From: Polyangium jinanense
GTDB taxonomy: Bacteria; Myxococcota_A; Polyangia; Polyangiales; Polyangiaceae
Assembly (NCBI RefSeq): GCF_028435265.1
Contig: NZ_JAGTJK010000012.1
Location: 38,900 to 102,899, forward strand
DNA: 64,000 nucleotides
Direction of reading: 5' to 3'
This document shows positions 1 to 64,000 of this stretch, piece by piece. The notes below the pieces were generated by a model. That model had not been told where the DNA came from, did no database searches, and saw only the letters and a program-made list of their open reading frames with translations. Numbering within the stretch: the first letter of the stretch is position 1; every line of letters starts with the position of its first letter. A program made the position numbers and the translations under genes.

Positions 1-258
1 CCGAAAGGCGAGGTCTTCGTGGTCGCCGACGATGCGCCCGTCCCTCAGTCCGAGGTCATCGACTGGCTCTGCGCTCGGCTCGGCGTCCCGCGACCCACCG
101 AGGTCCCGAGGGATCACCTTCCCCCGACCCTCCGGAACGACCGTCGCGTCGACGCCGGGAAGATTCGACGAGAGCTAAGGGTTTCCCTCGATTACCCGAC
201 GTATCGCGAGGGGTTCGTCGCCTGCCTTGCCGCGGAGGCCGACCCCACGACCTCGTAA
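1..258 (+). CDS. C-terminal fragment (5' truncated by window edge) of a NAD-dependent epimerase/dehydratase-like (SDR-fold) protein
   Basis: The frame is open from base 1 (PKGEVFVVADDAPV...EVIDWL...LG) and ends at TAA 256-258. The C-terminal motif pattern resembles the epimerase/dehydratase family. Only about 85 aa are visible. Confidence 0.35.
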   Translation, partial: PKGEVFVVADDAPVPQSEVIDWLCARLGVPRPTEVPRDHLPPTLRNDRRVDAGKIRRELRVSLDYPTYREGFVACLAAEADPTTS

Positions 259-325
259 GAATTTAGTTTGCGTTGCCAACTATTTCGTTGGCTCACCAAT
301 TACGTCTGGTCTATCTTCGGCGGTC

Positions 326-1012
326 ATGGAAAAGCTGATCCGCGGCCTCATCGACTTCCGCAAGAACAAGCTCCCCGGCCTGGCTCCGCTCTTCAAGCAG
401 CTCGCGGAGCGGGGGCAGAAGCCGGACGTCCTCTTCTTTGCTTGCGCCGACAGCCGTGTGGTCCCGAACCTGATGGTCTCCACCGACCCGGGGGACCTCT
501 TCGTGGTTCGGAGCGTCGGCAACCTGGTCGCGCCGGCCACCGCGTCCGGCATCTCCGTGGGCGACGTCTCCGAAGCCTCGGCCATCGAGTTCAGCCTGGC
601 CAAGCTCAAGATCAGGCACATCGTCGTCTGTGGTCATTCTCGCTGCGGCGCCATCGAGGCCATCCTCAACGGCCGCGAGAACTACAGCGCCTTGCCGAAC
701 CTCAAGGCGTGGCTCGCGCACGGCGAAGCTGCCTTTGCGCGCCTCGTGCGCTCGCCCTTCATCAAGGACGACCTGTCGGCTGTCGATCGCCTCTCCCAGG
801 CCAACGTCCTCCAGCAGCTCGAGCACATCGCGAGCTACGCGAACGTCCGCACGCTCGTGGACGAGGGCGCGATCACGCTGCACGGCTGGTGGTTCGACGT
901 CGCGACGGGCGACGTGCACGTCTACGATAGGGAGCGCGGCGGCTACATCCTGCTCGACGAGACCGAGGCCGAGCGCGTGCTGGCCGGCCAATCCGCGTTT
1001 CAGCATAGCTGA
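326..1012 (+). CDS. beta-class carbonic anhydrase
   Basis: I recognise the beta-CA motifs CADSRV...HIVVCGHSRCGA. I chose the ATG at 326 (MEKLIRGLIDFRKN) rather than the ORF-track start at 227, which adds an Arg/Pro-rich extension. Confidence 0.85.
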   Translation: MEKLIRGLIDFRKNKLPGLAPLFKQLAERGQKPDVLFFACADSRVVPNLMVSTDPGDLFVVRSVGNLVAPATASGISVGDVSEASAIEFSLAKLKIRHIVVCGHSRCGAIEAILNGRENYSALPNLKAWLAHGEAAFARLVRSPFIKDDLSAVDRLSQANVLQQLEHIASYANVRTLVDEGAITLHGWWFDVATGDVHVYDRERGGYILLDETEAERVLAGQSAFQHS

Positions 1013-1095
1013 CGGCCAGGCCGAGGGCCTCACGCCGGGATCAACCCGGAGTGAGTAAGGAGGCCCGGGTGCGCTTTTTCGTTCACATCGCGCCC

Positions 1096-1203
1096 GGAGT
1101 GACTCTCCATCGGTGGAGGTCCCCACATGGCAGAGGAACAAAGCAAGGCGGAGTGACTCTCCATCGGTGGAGGTCCCCACATGGCAGAGGAACAAAGCAA
1201 GAC
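1096..1203 (+). repeat. perfect 54-bp tandem duplication (2 copies, 1 mismatch) spanning the RBS and ATG of the downstream DUF418 gene
   Basis: Copy 1 is 1096-1149 and copy 2 is 1150-1203. Each carries ggaggtccccac-ATG-gcagaggaacaaagcaag. The first ATG (1127) opens only a 9-codon uORF (MAEEQSKAE*), and the second ATG (1181) is the real gene start. Confidence 0.9.
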
Positions 1204-2482
1204 GGAGGGCGCCCCACCGCTCACACCCGTCGCCCCGGAGGAACGCAACCCGCTTCTCGACGTCCTTCGCGGGTTCGCCCTGCTCGGCATCATCGTGATG
1301 AACATGCCGGGCTTCAGCGTGCCCGACGGCATCCACGCGCTCGACGAGCACTACTTCCCGCGCTTCTACGACCGGGCGGCCGAGACCGTCACGTCGATCG
1401 TGTTCGCGGGCAAGGCCAACTCCATCTTCTCGTTCTTGTTCGGCCTCGGGCTGACCGTCCAGATGCAGCGCGCCGAGGCGAGCGGCGCGCGCCTCACGCC
1501 TCTCTACCTGCGACGTGTCGCCGTGCTTTTCCTCGTGGGCGCCGCGCATGCGATCTTCCTCTGGAACGGGGACGTGCTGCACACGTATGCGGTCCTCGGG
1601 CTCTTCTTGCTCGCCTTGCGCCGCGCCTCCGATCGGCTCGTCTTCGGGCTCATCGCGATCGCGTTCCTCGCGCCGACCGTGCGCAGCATGATCGGGCTCC
1701 TTCTGCAAGAAGCGCCCCCGCATCCGAGATCCTTCTGGGTCGCCATGGCGCATGAGCACATGCGGATCTACTCGACGGGGACCTATCTCGAGCAAATCGG
1801 GGCGCGGCTCGCGGTTTTCGCGGATGCGTACGCCATGATCCGGATCGGCCACGGCATGATCTGGTGGTATCTCTCGGTGTTCGTCACGATGCTCCTCGGG
1901 CTCTACGCGGGCAAAAAGCGGCTGCTCGAGGACGTCGCGGAGAACCTCCCGCGGATTCGCAAGGTCCTCTGGATCTCGCTGAGCCTCGGAATCGCCGCGT
2001 CGGTGGGTTTTTCTCTGCTCTTCGAGTTCCGACCCATGCCCCCGCCGGAAGGCTGGACCTGGTACGGCTTCTTCGCCGAACTGCTCTTCCGGGTGAACCG
2101 GCCCCTGCTCTGCATCGCTTACATCGCGGCGATCGCGCTCCTGCTCCAGACCGACCGCGGCAAGCGCGTGCTCCTCGTGCTCGCGAGCCCGGGCCGCATG
2201 CCGCTGACGAATTACCTGACGCAGAGCCTGATCGCGACCACGCTCTTTTATAGTTACGGATTTGGCTGGTACGGCAAAGTCGGCCCGCTCCTCGGGACCG
2301 GGATCGCGGTGGCGATCTTCGCCGTGCAGGTCGTCTGGAGCCGATTCTGGCTCGCGCGTTTCCGCTATGGCCCGCTCGAATGGCTGTGGCGCGCCGCGAC
2401 GTACGGCAAGCTGCCGCCGATGCGCCTCGCGCAAACCCCGGCGGCGCCTGTGCCGGTCAGCCCCACCGCGTCGGGTTCGTAA
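1181..2482 (+). CDS. DUF418/YeiB-like integral membrane protein
   Basis: The N-terminal signature NPLLDVLRGFALLGIIVMN is followed by multiple hydrophobic segments. The frame runs 433 codons and is preceded by a GGAGG RBS. Confidence 0.75.
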   Translation: MAEEQSKTEGAPPLTPVAPEERNPLLDVLRGFALLGIIVMNMPGFSVPDGIHALDEHYFPRFYDRAAETVTSIVFAGKANSIFSFLFGLGLTVQMQRAEASGARLTPLYLRRVAVLFLVGAAHAIFLWNGDVLHTYAVLGLFLLALRRASDRLVFGLIAIAFLAPTVRSMIGLLLQEAPPHPRSFWVAMAHEHMRIYSTGTYLEQIGARLAVFADAYAMIRIGHGMIWWYLSVFVTMLLGLYAGKKRLLEDVAENLPRIRKVLWISLSLGIAASVGFSLLFEFRPMPPPEGWTWYGFFAELLFRVNRPLLCIAYIAAIALLLQTDRGKRVLLVLASPGRMPLTNYLTQSLIATTLFYSYGFGWYGKVGPLLGTGIAVAIFAVQVVWSRFWLARFRYGPLEWLWRAATYGKLPPMRLAQTPAAPVPVSPTASGS

Positions 2483-2489
2483 AACCCTC

Positions 2490-3740
2490 TCAGCCCGCGG
2501 CCCCGCCCGGCAGCCCCGTCGGGTCCGGGTCGTTCACGTCTTTCGCGTCCCGCCGTCGCCGCGCCGCCGGATCGTCGTACATGAAGATCACGGTGAACAG
2601 CACGAACGCGGCCCACATTGCCACGTGGTGGTAAAGCATCGCGACCCCGCCGAGGCGCTGGAAGATCTGGCTCGCAACGAGCGGGCCCGAGAGGATGCCC
2701 GCCGCGTAGAACATGTTGTAGATCGAGTTCGCCCGGCTGTAATCGCGCGGCTCGACGATGACGCCCGTGAGCGCGAGCGCGACCGGCGACATCGACGCGA
2801 ACGACCCGCCCGTCCCGAAGACGATGGCGAGCATGAGCCAATAGTTGTCGGCGTAGATGAAGCCGGCCACGCAGCAGAGCCCGATGAACGAGAGCACGCG
2901 GACCGCGCGCAGGTGCCCCACGCGGTCCGCGACCCGGCCCGCCACGTTCGAGAAGATCATCATGCCGAGGCAAAACAGCCCCGGCAGCACGATCGTGCGG
3001 TTCTCGGGAATCCCCTTCGACTCGATGAGGTAAAGCGGCAGGAAAATCACCACGGCCGCCTGGAAGTAGCCGTACGAGAACGAGGCGAAGCACGACGTCT
3101 TGATACGCCACAGGATCGTGGCGGCCGAGAGCTCCGAGCCCTTTTCGCCCTCCGTCTCCTCATCCGCGCTCGCGCCCTCGACGGGCGGCGCCGGCGGCAT
3201 CTTCAAGGCCACGTAAAGGCCGGCGCTGAGCGCGAACAGGGCGGCCACGCCGAACGAGACGGTCGCAGGAACGAACCGATCCATGCCCGTCGCCATGAGC
3301 GGACCGGCCACGTATCCGCTCGCGAGCCATATCGCATAAAGGGTCGTGAGGTACGCCTTGTGCTCCTTCCGGGCTTGCGCGAGCAGCACCGTCTCGGAGC
3401 TGACCCATATGCCGATCGTGAACAGGCCGTCGACGAAGCGCACGCCCGCGACCTGGGCGAAGGTCTTCGCGAACGGGAAGGCGGCGAGGCAGCCCGCGTA
3501 CCCGACGAGCGACGCGGAAAGGACTCGCTCGGCCGAAAACCGTCGAATGATCGCCCCGACCGGGAGCGCGAAGGCCACGAGCCCCGCGCCGAAGAAGAGG
3601 GCCAGAAAGCCGATCGAATCCTTCGAGTACCCCAGCCGGTTCAGGTGCACCGCCGTGAGACCGATCGAGATGCCGCACGCAATCCCGAACGGTAACGTGG
3701 TCGCATAGAGACGGCGGAGCTGGGGGGTGACAGGACTCAC
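2490..3740 (-). CDS. MFS transporter
   Basis: A 416-aa polytopic protein with about 12 hydrophobic helices and an acidic central loop. The sequence has typical MFS character. Confidence 0.8.
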   Translation of the reverse strand: MSPVTPQLRRLYATTLPFGIACGISIGLTAVHLNRLGYSKDSIGFLALFFGAGLVAFALPVGAIIRRFSAERVLSASLVGYAGCLAAFPFAKTFAQVAGVRFVDGLFTIGIWVSSETVLLAQARKEHKAYLTTLYAIWLASGYVAGPLMATGMDRFVPATVSFGVAALFALSAGLYVALKMPPAPPVEGASADEETEGEKGSELSAATILWRIKTSCFASFSYGYFQAAVVIFLPLYLIESKGIPENRTIVLPGLFCLGMMIFSNVAGRVADRVGHLRAVRVLSFIGLCCVAGFIYADNYWLMLAIVFGTGGSFASMSPVALALTGVIVEPRDYSRANSIYNMFYAAGILSGPLVASQIFQRLGGVAMLYHHVAMWAAFVLFTVIFMYDDPAARRRRDAKDVNDPDPTGLPGGAAG

Positions 3741-3937
3741 GCACGGCCTCTACCATGGCGGCCGCGCGTGGGCTATGTGCCTCTGCTGCGAACGACTTTT
3801 CTCATCGGCCGCCGCGTCGCAGCATGAACGCCCGCCTGCCGAAGCGTCGATCCAGAGCCGCGCTTTTGTGTTGACAGGAAGGGCCCGCGCGGACCCGCGA
3901 GCGGGCGAGCCCGGCGCGTGTCAATGGCGGTATCGGA

Positions 3938-4843
3938 TCAAAACCCGTCGCAGTCGCCGGGCACGACCTCTCTCAGGTGCACGACCTCGCCGTCGAAGCG
4001 GCAGATCACGCTTCGATCCGGGTTGAGCGGGCTGTTCAAGAGGCAGTTGTCGAGCGCCTCCTCGCATGAGCTGTCCGGCGTGTGCATCGAGCCGCCCTGG
4101 TCCCAGCAGAACTTGAAATCGTAAACCCCGGGCGCCTCCTTGCCCGCGCACGAATCCGCGCCCTCCGGCTCGTCGTCGCATTCGAGCATGCCCTCGGCCA
4201 CGTGGCTCGTCTGCGTGTAGCCCTGCTCGATTGCACACGACGAGTCGGCCTGGAGGTCGTCGTGCAGCGTGAAGTGCGTGGCCTGATAACAGCCGTGGAA
4301 CGAGGTCAACGCGCGCCCCGTCAGGTTCTCGACCGCGGCGACGAGCGTCTGCGTATCGCTCCCGCCCTCGGCGTGCGGCCATGCATAGCCATACGCGCCG
4401 AGCGAACCGTCCGGGCCGTCGTGAATCTCGACCGCCACGCCCGCGGGCACGTCGGCCGTTTGATCGTGATAGCCGTTCAGGATCACCTTTTCGAGCGTGA
4501 CGCCTTCGGCCGCGGTGACGGTCCAGTGCACCGGCTCGTACGACGAGAGGACCAGGATCGAGCTCGATTGCCGCTCGACGTGCACCGAAGCCGCGCCGGG
4601 CGGGTGCACGCCGCCGCCGTGATTGCCGTGTGATTCGTAGATGCCGATGAGGTGCAGCTCCGAGCCGCAGACGGGGGGCGGGTTCACGACGCCGCCGGGA
4701 TCACCCGGGCCAGGCTGACCAGGCTGGCCGTCCTCGCCGCCGCCCCCGATCACGACCGTACCCTTGCAGCCCAAAAGACCGAGCGTGCCCGTGAGAACGA
4801 GACCCGCGAGCGTCCGCCCGAAATACGATAAGGTCATTTCCAT
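3938..4843 (-). CDS. Cys-rich secreted lipoprotein, hypothetical
   Basis: I chose the internal start MEMTLSYFGRTLAGLVLTGTLGLLGC (lipobox LLGC) with a GGAGGA RBS. A Gly/Pro linker is followed by a Cys-rich domain. The long upstream ORF extension lacks a signal peptide. Confidence 0.55.
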   Translation of the reverse strand: MEMTLSYFGRTLAGLVLTGTLGLLGCKGTVVIGGGGEDGQPGQPGPGDPGGVVNPPPVCGSELHLIGIYESHGNHGGGVHPPGAASVHVERQSSSILVLSSYEPVHWTVTAAEGVTLEKVILNGYHDQTADVPAGVAVEIHDGPDGSLGAYGYAWPHAEGGSDTQTLVAAVENLTGRALTSFHGCYQATHFTLHDDLQADSSCAIEQGYTQTSHVAEGMLECDDEPEGADSCAGKEAPGVYDFKFCWDQGGSMHTPDSSCEEALDNCLLNSPLNPDRSVICRFDGEVVHLREVVPGDCDGF

Positions 4844-4977
4844 TCCTCCGCGCGAAAGCGATGCGACGGGGAACGTAGCACGCGTGGAATGGCTGGAGAA
4901 GTGTCGACGCGCCGCCCGCCGGGATTTTGGCAGAGATCCGCCTACACCTGCTGCGGCGCGTCGATCGCCGTCGCTCG

Positions 4978-7371
4978 TCAATGAACCGCGCGCACTTCGC
5001 CGCCCGTCTCCGCGTCGTTGCCGAGCGGGACGGTCTCTTCGTCGGCCGGCCGATCTTCCAGCGCTGCGTGGATCACCTGGCTCATGTCCTCGGCGAACAC
5101 GAACGTCAGCGAGCTACGCACCTCCTCCGGCACCTCCTCGACGTCGCGCGCGTTCTTTTGCGGCAGAATCACCCGCTTGATGCCGGCCCGATGCGCGGCC
5201 ATCACCTTCGCTTTGATCCCGCCGACGGGGAGCACGCGCCCACGCAGCGTGCATTCGCCGGTCATGGCCGTATCACTGCGCACCCGCCGCGACGAGAGCA
5301 GCGAGGTCAGCGCCGTGAACATCGTCACGCCCGCGCTCGGCCCGTCCTTGGGCACGGCGCCCGCGGGCACGTGAATGTGCAGGTCCTCCTCTTCGAGCTT
5401 CGACGTATCCACGCCGAGCTCCGCCGCGTGGCTCTTCACGTACGAAAGCGCCGCCTTTGCCGATTCCTTCATCACGTCGCCGAGCTGCCCCGTGATTTCC
5501 ACGCGGCCTCGGCCCGGCATCCGGCTCGTCTCGATGAACAGAATGTCGCCGCCCACCGGCGTCCACGCCATTCCCGTCGCAACGCCCGCCGACGCCGTCC
5601 GCTCCGCCACCTCCGCGAAAAACTTCACCTTGCCGAGGTATTTTCCGAGATCGCTCTCCTCCACGTGCAGGTTCGGCTTTTCGTCCTTCGCCCGCGCCAC
5701 CTCCAGCGAGAGCGCGCGGCAGAGCTTCTTGATTTCCCGTTCGAGCTGACGAACGCCCGCCTCCCGCGTGTAATCGCGCACGATGGCCCGGAGCGCGTCG
5801 TCCGTGATCGTCAACGTGCCCTCGGGGATCCCGTGCGCCGCGAGCTGCTTCGGGATCAGGTGCCGGCGCGCGATCTGCGCCTTCTCGTCCGGCGTGTATC
5901 CGGGGACCTCGATGATCTCCAATCGATCGCGGAGCGGCGCCGACAGCGTGCCGAGGTCGTTCGCCGTGCAGACGAAGAGCACCTCGGACAGGTCGAACGG
6001 CAGCTCTAGGTAATGGTCCTGGAACGTCTTGTTTTGCTCCGGATCCAGCACCTCGAGCAGTGCCGCCTCGGGATTGCCCGCCCAGCCCACCGCGAGTTTG
6101 TCGATCTCGTCGAGCAGCACGACCGGGTTCTTCACCTTCGCCTTCTTCATCCCGTGCACGATCCGGCCCGGGAGCGCCGCCACGTACGTGCGCCTATGCC
6201 CGCGGATCTCCGCCTCGTCGCGCACGCCGCCGAGCGCGATCCGCACGAACGGCCGCCCCGTCGCGTCCGCGATCGATTGCCCAATGGAGGTCTTGCCAAC
6301 CCCGGGCGGGCCCGCGAGGCAGAGAATGCTGCCCTTCGCCGTGCCCTTCAATTTCAGCACTGCGATGTGCTCCAGGATCCGGCGCTTCACGTCGCCGAGG
6401 CCGTAATGGTCCTCGTCGAGCTTCTTGCCGACCGCGTCGATGTCGTCCTTCGCGTCGGCGCGCTGGCTCCACGGTAGCTCCGCGATCCAGTCGAGGTACG
6501 TCCGGATCACGTTGTATTCGGCCTGCTGCGGCGAAAGCGCTTCGAGCCGCTTGATCTCGCGATCGGCGACCGTGCGCACCTCCTCGGGCAGATTCGCCTT
6601 TTCGAGCCGCTCGCGCAGCTTGCCCGTCTCGTCGTCCGAGCTTTCCTCGCCGAGCTCTTTCTTGATGGCCCGGAGCTGCTCGCGCAGGATCGCCTCGCGC
6701 TGGTGATTGCCGATCTCGCGGCGCACGTCCTGCTCGATTTTGCGCTTCACCTCGGAGAGCGATTTCTGCTCGATGACGAAGCCCGCGACGATACGCAGCC
6801 GCTCGACCACGTCGAGCGCCTCGAGCACCCGCATGTCCTTGTCCGACGTGAGCCCGAGCAGCGCCGAGACCCGATCCGCGAACAGGCCCGGATCCTCCTC
6901 GGCGAGCGACGGCTCGATCGAATTCTCGATTCCACGGCCGAGCTCGCGCACCTGATCGAAGAGCGCGCGGGCGAAGAGCTTGGCCTCCTCGCTCGATTCG
7001 CTCGTCTCCGCGGCGACCTCGCCCTCCGCGAGCCAGAATGGATCCCGACGCACGATACGACCGAGGTGCATGCGGCCCACGCCCTCGATGACGAGCTTCA
7101 TGTCCCCGCTCGGCAGCCTGCCCGTCTCCACCACCCGGGCGAACGTCCCGAGGCGATAGAGATCCGACTCGGCCGGATCCCCGAGGTTGCGGTCTTTCTG
7201 CGTGAGGACGCCGATCACGTCCCCCTTGTTCAGCGTGCGGACGAGCGCCACCGAGCGCTCGCGGCCGATGGGAAGAGCGATCACCGCGCCGGGAAAGAGC
7301 ACCCCGTTGCGGAGCGGAAGCACCGGAAATGGAGAAGAGGGCGCGCGGGCCCCGTCGCGGAGGGTCGTCAT
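4978..7371 (-). CDS. lon: ATP-dependent Lon protease
   Basis: The protein has a Lon N-domain, Walker A GPPGVGKTS, an AAA+ core and a C-terminal proteolytic domain (PKDGPSAGV). It is 797 aa. Confidence 0.95.
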   Translation of the reverse strand: MTTLRDGARAPSSPFPVLPLRNGVLFPGAVIALPIGRERSVALVRTLNKGDVIGVLTQKDRNLGDPAESDLYRLGTFARVVETGRLPSGDMKLVIEGVGRMHLGRIVRRDPFWLAEGEVAAETSESSEEAKLFARALFDQVRELGRGIENSIEPSLAEEDPGLFADRVSALLGLTSDKDMRVLEALDVVERLRIVAGFVIEQKSLSEVKRKIEQDVRREIGNHQREAILREQLRAIKKELGEESSDDETGKLRERLEKANLPEEVRTVADREIKRLEALSPQQAEYNVIRTYLDWIAELPWSQRADAKDDIDAVGKKLDEDHYGLGDVKRRILEHIAVLKLKGTAKGSILCLAGPPGVGKTSIGQSIADATGRPFVRIALGGVRDEAEIRGHRRTYVAALPGRIVHGMKKAKVKNPVVLLDEIDKLAVGWAGNPEAALLEVLDPEQNKTFQDHYLELPFDLSEVLFVCTANDLGTLSAPLRDRLEIIEVPGYTPDEKAQIARRHLIPKQLAAHGIPEGTLTITDDALRAIVRDYTREAGVRQLEREIKKLCRALSLEVARAKDEKPNLHVEESDLGKYLGKVKFFAEVAERTASAGVATGMAWTPVGGDILFIETSRMPGRGRVEITGQLGDVMKESAKAALSYVKSHAAELGVDTSKLEEEDLHIHVPAGAVPKDGPSAGVTMFTALTSLLSSRRVRSDTAMTGECTLRGRVLPVGGIKAKVMAAHRAGIKRVILPQKNARDVEEVPEEVRSSLTFVFAEDMSQVIHAALEDRPADEETVPLGNDAETGGEVRAVH

Positions 7372-7445
7372 CGTGGGACTCCTTGGGACTTCAGGAAAGA
7401 GCGCCTCGCCACGGTCGGCGTCGCCGGTCCGGTGGCCCGAGGCGT

Positions 7446-7471
7446 GAACGAACCATAAATCCGTTCACTGC
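7446..7471. promoter_or_regulatory. 7-bp inverted repeat (gtgaacg-N12-cgttcac) in the lon upstream/divergent promoter region
   Basis: Seen directly in the sequence, between the lon start (7371) and the kinase gene start (7680). Confidence 0.25.
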
Positions 7472-7679
7472 TCCGTCAACGGGGGGACGTGCGAAGGGGT
7501 GACGGGACGGTACGGGAGGCTCGTGGGGGGCCTTCCGCCCAGGGGCGCCACACGTGTGACGTTCGTCATGACCGCGTAGAGAAGATGATCCGCGCCCCGC
7601 CGACGCGTATGCTGGTAACGGTGCGGGCAAACGGGACCTCGACGTCGTCGGACCACGCTCTTCGCAAACCGCCTTCGGG

Positions 7680-10600
7680 ATGAGAGTCGGGCAGGTCCTC
7701 GCGCAGAGATTCCGCGTCGACGCCCAGGTCGGGGGCGGCGGCATGGGGCAGGTCTATCGCGCCTTCGATCTCTCCAGCGGCGAGATCGTGGCCGCGAAGA
7801 TCCTGAACGACACGGCGCCCGAGACCGTGGCGCGGTTCGAGCGGGAAGGCCGGGCGCTCGCGCGGCTCTCGCACCCCGGCATCGTCCGCTACGTGGCGTA
7901 CGACGTGATGCCGGACGGGCAGCCATTCCTGGTGATGGAGTGGCTCGAAGGCGAGGATCTCGCGCAAAGGCTCGCGCGCACGCACCTCACGGTCCCCGAG
8001 ACGATCACGCTCGCGACGCGCGTGGCCGAGGCGCTCGGCGCCGCGCACGCGCAGGGCATCGTCCACCGTGACCTCAAGCCCGGCAATGTCTTTCTCGTTG
8101 GAGGTCGAAGCGAGTCGCCGAAGATCCTCGATTTCGGCATCGCGTTTTTCGGCGGCAGCGCCCGCATCACCGCGACCGGCACGATGATGGGCACGCCGAG
8201 CTACATCGCGCCCGAGCAGGCGCGCAGCGGCGGCGTGGTCGACGCCTCGGCCGACGTGTTTTCCCTCGGATGCCTGCTCTTCGAGTGCCTCTCGGGCCGG
8301 CCTCCTTTCCAGGGCGATCACTTCGTCGCGGTGCTCGCGAAGGTCATCTTCGAGGAGGCGCCGCGGCTCCACGAGCTCGGCGTCGTCGTGCCCCCGTGGC
8401 TCGACGAGCTCGTCGCGCGCATGCTCTCGAAGGAGCCCACGCGGCGGCCGCGCGACGGCGCCACGCTCGCCCGCGCCCTCGAAGCCGAGACGATCGACGA
8501 CGACGGCCTCGACGACGTGCCGCCGCGCTCGCTCGGCAAGCGTGAGCGGCGCTTCCTCGGCGTCGTGCTGCTCGGCCCGCCCGCGTCCGCGCCGCCCATC
8601 ACCTCGACCTCGAAGACGCTCGCGGTCTCCACGCCCGACACGATGCGCTCGGTGGTCACGCGGTTCGGCGCGCACCTCGAGCTCCTCGCCGACGGCACGG
8701 CCGTCGTGATCCTGGACCACACGAGCGTGCCGACGGACATCGCCGCGCAGGTCGCCCGGTGCGCGCTCGCGCTGCGCGAGTTTTTTCCGGGGGTGCCCAT
8801 CGCTGTGACCACCGGGTGGTGCGAGCTCGGTCGCGGCCTGCCGGTCGGCGAGGCGATCGAACGGGCGATCTGGCTCCTGCACATGGAGGGACCCGTCCCC
8901 GGGCCACGCGTCGCGATCGACGAGACCACGGCGGGCCTGCTCGACAGCCGCTTCGACTTCGTCGAGCTCGCGCCCGGCGGCTGCGAACTGCGCGGCGAGC
9001 GCGTCTCGGCCGAGGCCTTCCGCCCGCTGCTCGGCAAGCTCACGCCATGCGTGGGGCGCGAGCACGAGCTTGCCCTGCTCGAACAGAGCTTCACGAACGC
9101 CGAGAACGAACCTGCGGCGCTCGCCGTGGTGGTCACGGGATCTGCCGGCATCGGCAAATCGCGCCTCGTGCACGAGTTCATCGAGCGTCGCAAGCGCGCG
9201 GCCGCGCCCGTCGAGATCCTGTGGGGCCGCGGGGATCTGCAGCGGGCCGGCTCCACGTTTGGCCTGCTCGCCGACGTGCTCTGGCGTGCGGCCGAGGTGA
9301 AGGGCGGCGAGCCGATCGAGGTGCGGCGCGAGCGCCTCGCCGCGTTCGTCGCGCGGCACGTCCCCGAGCGCGACCTGCGCCGCGTGACCGAGTTCCTCGG
9401 CGAGCTCTCGGGCATCCCGTTCCCCGACGAGGACAGCCTCCCGCTCCGCGCCGCGCGCCAGGACCCCGAGCTCTGCGGCGAGCAGATACGACGCGCATTT
9501 CGTGATTTCCTACGCGCTCTTTGCGCCGAGCGTCCCGCGCTCATCGTCGTCGAGGACGTGCACTGGGGCGATCGCGCCTCCGTCTCGGCGCTCGAAGCGG
9601 CGCTGCGCGAGCTCGCGGACGAACCCATCTTTCTCGTCGCGACCGCGCGTCCCGAGGTCGAGCAAGTGTTTCCGCAGCTCTGGGTCGAGTGTGGCCGCCA
9701 GGAGATCCGGCTGAAGCACCTCTCCGTGAAGGCGAGCGCCCGGCTCGCGCGCAAGGTGCTCGGCGACGCGGCGGAAACGCCTCTCATCGAGCGGCTCGTG
9801 ACCCTTTCCGAGGGGCATCCGTTTTTCCTGGAAGAGCTCGTCCGGGCCGCATCCGAGGATTCGCTCGGCGAATCCTTGCCGGAGACGATCGTGGCCATGG
9901 TGCAGACGCGCCTCGAGCGGCTCGAACCGCGCGCGCGTCGGGCTTTGCGCGCGGCGAGCATCCTCGGCGAGGTCTTCTGGCGTGGCGCCGTCGTGCACAT
10001 GGTCGGCGAGGGCGATCCGAGCAGCGATCCGCTCGCCGCGCTCGTCGCCGGCGAGATTTGCTCGAAGCATCGGGAGAGCCGTTTTCCCAAGGACGAGGAG
10101 TACGCCTTCCGCCACGCGCTCCTCCGCGAGGGCGCGTATGCGCTCCTCACGGACGACGATCGGGAGCTCGGCCATAGGCTCGCCGGCGAATGGCTCGAAC
10201 GGGCGGGCGAGACCGATCCATTGATCCTCGCGAACCACTTCGAGCGCGGCGGCCGGCTCGATCGGGCGGGCACGATGTACATCCGCGGCGCGGAACAAGC
10301 GAGCGCGCGGCGCAATTACCCGGACGCGGAGCGTTACTTCGCGCGCGCCGACGAGCTGCTCTCCGGTTTGCCCGCGGTCGCGCGGCGCGCGCGTGGCCTC
10401 GCGCGGTTTCGGCGGGGCCAGTACGAGGACGCCGTTACCGAGCTTGCGGCCGCGCGGGCCCAGGCCGAGGCGGCGGGAGATGTCCTCTTGCAGGTCGAGC
10501 TCTTGCTCGACGAGTCCATCGTCTTCGACTGGATGGGCGACGTGAAGCGCGCCGAGGAGCTCGTCCTCGACGCGAAGGCGCGGTATGTCGAGGGCACCTC

Positions 10601-11498
10601 GCCGCTCGTCGACGCGCGCCTCCTGCTCGGGCTCGGGCGCTCCTCGCACCGCGCCGACCGCAACGAAGAGGCGGCGCGGGACCTCCTCGCCGCGGCGGAG
10701 AGGGCGGCGGAGCTCGGGGAGGAGGGCTACGAGACGCGGACGATCGCGCTCCTCTTGCTCGGGTTCATCTTGCCGGGCCTCGGGCGCTCCGACGAGGGGG
10801 CTGCCGTTCTCGACGAGGTCATTCATGGCTGCGAGGTCCGCGCCGACCTCCTTCACCTTGGCGGCGCGCTCGCCAACCGGGGCCTCGTCCGGGCTTGCCG
10901 CGGCGATCGGGCCGGGCTCATCGCCGATTACGAGCAAACCATTGCCATCGGCCGCGAGATCGGCCAGCCCACGCTGGAGCTCATCGGGCATTACAATCTG
11001 GGTGAATATCTTTACCTGATGGACGACCTCCCCGCGGCCGAGCCATACATCCGCTCCGCCGCGGCCTCGTTTCCGCGGCCGAACATCGGGGCGCACCCTG
11101 CGATCGTCAAGTTGCTCGAAGCCCGGGTTCACCTTTATCGCGGCGACGAGGCTTCTGCGGCGGCGATCATAGCGGCCATTCGCAAGGAGCAGGTGGAAGC
11201 GCGGGCACAGGGGACCGAGATTTTGGCGCCCTCCGAGGAGGTCCTCTGCGCCATGGTCGAGCTTGCCACGACCGACGCGTCGGCGGAGCGCTGGGACGAG
11301 CTCGAAGAGCGCTCGACGCGGTGCTCGGTGGGACAGGAGCGGCTCGAGGTCCTCGAAGCGCGGGCGCTCACGGCGCTCCGCCGGGGCCGGCGCGACGACG
11401 CTGCGCGGCACCTCGAGGCCGCGCTCGACGTGGCCTCGCGGGTTGCGAACGTCATGACGCCGCGGCTCCGGCGTGCGCTCGTCGCGGCGAAGGGTTGA
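7680..11498 (+). CDS. Ser/Thr protein kinase fused to an AAA (STAND-like) ATPase and C-terminal TPR-like repeats (paralog 1)
   Basis: The N-terminal Hanks kinase has GGMGQVYRA, VAAKIL, HRDLKPGNV and DFG...APE motifs. A P-loop VVTGSAGIGKSRL follows, then a roughly 600-aa alpha-helical repeat region. Total length is 1272 aa. Confidence 0.85.
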   Translation: MRVGQVLAQRFRVDAQVGGGGMGQVYRAFDLSSGEIVAAKILNDTAPETVARFEREGRALARLSHPGIVRYVAYDVMPDGQPFLVMEWLEGEDLAQRLARTHLTVPETITLATRVAEALGAAHAQGIVHRDLKPGNVFLVGGRSESPKILDFGIAFFGGSARITATGTMMGTPSYIAPEQARSGGVVDASADVFSLGCLLFECLSGRPPFQGDHFVAVLAKVIFEEAPRLHELGVVVPPWLDELVARMLSKEPTRRPRDGATLARALEAETIDDDGLDDVPPRSLGKRERRFLGVVLLGPPASAPPITSTSKTLAVSTPDTMRSVVTRFGAHLELLADGTAVVILDHTSVPTDIAAQVARCALALREFFPGVPIAVTTGWCELGRGLPVGEAIERAIWLLHMEGPVPGPRVAIDETTAGLLDSRFDFVELAPGGCELRGERVSAEAFRPLLGKLTPCVGREHELALLEQSFTNAENEPAALAVVVTGSAGIGKSRLVHEFIERRKRAAAPVEILWGRGDLQRAGSTFGLLADVLWRAAEVKGGEPIEVRRERLAAFVARHVPERDLRRVTEFLGELSGIPFPDEDSLPLRAARQDPELCGEQIRRAFRDFLRALCAERPALIVVEDVHWGDRASVSALEAALRELADEPIFLVATARPEVEQVFPQLWVECGRQEIRLKHLSVKASARLARKVLGDAAETPLIERLVTLSEGHPFFLEELVRAASEDSLGESLPETIVAMVQTRLERLEPRARRALRAASILGEVFWRGAVVHMVGEGDPSSDPLAALVAGEICSKHRESRFPKDEEYAFRHALLREGAYALLTDDDRELGHRLAGEWLERAGETDPLILANHFERGGRLDRAGTMYIRGAEQASARRNYPDAERYFARADELLSGLPAVARRARGLARFRRGQYEDAVTELAAARAQAEAAGDVLLQVELLLDESIVFDWMGDVKRAEELVLDAKARYVEGTSPLVDARLLLGLGRSSHRADRNEEAARDLLAAAERAAELGEEGYETRTIALLLLGFILPGLGRSDEGAAVLDEVIHGCEVRADLLHLGGALANRGLVRACRGDRAGLIADYEQTIAIGREIGQPTLELIGHYNLGEYLYLMDDLPAAEPYIRSAAASFPRPNIGAHPAIVKLLEARVHLYRGDEASAAAIIAAIRKEQVEARAQGTEILAPSEEVLCAMVELATTDASAERWDELEERSTRCSVGQERLEVLEARALTALRRGRRDDAARHLEAALDVASRVANVMTPRLRRALVAAKG

Positions 11499-11751
11499 GG
11501 GCGAGCACCCTTTCGTTTCGTAAGGGCCGCATCAGGTTTTTACTGTATGCAATGCGTCGCGATCGTGCGCCGACGCACCCTTCTTATTTGGCGTCGCGTG
11601 GCACTTGCGCATGTTGAGCAATTTCGGCGCAGTGGTTTCGCCATTTTTGTGCTTGCTTCGTTCTTGGAATGCATCTAGACATAATGGAATGTCCGGAAAC
11701 TCTGCGACATTCGGCTCCGTTGGTTTCTTGCTGCAGGAGCGGAGGTCAATC

Positions 11752-12588
11752 ATGCGTGTTCTCGGTCGAGGGGCTCAGCTCGTGGTTTTGGCGGCGGCTC
11801 TTGGAGGGTGCACCGCGGAGGTGGGGCCGGAGGAGGATGCGGTCGGGGTTGCGGAGGGCGAGATCGTCAAGACCAATGCGCTCAACGTGAATGCGCTCAA
11901 CGTGAACGCGCTCAATGTGAACGCGCTCAACGTGAACGCGCTCAACGTGAACGCGCTCGATCCGGATTCGCTCTCGGCGATCCGGAATCCTGGGGCGAAC
12001 GGCGACCTCGCCCGCGAGTTCGTCAAGTACGCCGTGAGCTGCGCGCTCAATGCGGGCCAGACGTTCGAGTTCTCCTGGACCGACGCGCAGGGCGTCGAGC
12101 ACCCCGAGGTTTACGTGGGTGCGCTCGGGCTCTCACCGGACTGGCACACGGGCCCGCTCGACCTGACGGGCCAGCGCATGGTGAGCGCTTGCCTCGCGGG
12201 GCTCACGAATTACTACGGCACGCACGTCACCATCTCGATGCGCGCGCCCGAGGTGCCTTTGAAGGTCATCGACCCGGCCGAGCTCACGAACTACCCGAAC
12301 ATCGAGGGCGCGTTCTGGGGCAACCTCTGGGGCGATACGTCCTATGTCCACGCCTGTTACAACGCCGATACGATCGCGAACTCCCGCGCCCATTCTCGCG
12401 ACTGCGCCGCGGGCCACCTGAACCCCGACAACTCCATCGACGAGTGCGGCCTCATCGATATCGTGGGTCCGTGCAGCGAGGTCTGCGAGCCGGTGAACGG
12501 TGAGACGGGCGCGTACCCCTCGTGCATCGTGCACCCGGGGCAGGATCCCACCATGACCGAGCACATCATCACGACCGCGCTGCCCTGA
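11752..12588 (+). CDS. secreted Cys-rich lipoprotein with six NALNV pentapeptide tandem repeats (paralog A of three)
   Basis: I chose the start MRVLGRGAQLVVLAAALGGC (lipobox) with a GGAGG RBS. The body carries the (NALNV)x6 repeat and conserved GQRMVSAC...EGAFWGNLWG...ACYN...SRDCAAGHL...ECG.IDIVGPCS motifs shared with the two downstream paralogs. Confidence 0.65.
   Translation: MRVLGRGAQLVVLAAALGGCTAEVGPEEDAVGVAEGEIVKTNALNVNALNVNALNVNALNVNALNVNALDPDSLSAIRNPGANGDLAREFVKYAVSCALNAGQTFEFSWTDAQGVEHPEVYVGALGLSPDWHTGPLDLTGQRMVSACLAGLTNYYGTHVTISMRAPEVPLKVIDPAELTNYPNIEGAFWGNLWGDTSYVHACYNADTIANSRAHSRDCAAGHLNPDNSIDECGLIDIVGPCSEVCEPVNGETGAYPSCIVHPGQDPTMTEHIITTALP
11875..11964 (+). repeat. six tandem 15-bp repeats (aaYgcgctcaaYgtg) encoding (NALNV)6
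   Basis: Near-perfect direct repeats seen in the sequence. They are in frame within the lipoprotein gene. Confidence 0.9.
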
Positions 12589-12769
12589 ACGGGCCCTTTC
12601 CCACCGGCACCGTCCCGTACACCCCCCCCTCCATCGCGCGCGACCGGCCCGATGCTCGCGCCGCGCAACGCGTTGTGCCCTCCGATCATCCAAGCACGAA
12701 CCCGTCGGCGATCCGTCCGGCACTCGAAGCGGTCGTCCACGGGGTTCGAATCCGTACAAGGGAGGGCTT

Positions 12770-13597
12770 ATGCAAGTTTGGTTCAGGACGATAGGGCTCC
12801 TGGTTTGCTTATCGGGTTGTGCAGGGGTCGGCGAGATCTCCGAGGACGTACTCGAGGCCGAGGGCGTGCTGGTGCAGGGTAACAAACTGGCCGCGAACTC
12901 GCTCGCGTTGAACTCGCTGGCGCTGAACGGAATTGCCCTGAATGGGATCGGGCTGAATTCGATGGATCCGACGTCGCTTTCGGCCATCCAGGACGCGGGC
13001 GTGAAGGGCGCGCGTGCGCGCGCGTTCCTTCGTTACGCGATCGGCTGCGCCTTCGCGCCCTCGCAGAGCTTCGCGTTCACCTGGTGGGACGCGGCGCGCG
13101 TCGCTCACGAAGAGACGTACCACGGGGAGCTGGGCGTCGCCCCCGGCTGGTCCACGGGGCCCCTCGACCTCCAGGGGCAACGCATGGTGAGCGCCTGCGT
13201 GGCTGCGCGGGTCAACTATTACGAGGTGCCGGTGCTCATATCGATCCGATCGACGCAGCCGCCCCTCGAGGTCCCCGGGGACAAGGAGCTCGACCATTTC
13301 CCGGACGTCGAGGGCGCGTTCTGGGGCAACCTCTGGGGCACCGCGCCCGCCATCTACGCTTGCTACAACAGCGAGACCGTCGCGAACTCCCGCGGGTGGA
13401 GCCGCGACTGCGCCGCAGGGCATTTGCGCGACGACGGCACGATCGAGGAGTGCGGCATGATCGACATCGTCGGCCCCTGTAGCGCCGTGTGCGGACCTTT
13501 GATCAGCGGCGGTCGATACTACCGATTATGCGGTGACAAACCTGACGGGAAAGGCAAATCGAAAACGAACCTCGTCGTGACGACCGCGCTGCCCTGA
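12770..13597 (+). CDS. secreted Cys-rich lipoprotein, paralog B (NSLAL/NGIAL repeats)
   Basis: Signal/lipobox LLVCLSGC. It has 5 degenerate pentapeptide repeats and the same conserved C-terminal domain as 11752..12588. Confidence 0.65.
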   Translation: MQVWFRTIGLLVCLSGCAGVGEISEDVLEAEGVLVQGNKLAANSLALNSLALNGIALNGIGLNSMDPTSLSAIQDAGVKGARARAFLRYAIGCAFAPSQSFAFTWWDAARVAHEETYHGELGVAPGWSTGPLDLQGQRMVSACVAARVNYYEVPVLISIRSTQPPLEVPGDKELDHFPDVEGAFWGNLWGTAPAIYACYNSETVANSRGWSRDCAAGHLRDDGTIEECGMIDIVGPCSAVCGPLISGGRYYRLCGDKPDGKGKSKTNLVVTTALP

Positions 13598-13722
13598 TCG
13601 CCGCTCCGACCCGGACACCTTTCCGCGCAGCGTGCGACCGAGCCGCGCAACGCATTCCAGCCAGAGATCATCGAAGCCCGATACCCCCCGCGGACGAACC
13701 GCCCCGGGGAGAATGCCGTTCC

Positions 13723-14565
13723 TTGGAGGTGGACATGCGAGCTTGGTCGCCGTTGATGATGCTCTTCGCGTTGACCCCCGGTTGCACCGCTTACATCGAC
13801 GAGACTTCTGATGACGTCATGGAGGCGGAGGTCGCGCTGGTGCAGGGAAACCACCTGTCTTCGAACGCGCTCGCGCTCAATTCGCTCGCGCTGAACGGGA
13901 TCGCCCTGAACGGGATCGCGCTGAATACCCTCGACCCGAAGGCCCTCACGGCGATAGAGGACCCGGGGTCCAATGGCACGCTTGCCCGTCGTTTTCTCAA
14001 ATATGCGGTCGGCTGCGCCTTCACCACCTCGCAGAGTTTTTCCTTCTCCTGGACCGACGCGTCGAACGTGGTCCACGACGAGACGTATTGGGGCGAGCTC
14101 GGCGTCGCGCCCGGCTGGGCCACGGGGCCGCTCAACACACAGGGGCAGTACATGGTGAGCGCCTGCCTGGCGGCCCGCGTCAATTATTACGAGGTGCCCG
14201 TCGTCATTTCGATCCGATCACTCACCGAGCCCTTGAAGACGCTCAGCGGCAGCTCGGAGCTCGCCGCGTATCCGGACGTCGAAGGCGCGTTCTGGGGCAA
14301 CCTGTGGGCGCCCACGCCATTTCTTCACGCCTGCTACAACAGCAATACGGTGACGAACTCCCGATCCTGGAAACGCGATTGCGCCGTGGGGCACCTCGTC
14401 GCCGGCGGAGGTGTCGAGGAGTGCGGGATGATCGACATCGTCGGTCCCTGCTCCACGGCGTGTCAGACCTTGAACGGCGCGGGTCAGTATTATCCGTCCT
14501 GCACCGAAAGGCCCGGCCAGAGCTCGACGACCACGAAGTTCGTACTTACCACTGGATTGCCCTGA
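13723..14565 (+). CDS. secreted Cys-rich lipoprotein, paralog C
   Basis: Signal LFALTPGC, repeats NALALNSLALNGIALNGIALN, and the same conserved domain (GQYMVSAC, EGAFWGNLW, IDIVGPCS). Confidence 0.65.
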   Translation: MEVDMRAWSPLMMLFALTPGCTAYIDETSDDVMEAEVALVQGNHLSSNALALNSLALNGIALNGIALNTLDPKALTAIEDPGSNGTLARRFLKYAVGCAFTTSQSFSFSWTDASNVVHDETYWGELGVAPGWATGPLNTQGQYMVSACLAARVNYYEVPVVISIRSLTEPLKTLSGSSELAAYPDVEGAFWGNLWAPTPFLHACYNSNTVTNSRSWKRDCAVGHLVAGGGVEECGMIDIVGPCSTACQTLNGAGQYYPSCTERPGQSSTTTKFVLTTGLP

Positions 14566-14655
14566 TACCACCCCGAAAGTGCAGTCTCTCTTTCCACGCC
14601 TTCCTCCGTTCCAGGCGGGCTCCACACCATTACATTCGACCCGGTCGGATATCGA

Positions 14656-17600
14656 TTGTCGTTTCCTTCCCGATGGCCCCTGGACGCGGGAAATCCTAGG
14701 GTTACGCTTCCCCTTGTGCGGCCGGGAGAAGTGCTCGGTGGGCGCTTCCGCGTCGAGGCGCGTGTCAATGCAGGGGGGATGGGCGAAATCTTTCGCGCCA
14801 TAGACCTCGTGACCGGTCACGTCGTCGCCGCGAAGATCCTCGTCGCCGTTTCTCCCGAGAGCCTTTCGCGCTTCCGTCGCGAGGCGCAGATCCTGGAGCG
14901 CCTCTCGCATCCCGGCATCGTCCGCTACGTCGCCTACGACACGTCCTCGGCGTCGAGCCCGCTGCTCGTGATGGAATGGCTCGAAGGCGAGGACCTCGGG
15001 CGCAGGCTCGCCCGCGGGCCGCTATCGCTCCGCGAGACCCTCACGCTCGGCCAGCGCCTCGCCGAGGCCCTCTCCGTCGCGCACGACGCCGGCGTCGTGC
15101 ACCGCGATCTCAAGCCGCAAAACGTCTTCCTCGTGAACGGAGCCGTCTCCGAGCCGCGGATCCTCGACTTCGGCATCGCGCATTGTGGGGAAGCTTCGCG
15201 CATCACGCAGACCGGCACCGTCATCGGCACGCCGAGCTACATGGCACCCGAGCAGGTCCGCAGCGGCAGCATCGTCAAGGCGAGCGCCGACGTCTTCTCG
15301 CTCGGATGCCTGATGTTCGAGTGCATCACCGGCGCGCCGCCCTTCCGCGCCGATCACACGATCGCCGTCCTTGCGAAGATCATCTTCGAGGACGCGCCCC
15401 GCCTCGCCGAGCGCGCGCCCGCTGTGCCCTCGTGGCTCGATGGCCTCGTCGCCCGGATGCTCGCCAAAGACCCGCTCGGGAGGCCACAAGACGGCGCGGC
15501 CGTGGCGTTCGCGCTCGCCGCCGAGAAGGACCTCGAGCCCCCGAGCTCGGAGGCCCCACGCTCCTCCGCGCCTCGATCGACGCTCGGGGAGGGCGAGCGG
15601 AGGTTCCTCGGCGTCGTGCTCCGCGGCCGCCGTGATATCGCGCTCGGCCCGTTCGGCCCGACGACCACGCTCGCCTGCAACTCGCCCACGGACGACCTCG
15701 GCGCGATCGCCGAACGCTTCGGCGGACACCTCGAGGTCTTCGCGGACGGCACCGCGGCCGTGGTGATCGATCGGACGCGCGTGCCCACCGACGTCGCGGC
15801 CCACGTCGCCCGCTGCGCGCTCGCGCTCTGGGAGCGGGCGCCCGGCGCCGCCATGGCCGTCGCCGCGGGCTTTGGCGAGCGCGCGCGGGGCGTGCCCGTC
15901 GGCGAGGCCATCGACCGCGCCGCGCGGCTCCTCCACGCGCGGGGCGGCGAGGCCCGTATCGCCCTCGACGAGACCACGGCGGGCCTGCTCGACGCGCGCT
16001 TCGACGTCGAGGCCCAAAAGCGCGGCGGCTTCGCGCTCCTCGGCGAGCGCGCGAGCTTCGAGGTCTCGCGGCCCCTGCTCGGCAAGGCCACGCCTTGCGT
16101 CGGCCGCGAGCACGAGCTCGGCCTCTTCGACCTCACCTTCGGCGCCTGCAAGAACGAGCCGGCCGCGCGTGTCGTCGTCGTCTCCGGCCCCGCGGGCATT
16201 GGCAAATCGCGCCTGCTCCACGAGTTCGTCGAGCGCCAGCGGGCCGCCGTCGAGCCCGCCGAGATCTGGTTCGGCCGCGGCGATCCCTTGCGCGTCGCTT
16301 CGAGCTTCGGCCTGCTCGCCGAGGTCCTGCGCGGCGCCTCGGGCATTCGCGGCGGCGAGCCCCTCGCGCGCCGCCGCGAGTTGCTTTCCGCCCGCGTCGC
16401 GCGCCGCGTCCCCGAGCGGGATCGCCGCCGCGTCGCGAGCTTCCTCGGCGAGCTCGCGGGCGTGCCTTTTCCGGACGACGAGGACTTGCCGCTCCGCGCC
16501 GCGCGGCAGGACCCCGAGCTTTGCGGCGAGCAGATGCAGCGCGCCCTCCGCGATTTTTTGCGCGCGGAATGCGGGGACAAACCCTTGGTCCTCCTCCTCG
16601 AAGACGTGCAATGGGGCGACCGCGCCTCGCTGCTCGCGCTCGACGCCGCGCTCGAGGGCCTCGCGTTCGAGCCGATCTTCCTCCTCGCCTCGGCGCGCCC
16701 CGAGATTGACGAGCTCTTTCCCGGCCTCTGGTCGAGCCGCGGCCGGCAGGACGTGCGCCTCCGGCAGCTCTCGCCGCGGGCGTGCGTGCGCCTCGTTCGC
16801 CACGCGCTCGGCGAGCTTCGCTCTGGGCTCGAAGAGCGCCTCGTCGCGTCCTCCGAGGGGCATCCGTTTTTCCTGGAAGAGCTCATTCGCGCCGAGGCCG
16901 AGGGGCGCGGCGGCACCCCGCCCGGGACGGTCGTGGCCATGGTGCAATCACGCCTCGAACGATTGGAGCCGCGCGCGCGCCGCACCTTGCGCGCCGCGAG
17001 CATTCTCGGCGAGGTCTTCTGGCGTGGCGCGGTCGCGCGCCTCGCGGGCGAGGACGACGAATCCGTCGCGCGTGACCTCGCGGCCCTCGTCTCGCACGAG
17101 ATCGTCACGCGCCAGCGCGAGAGCCGCATTCCTGGCGAACCCCAATATGCGTTCCGACAGGCGCTCTGGCGCGAGGGCGCATATGCGATGCTCACGGACG
17201 AGGATCGCACGCTCGGCCATCACCTCGCGGCCGAATGGCTGGAGGAGAAGGGCGAAGCCGACGCGCTCGTCCTGGCGGAACATTTCGAGCGCGGCGGCGC
17301 CTCGGCGCGGGCGGCCTCGTTTTACCTGGCCTCGGCCGAGCAATCGGCGGCCCGCAAGGATTACCTCGACGCCGAGCGATGTTATGGCAAGGCCGAGGCG
17401 CTCTGGGGCGAGCTCCCAACGCGCGCGCAGCGCGGCCGTGGCCTCTCGCGTTTTCGCCTCGGCCGCTTTCACGATGCGCTCACCGAGCTTGCGCGGGCGC
17501 GCGAGGGCGCGGCGCGGCGCGGGGAGGCGTCGCTCATCGTGGAGCTTTACCTCGACGAGGCCATGGTGCTCGACTGGATGGGCGAATATCGCGAAGCCGA

Positions 17601-18555
17601 ACGCCGCGTGCTCGCCGCGCGTATCGAGGAGCAGGCCCTCCCTTCGCGCTCGCCGCTCCTCGAAGCGCGCCTCTTGCTCGGCGTCGGCCGCTCGGCATTG
17701 CGTGCCGAGCGCGAGGAGGAGGCCGCGGACGAGCTTTCGCGCGCGGCCGAGCTCGCGAGCCGCCTCGGCGACGAGGGATACGAGACCTACGTGATCGCGC
17801 ATCTGCTCCTCACCTACCTCCTGCCCTTGCTCGGCCGGGTCGACGAGGCCGCGGCATTGCTCGACGAGGTCATTCGCCGCTGCGAGGAGCGCGGCGACCT
17901 TTTGCACCTCGGCGCCGCGTGGAACACGCGCGCCATGGTCCGGGGCATTCGTGGCGATCGCGAGGGCATGATCCGGGACTTCGAGCGCACGAGTGAGCTC
18001 GGCCGCGAGCTCGGCCAGCCGACGATGGAGCTCGCGGGTCATTACAACCTGGCCGAGCACCTGTACTGGATGGACGACGTCGAGGCCGCCGAGCCCATGA
18101 TTCGCGCGGCGCTGGCCGTCGCGGCGCGGCGTGCCGGCTGCGTGCGTCCGGCCATGCTCGCCCTGCTCGACGCGCGTATTGCCCTCGCCCGCGGCGATGC
18201 GCGGACGGCGCGGGCCATTGCCTCTGCATTGCGCGGGGGCGCGGCCGAGATGTCGCCCTCGGAGGACGTGCTTTGCGCGATGATCGAGCTCGCGACGGGG
18301 GACGACGGGGGCTCCCTTTCCGACATCGAATCGGCGTGGGAGGCGCTCGAAGCCCGCTCGGCGCGCGCGAGCGTGGGGCAGGAGCACATCGAGGTGCTGG
18401 AGGCGCGGGCGCTGCATGCGTCTCGCCTCGGCCAGCGGGAGCGGGCGATGCGTCAGCTCGAGAAAGCCATCGCGGCAGCGTCGCGGATTCCGAATGTGAT
18501 GAGCGAGCGGCTGCGGCGGAGGCGGGACGAGCTTGCGTGCCTGGGCGCGGCTTGA
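14656..18555 (+). CDS. Ser/Thr protein kinase–AAA ATPase–TPR protein (paralog 2)
   Basis: Closely similar along its full length to 7680..11498 (GGMGEIFRA, HRDLKPQNV, P-loop VVSGPAGIGKSRL). The true start may be the GTG/TTG near 14713-14716, giving VRPGEVLGGRF, which aligns to the paralog 1 N-terminus. Confidence 0.85.
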   Translation: MSFPSRWPLDAGNPRVTLPLVRPGEVLGGRFRVEARVNAGGMGEIFRAIDLVTGHVVAAKILVAVSPESLSRFRREAQILERLSHPGIVRYVAYDTSSASSPLLVMEWLEGEDLGRRLARGPLSLRETLTLGQRLAEALSVAHDAGVVHRDLKPQNVFLVNGAVSEPRILDFGIAHCGEASRITQTGTVIGTPSYMAPEQVRSGSIVKASADVFSLGCLMFECITGAPPFRADHTIAVLAKIIFEDAPRLAERAPAVPSWLDGLVARMLAKDPLGRPQDGAAVAFALAAEKDLEPPSSEAPRSSAPRSTLGEGERRFLGVVLRGRRDIALGPFGPTTTLACNSPTDDLGAIAERFGGHLEVFADGTAAVVIDRTRVPTDVAAHVARCALALWERAPGAAMAVAAGFGERARGVPVGEAIDRAARLLHARGGEARIALDETTAGLLDARFDVEAQKRGGFALLGERASFEVSRPLLGKATPCVGREHELGLFDLTFGACKNEPAARVVVVSGPAGIGKSRLLHEFVERQRAAVEPAEIWFGRGDPLRVASSFGLLAEVLRGASGIRGGEPLARRRELLSARVARRVPERDRRRVASFLGELAGVPFPDDEDLPLRAARQDPELCGEQMQRALRDFLRAECGDKPLVLLLEDVQWGDRASLLALDAALEGLAFEPIFLLASARPEIDELFPGLWSSRGRQDVRLRQLSPRACVRLVRHALGELRSGLEERLVASSEGHPFFLEELIRAEAEGRGGTPPGTVVAMVQSRLERLEPRARRTLRAASILGEVFWRGAVARLAGEDDESVARDLAALVSHEIVTRQRESRIPGEPQYAFRQALWREGAYAMLTDEDRTLGHHLAAEWLEEKGEADALVLAEHFERGGASARAASFYLASAEQSAARKDYLDAERCYGKAEALWGELPTRAQRGRGLSRFRLGRFHDALTELARAREGAARRGEASLIVELYLDEAMVLDWMGEYREAERRVLAARIEEQALPSRSPLLEARLLLGVGRSALRAEREEEAADELSRAAELASRLGDEGYETYVIAHLLLTYLLPLLGRVDEAAALLDEVIRRCEERGDLLHLGAAWNTRAMVRGIRGDREGMIRDFERTSELGRELGQPTMELAGHYNLAEHLYWMDDVEAAEPMIRAALAVAARRAGCVRPAMLALLDARIALARGDARTARAIASALRGGAAEMSPSEDVLCAMIELATGDDGGSLSDIESAWEALEARSARASVGQEHIEVLEARALHASRLGQRERAMRQLEKAIAAASRIPNVMSERLRRRRDELACLGAA

Positions 18556-18640
18556 TTCAGCCCTCGTGGCCGCGTCGTCTGGCGTGTCTCGTGGAGCAGC
18601 CCCGCGAGCTTCTGCGCGACGGGCAGGAGCCCGCCGGTGG
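18500..18640. repeat. copy A of a duplicated convergent-gene junction (kinase 3' end plus a fragment of the 3' end of a small gene)
   Basis: 18502-18560 matches 19936-20004 (2 mismatches in about 69 bp). 18577-18640 matches 20183-20245. Copy A lacks about 175 bp present in copy B. Confidence 0.8.
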
Positions 18641-18810
18641 TCCGTTCATGGGACGATCCGGGCTCGCCGGAAGCTGGGTGCAGGGATCGCGGGTATGGGT
18701 GGGTCGAGCCCGACAGCCGTGGGCGCCCCAATCACGGGGGCCATCCACCGTGAGGAGGACCACGGACGGCGCTGTGGCCGTCATGGGCCACAGCGCCACG
18801 TGGGTGGAAA

Positions 18811-19491
18811 TCAGTTGACGTTCGTCGCTTCGTCGTAGAAGCGGAGCTGCGCCACCTTCAAGCCGTTGTTGTCGTAATCCCAGAGGAAATTCTCGTATCC
18901 ATCGGCGAAGAGCGGCACACGATCGATGTCGCCGTCGCCGTCCACGTCCGCGTACACGTAGAGCAGCTCCTTCGAGACGTTCGTGAACGTCTGCTTGCCC
19001 TTCGTGCGATCGAGCTCCATCGAATAAACGCTGCAGTACTCCTCCGCCTCGTCCGTCGGGCTCGTCACCGTCTCGGTCATGCACGTCGTGGTCGTCGATG
19101 AGCCGCCGGGCGTACCGAGCGGGCGCGCGAACACCGAATACGAGGTAATTCCGTCGTTATCGGCGTCGGCCGCGGGGAGCTCGAATTTCGCGCCGTTGGC
19201 GTCGGTGCCGTTGGCATCGAGCACGTTGAAGGACGGACCCTCCGCGAGGTAAATCTGCGCCGGTCCGTCGAGCGGCACGAAGATGCGGCTGCCACTGTTT
19301 CCCGTCATATCCGGGTTCTTGCCCTTCGGAACGCCGATGATGTTGAGCGTGTGATGCGAGCCGCTCGGGGCGCCATTTCCGTTCGCCTGCTCCGCCACGC
19401 CGAGATCTCTTTCCTCGTGCAGTTCGGACGCGCAGCCGAACAGGAGAGCGCAGAGAGGAAGAGCAGCAAAAGTGAATTTGATCGTGTTCAT
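18811..19491 (-). CDS. secreted lipoprotein, hypothetical (Asp-rich DGDGDID motif)
   Basis: I chose the internal start MNTIKFTFAALPLCALLFGC (lipobox). The 226-aa protein is Asp/Gly-rich with a possible Ca-binding DVDGDGDID motif. Confidence 0.55.
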   Translation of the reverse strand: MNTIKFTFAALPLCALLFGCASELHEERDLGVAEQANGNGAPSGSHHTLNIIGVPKGKNPDMTGNSGSRIFVPLDGPAQIYLAEGPSFNVLDANGTDANGAKFELPAADADNDGITSYSVFARPLGTPGGSSTTTTCMTETVTSPTDEAEEYCSVYSMELDRTKGKQTFTNVSKELLYVYADVDGDGDIDRVPLFADGYENFLWDYDNNGLKVAQLRFYDEATNVN

Positions 19492-19933
19492 TGGGGGACG
19501 GCCTCCTTTTTGGGAGCCGGGGGCTCCATGTGTTGGCGCATTCTCCCATGGCACCAGCCATACCAAGTTTTATATGTTTTCCTCGCCGTCCGGACGCGCG
19601 CCCTATGTGCAATGCAAGCGCGGTGGTCATTCAGCTGTGCATGAGCTGCCTTCTATGGTCTGATTGCACGGCGAAGTGACCACCAAGTGATGTGACCCAC
19701 GTGCTCACAGGGGAGAGGTTACGCTGAGATCGTGCTCTGCGAGCACTGGGCGGTTGCCCCGGACGGGGAGGGGAACGGCGAACCACGCATTTCGCCGCGA
19801 GCGATTTGGCCATTTGTCGACGTCGTCACGATGCTCATGAGCTTCCTCAGCGTTGGAGACGGAAGCTCACGAATCGCCCAGGAGCGTTCGGAGGGAAAGG
19901 ACGACGAGGAAGCAGACGATCGATGGTTCGATC

Positions 19934-20245
19934 GGGAATGTGATGAGCGAGCGGCTGCGGCGGAGGCGGGACGAGCTTACGTGCCTAGGCGCGGCTTGAT
20001 TCAGACTTCCTGCTTTGGCTCCTTGGCTTTTTCTTTCGTGGCCGCGGCCTTGTTGGCCGGCCCATACTGGTAGTCCATCAAGGGCGCGACGGGACCGAGC
20101 ACCTCGGCGCCATTCTGCACGCGGTCTGCCCTGCGCTTGGCCTGCGCGGCATTCTCGGCGAGGATCGTGGCGATCTCGTGCCGTGTCGTCTGGCGCGTCT
20201 CGTGGAGCAGCTCCGTGAGCTTTTGCGAGGCGGGCAGGAGCTCGC
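19934..20245. repeat. copy B of the duplicated junction (contains a 66-bp relic of the kinase 3' end including its stop codon)
   Basis: See 18500..18640. Here the relic encodes NVMSERLRRRRDELTCLGAA* with no upstream kinase. Confidence 0.8.
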
Positions 20246-20478
20246 CGATTCGCTGATCCCTCGCGAAAGCAGCGGCGAGCCGCTCCTTGTCTTTCTCGTT
20301 GAGCCCTGCGCGGTCGGCGTCTTCGGGCTTCAGTCCGAGGAGATTCTTGACGGCGGCCTCGAATCCGTCGCGTAGCTTCGTGAGCTTTTGAATCTGCTCC
20401 GGCGTGATGTCCGTTACCTTGATATCGCTTGCGTCGATGATGAGGTCGCCGACCTCGGGGTACTTCGGGGTGCCCATG
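20001..20478 (-). CDS. hypothetical small protein (159 aa)
   Basis: Start MGTPKYPEVGDLIIDASDIK with a GGAGG RBS. It is the C-terminal part of a 656-codon ORF whose upstream about 1.5 kb is Pro/Arg-rich junk. Its motif LLPASQKLTELLHETRQTTR is echoed as a relic at 18571-18640. Confidence 0.45.
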
Positions 20479-20677
20479 ACCGCCTCCCTTTCTGTTCTAC
20501 GGCGCTCGGCCGTTTGGTGTAGACGAATGCACAACGCTGGCGGACGTTCAAACCTTCCAAGCCGAGGGCGGCATCCTCGGAGGCTCGGGCGAGATGCCTG
20601 GGGAGGGGAGGCGGAGCCGTCGCGAGGAGGGCCCGCGGCTCCGAGCGTGGGCGGCTCGGGGTGGTGGGGCGGCGGAT

Positions 20678-20800
20678 GGCCCTGGAGGGCATCGGGATAG
20701 CCTTGGAGGGTCGTGAGACATGCTCCAGGGCCATGGGCGAGCCGTGGAGGCCATGGGGATAGCCTCGGAGGGTCGTTGCCGACCGTTGGAGGGTATCTCG
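20678..20800. repeat. two tandem imperfect copies of a roughly 60-bp unit (…tggagggcatcgggatagccttggagggtcgtg…) in a non-coding region
   Basis: Seen in the sequence. It lies within a roughly 1-kb region with no convincing gene. Confidence 0.5.
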
Positions 20801-21498
20801 CTTTCGTGGGGACCCTGGGCGATGGGCTCCACGAATGCGGGGATGTGCTTCGGGGGTGGGTCGGTGGGCTGCGCGGGTCGGGGCCTCGGGTCGGGGATTG
20901 TTGGCCCTGTCGGGGAGGGTCTGGCAAGGAGGATTTCACATGCGCGGGGGTGACGCGCGGGCGCTGCAGGCAGCGGCAGACAGGGGATGTGTATGCAGAG
21001 GGTCGTTGTCGGGGTCTTGGTCGCGTGGGGGGTTCTGTTCGGGGTGGGGTGTGAGAGCAAGTGCCGAAACCCGAAAACACACTGATCTTGGTGGGGTCGA
21101 AGGCCCCGCCATTCAGTGTAACGTCACCATTATATGCCCGAATCAGGCAGGGCGTCCTGATTCCGTGGAGCATTTGCAGGGGAACGAGGATCCGGTCATC
21201 CGCGATCATGGCTCCTGGAATCAAGGCATGTGCAAGAAGGAAGCCATGAAAATAAGGACCTACGAGACAGAGATAAAATGCGAGTTCGAGGCCGCTCCCG
21301 CGTTGATCTGCCTCGACGGCGCTGGCACTTCGAACGGGCCCGACTACACGGGGCCGACCGGCGGGACCCTCGTCACGATCGGGGTGGGCGCTGGCACCGG
21401 GGACTATTGGTTCGACGAGGAGGAGGGGGCAGGCGGAGAAGGGGGCTTCGATGCCCACCCCGGGGAGGGAGGCCACGGCGGGACCTGAAGTCCAGCCT

Positions 21499-22137
21499 TC
21501 ACCGCGGCGAAGATGATTGTGCGCCTGGAGTGGGAGCGCGTGCAGGGATGGTGCGTTTACGAGGGATGGGCGTGACGGCGTCGAAGCGGGCCAACCAATC
21601 GGTTCGGGCGAGAGCCGGGCAGTGTTGCTCGACATCCACGGGGAAGCATTCATCGAAGGCGCGATACATCGCCTGATACGTCGCCTCCGTGGGGTCGTCC
21701 AGCAACACAAAGAACCCGGCCTTGTGTCCGCACCGGGAGCGAGCCGCATCGACGTTGCGCCAGAAGGCGGCGCCCTGCATGTCGTCACAGGGGGCGCAAA
21801 ACATGGGGTCGAGGCCCGTGCACTCGGCTTGCTTCGGGCAGATCGCGCGCACGCAACCAGCGACGCACGCGTCCACGAACTCTTCGTCCACGTACGGACA
21901 GACGTCCCATTCATGGCAGCCATCGAAGACGTACCCGAGGTCATCCTCGCAGTGCTTGTACATCGGGTCATCCTCGTCCGGGCCGCGCGCCCCCAGGATG
22001 AGCGCTGCGGCGGCGGCGATGACGAGGGCGGCGAAGGCCGCGCGGCGTGTCTTCGGGCTCGGAGCTCTCACAAGGGTGCACCTTACATCATCGGAGCCGG
22101 GATCGCGAGTCGGTTCGTTCTTCCCGGTTGTCTCCAC
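21499..22137 (-). CDS. secreted Cys-rich protein, hypothetical
   Basis: The signal peptide RRAAFAALVIAAAAALILG sits after a roughly 30-aa N-region. The true start may instead be a GTG near 22071. It has 14 Cys residues, and its C-terminal half is homologous to 22213..22521. Confidence 0.5.
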   Translation of the reverse strand: METTGKNEPTRDPGSDDVRCTLVRAPSPKTRRAAFAALVIAAAAALILGARGPDEDDPMYKHCEDDLGYVFDGCHEWDVCPYVDEEFVDACVAGCVRAICPKQAECTGLDPMFCAPCDDMQGAAFWRNVDAARSRCGHKAGFFVLLDDPTEATYQAMYRAFDECFPVDVEQHCPALARTDWLARFDAVTPIPRKRTIPARAPTPGAQSSSPR

Positions 22138-22212
22138 GCCCCGCCTGGCTCAGCGTCCCTCCACCGAACCGGGGCCGACCCCGGAGCCGGGGGCCAAGGC
22201 GGGATCTGAGGG

Positions 22213-22521
22213 TTGTCGAGGAACACATGCACGGAGCTCGACCCGATCTGGTGTGGAATTCCCTGCGAGGACACTACGGGGGCCACGTTCTGGGCCCACA
22301 TGCACGTCGTCCAAGGCCGGTGCGGCCATCTTTTCGACGATCTCGATGGCAACGGCAAGCTCGACGAGTACGAGCACTATTCCTTCCTCCTTTGCACCGG
22401 CGCCGAAAGCAAAAAGCTCTGCCCTGCGGTCCTTACGTGGCGGGACGAGCTCAACGAAGAAGAGCAAGAAGAACTCAGACGAAGGAGCATCGCTCCCGGG
22501 ACGCCCAGCTCGGCGCAGTAA
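22213..22521 (+). pseudogene. divergently oriented partial paralog of the C-terminal half of 21499..22137 (no signal peptide; possibly a gene fragment)
   Basis: CTELDPIWCGIPCEDTTGATFW...RCGH aligns with CTGLDPMFCAPCDDMQGAAFW...RCGH in the neighbouring gene. Confidence 0.35.
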
Positions 22522-22788
22522 CCTCGTCCCCCACCGCTGCCGGCGCTCACGTCCGCAGCCACCGCCCAAGACCCGTCCCCGGTTTGTCCCGATCCCTCCT
22601 CATCCACCCGCCCGGGCCGAGAACGGGTTTTTCTGGGTACGTCGACTTTTCCTCTTGCCTTTCTCCCTCTCCTCGGGCAAACCTTTTTGCGGGAGGACGG
22701 GCCCACGCTCCGCGCACCTGCGGCTCGCGAGCACCCACCCGGAAGCACCGGGAGACGGGACCGAGCAAAACCCAAAAAAACAAATTGT

Positions 22789-22824
22789 GCGGACCTCGTG
22801 GGAGTGCGGTCCTCCGTTTTTTTT
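22789..22824 (+). terminator. hairpin (ggacc-N12-ggtcc) followed by T8; an A7 tract precedes it (possibly bidirectional)
   Basis: Seen in the sequence within the 400-bp low-GC spacer downstream of 22213..22521. Confidence 0.35.
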
Positions 22825-22839
22825 AGACCATCGTACCTC

Positions 22840-22873
22840 GTTCGTCCCGGGATCCCGGGACGAACCTTTTTTG
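22840..22873 (+). terminator. perfect 26-bp palindrome gttcgtcccggga|tcccgggacgaac followed by cttttttg; Rho-independent terminator-like
   Basis: Seen directly in the sequence. Confidence 0.55.
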
Positions 22874-22918
22874 TGGATCGGGTTGCCTTGTCGGTGACAA
22901 CCCCGGTATGCTTGCGGC

Positions 22919-24124
22919 ATGCGCAAGGTAGTCGGGTTCTTGTTGGTGATCGCGGCGGGGTGGGCCGGCGCGGTTGGTGTTCTGTCCTGCGGCCTGGACA
23001 ACGACCCCGGTGGCGATTGTCCTCCGGAGGTTCCGAACCGGTGTTGCCCTTGTCCCTTTCCAGAGGCGTGCTCTGATCCGGACCGTCCGTGGATCTACAC
23101 GCCGAAACCCATCCCGTGGGACTGCCCGAACGCCTGTGATGGTCCGCCCCCGCTCCCCCCGAAGTGCTCGGATGGGGGAGCGGATGGAGGGATGTCGTCG
23201 CTTTGTCCGGGCGGCGGCGAATGTGTAGACGAATCTCCGAAAAACTGGACGCTCGTCGCGTTTTTCTCCGACTGGCGCGAGCCGCCGCCGTGCCCCGACG
23301 ACGCGCCGATTCTCGCGTTCGAAGGGATCCCCGCGCCCCCTCCTCTTCTATGTGGCGAGTGCTCGTGCGAGGAGCCCGAGGGGTCGTGCAAGCTGCCGCA
23401 GACGTGGACCGTCAGCTCCACCGGCTGTGATGATCCCGGGGGCGGTGTCAAGACAAACTTCGATCCGTCGACAAACTGGGACGGCACCTGCAACCAGGAC
23501 AAAGCGATCCCTTCCGCCACGCTTTGCGGCGGCGTGCCGTGCGTCCGGTCGATCACCATCTCGCCTCCGGTGATCGAGGAGCAGCCTTGCAAGGCACATA
23601 CAAAAGGAGATCCGGGGCAGGAGATCCCCAAGGTCTGGAACGGTGGACCCGAGACCCCCCTCGGCCGGGTGTGCACGCGCGCCGAGCCCTGGCCGGTCTG
23701 CCACGGGCAGAGCGAAAAGGTCTGCGGGCCGGCGGGGGACGACTACTCCTCTTGTATCTTCCGGGAGGGCGAGCACCTCTGTCCGGAGGGGTGGACCGGG
23801 GAGCGGCACGTCCTTTACGGCGTGGTGAAGGACGAGCGCGAGTGCTCGGCTTGCACGTGCGAAGCGCCGACCGGCGGGATGTGTGAGGTGCTGATCTCCG
23901 CCTGGAGCAGCCAAGGTTGCTCCCAGGTCGCCATCGCCCGTCCTATCTCTGCGGGGATGGTCGCTCCGTGTGACGACTTCATGCCCGGCACCCAGCTCAG
24001 TGGGAAGACGGCGGAGCTCCTCAACTACACGAAGGGCACGTGCACCCCGAGCGGGGGCCAGGTCGTCGGCGAACTGACCCTTGACAAACCCGTAACGGTA
24101 TGTTGCCGGGCGGCTACGTCCTGA
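22919..24124 (+). CDS. Cys-rich secreted lipoprotein, hypothetical
   Basis: Signal/lipobox VGVLSCG. About 40 Cys residues sit in repeated CxC / PxCxxxC patterns. The protein is 401 aa. Confidence 0.6.
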   Translation: MRKVVGFLLVIAAGWAGAVGVLSCGLDNDPGGDCPPEVPNRCCPCPFPEACSDPDRPWIYTPKPIPWDCPNACDGPPPLPPKCSDGGADGGMSSLCPGGGECVDESPKNWTLVAFFSDWREPPPCPDDAPILAFEGIPAPPPLLCGECSCEEPEGSCKLPQTWTVSSTGCDDPGGGVKTNFDPSTNWDGTCNQDKAIPSATLCGGVPCVRSITISPPVIEEQPCKAHTKGDPGQEIPKVWNGGPETPLGRVCTRAEPWPVCHGQSEKVCGPAGDDYSSCIFREGEHLCPEGWTGERHVLYGVVKDERECSACTCEAPTGGMCEVLISAWSSQGCSQVAIARPISAGMVAPCDDFMPGTQLSGKTAELLNYTKGTCTPSGGQVVGELTLDKPVTVCCRAATS

Positions 24125-24128
24125 CTCG

Positions 24129-25409
24129 CTAGAACGTGAACGCGAGCGATGTGGTCACGCTCATCGCCAGCGGGAAGGGATCCGAGAAGCGTACGCCGTT
24201 CACCGTAAGCTGTCGGGCGAGGACGAACCCGAGCGCGTCCACGTCCGATCGCCACGTCACTCGCTCCCACACGGGGATTTCGGCCGCGACGCGCCCACCC
24301 AGCCCAAGCAAGGGGGACGCGTAAGGATTCCCGTACAGCCGGTTCGTCCCACTCCCAAGCAGCACGCCCCCCGCCAAGAGGCCACACGTCATGAACCGCC
24401 CGAACCGGTAACACCCCGCCACCGTCCCCAGGTATGTCTCCACGTCCACCGACGTGGGCCCGTCCTGCGGGTTCGCCGTCATCCACGGCCACGCCGCGAC
24501 GTCCAGCCCGACGACCCACCGGGGCGCCACGTTCCACCCCGCCGACACCCGCGGCGCGAGGAACGGCTCGGGCGCCACGTTCAGGAAGGCCCCAACCCCC
24601 GCACCCAGAAAAAACCGCTTCGGAAGCGGAGGCGGCCTCGGCAGCGGAGGCGGAGACGGCCGCGGTTGTGGCTGCGGAGGCGCTGGCGGACACGGAGGCG
24701 CCGGCGGCTGCGGAGGCGGCGGCGGTTCCGGCGGCTCGAACGCGCCGAGCAGCTTCGCCGCCTCGAACGCCGTCGCGTAGAGCACCTCGAAGCACTCCGT
24801 CGCCGGCTCGTAGCTCCGATGCACCTCCTCCGCGACGTCCCCAGCCTCGTCCACGATCGTCACGTCGGCGAGCTTGGCCGCGTCGGGCGCGCGCCGGATG
24901 CGCACGGTGAGCGTCCGCGCGGCCGGCGGGTCGAACGTGGACACGGACACCCAGTTCGTGAGGATCGCCATGAAGACGAGCGGCCTGTCGCAGAGGGGCA
25001 GCGCGCGATCCACCCTGAAGTCCAGGCGATGCCGCGGGACGTCCGCATGCGCCCGCGCCTCCGGGAAGAGCGCCCCGAAGGCGAAGCAGGCCGCGGCGAG
25101 GCCGCGCCGTGGCCACCCGCGCCTGGCCCCGGGACCGGCCCCGCCCGGGACGATCGTCGAGGCGCGTGTCGATTTTTCTGAACAACAGGGCCGCTCGCGA
25201 CCTTTACATGCATGAGGTCTGCTTTTGCGCGCGAGGACAAACCGATGGCCGGACCGGACGAGGACACGGAACCACCCAAGAGCGGCGAGCCCATGGCTCG
25301 GGCGTTCGAGCTCACCGTCCCCGCCTATCGGGAGCTCGTCGAGCGAATGGTGGCGCACGTGCATCGGATCGGGCTTGGAGCGCATGTGCATGGGATCGAC
25401 GTCGTGCAT
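24129..25409 (-). CDS. putative outer-membrane protein: N-terminal domain, poly-Pro linker, C-terminal beta-barrel-like domain ending in F
   Basis: Its C-terminus is …SLAFTF*, it has amphipathic beta-strand periodicity, and it carries a PPEPPPPPQPPAPP linker. The start is uncertain: the signal-like segment RRGLAAACFAFGALFPEARAHA lies about 100 codons in, with no ATG or GTG just upstream, and the listed start overlaps the sigma gene on the other strand. Confidence 0.45.
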   Translation of the reverse strand: MHDVDPMHMRSKPDPMHVRHHSLDELPIGGDGELERPSHGLAALGWFRVLVRSGHRFVLARKSRPHACKGRERPCCSEKSTRASTIVPGGAGPGARRGWPRRGLAAACFAFGALFPEARAHADVPRHRLDFRVDRALPLCDRPLVFMAILTNWVSVSTFDPPAARTLTVRIRRAPDAAKLADVTIVDEAGDVAEEVHRSYEPATECFEVLYATAFEAAKLLGAFEPPEPPPPPQPPAPPCPPAPPQPQPRPSPPPLPRPPPLPKRFFLGAGVGAFLNVAPEPFLAPRVSAGWNVAPRWVVGLDVAAWPWMTANPQDGPTSVDVETYLGTVAGCYRFGRFMTCGLLAGGVLLGSGTNRLYGNPYASPLLGLGGRVAAEIPVWERVTWRSDVDALGFVLARQLTVNGVRFSDPFPLAMSVTTSLAFTF

Positions 25410-26243
25410 GATGCATTCGTGACCGCATTAGGCAAGCCCATTGAGGAACAACCGAGCACACACGAATGGGAAGAGTTCGTCGCGTGGATGTGCAAGCTCG
25501 CTCAATATGCGGCCCTGTCAAACCTCAAGCCCAAGCGCCGGCGGACATACGTTTCTCTCGCGCCGCTCGGCGACCTCGACGAGCGGATCGCCGGAACGCG
25601 GGATGACGAGCACGACGCCGCGGTGCGAATGGCCTATCACGCGCTACCGGCCGAGATGCGCGATATCGTCGGCGCACACGCGGTCGAAGGAAAAACCATA
25701 CGCGAGATCGCCGCCGAGACGAAGCTGGCCCCGACCACCGTCTTCCACCGCTATTCTCGTGGCATCGGTCTCCTCCACACGAGGCTCGAATTCGTCGAAG
25801 AGGCGCCATCGCGTGCTATCGGGCGGAGCGCCATCGCCCTGCCGTTCCTGCTTCTTGTCCTGGCCGCGCGCGTGGCACGCGCGGCTATCTCCTCCGCATT
25901 TGGGCAGCTCCGCACGTCCCTCGCGCGGTCCCCGATGCGCGTCATGGGCAGCGTCGCCGTGGGCGCGGCGATCGGCATGTGGCCGTCCGGGGGGACACCG
26001 CAGGCCATGCCGGGCACGATCACGGCAAGTCAAGCCACCCGCGCCGACGTCGTCCGCCGGGACGAGCCGCGAAGCATTGCCACGATCCAGGGCAGCGACG
26101 CACGCACGGAGGACGCCACACGGCATGGAAGCCCAAGGCGTCTTCCGCTGGCGCCGCCCCAGCGTGACCATGCAAAGCCCTTCGATTGGATGGCTGCGAA
26201 TGCCACGAGACGCGGCGAGGCGAGCGTTACGGGCGCGAAGTAG
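25212..26243 (+). CDS. ECF-type sigma-70 family protein with a C-terminal transmembrane/anti-sigma-like extension
   Basis: A region-4-like HTH (IVGAHAVEGKTIREIAAETKLAPTTVFHRYSRGIGLL) is followed by a hydrophobic helix (AIALPFLLLVLAARVA) and a C-terminal domain. Start candidates are 25212, 25245 and 25293. Confidence 0.5.
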   Translation: MRSAFAREDKPMAGPDEDTEPPKSGEPMARAFELTVPAYRELVERMVAHVHRIGLGAHVHGIDVVHDAFVTALGKPIEEQPSTHEWEEFVAWMCKLAQYAALSNLKPKRRRTYVSLAPLGDLDERIAGTRDDEHDAAVRMAYHALPAEMRDIVGAHAVEGKTIREIAAETKLAPTTVFHRYSRGIGLLHTRLEFVEEAPSRAIGRSAIALPFLLLVLAARVARAAISSAFGQLRTSLARSPMRVMGSVAVGAAIGMWPSGGTPQAMPGTITASQATRADVVRRDEPRSIATIQGSDARTEDATRHGSPRRLPLAPPQRDHAKPFDWMAANATRRGEASVTGAK

Positions 26244-26249
26244 CTTCGC

Positions 26250-26834
26250 TCAACGCCGCGCGATGACGCCACCAAGCACAATCGCATGCATAGCCGCATG
26301 CAATCGCCCCACCTCGTCCCGTTCTTCCATGAAGATCCACGGCGGCGCGAAGCTCTTGTAAGCCCGGAGCAAGACCCGCGCCGCGAGATCCGAATCGGCC
26401 ACGTCGAGCTCGCCGGCCTCGGTCCCTCGCCGAAGCAAGTCCGCGAGCAGGGCCCGTTCTTCCTGGTAAAACCGCTCGGACGCGCTCTTCACGGCGGGGC
26501 TCCCGCAATGGAACAAGTCACACGCGTGCGCGCCGCCGTCCGCCTGCGTGAAATACGCTCGCAGCCGCGCGTCGAGCGCGCCCACGAGACGCTCGCCGAA
26601 CGAGCGCCCGTCCGCCACCGCCGCCGCCCGCATCGCGTCGAGCACGACGTCGTACCGCGAGCGCGACAGCTCCTCGACGATCGCCTCCTTCGACGAGAAT
26701 TCGAGGTACACCGTACCCACGCCGACGCCTGCTTCCCGCGCCACGTCCGCCACCGTGGTTTTTTGCGGCCCGTAATGCCGGAGCAAGCGATCGGCGGCCT
26801 GGAGAATCTGCTCGCGGCGCGCGGTGTCGTTCAT
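26250..26834 (-). CDS. TetR/AcrR family transcriptional regulator
   Basis: N-terminal HTH REQILQAADRLLRHYGPQKTTVADVAREAGVGVGTVYLEF. I chose the start MNDTARR. Confidence 0.8.
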   Translation of the reverse strand: MNDTARREQILQAADRLLRHYGPQKTTVADVAREAGVGVGTVYLEFSSKEAIVEELSRSRYDVVLDAMRAAAVADGRSFGERLVGALDARLRAYFTQADGGAHACDLFHCGSPAVKSASERFYQEERALLADLLRRGTEAGELDVADSDLAARVLLRAYKSFAPPWIFMEERDEVGRLHAAMHAIVLGGVIARR

Positions 26835-26927
26835 GAACCTTCCCTCGAACCGTGAACGAGTTTGCCACAGGTTCACGTCGAAGGGATCCCCCCATCGTCA
26901 CGGCCCTGCTCGGGCCGTGCGTCCGGG

Positions 26928-27320
26928 TCACTCCGTGGGCGCGGTGCGCGGGGCCATCGGGCCGGGGGAGGTGCGGGGCGTGGCGCGCAGATCCGCGGGG
27001 GCCGCGCCGCCCTTCGTCGCGCCGGTCGGGGCCGTCGCCGCGGGCGGCTGGGCCGCGGCCGTGGTCGTGCCCGTGGGCTTCGGGGCCGCCGAGGAGGCAG
27101 GATCGGGGGGCAGGTCGGCGGCGGACATGGCGGGCACGGGCAGCGGGCCGAGGTCGACCTTGGGCGGGCTCGCGGGGACGACGTCCATCGGCTTCGGGGC
27201 CGTGAGCGGCTCGGCCGAGGCGGCGGGGGAGGGCGAAGGCGCGCTCTCTTCGCAGCCGAGGGCGAAGGGCGCGAGCCCGAGGGCGAGCGCGGCGACAGCG
27301 AGCGACGTCTGCGTGTGGGT
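26928..27320 (-). CDS. Pro/Ala-rich lipoprotein, hypothetical
   Basis: Start MTHTQTSLAVAALALGLAPFALGC (lipobox). The mature part is low complexity. Confidence 0.45.
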   Translation of the reverse strand, partial: THTQTSLAVAALALGLAPFALGCEESAPSPSPAASAEPLTAPKPMDVVPASPPKVDLGPLPVPAMSAADLPPDPASSAAPKPTGTTTAAAQPPAATAPTGATKGGAAPADLRATPRTSPGPMAPRTAPTE

Positions 27321-27398
27321 CATGCGTTCCGGCTTAACAGAACGGCGGCGCGGCGTCACCGGCGCGCGGTTTGCAGCCCCGGACGGCGGGGGAGAGCC

Positions 27399-28022
27399 AT
27401 GGTGCGTGGGGCGCTTTGCGGGGGATTGCTCCTGCTCGGCGGGTGCGTGGTCGTCATGCGGGACAATGCGCCGCCCGCGAACCTGCCCCTCGTCCGCCAG
27501 ATCCAGCAGGAAGCGCTGCGGGTGTCCCCGCCGCCCGACATGTACGTCGCCCCCGAGCGCTTGGCCGAGCGCAGCTCGGACTTCAGCATCAACCTGCGGC
27601 GCACGCTGCTCGGTCCGATGCCGCCGAGCGACGCGGACATGGCGCTTTTGCTACGGCTCTTCGCGCTCACCTTGGAGGAAGTGCCCGAAGGCGAGCGGGT
27701 GGGTACGAGCGTTGCGGCCGCGGAGATGCAGGAGGCGGCCGCGGCGATGCGGGGCCCGGGGCTTTCGGGCTCGCCGCCTTTGCGCGCGGCCTTCGTGCGT
27801 GGGTTCTCCGTCGGCGTGGAGACGCTGCTCGCGCTCGCGGAGGGCCCGTACGGCGGCGCGACGAACGACCTCGTCGATCGCACGACCGAGCTCGAATCGA
27901 GTTATGCGGTGGCGATGGGAGAGCCGCAGCCGATGCGGTACGAGGTGGCGCTCGAGGTCATGCGGCGGGCGCAGCTCGTGCTGAAGGAGATCGAGGAGAT
28001 CGTGAGCATGCCGGCGCCCTGA
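27399..28022 (+). CDS. lipoprotein, hypothetical
   Basis: Start MVRGALCGGLLLLGGC with a GGGGAGAG RBS. The body is a 190-aa helical domain. It is embedded in a longer spurious ORF that begins at 26862. Confidence 0.55.
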   Translation: MVRGALCGGLLLLGGCVVVMRDNAPPANLPLVRQIQQEALRVSPPPDMYVAPERLAERSSDFSINLRRTLLGPMPPSDADMALLLRLFALTLEEVPEGERVGTSVAAAEMQEAAAAMRGPGLSGSPPLRAAFVRGFSVGVETLLALAEGPYGGATNDLVDRTTELESSYAVAMGEPQPMRYEVALEVMRRAQLVLKEIEEIVSMPAP

Positions 28023-28034
28023 AAGGCCGCTTTC

Positions 28035-28469
28035 TCAGCGGGGATGGGCCGCCGCGTGTGTGGCCTCGAAGGCGCGCCGCTGGGCGTGGAGCCACGGGAG
28101 CGCGGTCGCTTGGTCGTCGAAGAATGCATAAGGAAACGATAACTTCGGCGAGAGCACCTTCGTCGCGCGCATGACCATTTCGGCGACCACGCGCAGGGCG
28201 AAATGGGCGCTCACGAAGGCGAGGGCGTCGTACGCCGGCACGACGCGGGGCCCCAGGATCCGCACGCGCCGGGGCACCGTCGTCACGCTCGACACGTCCG
28301 CCAGCGTGAAAAGCCGTCCCTCCCGTTCCTTCACCGTCCGAAGCACATCGGTGATGGCAATGACGTCGTCGATGGCGATATCCGGCTTGAACTCGACGAC
28401 GACCATGTCGGGCGTCACGAATCTGACGCAATGGTCACCGAATCGGAGGACCGTGGGTAGGGAGGACAT
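28035..28469 (-). CDS. STAS-like small protein, paralog 3 of 3
   Basis: About 145 aa. Shares the motifs …V.F.PD…LMDIT/LADVS….VP..VR…ALAFV.A.F..RVV.EM…FFD..EAL.WL with 28505..28945 and 29022..29471. The C-terminal FFD-x4-ALxWL resembles the SpoIIAA/STAS fold end. Confidence 0.55.
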   Translation of the reverse strand: MSSLPTVLRFGDHCVRFVTPDMVVVEFKPDIAIDDVIAITDVLRTVKEREGRLFTLADVSSVTTVPRRVRILGPRVVPAYDALAFVSAHFALRVVAEMVMRATKVLSPKLSFPYAFFDDQATALPWLHAQRRAFEATHAAAHPR

Positions 28470-28504
28470 GGAAAGCTACTTGTATCGCGCCGAGCCTCGA
28501 TCCT

Positions 28505-28945
28505 TCAAGCGGCGTGGTTTGAGGATGCGACGCGCGGCTGTGAATGAAGCCAGGCGAGCGCTTCCTCCTTGTGATCGAAGAATGCGAAGGGGTAACGCGG
28601 CCGCTCGGGTTTCAGGATCCGGATGGCGGCGATGATCATCTCGAGGACGACCCGCACGCCGAACGGCGCGCCGACGAAGGCCAGGGCCGCGTGCTTGGAG
28701 GCGTCTTTGCGGGCGCGGACCGCCTCCCGGAGGTCGCGCGGAACGCTCTTCAAGGGCGTGATATCCATCAGCACCTTGCACGGACCTCGCTCGGCCGTCG
28801 TCCGGTATACATGATCGAGGACGCGGTTGCAGTCGTCCACCTCGAGCGGAACCGCGAACTCCAGGACGAGCAGGTCGGGCGGCACGAACGTCACGACGTG
28901 CGGGCCGAAGCGGATGCGTTCCGTCGAATCGTTTTTCATGGGCAA
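28505..28945 (-). CDS. STAS-like small protein, paralog 2 of 3
   Basis: Same family as 28035..28469. Intergenic gaps within the trio are 35 and 76 bp, consistent with an operon. Confidence 0.55.
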   Translation of the reverse strand: MPMKNDSTERIRFGPHVVTFVPPDLLVLEFAVPLEVDDCNRVLDHVYRTTAERGPCKVLMDITPLKSVPRDLREAVRARKDASKHAALAFVGAPFGVRVVLEMIIAAIRILKPERPRYPFAFFDHKEEALAWLHSQPRVASSNHAA

Positions 28946-29021
28946 GAGGAGCGACCGGCGCCGAGGATCGATAGGTTACCACGAGGCCTACACGAGCGGC
29001 GCGCCTCCCGCACGGTTTGCG

Positions 29022-37476: not shown

Positions 37477-38070
37477 TCAATAATAGAACCCGACGATCCC
37501 TTCTCCCTTCGACGACGCCTCCCGGACCCACTTGCGCGCGGCCACGATAGCGTCGTGCACGTAGTCCGTCTCCGCGCTGATGTGAATCTCGTCGAAACGC
37601 TTGTTTCCTGCCACCACCTGCTCCGGGCTCCAGTATCCGTGGCGCGGGAAATCGTCGGGGGGCGGGAACGTGCAGAGCGCCTTGCCGACGTAGAGATCGC
37701 TGATGGGCAAGGCCTCGTCGAGCCCCGATTTCTTCCAATCCTCCTCGACGGCCTCCATGAACTCCCACCGGATCGAGGAAAATGCATTGTTGTCGAGGTA
37801 CCGGCCGAAGTGCTCGACGATCCGCGCGTAGGCATACGCATACATGAAGCCGTGCCCCTTCTCGGGGACCGTGCCCATGATCAAGGCCTTCACCGCGTCG
37901 AACGGCGTCGGCGCGCCACCCGCGATCTCGGAGTCGAACCAGTCCGCCTGCCGGGCCAGATCCGCCTTGAACCGGCCGCAGATCTGCCGGCGCAGCTTGT
38001 CGTCGCCGCTGCCGAAGACGGGCTTCAGTTTGTCGAATTTGACCGCATAGGCCATCACGCTGTAGCTCAC
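37477..38070 (-). CDS. hypothetical cytoplasmic protein (197 aa)
   Basis: A clean ORF with genome-typical codon usage and no recognisable domain. It is convergent with the M23 gene. Confidence 0.5.
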   Translation of the reverse strand: MSYSVMAYAVKFDKLKPVFGSGDDKLRRQICGRFKADLARQADWFDSEIAGGAPTPFDAVKALIMGTVPEKGHGFMYAYAYARIVEHFGRYLDNNAFSSIRWEFMEAVEEDWKKSGLDEALPISDLYVGKALCTFPPPDDFPRHGYWSPEQVVAGNKRFDEIHISAETDYVHDAIVAARKWVREASSKGEGIVGFYY

Positions 38071-38080
38071 TGGTTTCCTC

Positions 38081-39178
38081 CTACCGGATGCGGCCGCGCG
38101 CCGAGATCGGCCAAACCTCGACGAGTCGGTCGTCCTCGATCACGTGATAATGGTCGTGCAGGTTGATTGTCGTGTCGCAATGGCTTGGCACGAGCAGGAC
38201 CCTGTCGCCGACCCGCAAATTGCTTCCCTGGTCGGCGAATTCGATCCGGCCGTGCTCGTCCCCCGCGAACACATACTGCGCGCCCTCGATGCCCCGCACC
38301 CGCGGCGGGCCGCTGTCGCTCGAGAGCGCCTTCATTCCTGCATCCACGATCACGTCCGTCGTCCGCGTCCGGCTCACGACCGTGGTCAGGACGAACAGCG
38401 CTTGCTCGAATCCCACGCCCTGCACCGTGCCGTAATGGTCGTCCATCACCACGTACGAGCCGGGCTGGATCTCGGTGATGCCCGGGGCTTCGAGGGCAAA
38501 CGTCGACGTGCCCGTGCCGCCCGTCGAGACGATGTCGAGAGGAAAACCCGCGCCGCGGATGAGGTCCGCCGTGTCCGTGAGCTTTTCCATCGAGGCGCGC
38601 CAGTGTGCTTCGCGCTCGTCGCGGCTCTGCACGTGCTGCAAATGCCCCTCGTATCCCTGGAGCCCGACGAGCACGAGGCCCGGCATCGTCGCCACCTGCC
38701 GCGCGAGCGCGAGCGCCGGCTCCCCCGGCAAAACGCCCGTGCGCCGCTGCCCCACGTCCACATCGACGAGCACCGGGATCTTCTGCCCGACCCGCGTCGC
38801 GGCGTCGGAGATCGCCCGGGCCGCGCCCACGTCGTCCACGACCGTGAGGACGATGGCGTGCCGCGAGAGCGCGAGCAGCCGATCGATCTTCGTGCGCCCG
38901 ACGATCGGCGTCGACACGAGCACCTCGGGGATCCCCGCGCGGATCATCACCTCGGCCTCGCCGAGCTTCGCCGCCGTCACGCCGATCGCGCCCGCCGCCA
39001 TCTGCTTGTGCGCGAGCAGGGGGCATTTGTGGGTCTTCACGTGAGGGCGCAGGCGCACCGAGCCATGGATGAGCCGATCCGCCATCGCCCGGATGTTCCG
39101 CTCGGCCGCCGCGATGTCCAGGATCAGCGCGGGCGTGTCGATTTCGCCGACCGCCTGGCCTCTCGTCCATTCGAGCAT
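38081..39178 (-). CDS. alanine racemase N-terminal-domain protein (D-serine deaminase/D-threonine aldolase-like DSD1 family, PLP-dependent)
   Basis: The PLP-lysine motif RLRPHVKTHKCP sits near the N-terminus and the protein is 365 aa. I chose the start MLEWTRG, which has GGAGGA eight nucleotides upstream. The longer ORF to 39619 is an Arg-rich extension. Confidence 0.8.
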   Translation of the reverse strand: MLEWTRGQAVGEIDTPALILDIAAAERNIRAMADRLIHGSVRLRPHVKTHKCPLLAHKQMAAGAIGVTAAKLGEAEVMIRAGIPEVLVSTPIVGRTKIDRLLALSRHAIVLTVVDDVGAARAISDAATRVGQKIPVLVDVDVGQRRTGVLPGEPALALARQVATMPGLVLVGLQGYEGHLQHVQSRDEREAHWRASMEKLTDTADLIRGAGFPLDIVSTGGTGTSTFALEAPGITEIQPGSYVVMDDHYGTVQGVGFEQALFVLTTVVSRTRTTDVIVDAGMKALSSDSGPPRVRGIEGAQYVFAGDEHGRIEFADQGSNLRVGDRVLLVPSHCDTTINLHDHYHVIEDDRLVEVWPISARGRIR

Positions 39179-39218
39179 GGTTGGTTCGTCCTCCTCACGT
39201 GCCGCTTTTGATCCCGAG

Positions 39219-42200
39219 CTACACCCCCATGTGCGCCGCGAGATCGAGGGTTCGCCTGTGCTCGGGAACGAGCTCGACGAAGCTCCGTCGATGCGCCGGC
39301 CGCGTGAGCAGAGCCGCGCGCTCCTCGATGCGCCGTCTCGCGATGGAGAGCGCGCGCCGCGCACCCTCGGTGTCCCCCGTCGCCGCGAGCGACTCGGCGA
39401 ACGCGAGGCGCACGAGCCCCTCGCCCTCCTCGGCCGCGCCCCCACGCGCCGCGAGCGCGCTGATCGCCCTCTCCGCCATGTGCAGGGCTTCCGGCGTGCG
39501 ACCCCGCAAGACCTCGACCATCGCGAGCACGCCTTGCGCGTAGGCGTGGAGGGGCATGCCCGCGAGCGCGTCCGCGGCCGCGCGCGCCTCGGCGTCGGCG
39601 ATGTCGAGCTTGCGCGCATAGAGCGCGGCGATCGCGAGGTAGATCCGCGCGCCGGCTTCGAGCCTGCGGTTCCTCTGGAGGAGGGCGTCGCGGATGCTGC
39701 GCGAGAGGAGCGTCTGGGCCTCGTCGAGCCGGCCCGTGTGCGCCAGGGAGAAGCCGAGGTTCTGCTGGGCCGCGCTCACGATCTGCGAGAGCCCTTGCGC
39801 CTCGCCCGCTTCGAGCGCGGCGCGCGCGGCGAACTCGGCCTCGACGTAGGCGCCGATCGCGTTGAGCAGCGCGGCCTGGTTGCTTCGGTGGAGCGCGACG
39901 CTGCGCAGGTCGCCGATCTCCGTGAAGGCCTGGATGACCTGCTCCACCGCGGCGACCGCCCCGGCCGCGTCCCCCATCGTGTGCGCCCGCAGCGTGTCGG
40001 CCTCATGCAGGCGCGCGCGTGTGGACGGCTCGCGCCGCGCCTCCTCGTGCCCCGCGGCGATCTCGTGCAGGGACTCCGCGAGCTCGTGCCTCCCGAGCAC
40101 GTACAACGCGGCCGCGACGCGCGCGCAGGCGGCGATCTGCGTCGGTCTCGGCGAGGTCCGCGGCGCGGAGACGACCTCGGAGAGCGCCGCCGCCACGGGC
40201 TCGAGCGTGCCCGGATCGCCGAGCGTCGTCGCGCACGAGGTGACCTCACTCGCGGCCGCACACCACGCGTCGGTGCCGCGCGGCAGGACCGTGAGCGCGT
40301 GCTCCGCTTTCCGCATCGCCTCGACGTTCTCGCCGCGCCATCGATGCGCCTCGGCCTGGATCACGAGCAGGCGACCGAGATCGTCGCCGAGCGCGCCGCA
40401 GTTGATCCCGCGCTCGGCAGAGGAGAGGGCCTTGCCGAGATCTCCGCCGAGGAGCGCTTGTTCGGCCGCGCGTGAGAAGTGCGTGATCGCTTTGTCGAGC
40501 TGGCCCGCGCGGAAGAGGTGCTCGGCGAGGCGCATCGGATCGGGCTCTCCGGCCGCCGTGAGCCGGCGCGCCGCGAGCTTGTGTCCGAGCACGCGGTCCT
40601 CGTCGGTGAGCATCGCGTACGCCGCCTCGCGCACGTAGGCGTGCCGGAACGAGTACATCTCCACGACGTTCTCGTGCCGCGTGAGGCTCACCTCGCGGAG
40701 CTCCAAGAGCTCGCGCGCGCAGAGCTCGCCGAGCAGCTCGGCCACGTCGCGCGTCTCCTCGCCGAGCAGCGCCGCCACGTCGCCCTCCGTGAACACGTCG
40801 CCGTAGACGCTCGCCGCGCGCAGGGCCCGCCGCGCGCGCGGATCGAGCTCTTCGAGCGTGCCTTGCACCATGGCGATCACGCTCTCCGGCAGCGCCTGAT
40901 CGCGGCCGCGCGCGGCCGCGCGCACGAGCTCCTCCAGGAAAAACGCGTTCCCGCCCGCGCGCTCCACGATCTGCGTGATCACCGTGCTCTTCGCCCGTGG
41001 CCCGAGCGCCGCGCGCGCGAGCCTCTGGCTGTCGCCGTCCGCGAGCGGCGCGAGCGAGATCGTGAGCGGCCCGCGCGCGGTCCAGAGATCCGGGAACGTC
41101 CGCGCGAGCTCGGGCCGGCCGAGCGCGAGCACCACGAGCGGCAAGCGCTGCGCGAGCGCTGCGTCGACGAGGTTCAAGCTCGGAAGGTCCCCGAAATGCA
41201 GGTCTTCGAGCACGAGCAGCAGCGTGCTGGCGCGGCACTCGGCGACCACGAGCTCCTCGAACGATCGGCGGATCCGGTCGCCCAAGAGCGTCGCGTTGCG
41301 CCGCGCCGCGACGAGCCCCGGGCGGCCCTCGCCCTCGAAGGGCAAACCCGCGGCCTCGCCCAGAAACTCCGCCACGGACGCGGCGCGGATCGGATCGAGG
41401 TAGCGGCCGATGCGCGCCCGCAGCTTGCGCCGCGCGACCTCGAGCGGCTCGCCGGCCATCACGTTCGCCGCCCGCCGCAGCGTCCGCGCGAGGAGGCCAA
41501 AGGACGAGCCCGCCGCGATCGGATCCCCCTGGCCGATCCAGATCTCCACCGGCCGACCTCGCTCGCCGAGCCAGCGCAGGAGCTCGTACCGGAGGCGTGA
41601 TTTGCCGATCCCGGCCTCGCCCGTGACGATCATCGCCCGCGGCACCCGCTCTCGCTCGGCCTCCTCGAAGATGCGCTGGATCGCGGAAAACTCCATCTCG
41701 CGGCCGACGCACGGCATGGGCTTGCCGAGCAGTGTCCGCGCGGGCTCGCCGACGTCGCGCTCGCCGAGCAGGAAGAGGCCTTGCTCGTCGCCGCTCACGT
41801 CGAAGCGCGCGCCGAGCAGGCCCGCCGTCACGTCGTCCACCGCGATCGCGTCGCGCGGCGCGCGCGAGAGCATGGGCAGGAAGGGCTCGATCGTCGAAGC
41901 CGCCGGCGCCTCGCCCGCGCTCTCCGCCGCGACGATCGCCGCGCGTTCACCGTCGACCCGATCGGCGAACGCGAGCGCGCATTTCGCGGCCCGCGAGGCC
42001 TCGTCCGTCGCGGCGCCCGAGCCGTGGAACGTCACGAGCTGGTGCCCGTCGAGCAGCTCGTCGACCGCGCCGCCGAACCCCGCGGCGACCTCCACGAGCG
42101 AGGTTTTTCCCGCGGAACCCGCGCCCGGCCCCTCTGGCAGACGCACGATGAGCACGCAGCGAACGCGCCTCTCGTGTGCCCCGAGCGCGCCGCCCGGCAG

Positions 42201-43097
42201 CGACGTGGCGGAGGTCGTGGTCTCGTCGAGGTCCGCTTCGAGCGCCCGCTCGATCTCCAGCGCGAGCGCGCCCGCGTTCGCCGGCCGCTCGGCGGGCGCG
42301 CGCGCGAGCATCCGCGCGAGCAGCGCTTCGAGCCACGGCGGCGCGTCGGGCCGCATCGTGCGTAGCCTCGGCGCGTCCTCGACGACCACACGCACGAGGT
42401 ACGCGAGCGCGTCGCCGCCCTCGAAGAGCCGCTTGCCCGTGAGCGCGTGGAGCATCAAGCAGCCGAGGGCGAACACGTCGGCGCGCGCGTCGAGGTTTTG
42501 CGCGCCGCGCGCCTGCTCCGGCGCCATGTACCCCATCGACCCGAGCAAGACGCCCTTCTGCGTCAGCTCCTTGGCAGCCCCGCCGAGCCGCGCGATGCCG
42601 AAATCGATGATCTTCGGCCGCTCCAGATCGCCCTCGAGCAGGATCACGTTCCCGGGCTTCAGATCCCGATGCACGATCCCGCGCTCGTGCGCGACCGCGA
42701 GCGCCTCTGCGAGATGACGCAAAAGCCGCACGGCGCCGTCGATCGGCAGGGTTTGTCTTTGGATGCGCCGGTCGAGGCTCTGCCCCGAGGCCCACTCCAT
42801 CGCGATGTAGGGGAAGCTCTCCTCGCGGCCGTGCGCGACGTACCGCACGATCCCGGGATGCTGGAGGGCGGCCATGATCTCCGCCTCGCGCTCGAAGCGC
42901 TCGATGTTCGCCGCTTCTTCTTCGAGCAGGACCTTGAGGGCGACGACCTCGCCCGTCGTGTGGTCGGTCGCGCGAAACACGCGGGCCATGCCGCCTTGGC
43001 CGACGACGCCTTCGACGACGAACCGTCCGTCGACAACCTGGCCCGGAAGCATGGGGCGCCAAGTATCCGCGCAAAGTTCGGCGCGGTCCATCCCCAC
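39219..43097 (-). CDS. Ser/Thr protein kinase–AAA ATPase–TPR protein (paralog 3)
   Basis: Kinase motifs GGMARVFRA, HRDLKPGNV and DFG…APE, and P-loop IVTGEAGIGKSRL. It is 1292 aa and more divergent than paralogs 1 and 2. Confidence 0.85.
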   Translation of the reverse strand: MGMDRAELCADTWRPMLPGQVVDGRFVVEGVVGQGGMARVFRATDHTTGEVVALKVLLEEEAANIERFEREAEIMAALQHPGIVRYVAHGREESFPYIAMEWASGQSLDRRIQRQTLPIDGAVRLLRHLAEALAVAHERGIVHRDLKPGNVILLEGDLERPKIIDFGIARLGGAAKELTQKGVLLGSMGYMAPEQARGAQNLDARADVFALGCLMLHALTGKRLFEGGDALAYLVRVVVEDAPRLRTMRPDAPPWLEALLARMLARAPAERPANAGALALEIERALEADLDETTTSATSLPGGALGAHERRVRCVLIVRLPEGPGAGSAGKTSLVEVAAGFGGAVDELLDGHQLVTFHGSGAATDEASRAAKCALAFADRVDGERAAIVAAESAGEAPAASTIEPFLPMLSRAPRDAIAVDDVTAGLLGARFDVSGDEQGLFLLGERDVGEPARTLLGKPMPCVGREMEFSAIQRIFEEAERERVPRAMIVTGEAGIGKSRLRYELLRWLGERGRPVEIWIGQGDPIAAGSSFGLLARTLRRAANVMAGEPLEVARRKLRARIGRYLDPIRAASVAEFLGEAAGLPFEGEGRPGLVAARRNATLLGDRIRRSFEELVVAECRASTLLLVLEDLHFGDLPSLNLVDAALAQRLPLVVLALGRPELARTFPDLWTARGPLTISLAPLADGDSQRLARAALGPRAKSTVITQIVERAGGNAFFLEELVRAAARGRDQALPESVIAMVQGTLEELDPRARRALRAASVYGDVFTEGDVAALLGEETRDVAELLGELCARELLELREVSLTRHENVVEMYSFRHAYVREAAYAMLTDEDRVLGHKLAARRLTAAGEPDPMRLAEHLFRAGQLDKAITHFSRAAEQALLGGDLGKALSSAERGINCGALGDDLGRLLVIQAEAHRWRGENVEAMRKAEHALTVLPRGTDAWCAAASEVTSCATTLGDPGTLEPVAAALSEVVSAPRTSPRPTQIAACARVAAALYVLGRHELAESLHEIAAGHEEARREPSTRARLHEADTLRAHTMGDAAGAVAAVEQVIQAFTEIGDLRSVALHRSNQAALLNAIGAYVEAEFAARAALEAGEAQGLSQIVSAAQQNLGFSLAHTGRLDEAQTLLSRSIRDALLQRNRRLEAGARIYLAIAALYARKLDIADAEARAAADALAGMPLHAYAQGVLAMVEVLRGRTPEALHMAERAISALAARGGAAEEGEGLVRLAFAESLAATGDTEGARRALSIARRRIEERAALLTRPAHRRSFVELVPEHRRTLDLAAHMGV

Positions 43098-43215
43098 GAA
43101 AGGGACGGGTATTCGTAGCGCGCGTCGAATTCTTGCTGGGAGCGTCCGGGACGCCCCCCGGCCCCGCGTGTCGCGAGGTCCGGGAGGGCAGGCGGGGAGG
43201 GTACGTCCTGTAAAA

Positions 43216-44727
43216 CTACGGGTTGGCCGGCGGCGCGACGTGGATGCCGCAACGGTAGAACGTGCTCGCGACCTCGGCGTCCTGCGAGGCCGCCTCGACC
43301 TTGATCTTCAGGCTGGTGACGCCGGCCGGGATGTTCACGTCCTGGAGGAAGAGGTCCTTCGTCTCGCTCTCCGTGCCGATGCCGCCGGTGATCGGCATGT
43401 CGTTCGCGCCGAGCACCGAGACCTTGAGCCCACGCAGGCCCGAGCCCGAGCGCTGGCCGCCGCAGGCGACGCTGATCGTGGCCGAGCCGTCGGGCACGTC
43501 GACGGAGTAGTAATCGATGTCCGTCGGGGCCGCGTCGAGGTCGCCGTCGACGAAGTAGCTCGTCGTCGTGCCGTTCGGCGTGGCCTTCAGCGCCTCGGGC
43601 GTGTCGACGGCGTCGTTCGGCCCAGCCTCGAGCGCGTTCGAGCCCGTGCCGCCGTGGTTCACGAAGTAGAAATCGTTCTCCCCGGCCGTCGAACCAGCCT
43701 TGCGCGTCATGAAGAACAGGTAATCGGTCCCGAGCTCGCAAGGCACGGCGATCTGCGCGGGCGTCGCGGCCGCCGTCACGTCGACCTGCGCGAGCTTCTT
43801 CGTGGGATCCGCGGCCGTCGTCACGTACGCGATCACGCCCGACGTGGCCGTCGAGCCGCCGCCCGCGGTGCCGCCCGGATAGAAGTCGAAGTTGCAGACG
43901 GGGCGATCGCCCATGACCGTCACGGCGTCCGCCGGGACGTTGAAACTCCAGATGTCGACGTCCGCCGCGCTGCCGTAGCCGCCCCACTGGAGCGAGAGGT
44001 AATAGTTCCCGCTCTGCGGGTTCTTCGAATACTCGACGGCCGTGGCCTGTTCGGCCGCGTCGTTCGGCTCCGTCTCGGCCGCGATGCTCTCGAGCGACGC
44101 GTCGAGGATGCCCGCGCCGACCGCGTAGTCGTACGTGGTGATGTCGGCCGAGGGCGCGCAACCCGGCGCCCCGCCGACCCACACGTTGCATTCGGTGACC
44201 CGCATGCAGTACTCGTCGTCGTCCGACGCCGGAAGGATCGTGTAAAGCGCGCTGTCGTTGCTCGAACGCGGGAACGGATCGTCGTTCTCCGCGATCTGCA
44301 CCCATTGCGCGCCCTGCTTCTTGTAAAGCGTGAGGACGAGATCCGGGTACGTGTTGTCGAATTCGTCCTGCGGGGGCTTCGCATCCGTCGAGAGGAGAAT
44401 GGCTTGGCCCTTCGCGCCCTTGAATTTGTAGAAATCCTCGTCCGTATCGATCGGATCGAGCGTGTCCTGCAAACCGGGATCGTCGAGGAACAGCTCCGCC
44501 GCGGTATCGCAACTGATGTTCGAATCGGCGGGGGTCGAGCCGCCCGAGCCCGATTGCGCGACGCTCGACGAGCTCGAGCTCGACTGCGAAGCGCCGCCGG
44601 CGCCGCCCGACCCGCCTTCGCCGCCGGCGCCGGTGGGGTCCGACCCGCCACCACCGCAACCAACGCCGGCCGCGAGGACGGAAAGCCCGGAAGAAATGAC
44701 GAGCCCAAGCAAAACGTTCCTGCGCAT
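43216..44727 (-). CDS. secreted lipoprotein with two PPC-like (E-x-NDT…) beta-sandwich domains, hypothetical
   Basis: Start MRRNVLLGLVISSGLSVLAAGVGC with GGAGG. A Gly/Ser linker is followed by the motifs TEPNDAAEQATAV and EAGPNDAVDTPEAL, which are typical of pre-peptidase C-terminal domains. Confidence 0.6.
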   Translation of the reverse strand: MRRNVLLGLVISSGLSVLAAGVGCGGGGSDPTGAGGEGGSGGAGGASQSSSSSSSVAQSGSGGSTPADSNISCDTAAELFLDDPGLQDTLDPIDTDEDFYKFKGAKGQAILLSTDAKPPQDEFDNTYPDLVLTLYKKQGAQWVQIAENDDPFPRSSNDSALYTILPASDDDEYCMRVTECNVWVGGAPGCAPSADITTYDYAVGAGILDASLESIAAETEPNDAAEQATAVEYSKNPQSGNYYLSLQWGGYGSAADVDIWSFNVPADAVTVMGDRPVCNFDFYPGGTAGGGSTATSGVIAYVTTAADPTKKLAQVDVTAAATPAQIAVPCELGTDYLFFMTRKAGSTAGENDFYFVNHGGTGSNALEAGPNDAVDTPEALKATPNGTTTSYFVDGDLDAAPTDIDYYSVDVPDGSATISVACGGQRSGSGLRGLKVSVLGANDMPITGGIGTESETKDLFLQDVNIPAGVTSLKIKVEAASQDAEVASTFYRCGIHVAPPANP

Positions 44728-44905
44728 GAGACCTCCACGAGAGGTCCTGGGCGCGAGGGCTTGTCGCCGCGCTGCGCCGAGGACCGAAGAAGAACGATTC
44801 TTACTGCCCTCGGCCGGGCGCATCAAGGACGAAAAACCGCTTTCCACACGTGCGGTTCCGCTCGGAGTTCGATTTTCTGGGGAGTGGGATGCGACCGATA
44901 CTTTC

Positions 44906-45811
44906 TTAACGCTCGACGGGCATTCCCATCACCCGGCGTACCTCGTCGAACGCGGCCGTGAAGCGTCCGTCCTTCCCACGTAACACGAGCGGCGGCTCGA
45001 TTTCCGGGGCGCGAGCCGCGGCAGGGCGGCGCATTACATATATCGAAAAAAGTGGGTCCTTCCCCTCGCGCGGGACGATGTCGCGGTAGCGCTCGAGCAC
45101 GAGTCCGGCGCCCGCGGCCGCGGCCTCGACACGCGGGCGCTGGCGTGAGGCGGCGCAGCCCACGAACGGCGCGTCCTCGGCGAGCAGGCGCGCCGCGGCG
45201 AGCGCGTAATCCTCCACGCCGCCACGCCATTCGAAGCGGCACGGGCCGCATTGCACTTTGCTCGACTCGATCCCCGTCCCCTTCGGCAGATACGGCGGCG
45301 TGCCCGTCACGAGCTCCGCGCCTTCGAGGCCCTCGGTCGTCGACGCCTCACGCAAGTCGCCGAAACGCACGGCGCACCGATCGTCGACGCCGTTCCAGGC
45401 GAGCGAGCGGCGCGCGAGGCCAAAGCTCACGTCCTGCGCCTCGACGCCCGTCACGCGCGCCTCCGGGAAGGCCCACGCGACGAAAAGGAGGACCGTGCCG
45501 ATGCCGCAGCCGAGGTCGACGGCGCGGCGCGGGGGCGCGTGGCGCAACTGCTCGATTGCGTACCAGGCCGTGACGAGGTCGTCGGCCGACCAGCGGTGGC
45601 CGTCGACGCGCTGGAGAATGCGGAAATCACCGGCCAGGTAGCAGAGGTCCTCGCCGGGGCCGGGCCAGACGTCCTCGCGATCGGGCGTCCGCGGCTGCGG
45701 GCCCGGAGCGACCCAGCCGGCGGGGCGGCGCGCGGGGCGCACGATCCCCGAGGCCTTCGGGGCGAGCTGGTCCGAGTCGGATGCAGGCAGCATGGGGCCC
45801 TTGTCTACCAC
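44906..45811 (-). CDS. class I SAM-dependent methyltransferase, N6-adenine/(D/N)PPY-type (TrmN6/YfiC-like)
   Basis: Motif I VDLGCGIGTV and motif IV LVTGTPPYL. Confidence 0.65.
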   Translation of the reverse strand: MVDKGPMLPASDSDQLAPKASGIVRPARRPAGWVAPGPQPRTPDREDVWPGPGEDLCYLAGDFRILQRVDGHRWSADDLVTAWYAIEQLRHAPPRRAVDLGCGIGTVLLFVAWAFPEARVTGVEAQDVSFGLARRSLAWNGVDDRCAVRFGDLREASTTEGLEGAELVTGTPPYLPKGTGIESSKVQCGPCRFEWRGGVEDYALAAARLLAEDAPFVGCAASRQRPRVEAAAAGAGLVLERYRDIVPREGKDPLFSIYVMRRPAAARAPEIEPPLVLRGKDGRFTAAFDEVRRVMGMPVER

Positions 45812-46037
45812 GAGGGCGCGGGGCGGCGCTATTCCAACGTCGCAGAAATGATCGGCCGGAGACGGACTCGATTGGGGTCGTCGATGCTACGGAGGGTCTC
45901 GGAGCGCGGGGCGAGTGGTGATACTCTCCCGCCTCGCCATGAAAACCTCTTCGATTCTTTCGGCGAGCCTTGCCCAGCACGTCGCGAAGCACATGTTCAT
46001 GGCCGTCGTGAACGAGTGATCCAAAAGGAAAACCACC

Positions 46038-46724
46038 ATGGCCGAGCTCGTTTCCCTCGCCGAAGATCTCTGGGCCGCGGAGCACCCCGTGAAGATGCCC
46101 GGCGGCGTCCGGATGGACACGCGGATGACCGTGGTGCGCCTGCCCGGGGAAAAGCTCTGGGTGCATTCACCCATTCCGATCGACGACACGCTCGCCGCCG
46201 AGCTCACGAAGCTCGGAAAGATCTCCTACCTCGTCGCGCCGAACCTGTATCACAACCTCTTCCTCGGCCGGGCTTCGGAGCGTTTCCCCGAGGCGCGGGT
46301 CTTCGCGCCGCCAGGGCTCGAGAAGAAAATTCCTTCGCTCCGCATCGACGAGGTGCTTTCCGCGGATACGCCCGCCACGTGGGCCGACGTCTTCACGCAG
46401 CGCCTCGTCGAGGGCGCGCCGCAGATGCAGGAGGTTGCGTTCCTTCACCGCCCGAGCAAGACGCTCGTCGTCTCGGATCTCCTGTTCAACATCGAGCGGC
46501 CCGAAGGACTCGCGACGAAGGTCGTGCTCACGATGATGGGCACGCGCGGCAAGCTCGCGCGGAGCCGGATGTGGAATTTCATCACGAAGGACAAGGCCGC
46601 GTGGAGGGCGTCGGTGCGCGAAGTGGTCGCGCTCGATTTCGATCGGCTGATCATGGCGCACGGCGAGGTCGTCGCCTCGGGCGCGAAGGCCCGCGTGAAC
46701 GAGGCCCTCGGCCCGTACGTTTGA
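46038..46724 (+). CDS. DUF4336-family protein (tandem copy 1)
   Basis: 228 aa, with HSPIPIDDTL, the LVAPN.H motif and a DFDRLIMAHGEVV end. It is about 75% identical to the next gene. Confidence 0.6.
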   Translation: MAELVSLAEDLWAAEHPVKMPGGVRMDTRMTVVRLPGEKLWVHSPIPIDDTLAAELTKLGKISYLVAPNLYHNLFLGRASERFPEARVFAPPGLEKKIPSLRIDEVLSADTPATWADVFTQRLVEGAPQMQEVAFLHRPSKTLVVSDLLFNIERPEGLATKVVLTMMGTRGKLARSRMWNFITKDKAAWRASVREVVALDFDRLIMAHGEVVASGAKARVNEALGPYV

Positions 46725-46743
46725 GCCCCAAGGAGACCATCGC

Positions 46744-47430
46744 ATGACCGAGCTCGTATCCCTCGCCGAAGATCTCTGGGCCGCGGAGCACCCTCTGCGG
46801 TTCGCCGGCTTTGTCCGGATGAACGCGCGGATGACCGTGGCGCGCCTCCCGGGTGATGAGCTCTGGGTGCATTCGCCCATTCCGATCGACGATACGCTCG
46901 CCGCCGCGCTCGCGAAGCTCGGGCGCGTCGCGTACCTCGTCGCGCCGAACCGGTTTCACAACCTGTTCATCGGCGCCGCGTCGGCGCGTTTCCCGGAGGC
47001 GCGTGTCTTCAGCGCGCCGCGGGTCCAGGAGAAAATCCCCTCGGTCCGCATCGACGAGGTGTTATCCGAAAAGCCGCCCGCCGCGTGGGGCGGCGCCATC
47101 GATTTGCGGCACGTCGAGGGTGTCCCGATGGTGTCGGAGGTGGTGTTCCTGCACCACGCGAGCCGGACGCTCATCGTCTCCGACATCCTGTTCAACATCG
47201 AGAAGCCCGAGGGCCTCGTATCGAAGCTCGTCTACACGGCGCTCGGCACGAACCGAAAGCTCGCGATGGGCCGGGAGTGGCCGCTGATCGCGAAGGACCG
47301 CGCGGCGCTGCGCGCGTCGCTGCGCGGGGTGGCCGCGCTCGATTTCGATCGGCTGATCATGGCGCACGGCGAGGTCGTCGCCTCGGGCGCGAAAGACCGC
47401 GTGCAAGCGGCGTTATCGCCCTACGTCTGA
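46744..47430 (+). CDS. DUF4336-family protein (tandem copy 2)
   Basis: Paralog of 46038..46724, with a 19-bp spacer between the two genes. Confidence 0.6.
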   Translation: MTELVSLAEDLWAAEHPLRFAGFVRMNARMTVARLPGDELWVHSPIPIDDTLAAALAKLGRVAYLVAPNRFHNLFIGAASARFPEARVFSAPRVQEKIPSVRIDEVLSEKPPAAWGGAIDLRHVEGVPMVSEVVFLHHASRTLIVSDILFNIEKPEGLVSKLVYTALGTNRKLAMGREWPLIAKDRAALRASLRGVAALDFDRLIMAHGEVVASGAKDRVQAALSPYV

Positions 47431-47433
47431 GCC

Positions 47434-48531
47434 TCAGCGCGTCTCGCCGATCGTGCCGACCTGGAAGGGCCGTTTGCCCTTGGGCCAGCGGAGCTTCAGG
47501 AATTTCTCGCCGCCCTCGAACGTGATCTTCGCGCGGAGATCCGTGCCCTCGACGTAAGGCACGAGCAGCTTGCTCACGCCTTCCTCGGTGCTCGCTTTCG
47601 TCTGGGTTTGTCTGCGTCCCTTTTCGATGTCGAGGCCGGTGATCTTCACCTTGCCCTCGCAACGCATCCAGAACCAGCTCTCCAGGACCTTCGTCTTGCA
47701 CCCGACCGCGCCCGAGCCCGTCACGAGCACCTCTTTTTCGGCAGCGAACGCCTCGTCCGCGGGCGCGGCGGAGATTCCCTCGACGTCGGGCAGGATCTTC
47801 GCGTCCTCCTCGGCCTGCGCCTTCGCGGCGGCCTCGGCTTTCGCGGCGGCTTCCGCCTTCGCGGCGGCGGCCATTTCCTCGCAGCGCGAGGTGTCGCGCG
47901 CCTCGAACGAGGGCCACGCGCCGCCATTGAAGAGCCGATCTTCGAGGCCACTCGCGCTCTCCGGCAGCTCGATGGTGAACGTCTCGTCTTTGATCCATTC
48001 GGGGTGCTCGAAAGGCCGGTACGTGAAGGCGGGCTTGGCCTTCGTCCCCGGGCGGAGCGAGATGACCACGGCGTCCGACGATTCAAGATCCGCGGCGGAA
48101 ACCTCGTCGTCGGTCGCCATGCTGCCACCGCCGGGGAGCGCGCGATCGTACCGGCCGAGGTGCTTGTTGTTTTCGCGCCGGCCATTCTGCGGGCAGCCGA
48201 TCATCACCCACTCGCGGACCTCGATCATCTTGCACGCCTCGACGAGATCCCCTTCGTCGTGGCCCTCCCAGCCGAGCTTCGCGATTGGCGCCTGGCACCA
48301 TTCGATGGGCGTGGGGCGCGACGAGCGGACGATGTTCTTGGGCTTTTCGGACGCGGCCGCCGCGGTCGTCTCCGGCGCGGGCGCGGGCGCGGCTTCGCTC
48401 GGGGCGGGCGCGGCGACGGGCGTGGCGCTCGCGACGGCGGGCGCGGGGGGCGCCGGGTCTTTGCTGCAAGCCGCGAGAAGCAGGAGGGCCGCGGGGCCGA
48501 GGAGGCGAGGGGAGGAGGTCGCGCGTCGCAT
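47434..48531 (-). CDS. lipoprotein with an (AAKAE)n repeat, hypothetical
   Basis: Start MRRATSSPRLLGPAALLLLAAC (lipobox). It has a Pro/Ala linker and an AAKAEAAAKAEAAAKAQAEEDAK repeat encoded by 18-bp DNA repeats near 47800-47880. The longer ORF to 49230 is an Arg/His-rich artefact. Confidence 0.55.
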   Translation of the reverse strand: MRRATSSPRLLGPAALLLLAACSKDPAPPAPAVASATPVAAPAPSEAAPAPAPETTAAAASEKPKNIVRSSRPTPIEWCQAPIAKLGWEGHDEGDLVEACKMIEVREWVMIGCPQNGRRENNKHLGRYDRALPGGGSMATDDEVSAADLESSDAVVISLRPGTKAKPAFTYRPFEHPEWIKDETFTIELPESASGLEDRLFNGGAWPSFEARDTSRCEEMAAAAKAEAAAKAEAAAKAQAEEDAKILPDVEGISAAPADEAFAAEKEVLVTGSGAVGCKTKVLESWFWMRCEGKVKITGLDIEKGRRQTQTKASTEEGVSKLLVPYVEGTDLRAKITFEGGEKFLKLRWPKGKRPFQVGTIGETR

Positions 48532-48627
48532 GAGGGTGGGTATTGTCGCAGAGAGTTGGCGCGCGTGTCGAGGTGCGCAGATGGATGGTTCTCGGGCGTC
48601 GTGATCGAGCGTAATCTCGTCGGGCGA

Positions 48628-49638
48628 ATGAAAACGCATGAAGCTCGAATCGACGAGGCCCCGTGGCGCCCAGCGCGCGCGCTCGCGCATCCCGCGTGGT
48701 GGGTCGCGCTCGCCGTGCTCGCGGTGAACGATCACGTTTTGAAGGGCAGCAGCCTCGTCCCCGGGCTCGTGACGGGCAAGTTGAGCGACGCGGCAGGGCT
48801 GTTCCTCGCGCCCGCGCTGCTCGCGACGCTCGTCCGCGCGCGAAGGCGGCGCGCCGTGATCGGCTGTCACGTGGCCGTGGCCGTGGTGTTCGCGGCGCTC
48901 GAGCTCTCGGGAGGCCTCGCCGCGGCGTGGGACGCGGCGCTCGGCGCGCTCGGTTTGCCTTTCCAAACCTGGGCCGATCCGACGGATCTCTTCGCGCTTC
49001 CTTTCGTGGCGATCGGCTACCGGGTGCTCACGCCTTCGATGCGGGAGGTTCGAGCGGACAACCCGCGGCGTCCTCTGCGGCCGATCGAGCTCTTGGCGGC
49101 CGCCGTGGGGCTCGTGTTCTGCATGGCGACGTCGGTGGCGCGGCTCCATCAGGTGCGGCTGACGGGTCCGCGGGGCATGGTCCTCGCGGATGTGTTCGTG
49201 CACGTGCCTTCCGAGGAGCCGGAGATGCACGTGATGCTACGACGCCCGAAGGCCCCGCTCGATTGTGATGCCCTGCTTGCGGATCCGAGCCGGCTCCGGC
49301 CGGAAACGTTCGACGAGAAGCTCGCCGGCGTCGGGGTCGTGTTCGCGGGGGAAAACCAGGCGATCGCGCCGTCGGAGAAGTGGGGCGTCGAGCCCGAGCA
49401 GCGTTGCAACGCGGCGATGATCCGTGCGGAGAAGAGCGCGGTCTTCTCGTCGGCCGAGCTACCGTGGACCTATGTCCTCTGGGAGACGGGAAAGATTCCA
49501 ATGCGGCCGATCCCCGCGACCCCCGAGAAAGGCGAGGCGCTGCCGGACGGGGCGCTCGTGCTGCGCGTGAAAAAGGGCGAGATCGAGCTCCGTCCGCAGG
49601 GACCGATATGGGTACGACGCGCGGACGGAGCTCGCTAG
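48628..49638 (+). CDS. integral membrane protein, hypothetical
   Basis: Start MKTHEARIDEAPW. There are 5-6 hydrophobic helices and then a soluble C-terminal domain. The 5' roughly 1 kb of the track ORF 47608..49638 is antisense to the lipoprotein gene and was discarded. Confidence 0.5.
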   Translation: MKTHEARIDEAPWRPARALAHPAWWVALAVLAVNDHVLKGSSLVPGLVTGKLSDAAGLFLAPALLATLVRARRRRAVIGCHVAVAVVFAALELSGGLAAAWDAALGALGLPFQTWADPTDLFALPFVAIGYRVLTPSMREVRADNPRRPLRPIELLAAAVGLVFCMATSVARLHQVRLTGPRGMVLADVFVHVPSEEPEMHVMLRRPKAPLDCDALLADPSRLRPETFDEKLAGVGVVFAGENQAIAPSEKWGVEPEQRCNAAMIRAEKSAVFSSAELPWTYVLWETGKIPMRPIPATPEKGEALPDGALVLRVKKGEIELRPQGPIWVRRADGAR

Positions 49639-49642
49639 AGGG

Positions 49643-50272
49643 TCAAACCGATCCGTACATCGCGGCGAACGCCGCAGCTTCGCCCCGCAGCAGAATGTCG
49701 ATGCGCGAGCTCGTGTTCGCGGAGGTGTGCAGCTTGCCATTGCGCACGTCGAGCACGGCGGGCACGTATTCGGGATGGCCCTCGCAGAGACCTCGTGAAA
49801 GAAGCGCGAGGATCACCGCGGTGCGGCGCGGCGTGAGCGGCTCGCTGCGGAAATAGAGCTTGATCAGGTGCGGTTTGCCCGAGATGACGAGCCCGAGCTC
49901 GGGGTTCACGTCGATCTCGAGCGCGCCGAGCGAGAGGCCCGCGCGCGCGGGCTCGAAGAAATTCATCGGGCCCTCGGCGAGGAACGCGCGATATCCGGCG
50001 ACCACGAGCGGATAATGCTTCTGCCGCTTCTCGTCGTCCTGCGCGCGCGCGACGTCCGAAAGCGTGGAGGCCGGCAGGCCGTTCTTGTGCATCTCGACGA
50101 TGGCTTCCCGGATCGGACGATAAAAGTCCGTGCTGAGCTCGTCCTTGCGCTCCTTGTACTCGCGCACGCCGGTGAGCTTGGGCGTCCCAGATTTCAGAAC
50201 GAAATCGACGAAGTACGTCAGCGAGACCTTGTCCATCGGATCCTCCTGGGCCGCGGAGGCGCTCTCGGCCAT
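49643..50272 (-). CDS. hypothetical protein
   Basis: ATG at 50272 (MAESASAAQEDPMDKV). An alternative start is MDKV at 50236, which has an AGGAGGA RBS. No domain recognised. Confidence 0.5.
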   Translation of the reverse strand: MAESASAAQEDPMDKVSLTYFVDFVLKSGTPKLTGVREYKERKDELSTDFYRPIREAIVEMHKNGLPASTLSDVARAQDDEKRQKHYPLVVAGYRAFLAEGPMNFFEPARAGLSLGALEIDVNPELGLVISGKPHLIKLYFRSEPLTPRRTAVILALLSRGLCEGHPEYVPAVLDVRNGKLHTSANTSSRIDILLRGEAAAFAAMYGSV

Positions 50273-50391
50273 CACCGTCGCGCGCCGTCCGTGTCGTTTC
50301 CAGATGATAACACGGAACCTCCGTCCGTCACGGTTTTTCATCTTATGCCGTGATGAACAATGTCCGGGCCGTTTCGAGGACGAAAAATGTC

Positions 50392-52797
50392 CTACCGATT
50401 GTCCTTGTCGAACTCGGGGTAGAGCAGGTGGGGCTTGCGGCGCTCCGAAAAAGCCTTGAGATCCTGCTCGTAGAGCGCGACGAGCTTCGGGAGGTTGTCG
50501 CCGCGGACGAGCGCCTCGTGGACGCGGGCGCTGCCGAGCAGGGTGAGGACGCCGGAAGGTTTCCATTCCTCGGGAGAAAGCCTGCGCAAAGCGATCGCAA
50601 TCGCGAGGCCCACGCGGACGGGCTCGATCTTCGCGGGATCGGTGACGTCGAGGGCGACGCCTTCGCACGGCACGCCGGCGTGGGTGCTCGACGTGGGGGT
50701 GAAGCGGACGGGCGAGAATCGCACGCCGGGGAGGCCGAAGCGCGAGAGCTCGGCGGCGAGGCGCGGGCCGGAGAGGAAGGGCGCGCCCACGCGCTCGAAG
50801 GGCTTTTCGGTGCCGCGCCCGACGCTGACGTTCGTCAATTCGAGCAGGCCCACGCCGGGATAGAGCAGGGCCTCGGTGACGCTGCGCAGATTGGGCGAGG
50901 GGTGGATCCAAGGGAGGCCAGTCTTGTCGAAGCGGAAGGAACGATCCCAGCCTTCGAGGGGCACGACGTGGAGATCGGCGCCGAGCTTCTTTTCGCCGTC
51001 GAAGAGCCGCGCGAGCTCGCCGACGGTCATGCCGTGACGCACGGGAATCGAATGGTACGCGACGAACGACGCGCGGCCGGGATCGACGAGCGGGCCCTCC
51101 ACGACGATTCCGCCGAGCGGATTCGGCCGATCGAGCACGACGAAGCGGATGCGGCGTTTCGCGGCCTCTTCGAGCGCATACCCCATCGTGCTGATGTACG
51201 TGTAAAACCGGGTCCCCGCGTCCTGCACGTCGAAGACGAGGGTGTCGATGCCGGCGAGCATGGCGTCCGTGGGGCGGCGATCGGTGCCGTAGAGGCTATG
51301 GATGGGCAATCCCGTGCGGGCGTCTTTTCCGCCGGGGACGAGGGCATCCTTGTCGGCGCCGAGGCCGTGCTCGGGGCTGAAGATGGCTTTGAGCTCGAAC
51401 GATTTCGAGGCGGCGAGGACGTCGATCGTGCGCTCGCCGCGCGCGTCCTTGCCCGTGTGATTCGTGATGAGGCCGATCTTGCGCCCGGCGAGGACACCTG
51501 CGCCGCGCGCTTCGAGGACATCGATGCCGACGCGGACGCGGGCGACGGGCGGGCTTTGGGGGATCACGGCCGCGGCATTCGCGACGTCGCGGCGCAGGCG
51601 CGTGGCGTCGCCTTTGCCGTCCGGATGGAGGCGGCTCGCGAGCAGGACGACGGCGTCGCCGCGGCGGACGTCGAGCCAGAAGGCCGTGCCCGTGAAGCCG
51701 GTATGCCCGACCCCGCCGAAGAGCGAGCCGAGGGCGAGGCTGCGGGAGGAAGGTTTGTCAGGGCTGCCTTCGGGGAGCGGCAAAGGCTCGAGCTCGGTCA
51801 TGGCGCGGACCGAGGTCTCCGCGAGGATCCGGCGTCCGTCGAATTCGCCGCCGCCGAGGAGCATCCGGACGAACCGGCCGAGGTCGTCGGCGGTGGAGAA
51901 GAGCCCCGCATGCCCGGCCACGCCGCCGAGGGCGCGGGCGCGCGGGTCGTGGACCTCGCCGAGGAGCAGTTTGTCCGCGACGCGCTCGGTGGGCGCGGCA
52001 CGCGCGCCGAGCCGAGGTTCGGGGCGGAAGGTGGTGTCCTTCATGCCGAGGGGCTCGAAGAGGTTTTTCCGGGCGAACTCGTCGAGGGGCTCGCCCGAAG
52101 CGCGACGGACGATTTCGGCGAGGAGGATATAGCCGAGGTCGCTGTAGACGTAGACCTCGCCGGGAGGGTGGAGGAGCTTGGTTTTCTGGATGCGGGCGAG
52201 GGCGCGGGCTTCGCCGTCGGCGTACGAGGTGATCGCGTCGCCGGCGGGGAGGCCGGAGGTGTGGAGCAGGAGGTGGCGGATGGTGATGCGTTCGCGATCG
52301 TCGCCGGTGAAATCGGGGAGCCATTTCTGCGCGGGGTCGTCGAGGCGCAGGGATTTTCGCTCGGCGAGGAGGAGGATGGAGCTCGCCGTGGCAATGGGCT
52401 TGGTGAGGCTGGCGAGGTCGAAGACGGTATCCGGGGCCATCGGCGAGGGGGAAGGTTCTTTCGCGCGGAGGCCGTAGGCTTTGTGGAGGACGACGTGGCG
52501 CGCTTTGACGACGAGGAGAACGGCGCCCGGGACTTCGCCGCGATCAATGGCGCCGCGGATGGCTGCGTCGAGGCGGGCTTCGGCGTCGGGGGGGAAGGTG
52601 GGGAGGGCGGGGGCGGAGGCGGGAAGGGTGGCGGATGCGGTTGCGGGAGCGGAAGCGGATGCGGATGCGGATGCGGTTGCGGATGCGGTTGCGGTTGTGG
52701 CCGTTCGGTTCTCGTCGGGGCGCGGAGGCTCCGCGCAGGCGGCGCACAGGGCGAGCGCGAGGGGGAGAGCTTCGAGGTTTCGCGCCGCGCTACCCAT
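50392..52797 (-). CDS. secreted serine hydrolase (class C beta-lactamase/PBP fold) fused to a DUF1343 (NamZ-like exo-muramidase) domain
   Basis: Signal/lipobox ALALCAAC, then a (TASA)n linker. The SxxK motif FDLASLTKP and the YSD triad-like sequence are present. The C-terminal 380 aa match the DUF1343 pattern (GIDVLE…GLITNHTG…HSLYG). Confidence 0.8.
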   Translation of the reverse strand: MGSAARNLEALPLALALCAACAEPPRPDENRTATTATASATASASASASAPATASATLPASAPALPTFPPDAEARLDAAIRGAIDRGEVPGAVLLVVKARHVVLHKAYGLRAKEPSPSPMAPDTVFDLASLTKPIATASSILLLAERKSLRLDDPAQKWLPDFTGDDRERITIRHLLLHTSGLPAGDAITSYADGEARALARIQKTKLLHPPGEVYVYSDLGYILLAEIVRRASGEPLDEFARKNLFEPLGMKDTTFRPEPRLGARAAPTERVADKLLLGEVHDPRARALGGVAGHAGLFSTADDLGRFVRMLLGGGEFDGRRILAETSVRAMTELEPLPLPEGSPDKPSSRSLALGSLFGGVGHTGFTGTAFWLDVRRGDAVVLLASRLHPDGKGDATRLRRDVANAAAVIPQSPPVARVRVGIDVLEARGAGVLAGRKIGLITNHTGKDARGERTIDVLAASKSFELKAIFSPEHGLGADKDALVPGGKDARTGLPIHSLYGTDRRPTDAMLAGIDTLVFDVQDAGTRFYTYISTMGYALEEAAKRRIRFVVLDRPNPLGGIVVEGPLVDPGRASFVAYHSIPVRHGMTVGELARLFDGEKKLGADLHVVPLEGWDRSFRFDKTGLPWIHPSPNLRSVTEALLYPGVGLLELTNVSVGRGTEKPFERVGAPFLSGPRLAAELSRFGLPGVRFSPVRFTPTSSTHAGVPCEGVALDVTDPAKIEPVRVGLAIAIALRRLSPEEWKPSGVLTLLGSARVHEALVRGDNLPKLVALYEQDLKAFSERRKPHLLYPEFDKDNR
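52606..52710. repeat. hexanucleotide microsatellite (gcggat/gcggtt/gcggaa)n encoding the TATASATASASASASA linker
   Basis: Seen in the sequence inside the 5' end of the beta-lactamase gene. Confidence 0.8.
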
Positions 52798-52847
52798 GTT
52801 CGGATGTTAGCATGTGCTCCCGCCTCGGTTATCCTCGCGAACACACC

Positions 52848-54398
52848 ATGCCGATCCCTCCTCGCACGCTCCTCCTCCCCCGACGCCATTTCCTTCTCGG
52901 CTCCCTCTCCGCCCTCGCGCTTCCCTCCTGCGCCGGGCAGTGTGGCTCGCCCGGCGTGGTGACGCCCGAGGCCGCGCGGCCGACGATTCCGTTTGGCGTG
53001 CAGACCGGCGATCCCACGGCCTCGGGCGTCGTGCTCTGGAGCAAGACGGATCGGCCGGCGCGGCTTTTCGTGGAATGGGGGACCGACGAGCGGCTCAGCG
53101 ATGCGAGGAAGCTCGAAGGGCCCGTGGCCACGGCGGAGAACGATTTCACGGCGCGCGTGGAGCTCACGGGGTTGCCGGCCGGGAAACGGATCCATTACCG
53201 CGTGGTCTTCGAGGCGGACGACGCGGGGCACGCGCGGAGCGAGCCCGCCGTGGGGTCGCTCCGCGCGCCGCCAGGGCCGGGGGAGGATGTGAAGATCGTT
53301 TGGTCGGGGGATACGGCGGGGCAAGGGTTCGGGATCGACGTGGATCGCGGCGGGATGAAGACGTACGCGTCGATCGCGCGGCTCGCGCCGGATCTGTTCA
53401 TTCATTCGGGGGACAGGATCTACGCGGACAATCCCTTGCCGGAGGAGATCAAGCTGGACGATGGGTCCGTCTGGAAAAACCTCGTGACACCGGCGAAGTC
53501 GAAGGTGGCCGAGACGCTGGAGGAGTTCCGGGGGAATTTCGCGTACAACTTCCTCGACGAGCACGTGCGGCGGCTGCACGCGGCCGTGCCGACCATCGTG
53601 CAATGGGACGATCACGAGGTGCGCAACAACTGGTTCCCGGGGCAGGTCCTTTCGGATCCGCGGTACAAGGAGCGGCGGGCGTCGGTGCTCGCGGCGTTCG
53701 CGAAGCAGGCCATGTTCGAGTATGCGCCGATGCGGCAAGGGCCGGTTCATCGGGTGCTGTCGTACGGGCCGCGCGTGGATGTTTTCGTGCTCGATGCGCG
53801 GACCTTTCGGGGATCGAATGGACCGAATCGCGAGGAGAAGGAGCCCGCCGTCATCCTCGGGCAAGAGCAGATCGCGTGGCTGAAGGAGGCGCTCGCGCGG
53901 TCCGTGGCGACGTGGAAGATCATCGCCTGCGATCAGCCGATCGGGCTCGTGATTCCGGATGGACCCACGGCGCAGGAAGGGTTCGCGAACGGGGAGGGGC
54001 CGCCGCTCGGGCGGGAGCTGGAGATTGCTTCGATTCTGTCGTTTCTACAGGAGAAACGTATCCGGAACGTCCTGTGGATCACGGCGGACGTGCATTACGC
54101 AGCGGCGCACCATTATGATCCTTCGCGGGCGAAGTTCGCGAAGTTCGATCCGTTCTGGGAGCTCGTCGCCGGGCCGTTGCACGCAGGCACGTTCGGGCCA
54201 GCGCCGCTCGACGAGACGTTCGGGCCCGAGGTAAAATTTCAGAATCGAAAGCAGGGGGATCCGCCGGTCGGGCCTGCCGGGGGAAAACAGTCGTTCGGGG
54301 TGCTCGCGATCGACGGGAAAAGCGGGCAGCTCCGCGCGTCGCTGCACGATGGAGACGGCAGCGAGATGTGGGGCGTGGAGATCGAGGCGGTGAGCTGA
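52848..54398 (+). CDS. phoD: PhoD-family alkaline phosphatase/phosphodiesterase with a Tat signal
   Basis: Twin-arginine signal PRRHFLLGS, followed by the PhoD N-terminal domain and a metallophos core (GDTAGQG, HSGDRIYAD, WDDHEV). Confidence 0.85.
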   Translation: MPIPPRTLLLPRRHFLLGSLSALALPSCAGQCGSPGVVTPEAARPTIPFGVQTGDPTASGVVLWSKTDRPARLFVEWGTDERLSDARKLEGPVATAENDFTARVELTGLPAGKRIHYRVVFEADDAGHARSEPAVGSLRAPPGPGEDVKIVWSGDTAGQGFGIDVDRGGMKTYASIARLAPDLFIHSGDRIYADNPLPEEIKLDDGSVWKNLVTPAKSKVAETLEEFRGNFAYNFLDEHVRRLHAAVPTIVQWDDHEVRNNWFPGQVLSDPRYKERRASVLAAFAKQAMFEYAPMRQGPVHRVLSYGPRVDVFVLDARTFRGSNGPNREEKEPAVILGQEQIAWLKEALARSVATWKIIACDQPIGLVIPDGPTAQEGFANGEGPPLGRELEIASILSFLQEKRIRNVLWITADVHYAAAHHYDPSRAKFAKFDPFWELVAGPLHAGTFGPAPLDETFGPEVKFQNRKQGDPPVGPAGGKQSFGVLAIDGKSGQLRASLHDGDGSEMWGVEIEAVS

Positions 54399-54410
54399 TT
54401 CTCGGGTTCT

Positions 54411-55397
54411 CTAAAGCGCCTTCCACCCGAACGTGACCGCGCCTTGCGGCAAGCGCGGCGGGTCGAGGGCGAGGATGTAATCGACGCGGCGGTTCTTCGC
54501 CTCGGCGACCTCGTCCCCCGTCTTGACGATCGGGCTGTGCTCGCCGAACCCTTCCCACGCGACCGGGATCTTCAGGCCGCGGCCGCGGAACCAGGCGGCG
54601 ATCGCGCGCGCGCGCTTGCGCGAGAGCGTGAGGTTGTGCTCGGGGCTGCCCACCGTGTCGGTGTGGCCCGCGATGAAGAGCGAAATGCCCTTCAAATCCT
54701 GGTGTTTCGTGAGCGCGGCCTTGACCTTGTCGAGGCTCGCTTCGAGCTTCGGCACCTCGGAGTCGCGGATCTTGTCCGAGTCGGTCTCGAAGTTGACCTC
54801 CTCGTGGTCGATCTTCACGTTCCACGGCGTGATCGCCACGCCGACGTAGTTGCCCTCGGTGTCGTGACCCCAGACCTCGATGCGCGACACCGTTTCGGCA
54901 CGGATCGGGCTCCAGTCGATCGCGAGCACCGTGCCCGGCGCCGCGCCGTCAAACGCCTTCGCCGCGTTCGCGAGGATCTTGCCGGATTCGCCGATGACCT
55001 GGAGCTCGACCTTGCAAGCCGCATGCGTGAGCTTGACCTCGAGCTTGTGGCCTTCGAGGTCGACGCGTGCTCGATCCACGCTGATCTCGAGCTTCTTTTT
55101 CGGGCCCGCAGCCGCGCCGGCCTTGGGCTGGCACGTGATCGACGGCGCCTTCGGGGCCTCCGCGAGCTCCGCCGGGGCGGGTTTGTCCGGGGTAGGTTCG
55201 GCCTTCGCCTCCTCGGGCGGAGGCGGCTTCGGGGCCTCGTCCGTGGGCGACGGCGCAGGGGGCGTGGAGGACGTGGCCTCGGCGGTGGGGGCCTCGGTCG
55301 GGGTTTCGGGGTTCGTCTGGGCGCCCGCGCCGCCGCAGCCGCAGGCGAGCGCCAGCAGCAAAAGGGGCGCGATCGACGAGGTTCGGAAGATCGCCAT
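54411..55397 (-). CDS. OmpA-family lipoprotein
   Basis: Lipobox LLLALACGC. A Pro-rich linker leads to the C-terminal OmpA domain (GHTDTVGSPEHNLTLSRKRARAIAAWF). Confidence 0.8.
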   Translation of the reverse strand: MAIFRTSSIAPLLLLALACGCGGAGAQTNPETPTEAPTAEATSSTPPAPSPTDEAPKPPPPEEAKAEPTPDKPAPAELAEAPKAPSITCQPKAGAAAGPKKKLEISVDRARVDLEGHKLEVKLTHAACKVELQVIGESGKILANAAKAFDGAAPGTVLAIDWSPIRAETVSRIEVWGHDTEGNYVGVAITPWNVKIDHEEVNFETDSDKIRDSEVPKLEASLDKVKAALTKHQDLKGISLFIAGHTDTVGSPEHNLTLSRKRARAIAAWFRGRGLKIPVAWEGFGEHSPIVKTGDEVAEAKNRRVDYILALDPPRLPQGAVTFGWKAL

Positions 55398-55462
55398 GGA
55401 GAACGTCTACCAAAACCCGGAGGGCGACTCCAGGCTTTCGTGACCGTCCCCGGCGGCGCGGA

Positions 55463-56314
55463 TCACTTGGGCCAGCGGACGTCGAGGACGACGCGGCGGC
55501 CATTGCGGAAGAGCTCGAAGACGGCGCCGCCCTTTTCGCGGGAGGACGCGTAGCCGCTCAGCGCGCGGTCGGGGTTATCGATGCCGAATCCATTGATGGA
55601 GACGAGGACGTCGCCCGGCTGGACGCCCGCGAGGGATTCGATCGCGTCGGGGCCGAGGCGCGAGTAGCGCACACCGACGGTCTTTCCGCCCTGCTGGACG
55701 GGGCTGATGCGCGTGCGGAGGTCGTTGCCGCCGTCGAAGACGTTCTTGCCGAGGTTCGTCCGGACGAGGAAGATGTCGAGGCCCGCCTCGCGGAGCTTCT
55801 GGACCCGCGCGACCAAGGCGTCCGGATCGTGGACCTCGGGGCGGAGCGCGGCGAGCACGCTCGGGAGGGCCGGGACGTTCGTGTCGTCGAAGGAGGTCTC
55901 TTCGCGCGGCGGGGGCGGGGCGGGGAGCGCGGCGGTTTGCTTGGGCGGCGCGTGCGTCTTGGGTTTGCCCCTGGACTTCGCGCGGTGCTGTTCGGCGAGG
56001 AACGACCCGAGCATGGCGAGGTGCTGGCTCGTTTCGACGACGACGAGCGTATTGAACGACAGAATGCCCACGGAGAGGACGGCGAGCGCGACGGGCAGCC
56101 AGCGCAGGACCGCCGTCGCGCGTCGCGGGGCGGGTTTTTCGGCGCTCGCGCGCGCGACGACGCGGCAAGCTTTGCGGAGGCAAGGGTCGCAGGCTTCGGC
56201 GCCCGCGCCGCTGGGGACGAACGGCTCTTCGCAAAGCGCGCAGATGTGTGCTTGCTCGACGTGAGGACCAGCGCAAGTGGGGCACGAGGGGGTGCGGTAA
56301 GGCTCGGACGACAT
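55463..56314 (-). CDS. zinc-ribbon / single-TM / C-terminal PDZ-domain protein (GspC-like architecture)
   Basis: I chose the start MSSEPYRTPSC. It carries CPTC…CALC and CDPC Cys pairs, the TM helix WLPVALAVLSVGILSF, and a PDZ-like end (GVQPGDVLVSINGFGIDN). Confidence 0.55.
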   Translation of the reverse strand: MSSEPYRTPSCPTCAGPHVEQAHICALCEEPFVPSGAGAEACDPCLRKACRVVARASAEKPAPRRATAVLRWLPVALAVLSVGILSFNTLVVVETSQHLAMLGSFLAEQHRAKSRGKPKTHAPPKQTAALPAPPPPREETSFDDTNVPALPSVLAALRPEVHDPDALVARVQKLREAGLDIFLVRTNLGKNVFDGGNDLRTRISPVQQGGKTVGVRYSRLGPDAIESLAGVQPGDVLVSINGFGIDNPDRALSGYASSREKGGAVFELFRNGRRVVLDVRWPK

Positions 56315-56526
56315 GGAGCGGGGGGATATCAAGTTCGATGCCAGGCCGGGACGAGCGCGTTTTGCAGAGAGAACACACGTCCGGTGCGTCAGGATCGCGA
56401 CAATCCGGCGCGAGACGCGGCGGCGCGCTGCCAAAATGACAAGCGTTTCTGGAGCGGCAGGATTCCGACCGTGGAGGGCGTTTCGACGGAATTGACGCGT
56501 TCTGCCCCGCGCGGTAGTCGTTCGGG

Positions 56527-56949
56527 ATGGAGCTTCTCCCGGTCGACAAGGCCGAAACCACGACGACGGCGCGAGCGACGATGCGGGTGTGGCGGCCCGC
56601 ACGGCGGGTGCTGGTGACGCGGGTGACGGGTTACCTCGACGATCAGTGCGCGACGTTGATCGAGGCGGTGGCGCGCAGGGTCGCCGCCGAGGAGGGGCGC
56701 GTCATGGGCTTTCACGACTGGGAGGAGATGACCGACTACGACGCGCGGGCCCGCGCGCGGCTGACCGAGATGGCGCGCGACATGGGGAAAGGGAACGAGG
56801 GGGCCCATTTCCTCGTGCGGTCGAAGCTCGTGGCGCTCGGCATCCAGGCGGCGAGCGTGGTGATGTCGGGCGTGCGCGTGCACCATACCCGCGCGGACTT
56901 CGAGGCCGCGCTGCGCGAATGCATCCAGCAGCGAAGCCGCCCGGCGTGA
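56527..56949 (+). CDS. hypothetical protein (140 aa)
   Basis: A clean ORF with no recognisable domain. Its stop TGA at 56947-49 is in frame with the downstream DnaJ-CTD gene. Confidence 0.4.
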   Translation: MELLPVDKAETTTTARATMRVWRPARRVLVTRVTGYLDDQCATLIEAVARRVAAEEGRVMGFHDWEEMTDYDARARARLTEMARDMGKGNEGAHFLVRSKLVALGIQAASVVMSGVRVHHTRADFEAALRECIQQRSRPA

Positions 56950-57075
56950 GCTGCGCAAAGGCGTCGTGAGCCGATATGGGGGCGGAGGACGGCAAAAAAG
57001 GGAGGTCTCGAGGGCTTCGGGCCGCTCGAGGATCAATTCCAGGCGATCTTCGATGATTTCTTCCGCCGCCCGGCG

Positions 57076-57822
57076 GTGGATTCAGGGCAGGATCGTCGCA
57101 TTCCGATGCTCGTGTCGCTGGAGGAGGCGGCCTCGGGCGCGAGCAAGGTGATCAAGGCGACGTTCGAGGCGCGCTGCGCGGCCTGCAAAGGGAGCGGCGT
57201 TTTTCAGAGCGCTCTGCCCGGCGTTTCGTGTCCCGTATGTCTGGGCAAACAGCGGGTTTTGCAGGAACGAACGCTGACGGTGAAGGTGCCGGCGGGGATC
57301 GACGACGGGCAGATCCTCAGGCTCGCGGGGCAGGGGGACGAGGCGTCGCTCGGCGTCGGGCGGCCCGGAGATTTGATGATCGAGGTGATCGTGGCGCCGC
57401 ACCCGCGCCTGCGTCGCGAGGGCGTGGATCTGTTCGTCGAGGTGCGGATCGACGCGGAGACCGCGCGGCGCGGGGGGCGCGTGAAAGTGCCGGTGCTCGA
57501 CGGCGAGCGGACGGTCATGGTGCCCCGAGGGACGGTGACCGGGGCCGAGCTGCGGCTCGCCGGGTTTGGCGCCGTGCGCCTCGGCGCCGAGGCCGTGCCC
57601 ATTCCCGCGGAGGTAACGGCCGATCCCTATCGTTCACGGAGCGTCGGGGACCACCGCGGTGACCAGATTGTCACGTTCGTCGTGGGGGAGTCTTTCGTGG
57701 ACGGGAAGGACGAGGCGTTCGAGGTGCGACAAGCCGCACGGAACACGGGGCTCTTTCGGACCGTGCTGCTCGCCGCGGCGCTGATCGCGGCGGTGATCGG
57801 GGCGCTCGTCCTCGGGCGCTAG
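57076..57822 (+). CDS. DnaJ C-terminal domain protein (CxxCxGxG zinc finger plus DnaJ CTD beta-domains, C-terminal TM helix; no J domain)
   Basis: CAACKGSG and CPVCLGKQ zinc-finger motifs, then GQILRLAGQGDEA…GRPGDLMIEV…VDLFVEVRIDAETARRGGRVKVPVLDG, which is typical of the DnaJ/CbpA CTD. It has a GTG start and a G/F-like sequence directly upstream in frame. Confidence 0.6.
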   Translation: MDSGQDRRIPMLVSLEEAASGASKVIKATFEARCAACKGSGVFQSALPGVSCPVCLGKQRVLQERTLTVKVPAGIDDGQILRLAGQGDEASLGVGRPGDLMIEVIVAPHPRLRREGVDLFVEVRIDAETARRGGRVKVPVLDGERTVMVPRGTVTGAELRLAGFGAVRLGAEAVPIPAEVTADPYRSRSVGDHRGDQIVTFVVGESFVDGKDEAFEVRQAARNTGLFRTVLLAAALIAAVIGALVLGR

Positions 57823-58037
57823 CGTCACCGGGGATCCACACGCGCGAGCACGGAAACGGCGGGGCGGGACACGCGTTCGGGCGAGCCTGGAACGGCTTCC
57901 CTTCCGTGCGGGATCGGGGTACAGGGGGTGTACGCGGCGCGACGAGCGCCCAATCCTTGTCCGATATCATCGAAACAATACATCGCTCGCGGCGTCTGCC
58001 TGCGGGATCACCACGAAGATTCTGGCGTGGAGGAATC

Positions 58038-61000
58038 ATGAAGCGCTCTGCTCGATATGCCACGGCTCTCATCACGCTGCTCGCCGGCTCCGCGGCGCGC
58101 GCGGGTGACATGGATCTGCCGAATTACCATGCGTACGACGACGCCCCCGCCGTCGCGGTGAGCCCACTGCAAAGCCTGCACGAGACCGGCGTCGGCGGCG
58201 TGACGGGCGTGGACGAGAAGCGCGGCGTGCCGACGTTTTTCTGGGCCCCGAAGGGCGGCTGGAAGGCGCCGGGCGCGCAGACGGCGACGCCCGCGGGGTC
58301 GGCGCGGCTCTACCTCGAGCACTACGCGTACCTCTACGGCGTCGGCAAGAAGGCGATCGACGCGGCCGTGCCCGTGGTGGTGAACGACGTGACGGGCGGG
58401 GGCATCATCGTGGTGTTCCGCCAGAACGTCGACGGGATCGAGGTCTTCCAGAACGACGTGAAGGTGCTGATGACGCAGAGCCGCGAGCTCGTGGCGATCG
58501 CCGGCAACCTGCACCCGTCGGCGACGCCGGGCATGAAGCGCGGCAAGAACTTCAAGCTCGATGCCTCCACGGCCGTCTCCCGCGCGTTCAACGATTTCTT
58601 CGCGACGAAGGTGCCCGCGAGCGCATTCAAGGACAAGAAGCAGCCCGAGCACGGTTATGCCTTCTACGACCTCGTCGATTCGCCCGAGACGGCGCACGTC
58701 GAGTTGACGCGCCCGGCGCGCATCAAGAAGGTCTATTTCCCGATGCCGGATCAGCTGGTGTCGGGGTATTACGTCGAGATCTGGGGCGGCCAGAAGGGCC
58801 TGCACAACGACGAGCTCTACGCGTACGTGATCGCCGCGGACGACGGGCGGTTGCTCATGCGCGCGGCTCGGACGAGCGACGCGGAGTTCAAGTACCGCGT
58901 CTGGTCCGACGGCGCGCCGAAGTACACGCCGACCGAGGGCCCGATGGCCGATTACGCGCCCCACCCGACGGGCACGCCCGACGGCTCGGCGCCGGCATTC
59001 ATCGCACCGACCCTGGTCACGATGGACGGCTTCAACACGAATCCGCAAGGAACGTTCGATCCGTGGCTGCCCGTGGGCGCGGAGGAGACCTCGGGCAACA
59101 ACGTCGACGCGTACGTCGATCACGAGGATCCGCAGGGCCTCTCCTCCGGTGAATATCGCGCCAACGTGACGGCGCCGGGCGTCTTCGATCGCGTCTACGA
59201 TACGGCGCAGAACCCCGACGTCACGCAGGATCAGGTGAAGGCGGCGATCACGCAGCTCTTCTTCCTGAACAACTACCTGCACGATTACTGGTACGACTCG
59301 GGCTTCAACGAGCAGGCCGGCAATGCGCAGGTGAACAACTACGGCCGCGGCGGCCTCGGCAACGACGCGATCCTGGCCGAGGCGCAGGACGGCTTCCACA
59401 ACGCGACGCCTTCGCTCGACAACGCGAACATGAGCACGCCGTCCGACGGCAGCCAGCCGCGAATGCAGATGTTCGTCTGGAGCGGCCCGCCGAACGCGAG
59501 CCTGACCGTGAACCCGGGCGGCGCGACGTATCCGACCGGCGTCGCGAGCTTCGGTCTGCAGACGTTCACCACGACGGCGGAGGTCGCGCTCGCGGTCGAC
59601 AACTCCACGGACACGACGAACCAGACCCCCGGCACGTTCAATGACGCCTGCCAGCCCCTCGTGGGCAATTACGCCGGGAAGATCGTGATCGCGGATCGCG
59701 GCTCGTGCGATTTCAACCTGAAGGCGTCGAACATCGAGGCCGCGGGCGCGGTGGGCGGGATCATCGCGAACCACCTGGCGCCCGGCCTGCCGCCGAGCCC
59801 CATGGGCGAATCGACCCCGCCCATCACCGTCGGCATCGGCGTGCTCGGCGTCACGAAGGACGTGGGCACGGCGCTGAAGGCGGCCATCGCGGCCGGCAGC
59901 CCGATCACGGCCACGATCTCCCGCGCGGACAACACGAAGCGCGACGGCACGATCGACAACGGCGTGGCCGCGCATGAGTGGGGTCACTACATCCACAACC
60001 GCCTCGTCGCGGTGGGCTCGATCCAGGCCCGCGGCATGGGCGAGGGCTGGGGCGATACCGTGGCGCTCCACATGCTCATTCGCGAGGGCGATGATCCGAA
60101 TGGCGTGTACGCGACAGCGGTGTACGGCGGCGCGACGTTCGGCGATAGCGCGTATTTCGGGATCCGGCGTTTCCCGTACACGACCGACTTCACGAAGAAC
60201 GCGCTCACGTTCAAGCACATCCAGGCCGGCGAGGCGCTCCCGACCGGTATGCCCACGCAGCCGCTCGCCGCCGAGAACGAAGAGGTGCACAACACCGGCG
60301 AGATCTGGGCGACGATGGTGCTCGAGGGGTATGCGAAGCTCCTCGAGGACGCGTACTCGGCGACGCCGCGGCACACGTTCGACCAGGCCAAGCGCAAGAT
60401 GGCCAATTACCTGACCGGCGGCATGCAGCTCGCCCCGGCGAACCCGACGTTCACCGAGCAGCGCGACGGCATCCTGGCGACGGCGATCGCGGCGAACGTG
60501 GAGGACTTCGAGGATCTCGCGACCGGCTTCGCCATCCGCGGCGCCGGCTCCTGCGCGATCTCGCCGCCGCGCAACTCCACCGACAACGTGGGCGTGACCG
60601 AGAGCTACGAGGCGGCGCCGCAGCCGGTGATTGTCTCTGTGAACATCGACGACAGCGTGCTGTCCTGCGACAACGACGGCGTCCTCGACAACAGCGAGAT
60701 CGGCAAGGTCACCGTCGAGGTGCGCAATCAGGGCTGGGGGCCGCTCGTCGGCGGCACGGTCACGGTGAGCTCGACGAACCCGAACGTGTCGTTCCCGAAC
60801 GGCGCGTCCGTGGCGCTGCCGGCGACGAACATCCTCGCCTCGAACACGACGACGCTGCAAATCGCGCTCGCGGATTCGGTCGCGGCAGTCACGGATCTGC
60901 AGCTCAAGGTCGATGTGGCCGCGCCCGGATCCTGCTCGCCGACGATCAGCAATTCGAGCGTGCGCAAGGCCCATTTCGACAGCATCCCGAACGTGGCGAC

Positions 61001-62375
61001 GCAGGAGCTCTGGGAGAGCAACCTCGAGACGTGGACGGCGAAGAACGCGTCGGGCCCGAGCAACAAGTGGGCGCGGATCCGGCCGCTCGCCACGTCGTCG
61101 AACGTGCTCGCCCACGGCGAGGCGACCGCGGGCATCTCCGACGAGCGGTACGAGTCGCCGGACTTCGTGGTGGGCAATGGCAACGTGACGATGTCGCTCG
61201 TGCACCGCTACCAGTTCGAGCGGAGCGGGACGCCGGCCACGAACTGGGACGGCGGCATCATCGAGCTGAGCCAGGACGGCGGCCAGACCTGGGTCAACAT
61301 CAACACGTACGCGAACCTCGGCGCGACCTACAATGGCACCATCGGCACCGCGGACGCCGGCAACCCGCTCGTAGGCCAGAAGGGCTTTACGGGGCAGAGC
61401 ACGGGTTTCACGAACGGTGCGAACGTCACGACGAGCATCAACCTCGGCAATCAGTTCGCCGGCAAGACCATCAAGATCCGCTTCCGCATCGGCACGGACG
61501 AGGCGGTCGGGACGCAGGGGTGGTTCATCGAGAGCCTGACCGTCAACGGCCTCGCGGCCCCGCCGTTCGGGAGCATCGTGTCGGATCAGGGCACTTGCGA
61601 CGATCCGAACCAGGCGCCGATCGCGATGGCCGGCCCGGATCAGATCGTGGCGAGCGGCGATACCGTGATGCTCGACGCGTCCGGGAGCTCGGATCCCGAT
61701 AACGATCCGCTCACGTTCGGCTGGACGCAGCAGGTCGGTCCGGGCGTGACGCTGGGCGCGGCGAACAGCGCGCATACGGACTTCGTCGCGCCAAACGTCG
61801 CGACGGAGACGCTGCTCACGTTCCAGGTGGCCGTGAATGACGGTCAAGCGTCGGCGACGGATACGGTGGACGTGCTCGTGCAACCGCCGGCCGGGACGAC
61901 CAGCTCGTCGAGCTCGACCGGTGTTGGCGGCATGGGCGGCGCCGGTGGTGCTGGCGGAATGGCTGGCGCCGGTGGAACGGGTGGCGCTGGCGGTGAAGGC
62001 GGCATGGGTACCGGCGGCATGGGCGGTGCTGGTGGCGCCGGTGGTGCCGGTGGCGTCGGCGGCACCGGTGGCGCTGGCGGCGAGGGCGGCGTCGGCGGCG
62101 GCATCAGCGCCGGTGGCGCTGGCGGCGAGGGTGGCGAGGGTGGCGAGGGTGGCGAGGGTGGCGAGGGTGGCGAGGGTGGCTCCGTCACCGCCGTCACCAC
62201 GGTCACCACGGGCGCTGGTGGCGGCGGCGGCGATGAGCCGGTCGTCGTCGGCGGTTGCGGCTGCTCGGTGCCGGGCGACGAGGCGCCGGCGCGCGGCGTG
62301 GGCGCCGTGGGCGGCTTCCTCGCGATGGTGGGCGCCTTCATGGCCAAGCGCCGCCGCAGCAGCAAGCGGTCCTGA
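58038..62375 (+). CDS. large secreted metallopeptidase: M36 (fungalysin)-like catalytic domain, inserted PA domain, Ig/PKD-like domain, Gly-rich repeat region, MYXO-CTERM-like sorting tail
   Basis: Start MKRSARYATALITLLAGSAARA with GGAGGAA. The zinc motif AAHEWGHYIHNRL (HExxH…NRL) is present, with a PA-like insert (GKIVIADRGSCDFNLKASNIEAAG). The C-terminus is GGCGCSVPG…GFLAMVGAFMAKRRRSSKRS. Confidence 0.75.
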   Translation: MKRSARYATALITLLAGSAARAGDMDLPNYHAYDDAPAVAVSPLQSLHETGVGGVTGVDEKRGVPTFFWAPKGGWKAPGAQTATPAGSARLYLEHYAYLYGVGKKAIDAAVPVVVNDVTGGGIIVVFRQNVDGIEVFQNDVKVLMTQSRELVAIAGNLHPSATPGMKRGKNFKLDASTAVSRAFNDFFATKVPASAFKDKKQPEHGYAFYDLVDSPETAHVELTRPARIKKVYFPMPDQLVSGYYVEIWGGQKGLHNDELYAYVIAADDGRLLMRAARTSDAEFKYRVWSDGAPKYTPTEGPMADYAPHPTGTPDGSAPAFIAPTLVTMDGFNTNPQGTFDPWLPVGAEETSGNNVDAYVDHEDPQGLSSGEYRANVTAPGVFDRVYDTAQNPDVTQDQVKAAITQLFFLNNYLHDYWYDSGFNEQAGNAQVNNYGRGGLGNDAILAEAQDGFHNATPSLDNANMSTPSDGSQPRMQMFVWSGPPNASLTVNPGGATYPTGVASFGLQTFTTTAEVALAVDNSTDTTNQTPGTFNDACQPLVGNYAGKIVIADRGSCDFNLKASNIEAAGAVGGIIANHLAPGLPPSPMGESTPPITVGIGVLGVTKDVGTALKAAIAAGSPITATISRADNTKRDGTIDNGVAAHEWGHYIHNRLVAVGSIQARGMGEGWGDTVALHMLIREGDDPNGVYATAVYGGATFGDSAYFGIRRFPYTTDFTKNALTFKHIQAGEALPTGMPTQPLAAENEEVHNTGEIWATMVLEGYAKLLEDAYSATPRHTFDQAKRKMANYLTGGMQLAPANPTFTEQRDGILATAIAANVEDFEDLATGFAIRGAGSCAISPPRNSTDNVGVTESYEAAPQPVIVSVNIDDSVLSCDNDGVLDNSEIGKVTVEVRNQGWGPLVGGTVTVSSTNPNVSFPNGASVALPATNILASNTTTLQIALADSVAAVTDLQLKVDVAAPGSCSPTISNSSVRKAHFDSIPNVATQELWESNLETWTAKNASGPSNKWARIRPLATSSNVLAHGEATAGISDERYESPDFVVGNGNVTMSLVHRYQFERSGTPATNWDGGIIELSQDGGQTWVNINTYANLGATYNGTIGTADAGNPLVGQKGFTGQSTGFTNGANVTTSINLGNQFAGKTIKIRFRIGTDEAVGTQGWFIESLTVNGLAAPPFGSIVSDQGTCDDPNQAPIAMAGPDQIVASGDTVMLDASGSSDPDNDPLTFGWTQQVGPGVTLGAANSAHTDFVAPNVATETLLTFQVAVNDGQASATDTVDVLVQPPAGTTSSSSSTGVGGMGGAGGAGGMAGAGGTGGAGGEGGMGTGGMGGAGGAGGAGGVGGTGGAGGEGGVGGGISAGGAGGEGGEGGEGGEGGEGGEGGSVTAVTTVTTGAGGGGGDEPVVVGGCGCSVPGDEAPARGVGAVGGFLAMVGAFMAKRRRSSKRS
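61900..62230 (+). repeat. Gly-codon tandem repeats ((ggcggtgctggcggc)n and (ggtggcgag)x6) encoding GGAGG/GGEGG repeats
   Basis: Seen in the sequence. 62128-62181 is six perfect 9-bp units. Confidence 0.85.
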
Positions 62376-62486
62376 GACCCGAACGGCCGAGGCGCGAGCC
62401 CCTCGCGCCCCGGAAAACCCGCCCGCGTTCGTCCTCGCGACGGCGCGGGCGGCGCCTTTTTGTGGGTTACACGATTCCGCGTCGCA

Positions 62487-63992
62487 TCAAGGCGCGGCCG
62501 GGCGGCGCGCGACGACCTCCAGCGCGCCCTCGAACGGCGCGCGCTGGGCCGCGAGGGCGCGGACGAGGTCGTTCATCGAGGGCAGGTCGTCGGCGACGAA
62601 GACGAATCGATACACGCCGGGGCTTTTTTGCGTCGAATAGACGAAGGCGCGCGTGCGCCGGGCCTCGGCGGTGATGGCGGCGACGGCGGCGGCGCCGATC
62701 GTGCCCTCGAAGCGGGCGAGGTCGGCAACCTCGGCGTGTGTCACGAAAAACGCGCCGCCCCAGTGCGGGCGCGAGGCGAAGAGGTTCAGGGTTTCGGGGG
62801 CGCGCATGGCGTCGGAGGCGGTGGAGCCGCCGAGCGAGGAGGCCATCGCGGCGCCGTCGAAGGCGTGGAAGGCCGGCCATAAGCCGGGGGCGACGACGGC
62901 GACGAGGGGCCGGGCGTGCGCGAGGGGCGGCAGGCCGTCGGGGAAGGCTTTGTGGACGGCGGCGAGGAAACCGGGGGCGAAGCCGGGGTCGTGCAGGCTC
63001 TTTCCTTCGGCGAGGCGGGCGTCGAGGAAGGGGAGCACGGCCTTGGCGACGCGGTCGATCGTGGGCTCGGCATAAAGGCCCATCGGCGCTTCGAGCTTTC
63101 TGGACAAACCCGGCGGATCGAGGCGCCCCATGGCCTTCGCGGTGCCGAGCGCGGTGGCGAGGGCTTCGTCGAGGACCGCATACGAGGCCGGGGCGAGCGG
63201 GTCGTTCGTCTCGACGAACGATCGGGAGAGGGCGGCGAGGCGCTCGTCGGTCGCGGCGGCGTGCAGGTGGTGGAGCATTTCGTGGACGACGACGGGGGCG
63301 CGGTCCTCGGGTTTTGCGCCGGCGGGCATCTCGATGACGGCATGGCCGCCGATCTGGCGGGCGGTGTCGACCGAGCGGTGGGCCGGGCGGGCCATGAGGT
63401 GGAAATGGAGCGGGGTGCCCTCGGGGAGGTCGGCCTTGTAAAACCCGACGAGCGCCTCGACGTGGCCCGTGAGTCCCTCGCGCTGGAAGAGGGCGGCGAG
63501 CTTCTCGGCGGATTCTTCGCAATGGGCGCGGCCCTCGCGTTCCCAGTATCGATCGAATCGAGGGCGGAAATGGTCGACGAGGGTCTGGGCGCGCTGCGCG
63601 TCGGTGGGTGTGGTGACGAGGCCGAGGTAACGGACGTGCTCGTCGGGCGTGCGAGCGACGAGGCCGGCGATGGAGAGGCGCGCGGCGACGGTGCGATCGG
63701 CGTGGGGCAAGGGGAGGGGCGCGGCGGGGGCGGGGGAGCGGAGCTCGATGCGGCCGTTCCAGGATTCGCGGATCTTGCGGAAGGCTTCGAGGGTGCGGCG
63801 ATCCGTGTCGTCCCAGCCGAGATCGTCCTGCCAGAGGGCCTCGTACGCGGCGCGGGAGCAAGGGTGCCGGCCGGCCATGCAATCGAGCTGGTAGACGAGG
63901 TTCGGGAGGGGATCGGCGTGGAAGACGAGGCGGAGCTTCGTGCCGCGGGCTTCCCGCTCGAACGAGGAGCTTTGCGTGGCCGCGGGCTTCAT
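62487..63992 (-). CDS. hypothetical protein with an HExxH motif (possible zincin-like metallopeptidase)
   Basis: 501-aa ORF carrying the motif VVVHEMLHHLHAA. The start lies 8 bp from the window edge, so the N-terminus is uncertain. Confidence 0.45.
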   Translation of the reverse strand: MKPAATQSSSFEREARGTKLRLVFHADPLPNLVYQLDCMAGRHPCSRAAYEALWQDDLGWDDTDRRTLEAFRKIRESWNGRIELRSPAPAAPLPLPHADRTVAARLSIAGLVARTPDEHVRYLGLVTTPTDAQRAQTLVDHFRPRFDRYWEREGRAHCEESAEKLAALFQREGLTGHVEALVGFYKADLPEGTPLHFHLMARPAHRSVDTARQIGGHAVIEMPAGAKPEDRAPVVVHEMLHHLHAAATDERLAALSRSFVETNDPLAPASYAVLDEALATALGTAKAMGRLDPPGLSRKLEAPMGLYAEPTIDRVAKAVLPFLDARLAEGKSLHDPGFAPGFLAAVHKAFPDGLPPLAHARPLVAVVAPGLWPAFHAFDGAAMASSLGGSTASDAMRAPETLNLFASRPHWGGAFFVTHAEVADLARFEGTIGAAAVAAITAEARRTRAFVYSTQKSPGVYRFVFVADDLPSMNDLVRALAAQRAPFEGALEVVARRPAAP

Positions 63993-64000
63993 GGCGTCCG

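Follow-up and report, generated by a model that had tools for sequence, protein, structure and literature searches.

A duplicated convergent-gene junction around a lipoprotein gene in Polyangium jinanense, the probable scar of a single-gene acquisition

Inserted DNA lying between direct repeats of its target is familiar from transposons and insertion sequences (IS), and integrase-mediated insertion typically leaves direct repeats of tens of bp that rebuild the 3' end of the gene it targets. Single-crossover integration places heterologous DNA between two homologous segments; template switching typically produces several joints in a cluster; and homology-facilitated illegitimate recombination (HFIR) events typically delete recipient DNA and require a homologous anchor on the donor. 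Capture of foreign DNA in bacteria by homology-facilitated and by double illegitimate recombination has been described (de Vries & Wackernagel 2002; Prudhomme et al. 2002; Meier & Wackernagel 2003, as cited in PMC5361080). In the same paper, illegitimate recombination is proposed for Rhs, CDI and T6SS effector-immunity loci, where displacement leaves arrays of orphan 3' ends (PMC5361080). Here we describe a locus of Polyangium jinanense that shares traits with several of these systems, in which an insert bearing one lipoprotein gene lies between two copies of the junction of two convergent genes.

In the window, i.e. the whole 64-kb stretch of DNA that was analysed, the locus is bounded on the left by a Ser/Thr protein kinase gene on the plus strand (14656-18555; 1299 aa; Pkinase, AAA_16 and TPR domains by Pfam and NCBIfam matches) and on the right by a small minus-strand gene (20001-20477, its ATG being the reverse complement of 20475-20477) for a 158-aa hypothetical protein of a family restricted to Polyangiaceae. 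Both genes are intact. The kinase C-terminus is the same in orthologs from five Polyangium loci, and its last 20 codons lie inside the left copy of the junction (copy A); the small-gene product is 100% identical to P. jinanense KEG38_22720.

The first-pass annotation had described the last ~69 bp of the kinase gene as recurring at 19936-20004 with two mismatches, and this stands: 18492-18560 equals 19936-20004 at 67 of 69 bases (blastn E 6e-28). Allowing ≤3 mismatches, the 69-mer at 18492-18560 matches exactly two places in the whole 64 kb, and 100 dinucleotide-preserving shuffles contain no match. It spans kinase codons N1280-A1299, the kinase stop codon (18553-18555 and 19997-19999), one spacer base and the small-gene stop (TCA at 18557-18559 and 20001-20003); beyond it, weaker similarity extends out to 18568/20012. 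The repeat does abut the stop of the small gene, as had been said, with the upper bound of that gene at 20477 and not at 20478. A second pair, 18563-18636 against 20175-20247 (88% identity, one 1-nt gap, blastn E 2e-18), corresponds to small-gene codons 78-99 on the minus strand (GELLPASQKLTELLHETRQTTR); its recurrence after the kinase stop had been noticed, with the left copy given as 18577-18640. Both pairs are collinear, and copy A lacks segment a of copy B (about 20005/20010-20174), a stretch of about 165-170 bp that had been put at ~175 bp. Neither repeated segment has a further copy in the remainder of the window. The repeats are not low-complexity GC-rich sequence, in agreement with the first reading, and the duplicated junction is confirmed as real with small coordinate corrections only.

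Read as a whole, the kinase tail plus b' (18492-18636) and its counterpart, K-tail' plus a plus b (19936-20247), are collinear direct copies. The duplicated target was 312 contiguous bp (19936-20247), including 243 bp from the 3' part of the small gene (20005-20247), and 69 + 68 bp of it are still recognisable in the left copy.

Copy A proper (18492-18565, plus strand) comprises kinase codons 1280-1299, TGA, a spacer T and the relics of the small-gene end, namely the stop TCA followed by the last two codons in the ancestral form GCCCTC, which reads E-G-stop on the minus strand. Its post-stop sequence CAGCCCTC is identical to that of two relatives, L001 and L002, where copy B instead has CAGACTTC. 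Aligned with copy B and the relatives, copy A shows its internal deletion joint, J1, at 18563-18569. The joint carries a CTC microhomology (18563-18565), common to the ancestral post-stop CCCTC and to the ATCTC directly before segment b, and one additional G at 18569; it can also be read as two deletions via the short repeat TCGTGGCCGCG (20036-20046) / TCGTGCCGTG (20177-20186).

Segment b' (18569-18636, minus strand, 88% identical to 20180-20247) is a non-functional relic of small-gene codons 78-99. It differs from the functional copy by five non-synonymous and three synonymous changes, of which seven arose in the relic and six are AT to GC; in the alignments five substitutions are unique to it and one more is shared with L004 and L050, two relatives at a greater distance. 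Such differences are what a local copy decaying free of constraint would show, and not an imported functional ortholog. K-tail' (19936-20000, plus strand), recognised by its repeat match, is an orphan, non-functional copy of the last 20 kinase codons and stop, which the small gene now has as its 3' flank. Its expression as coding sequence was considered and rejected, given an in-frame stop 52 codons upstream and no plausible start in the kinase frame. Both relics are in neutral decay, with no selection.

Between b' and K-tail' lies X (18637-19935), a heterologous insert of 1299 bp with an overall GC of 62%. It sits exactly at the joint of b and K-tail', with no relic sequence on the wrong side; its ends are joints J2 (18636|18637) and J3 (19935|19936). 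X forms a self-contained unit of three parts: a lipoprotein gene, the region upstream of it and a strong hairpin. The gene (18811-19491), correctly placed between the copies at the outset and lying on the minus strand, is the sole credible ORF in X; it encodes 226 aa with a signal peptide and lipobox (LFGC, Cys20), and belongs to a large family with members across many phyla and no assigned function. It now follows the small gene in the same direction and converges on the kinase gene. Starting 7 nt past its stop, between the lipoprotein and kinase genes, is the hairpin (18760-18803), whose perfect 12-bp core (18768-18779 / 18786-18797) encloses a 6-nt loop. Its fold (-40.8 kcal/mol, z = -4.5) was equalled by none of 200 shuffles and was also found in the inverted-repeat listing; it has no U-tract. 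It is probably a terminator between the two genes that are now convergent.

The region upstream of the lipoprotein gene (19492-19935, 444 bp, 60% GC, read on the minus strand) has an AGGAGG ribosome-binding site directly ahead of the ATG; it gave no Rfam match and no sigma-70-type promoter match, and its ORFs have no Pfam match. A palindrome, CGATCGAtggtTCGATCG (19917-19934), adjoins J3. An RNA element at the locus was considered and rejected: an Rfam search of 18300-21500 gave no match at E ≤ 1, the kinase tail has no significant folding (z -0.14), and no sigma-70-type promoter was found. X encodes no transposase or integrase, its ORFs other than the lipoprotein gene lacking Pfam matches; 18561-19935 and the adjacent DNA hold no integrase ORF, and no terminal inverted repeats pair the two ends of X.

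Orthologous loci reveal the site before insertion. We compared five, from Polyangium spp. y55x31, 15x6 and 6x1, P. mundeleinium and a Polyangium MAG (L001, L002, L004, L005 and L050). In all five the kinase and 158-aa genes are convergent with stops one base apart (TGAnTCA), there is a single kinase tail and no lipoprotein gene, and the DNA corresponding to 18561-19935 is absent; searches of X against these loci by blastn, tblastn and tblastx gave no similarity. The first-pass annotation, which had proposed comparing orthologous loci, read the locus as a duplicative insertion or template-switch event that put the lipoprotein gene into a former convergent junction, and the abutting genes at the five empty sites support it. 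The kinase gene tree is ((window, 15x6), y55x31), then 6x1 and the MAG; since the window is sister to 15x6 inside a clade that is otherwise free of the insert, the insertion is derived in P. jinanense, and the gain falls on its terminal branch. Tail position 43 adds to this, being T in both window copies (GAGCTT) and C in all five relatives, so the duplication followed a P. jinanense-specific substitution. It is the sole shared derived site left between the copies: the GCGGCT common to both had looked derived against L001 and L002, a reading rejected once L004, L005 and L050 were added and showed it to be ancestral.

Unique substitutions in the relics amount to about 6%, or roughly all of the neutral divergence that one lineage has built up since parting from 15x6 (total third-position divergence 10.3%), and the event is therefore not recent. 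It is just conceivable that it slightly predates the separation and was lost without a scar in 15x6. At position 49 of b the relic carries the state of L004 and L050, so that one reversal is needed under the insertion-duplication model.

Composition was dropped as a sign of foreign origin. GC3 of the lipoprotein gene is 0.82, where the host spans 0.76-0.91. Amino-acid composition and the non-coding upstream DNA account for the low GC of X as a whole, and GC is just as low in the resident small gene. Any donor would thus have had high GC as well, unless the gene has by now taken on the composition of its host. The best lipoprotein homolog (P0002) is 70% identical and comes from an unrelated contig of 53% GC, with the similarity confined to the coding sequence. 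No ortholog above 70% identity was found in a database of 5.8 billion proteins that includes P. mundeleinium and Polyangium sp. 6x1, and metagenome contigs yielded no donor (best match 59% identity). Viral contigs gave no match to the lipoprotein, plasmid and phage collections gave no blastn match to X, and its non-coding flanks matched none of the 49 fetched loci by blastn or tblastx. A literature search under the name Polyangium jinanense found nothing.

The locus has the features of an insertion with direct duplication of a contiguous target, i.e. direct copies on both sides of X, a single-copy, uninterrupted empty site in five of five relatives, and inserted DNA that is unrelated to the locus and absent from those relatives. 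We consider that the scar probably records horizontal acquisition of a single gene by insertion-duplication on the P. jinanense lineage. The molecular mechanism and the foreign source of X we infer; most likely, illegitimate recombination captured foreign DNA, by end-joining or by template switching. In the ancestor the stops stood one base apart, as in the relatives, and almost any plain insertion there would have cut short the kinase gene or the small gene. Probably a single illegitimate-recombination event linked two staggered sites in this junction, in the simplest case on two sister copies, the first broken after small-gene codon 78 (window 20247) and the second at kinase codon 1279/1280 (window 19936), with about 1.3 kb of foreign DNA caught between the ends as filler, through end-joining or microhomology-mediated template switching. 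The product would be K-tail - a - b - X - K-tail' - a - b - c. A 312-bp direct target duplication with X exactly at the joint leaves both genes with complete 3' ends. Segment a of the left copy (about 165-170 bp) was lost, either at the time of that event or afterwards through slippage at CTC or at TCGTG(G)CCGCG, and the redundant b' and K-tail' have drifted free of selection since then. A single event is favoured, because an independent later insertion into an existing 312-bp tandem duplication would hit the joint only about once in 312. As the donor sequence was not found, J2 and J3 do not tell end-joining and template switching apart.

All three joints could instead stem from one replicative episode of serial microhomology-mediated template switching (MMBIR/FoSTeS-like), in which the nascent strand skipped ~168 nt at CTC, copied 1.3 kb of foreign template and returned 312 nt behind its start. 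Three closely spaced novel joints in one locus would suit such a path, as would the CTC microhomology with a 1-nt slip at J1, the position of X exactly at the duplication joint and the palindrome adjoining J3. J1, however, could equally well be a deletion made afterwards through slippage between TCGTGGCCGCG and TCGTGCCGTG, and only the enzymology sets this account apart from the insertion-duplication that we prefer; we treat it as possible, with limited confidence. The relatives make it very unlikely that the insertion-duplication is ancestral to several Polyangium species and was lost without scar through recombination between kinase tails. Recombination of the 69-bp direct repeats would presumably excise b'-X-K-tail' precisely, and relic decay of about 6% implies an old event, but absence of the insert from all five relatives, both sister 15x6 and more distant ones, demands at least two to three independent losses against one gain, the P. 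jinanense-specific T at tail position 43 occurs in copies A and B and not in the relatives, and the lipoprotein gene was found at no locus of the other sampled Polyangium.

The 97% identity of the tail repeats, and their fit to the kinase 3' end, recall attL and attR. X would then be the remnant of a site-specific integrative element, such as a prophage or a genomic island, whose attP held a copy of the kinase tail and whose integrase and other DNA were for the most part deleted later. This we hold to be very improbable, for neither X nor the DNA beside it contains a tyrosine or serine integrase gene or any other element gene, and X matches nothing in the phage, plasmid and viral collections; moreover the repeat unit runs on into the small gene, b' continuing the target sequence in a way not expected of att sites, and the duplicated unit is 312 bp of contiguous target, more than the tail alone. 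Equally little credence attaches to Campbell-type (ends-in, single-crossover) integration of a circle already bearing X beside the 312-bp junction segment, a natural equivalent of insertion-duplication mutagenesis. It would give the product observed, at the cost of a prior molecule in which X was joined to both junction ends, which merely moves the illegitimate joining back in time; the b' substitutions, mostly non-synonymous, give no hint of a diverged functional donor copy, and X has no replicon or vector features. An assembly artefact comes to mind since the source is a draft contig (257,795 bp), in which a mis-join or collapsed repeat might occur, but artefacts give identical repeats, and here the copies differ by 2 of 69 and 8 of 68 mismatches, a 165-170-bp deletion and a 1-nt indel. 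These differences follow an evolutionary pattern, with relic-specific AT to GC changes, and the lipoprotein has two P. jinanense protein accessions, MDC3956691.1 and MDC3984754.1, from the two assemblies of the species, so that an artefact is hardly credible.

Against the systems outlined above, the insertion-duplication reading combines familiar and unfamiliar traits. With transposon and IS target-site duplications the locus shares direct target repeats around inserted DNA; its repeats measure 312 bp (69 bp intact), not about 2-15 bp, and neither transposase nor terminal inverted repeats accompany them. We also considered a mobile lipoprotein cassette and rejected it, as target duplications do not surround other family members at 23 metagenomic loci. 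Flanking direct repeats occur at five of these 23, three of them independent; those of L031/L032 and L034/L035 are the 5' or 3' ends of tandem paralogs, and those of L014 are a repeated upstream/RBS region. In common with insertion-duplication mutagenesis, heterologous DNA stands between direct copies of the target and scarless reversion is possible. P. jinanense differs in being a natural isolate with no vector or replicon features, whereas a precursor circle with the junction segment would be required, and in a duplicated segment that spans two gene ends, so that neither gene is disrupted. As at Rhs, CDI and T6SS loci, gene-end relics beside an acquired gene record the history of insertion; there an incoming variant displaces the resident 3' end in a polymorphic toxin setting, whereas in P. 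jinanense nothing has been displaced, both genes are intact and no toxin or immunity context is present. As in illegitimate-recombination capture, including the NHEJ- or MMBIR-type 'filler DNA' of duplication joints, DNA with no mobility gene went in at non-homologous or microhomologous joints and its cargo is a single gene; short GC-rich microhomology (CTC) marks the one readable joint, J1. Unlike typical HFIR, the event duplicated 312 bp of recipient DNA; with the donor not found, no anchor is demonstrable. To our knowledge, capture by illegitimate recombination has not been demonstrated in Polyangium.

The locus is a well-documented case of a known type of event and leaves current understanding unchanged. 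It offers a base-resolved view, before and after, of one gene entering a myxobacterial chromosome without a recognisable mobile element, and it illustrates a simple selective filter: where stops are one base apart, surviving insertions are those that duplicate both gene ends. For annotation there is a caution, in that orphan gene-tail fragments beside strain-specific genes are relics and not small genes. Such tail-duplication scars could serve as markers for dating and counting acquisitions that are independent of elements. A bolder and improbable proposal is that the scar represents natural, element-independent gene capture, with foreign DNA trapped as filler at an unequal joint of sister copies by NHEJ or template switching. 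Were a genome-wide survey to find many tail-duplication scars around strain-specific genes of Polyangiaceae, this would be a significant and so far unquantified route by which very large myxobacterial genomes gain single genes, notably at tight convergent junctions, where insertions survive only if they are duplicative.

Self-comparison of window 18300-20600, ungapped and gapped, revealed two collinear direct repeats. The first pairs 18492-18560 with 19936-20004 (67/69 identical, blastn E 6e-28), agreeing with the first-pass annotation that the end of the kinase gene recurs there with 2 mismatches; it spans the last 20 codons and stop of the kinase gene, a single spacer base and the small gene's stop on the minus strand. 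The second pairs 18563-18636 with 20175-20247 (88% identity, one gap of 1 nt, E 2e-18) and corresponds to small-gene codons 78-99, so the fragment of that gene reported just after the kinase stop is real. The 69-mer, allowing up to 3 mismatches, has exactly two matches in the 64-kb window and 0 in 100 dinucleotide-preserving shuffles, and whole-window self-blast gave no additional copy of either segment. The two segments are separated by ~165-170 bp in copy B (the right copy, at the small gene), and this stretch is missing from copy A (the left copy, at the kinase 3' end), a shortfall noted previously with a size of ~175 bp. Between the copies, as first annotated, lies the minus-strand lipoprotein gene 18811..19491.

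The kinase gene (14656..18555, 1299 aa) encodes Pkinase, AAA_16 and TPR domains. The small gene, first delimited as 20001..20478, is present with a corrected end (20001..20477, 158 aa); its product and the lipoprotein are each 100% identical to a Polyangium jinanense protein, and neither matched any Pfam or NCBIfam family. The small protein's family has 48 members, confined to Polyangiaceae, while that of the lipoprotein has 2842 homologs across many phyla, mostly 55-65% identical, with a best non-self match of just 70% identity. Lipoprotein GC3 (0.82) falls inside the host range, so that a horizontal origin is argued from phylogenetic distribution and not from composition.

Orthologous loci came from Polyangium sp. 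y55x31, Polyangium sp. 15x6, a Polyangium MAG, Polyangium sp. 6x1 and P. mundeleinium. In all five the kinase and small genes are convergent, with stops one base apart (TGAnTCA), the kinase tail is single-copy, and the lipoprotein gene is absent; these are empty sites with the junction uninterrupted, as expected if the gene had entered a former kinase/small-gene convergent junction. Segments 12840-18565 and 19936-21056 map onto contiguous DNA in y55x31 and 15x6, leaving 1444 surplus bases in the window: a 1299 bp heterologous insert (X, 18637-19935) plus a 312-bp target duplicate (equivalent to 19936-20247), less ~167 bp deleted from the duplicate. The small protein ends in ...QEV-stop in P. 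jinanense vs ...EG-stop in 5/5 relatives (20004-20009 vs 18560-18565). The ancestral final two codons (E-G-stop) persist in copy A, while functional copy B now reads E-V-stop; the earlier form of the C-terminus thus survives in the relic.

The layout can be written as K-tail - (a deleted) - b' - X - K-tail' - a - b - c, where K-tail' (19936-20000) is the orphan copy of the kinase end, a and b are small-gene 3' segments, and b' (18569-18636) is a non-functional relic of b. X lies at the exact joint of the 312-bp direct duplication. Since a later independent insertion would hit the exact joint of an existing tandem duplication with a chance of only ~1 in 312, we favour one event producing the duplication and the capture of X together. 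Most simply, two staggered junction points would have been joined illegitimately, e.g. on sister copies, with the foreign DNA as filler; the route could be end-joining or microhomology-mediated template switching. The empty sites and the duplication anatomy support the original interpretation of a duplicative insertion or template switch. The internal deletion joint in copy A shows CTC microhomology with a 1-nt slip, or can be read as two deletions using TCGTGGCCGCG and TCGTGCCGTG; segment a may have been lost in the same event or afterwards. A palindrome, CGATCGAtggtTCGATCG (7-bp arms, 19917-19934), directly adjoins the joint between X and K-tail'; a role in breakage or fork stalling is conceivable, as is coincidence. 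Because the ancestral stops were one base apart, only insertions that duplicate the ends of the two genes keep each of them whole, which explains the retention of so unusual a product.

Campbell-type integration gives the same topology but requires a precursor with X already joined to the junction, and we rank it lower. So too integrase-mediated integration, which leaves b' unexplained and for which no integrase is present. X has one credible gene, the lipoprotein gene, and its remaining ORFs have no Pfam match and include no transposase or integrase. No inverted repeat pairing both ends of X was found, and on transposase, terminal inverted repeats and duplication length alike X does not qualify as an IS or transposon. 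Copies A and B have diverged from each other, which excludes an assembly artefact.

Ancestral presence followed by scarless loss in the relatives, also ranked lower, would need several independent losses. A codon-based neighbour-joining kinase tree has the topology ((window, 15x6), y55x31), then 6x1 and the MAG, with 10.3% third-position divergence between window and 15x6; parsimony points to one gain on the terminal P. jinanense branch. Site by site, tail position 43 is T in both window copies and C in 5/5 relatives; the duplication therefore postdates a P. jinanense-specific substitution, at odds with ancestral presence. A second candidate shared derived feature, GGCT (vs ATT), proved ancestral after adding more distant relatives. 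Relic b' carries 5 unique substitutions in 68 nt and one reversal, and differs from the functional copy by 5 non-synonymous and 3 synonymous changes (6/8 AT->GC), the pattern of a local copy that drifts free of selection and not of a functional ortholog brought in from outside. Decay in the relics (~6%) is similar to per-lineage neutral divergence since the 15x6 split, so the event is not recent.

Seven nt past the lipoprotein stop is a hairpin (perfect 12-bp core 18768-18797, extended 18760-18803; -40.8 kcal/mol, z -4.5), probably a terminator between the now-convergent kinase and lipoprotein genes; the kinase tail has no significant structure. The 444 bp upstream of the lipoprotein gene contain an AGGAGG ribosome-binding site and gave no sigma-70-type promoter or Rfam match. 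The orphan tail, in the kinase frame, is preceded by a stop codon and lacks a start. X showed no similarity to plasmid, phage and viral collections, its non-coding flanks were not found in any fetched locus, and DNA similarity to the closest homolog's contig is limited to the CDS. A recurrent mobile cassette was rejected for the lipoprotein family using 23 metagenomic loci, where flanking repeats are tandem-paralog ends or, in locus L014, a repeated upstream region. There a 62-nt upstream/RBS region occurs twice (1508-1569, 2491-2551; 89%), before the lipoprotein homolog and the next downstream gene, the latter with no homology detected by tblastn.

Upstream of the small gene, 20920-22590 differs from strain to strain, so the insertion borders a zone of local plasticity. 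In y55x31 most of 21057-22170 is missing, including the 212-aa ORF 21499..22137; 15x6 keeps 21383-22212, with ~1.8 kb replacing 20920-21382; P. mundeleinium and 6x1 have other genes, among them a TetR regulator. The ~1 kb at 20478-21498 has no credible ORF or Rfam match, a strong asymmetry between the strands (GC skew reaching +0.39, plus strand G-rich), a 36-nt repeat pair (20679-20714/20741-20776, 89%), and roughly neutral conservation (~88-89%) against y55x31 and 15x6. Two paralogous STK-AAA_16-TPR kinase genes (region 7572-18555; 7862-11044 vs 14898-18095, 72% nucleotide identity) flank three mutually similar ~340-aa genes (11524-14565; 12828-13479 vs 13796-14450, 76%), an order shared with 6x1 and P. 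mundeleinium. Elsewhere are a 59-bp tandem repeat (1095-1207, 98%) and adjacent paralogous gene pairs at 28548-28944/29080-29476 (74%) and 46025-46697/46730-47403 (80%).

The nearest known parallels are homology-facilitated and double illegitimate recombination when DNA is taken up (works cited in PMC5361080), the capture of filler DNA where duplications join, and, for its insertion-duplication topology, single-crossover integration. Rhs/CDI/T6SS loci (PMC5361080) have similar orphan gene-end relics, although unlike those loci the P. jinanense junction shows no displacement. The junction is a clean, well-polarised case of the element-independent acquisition of one gene, accompanied by a long duplication of the target, a kind of event already known and newly documented here in Polyangium.
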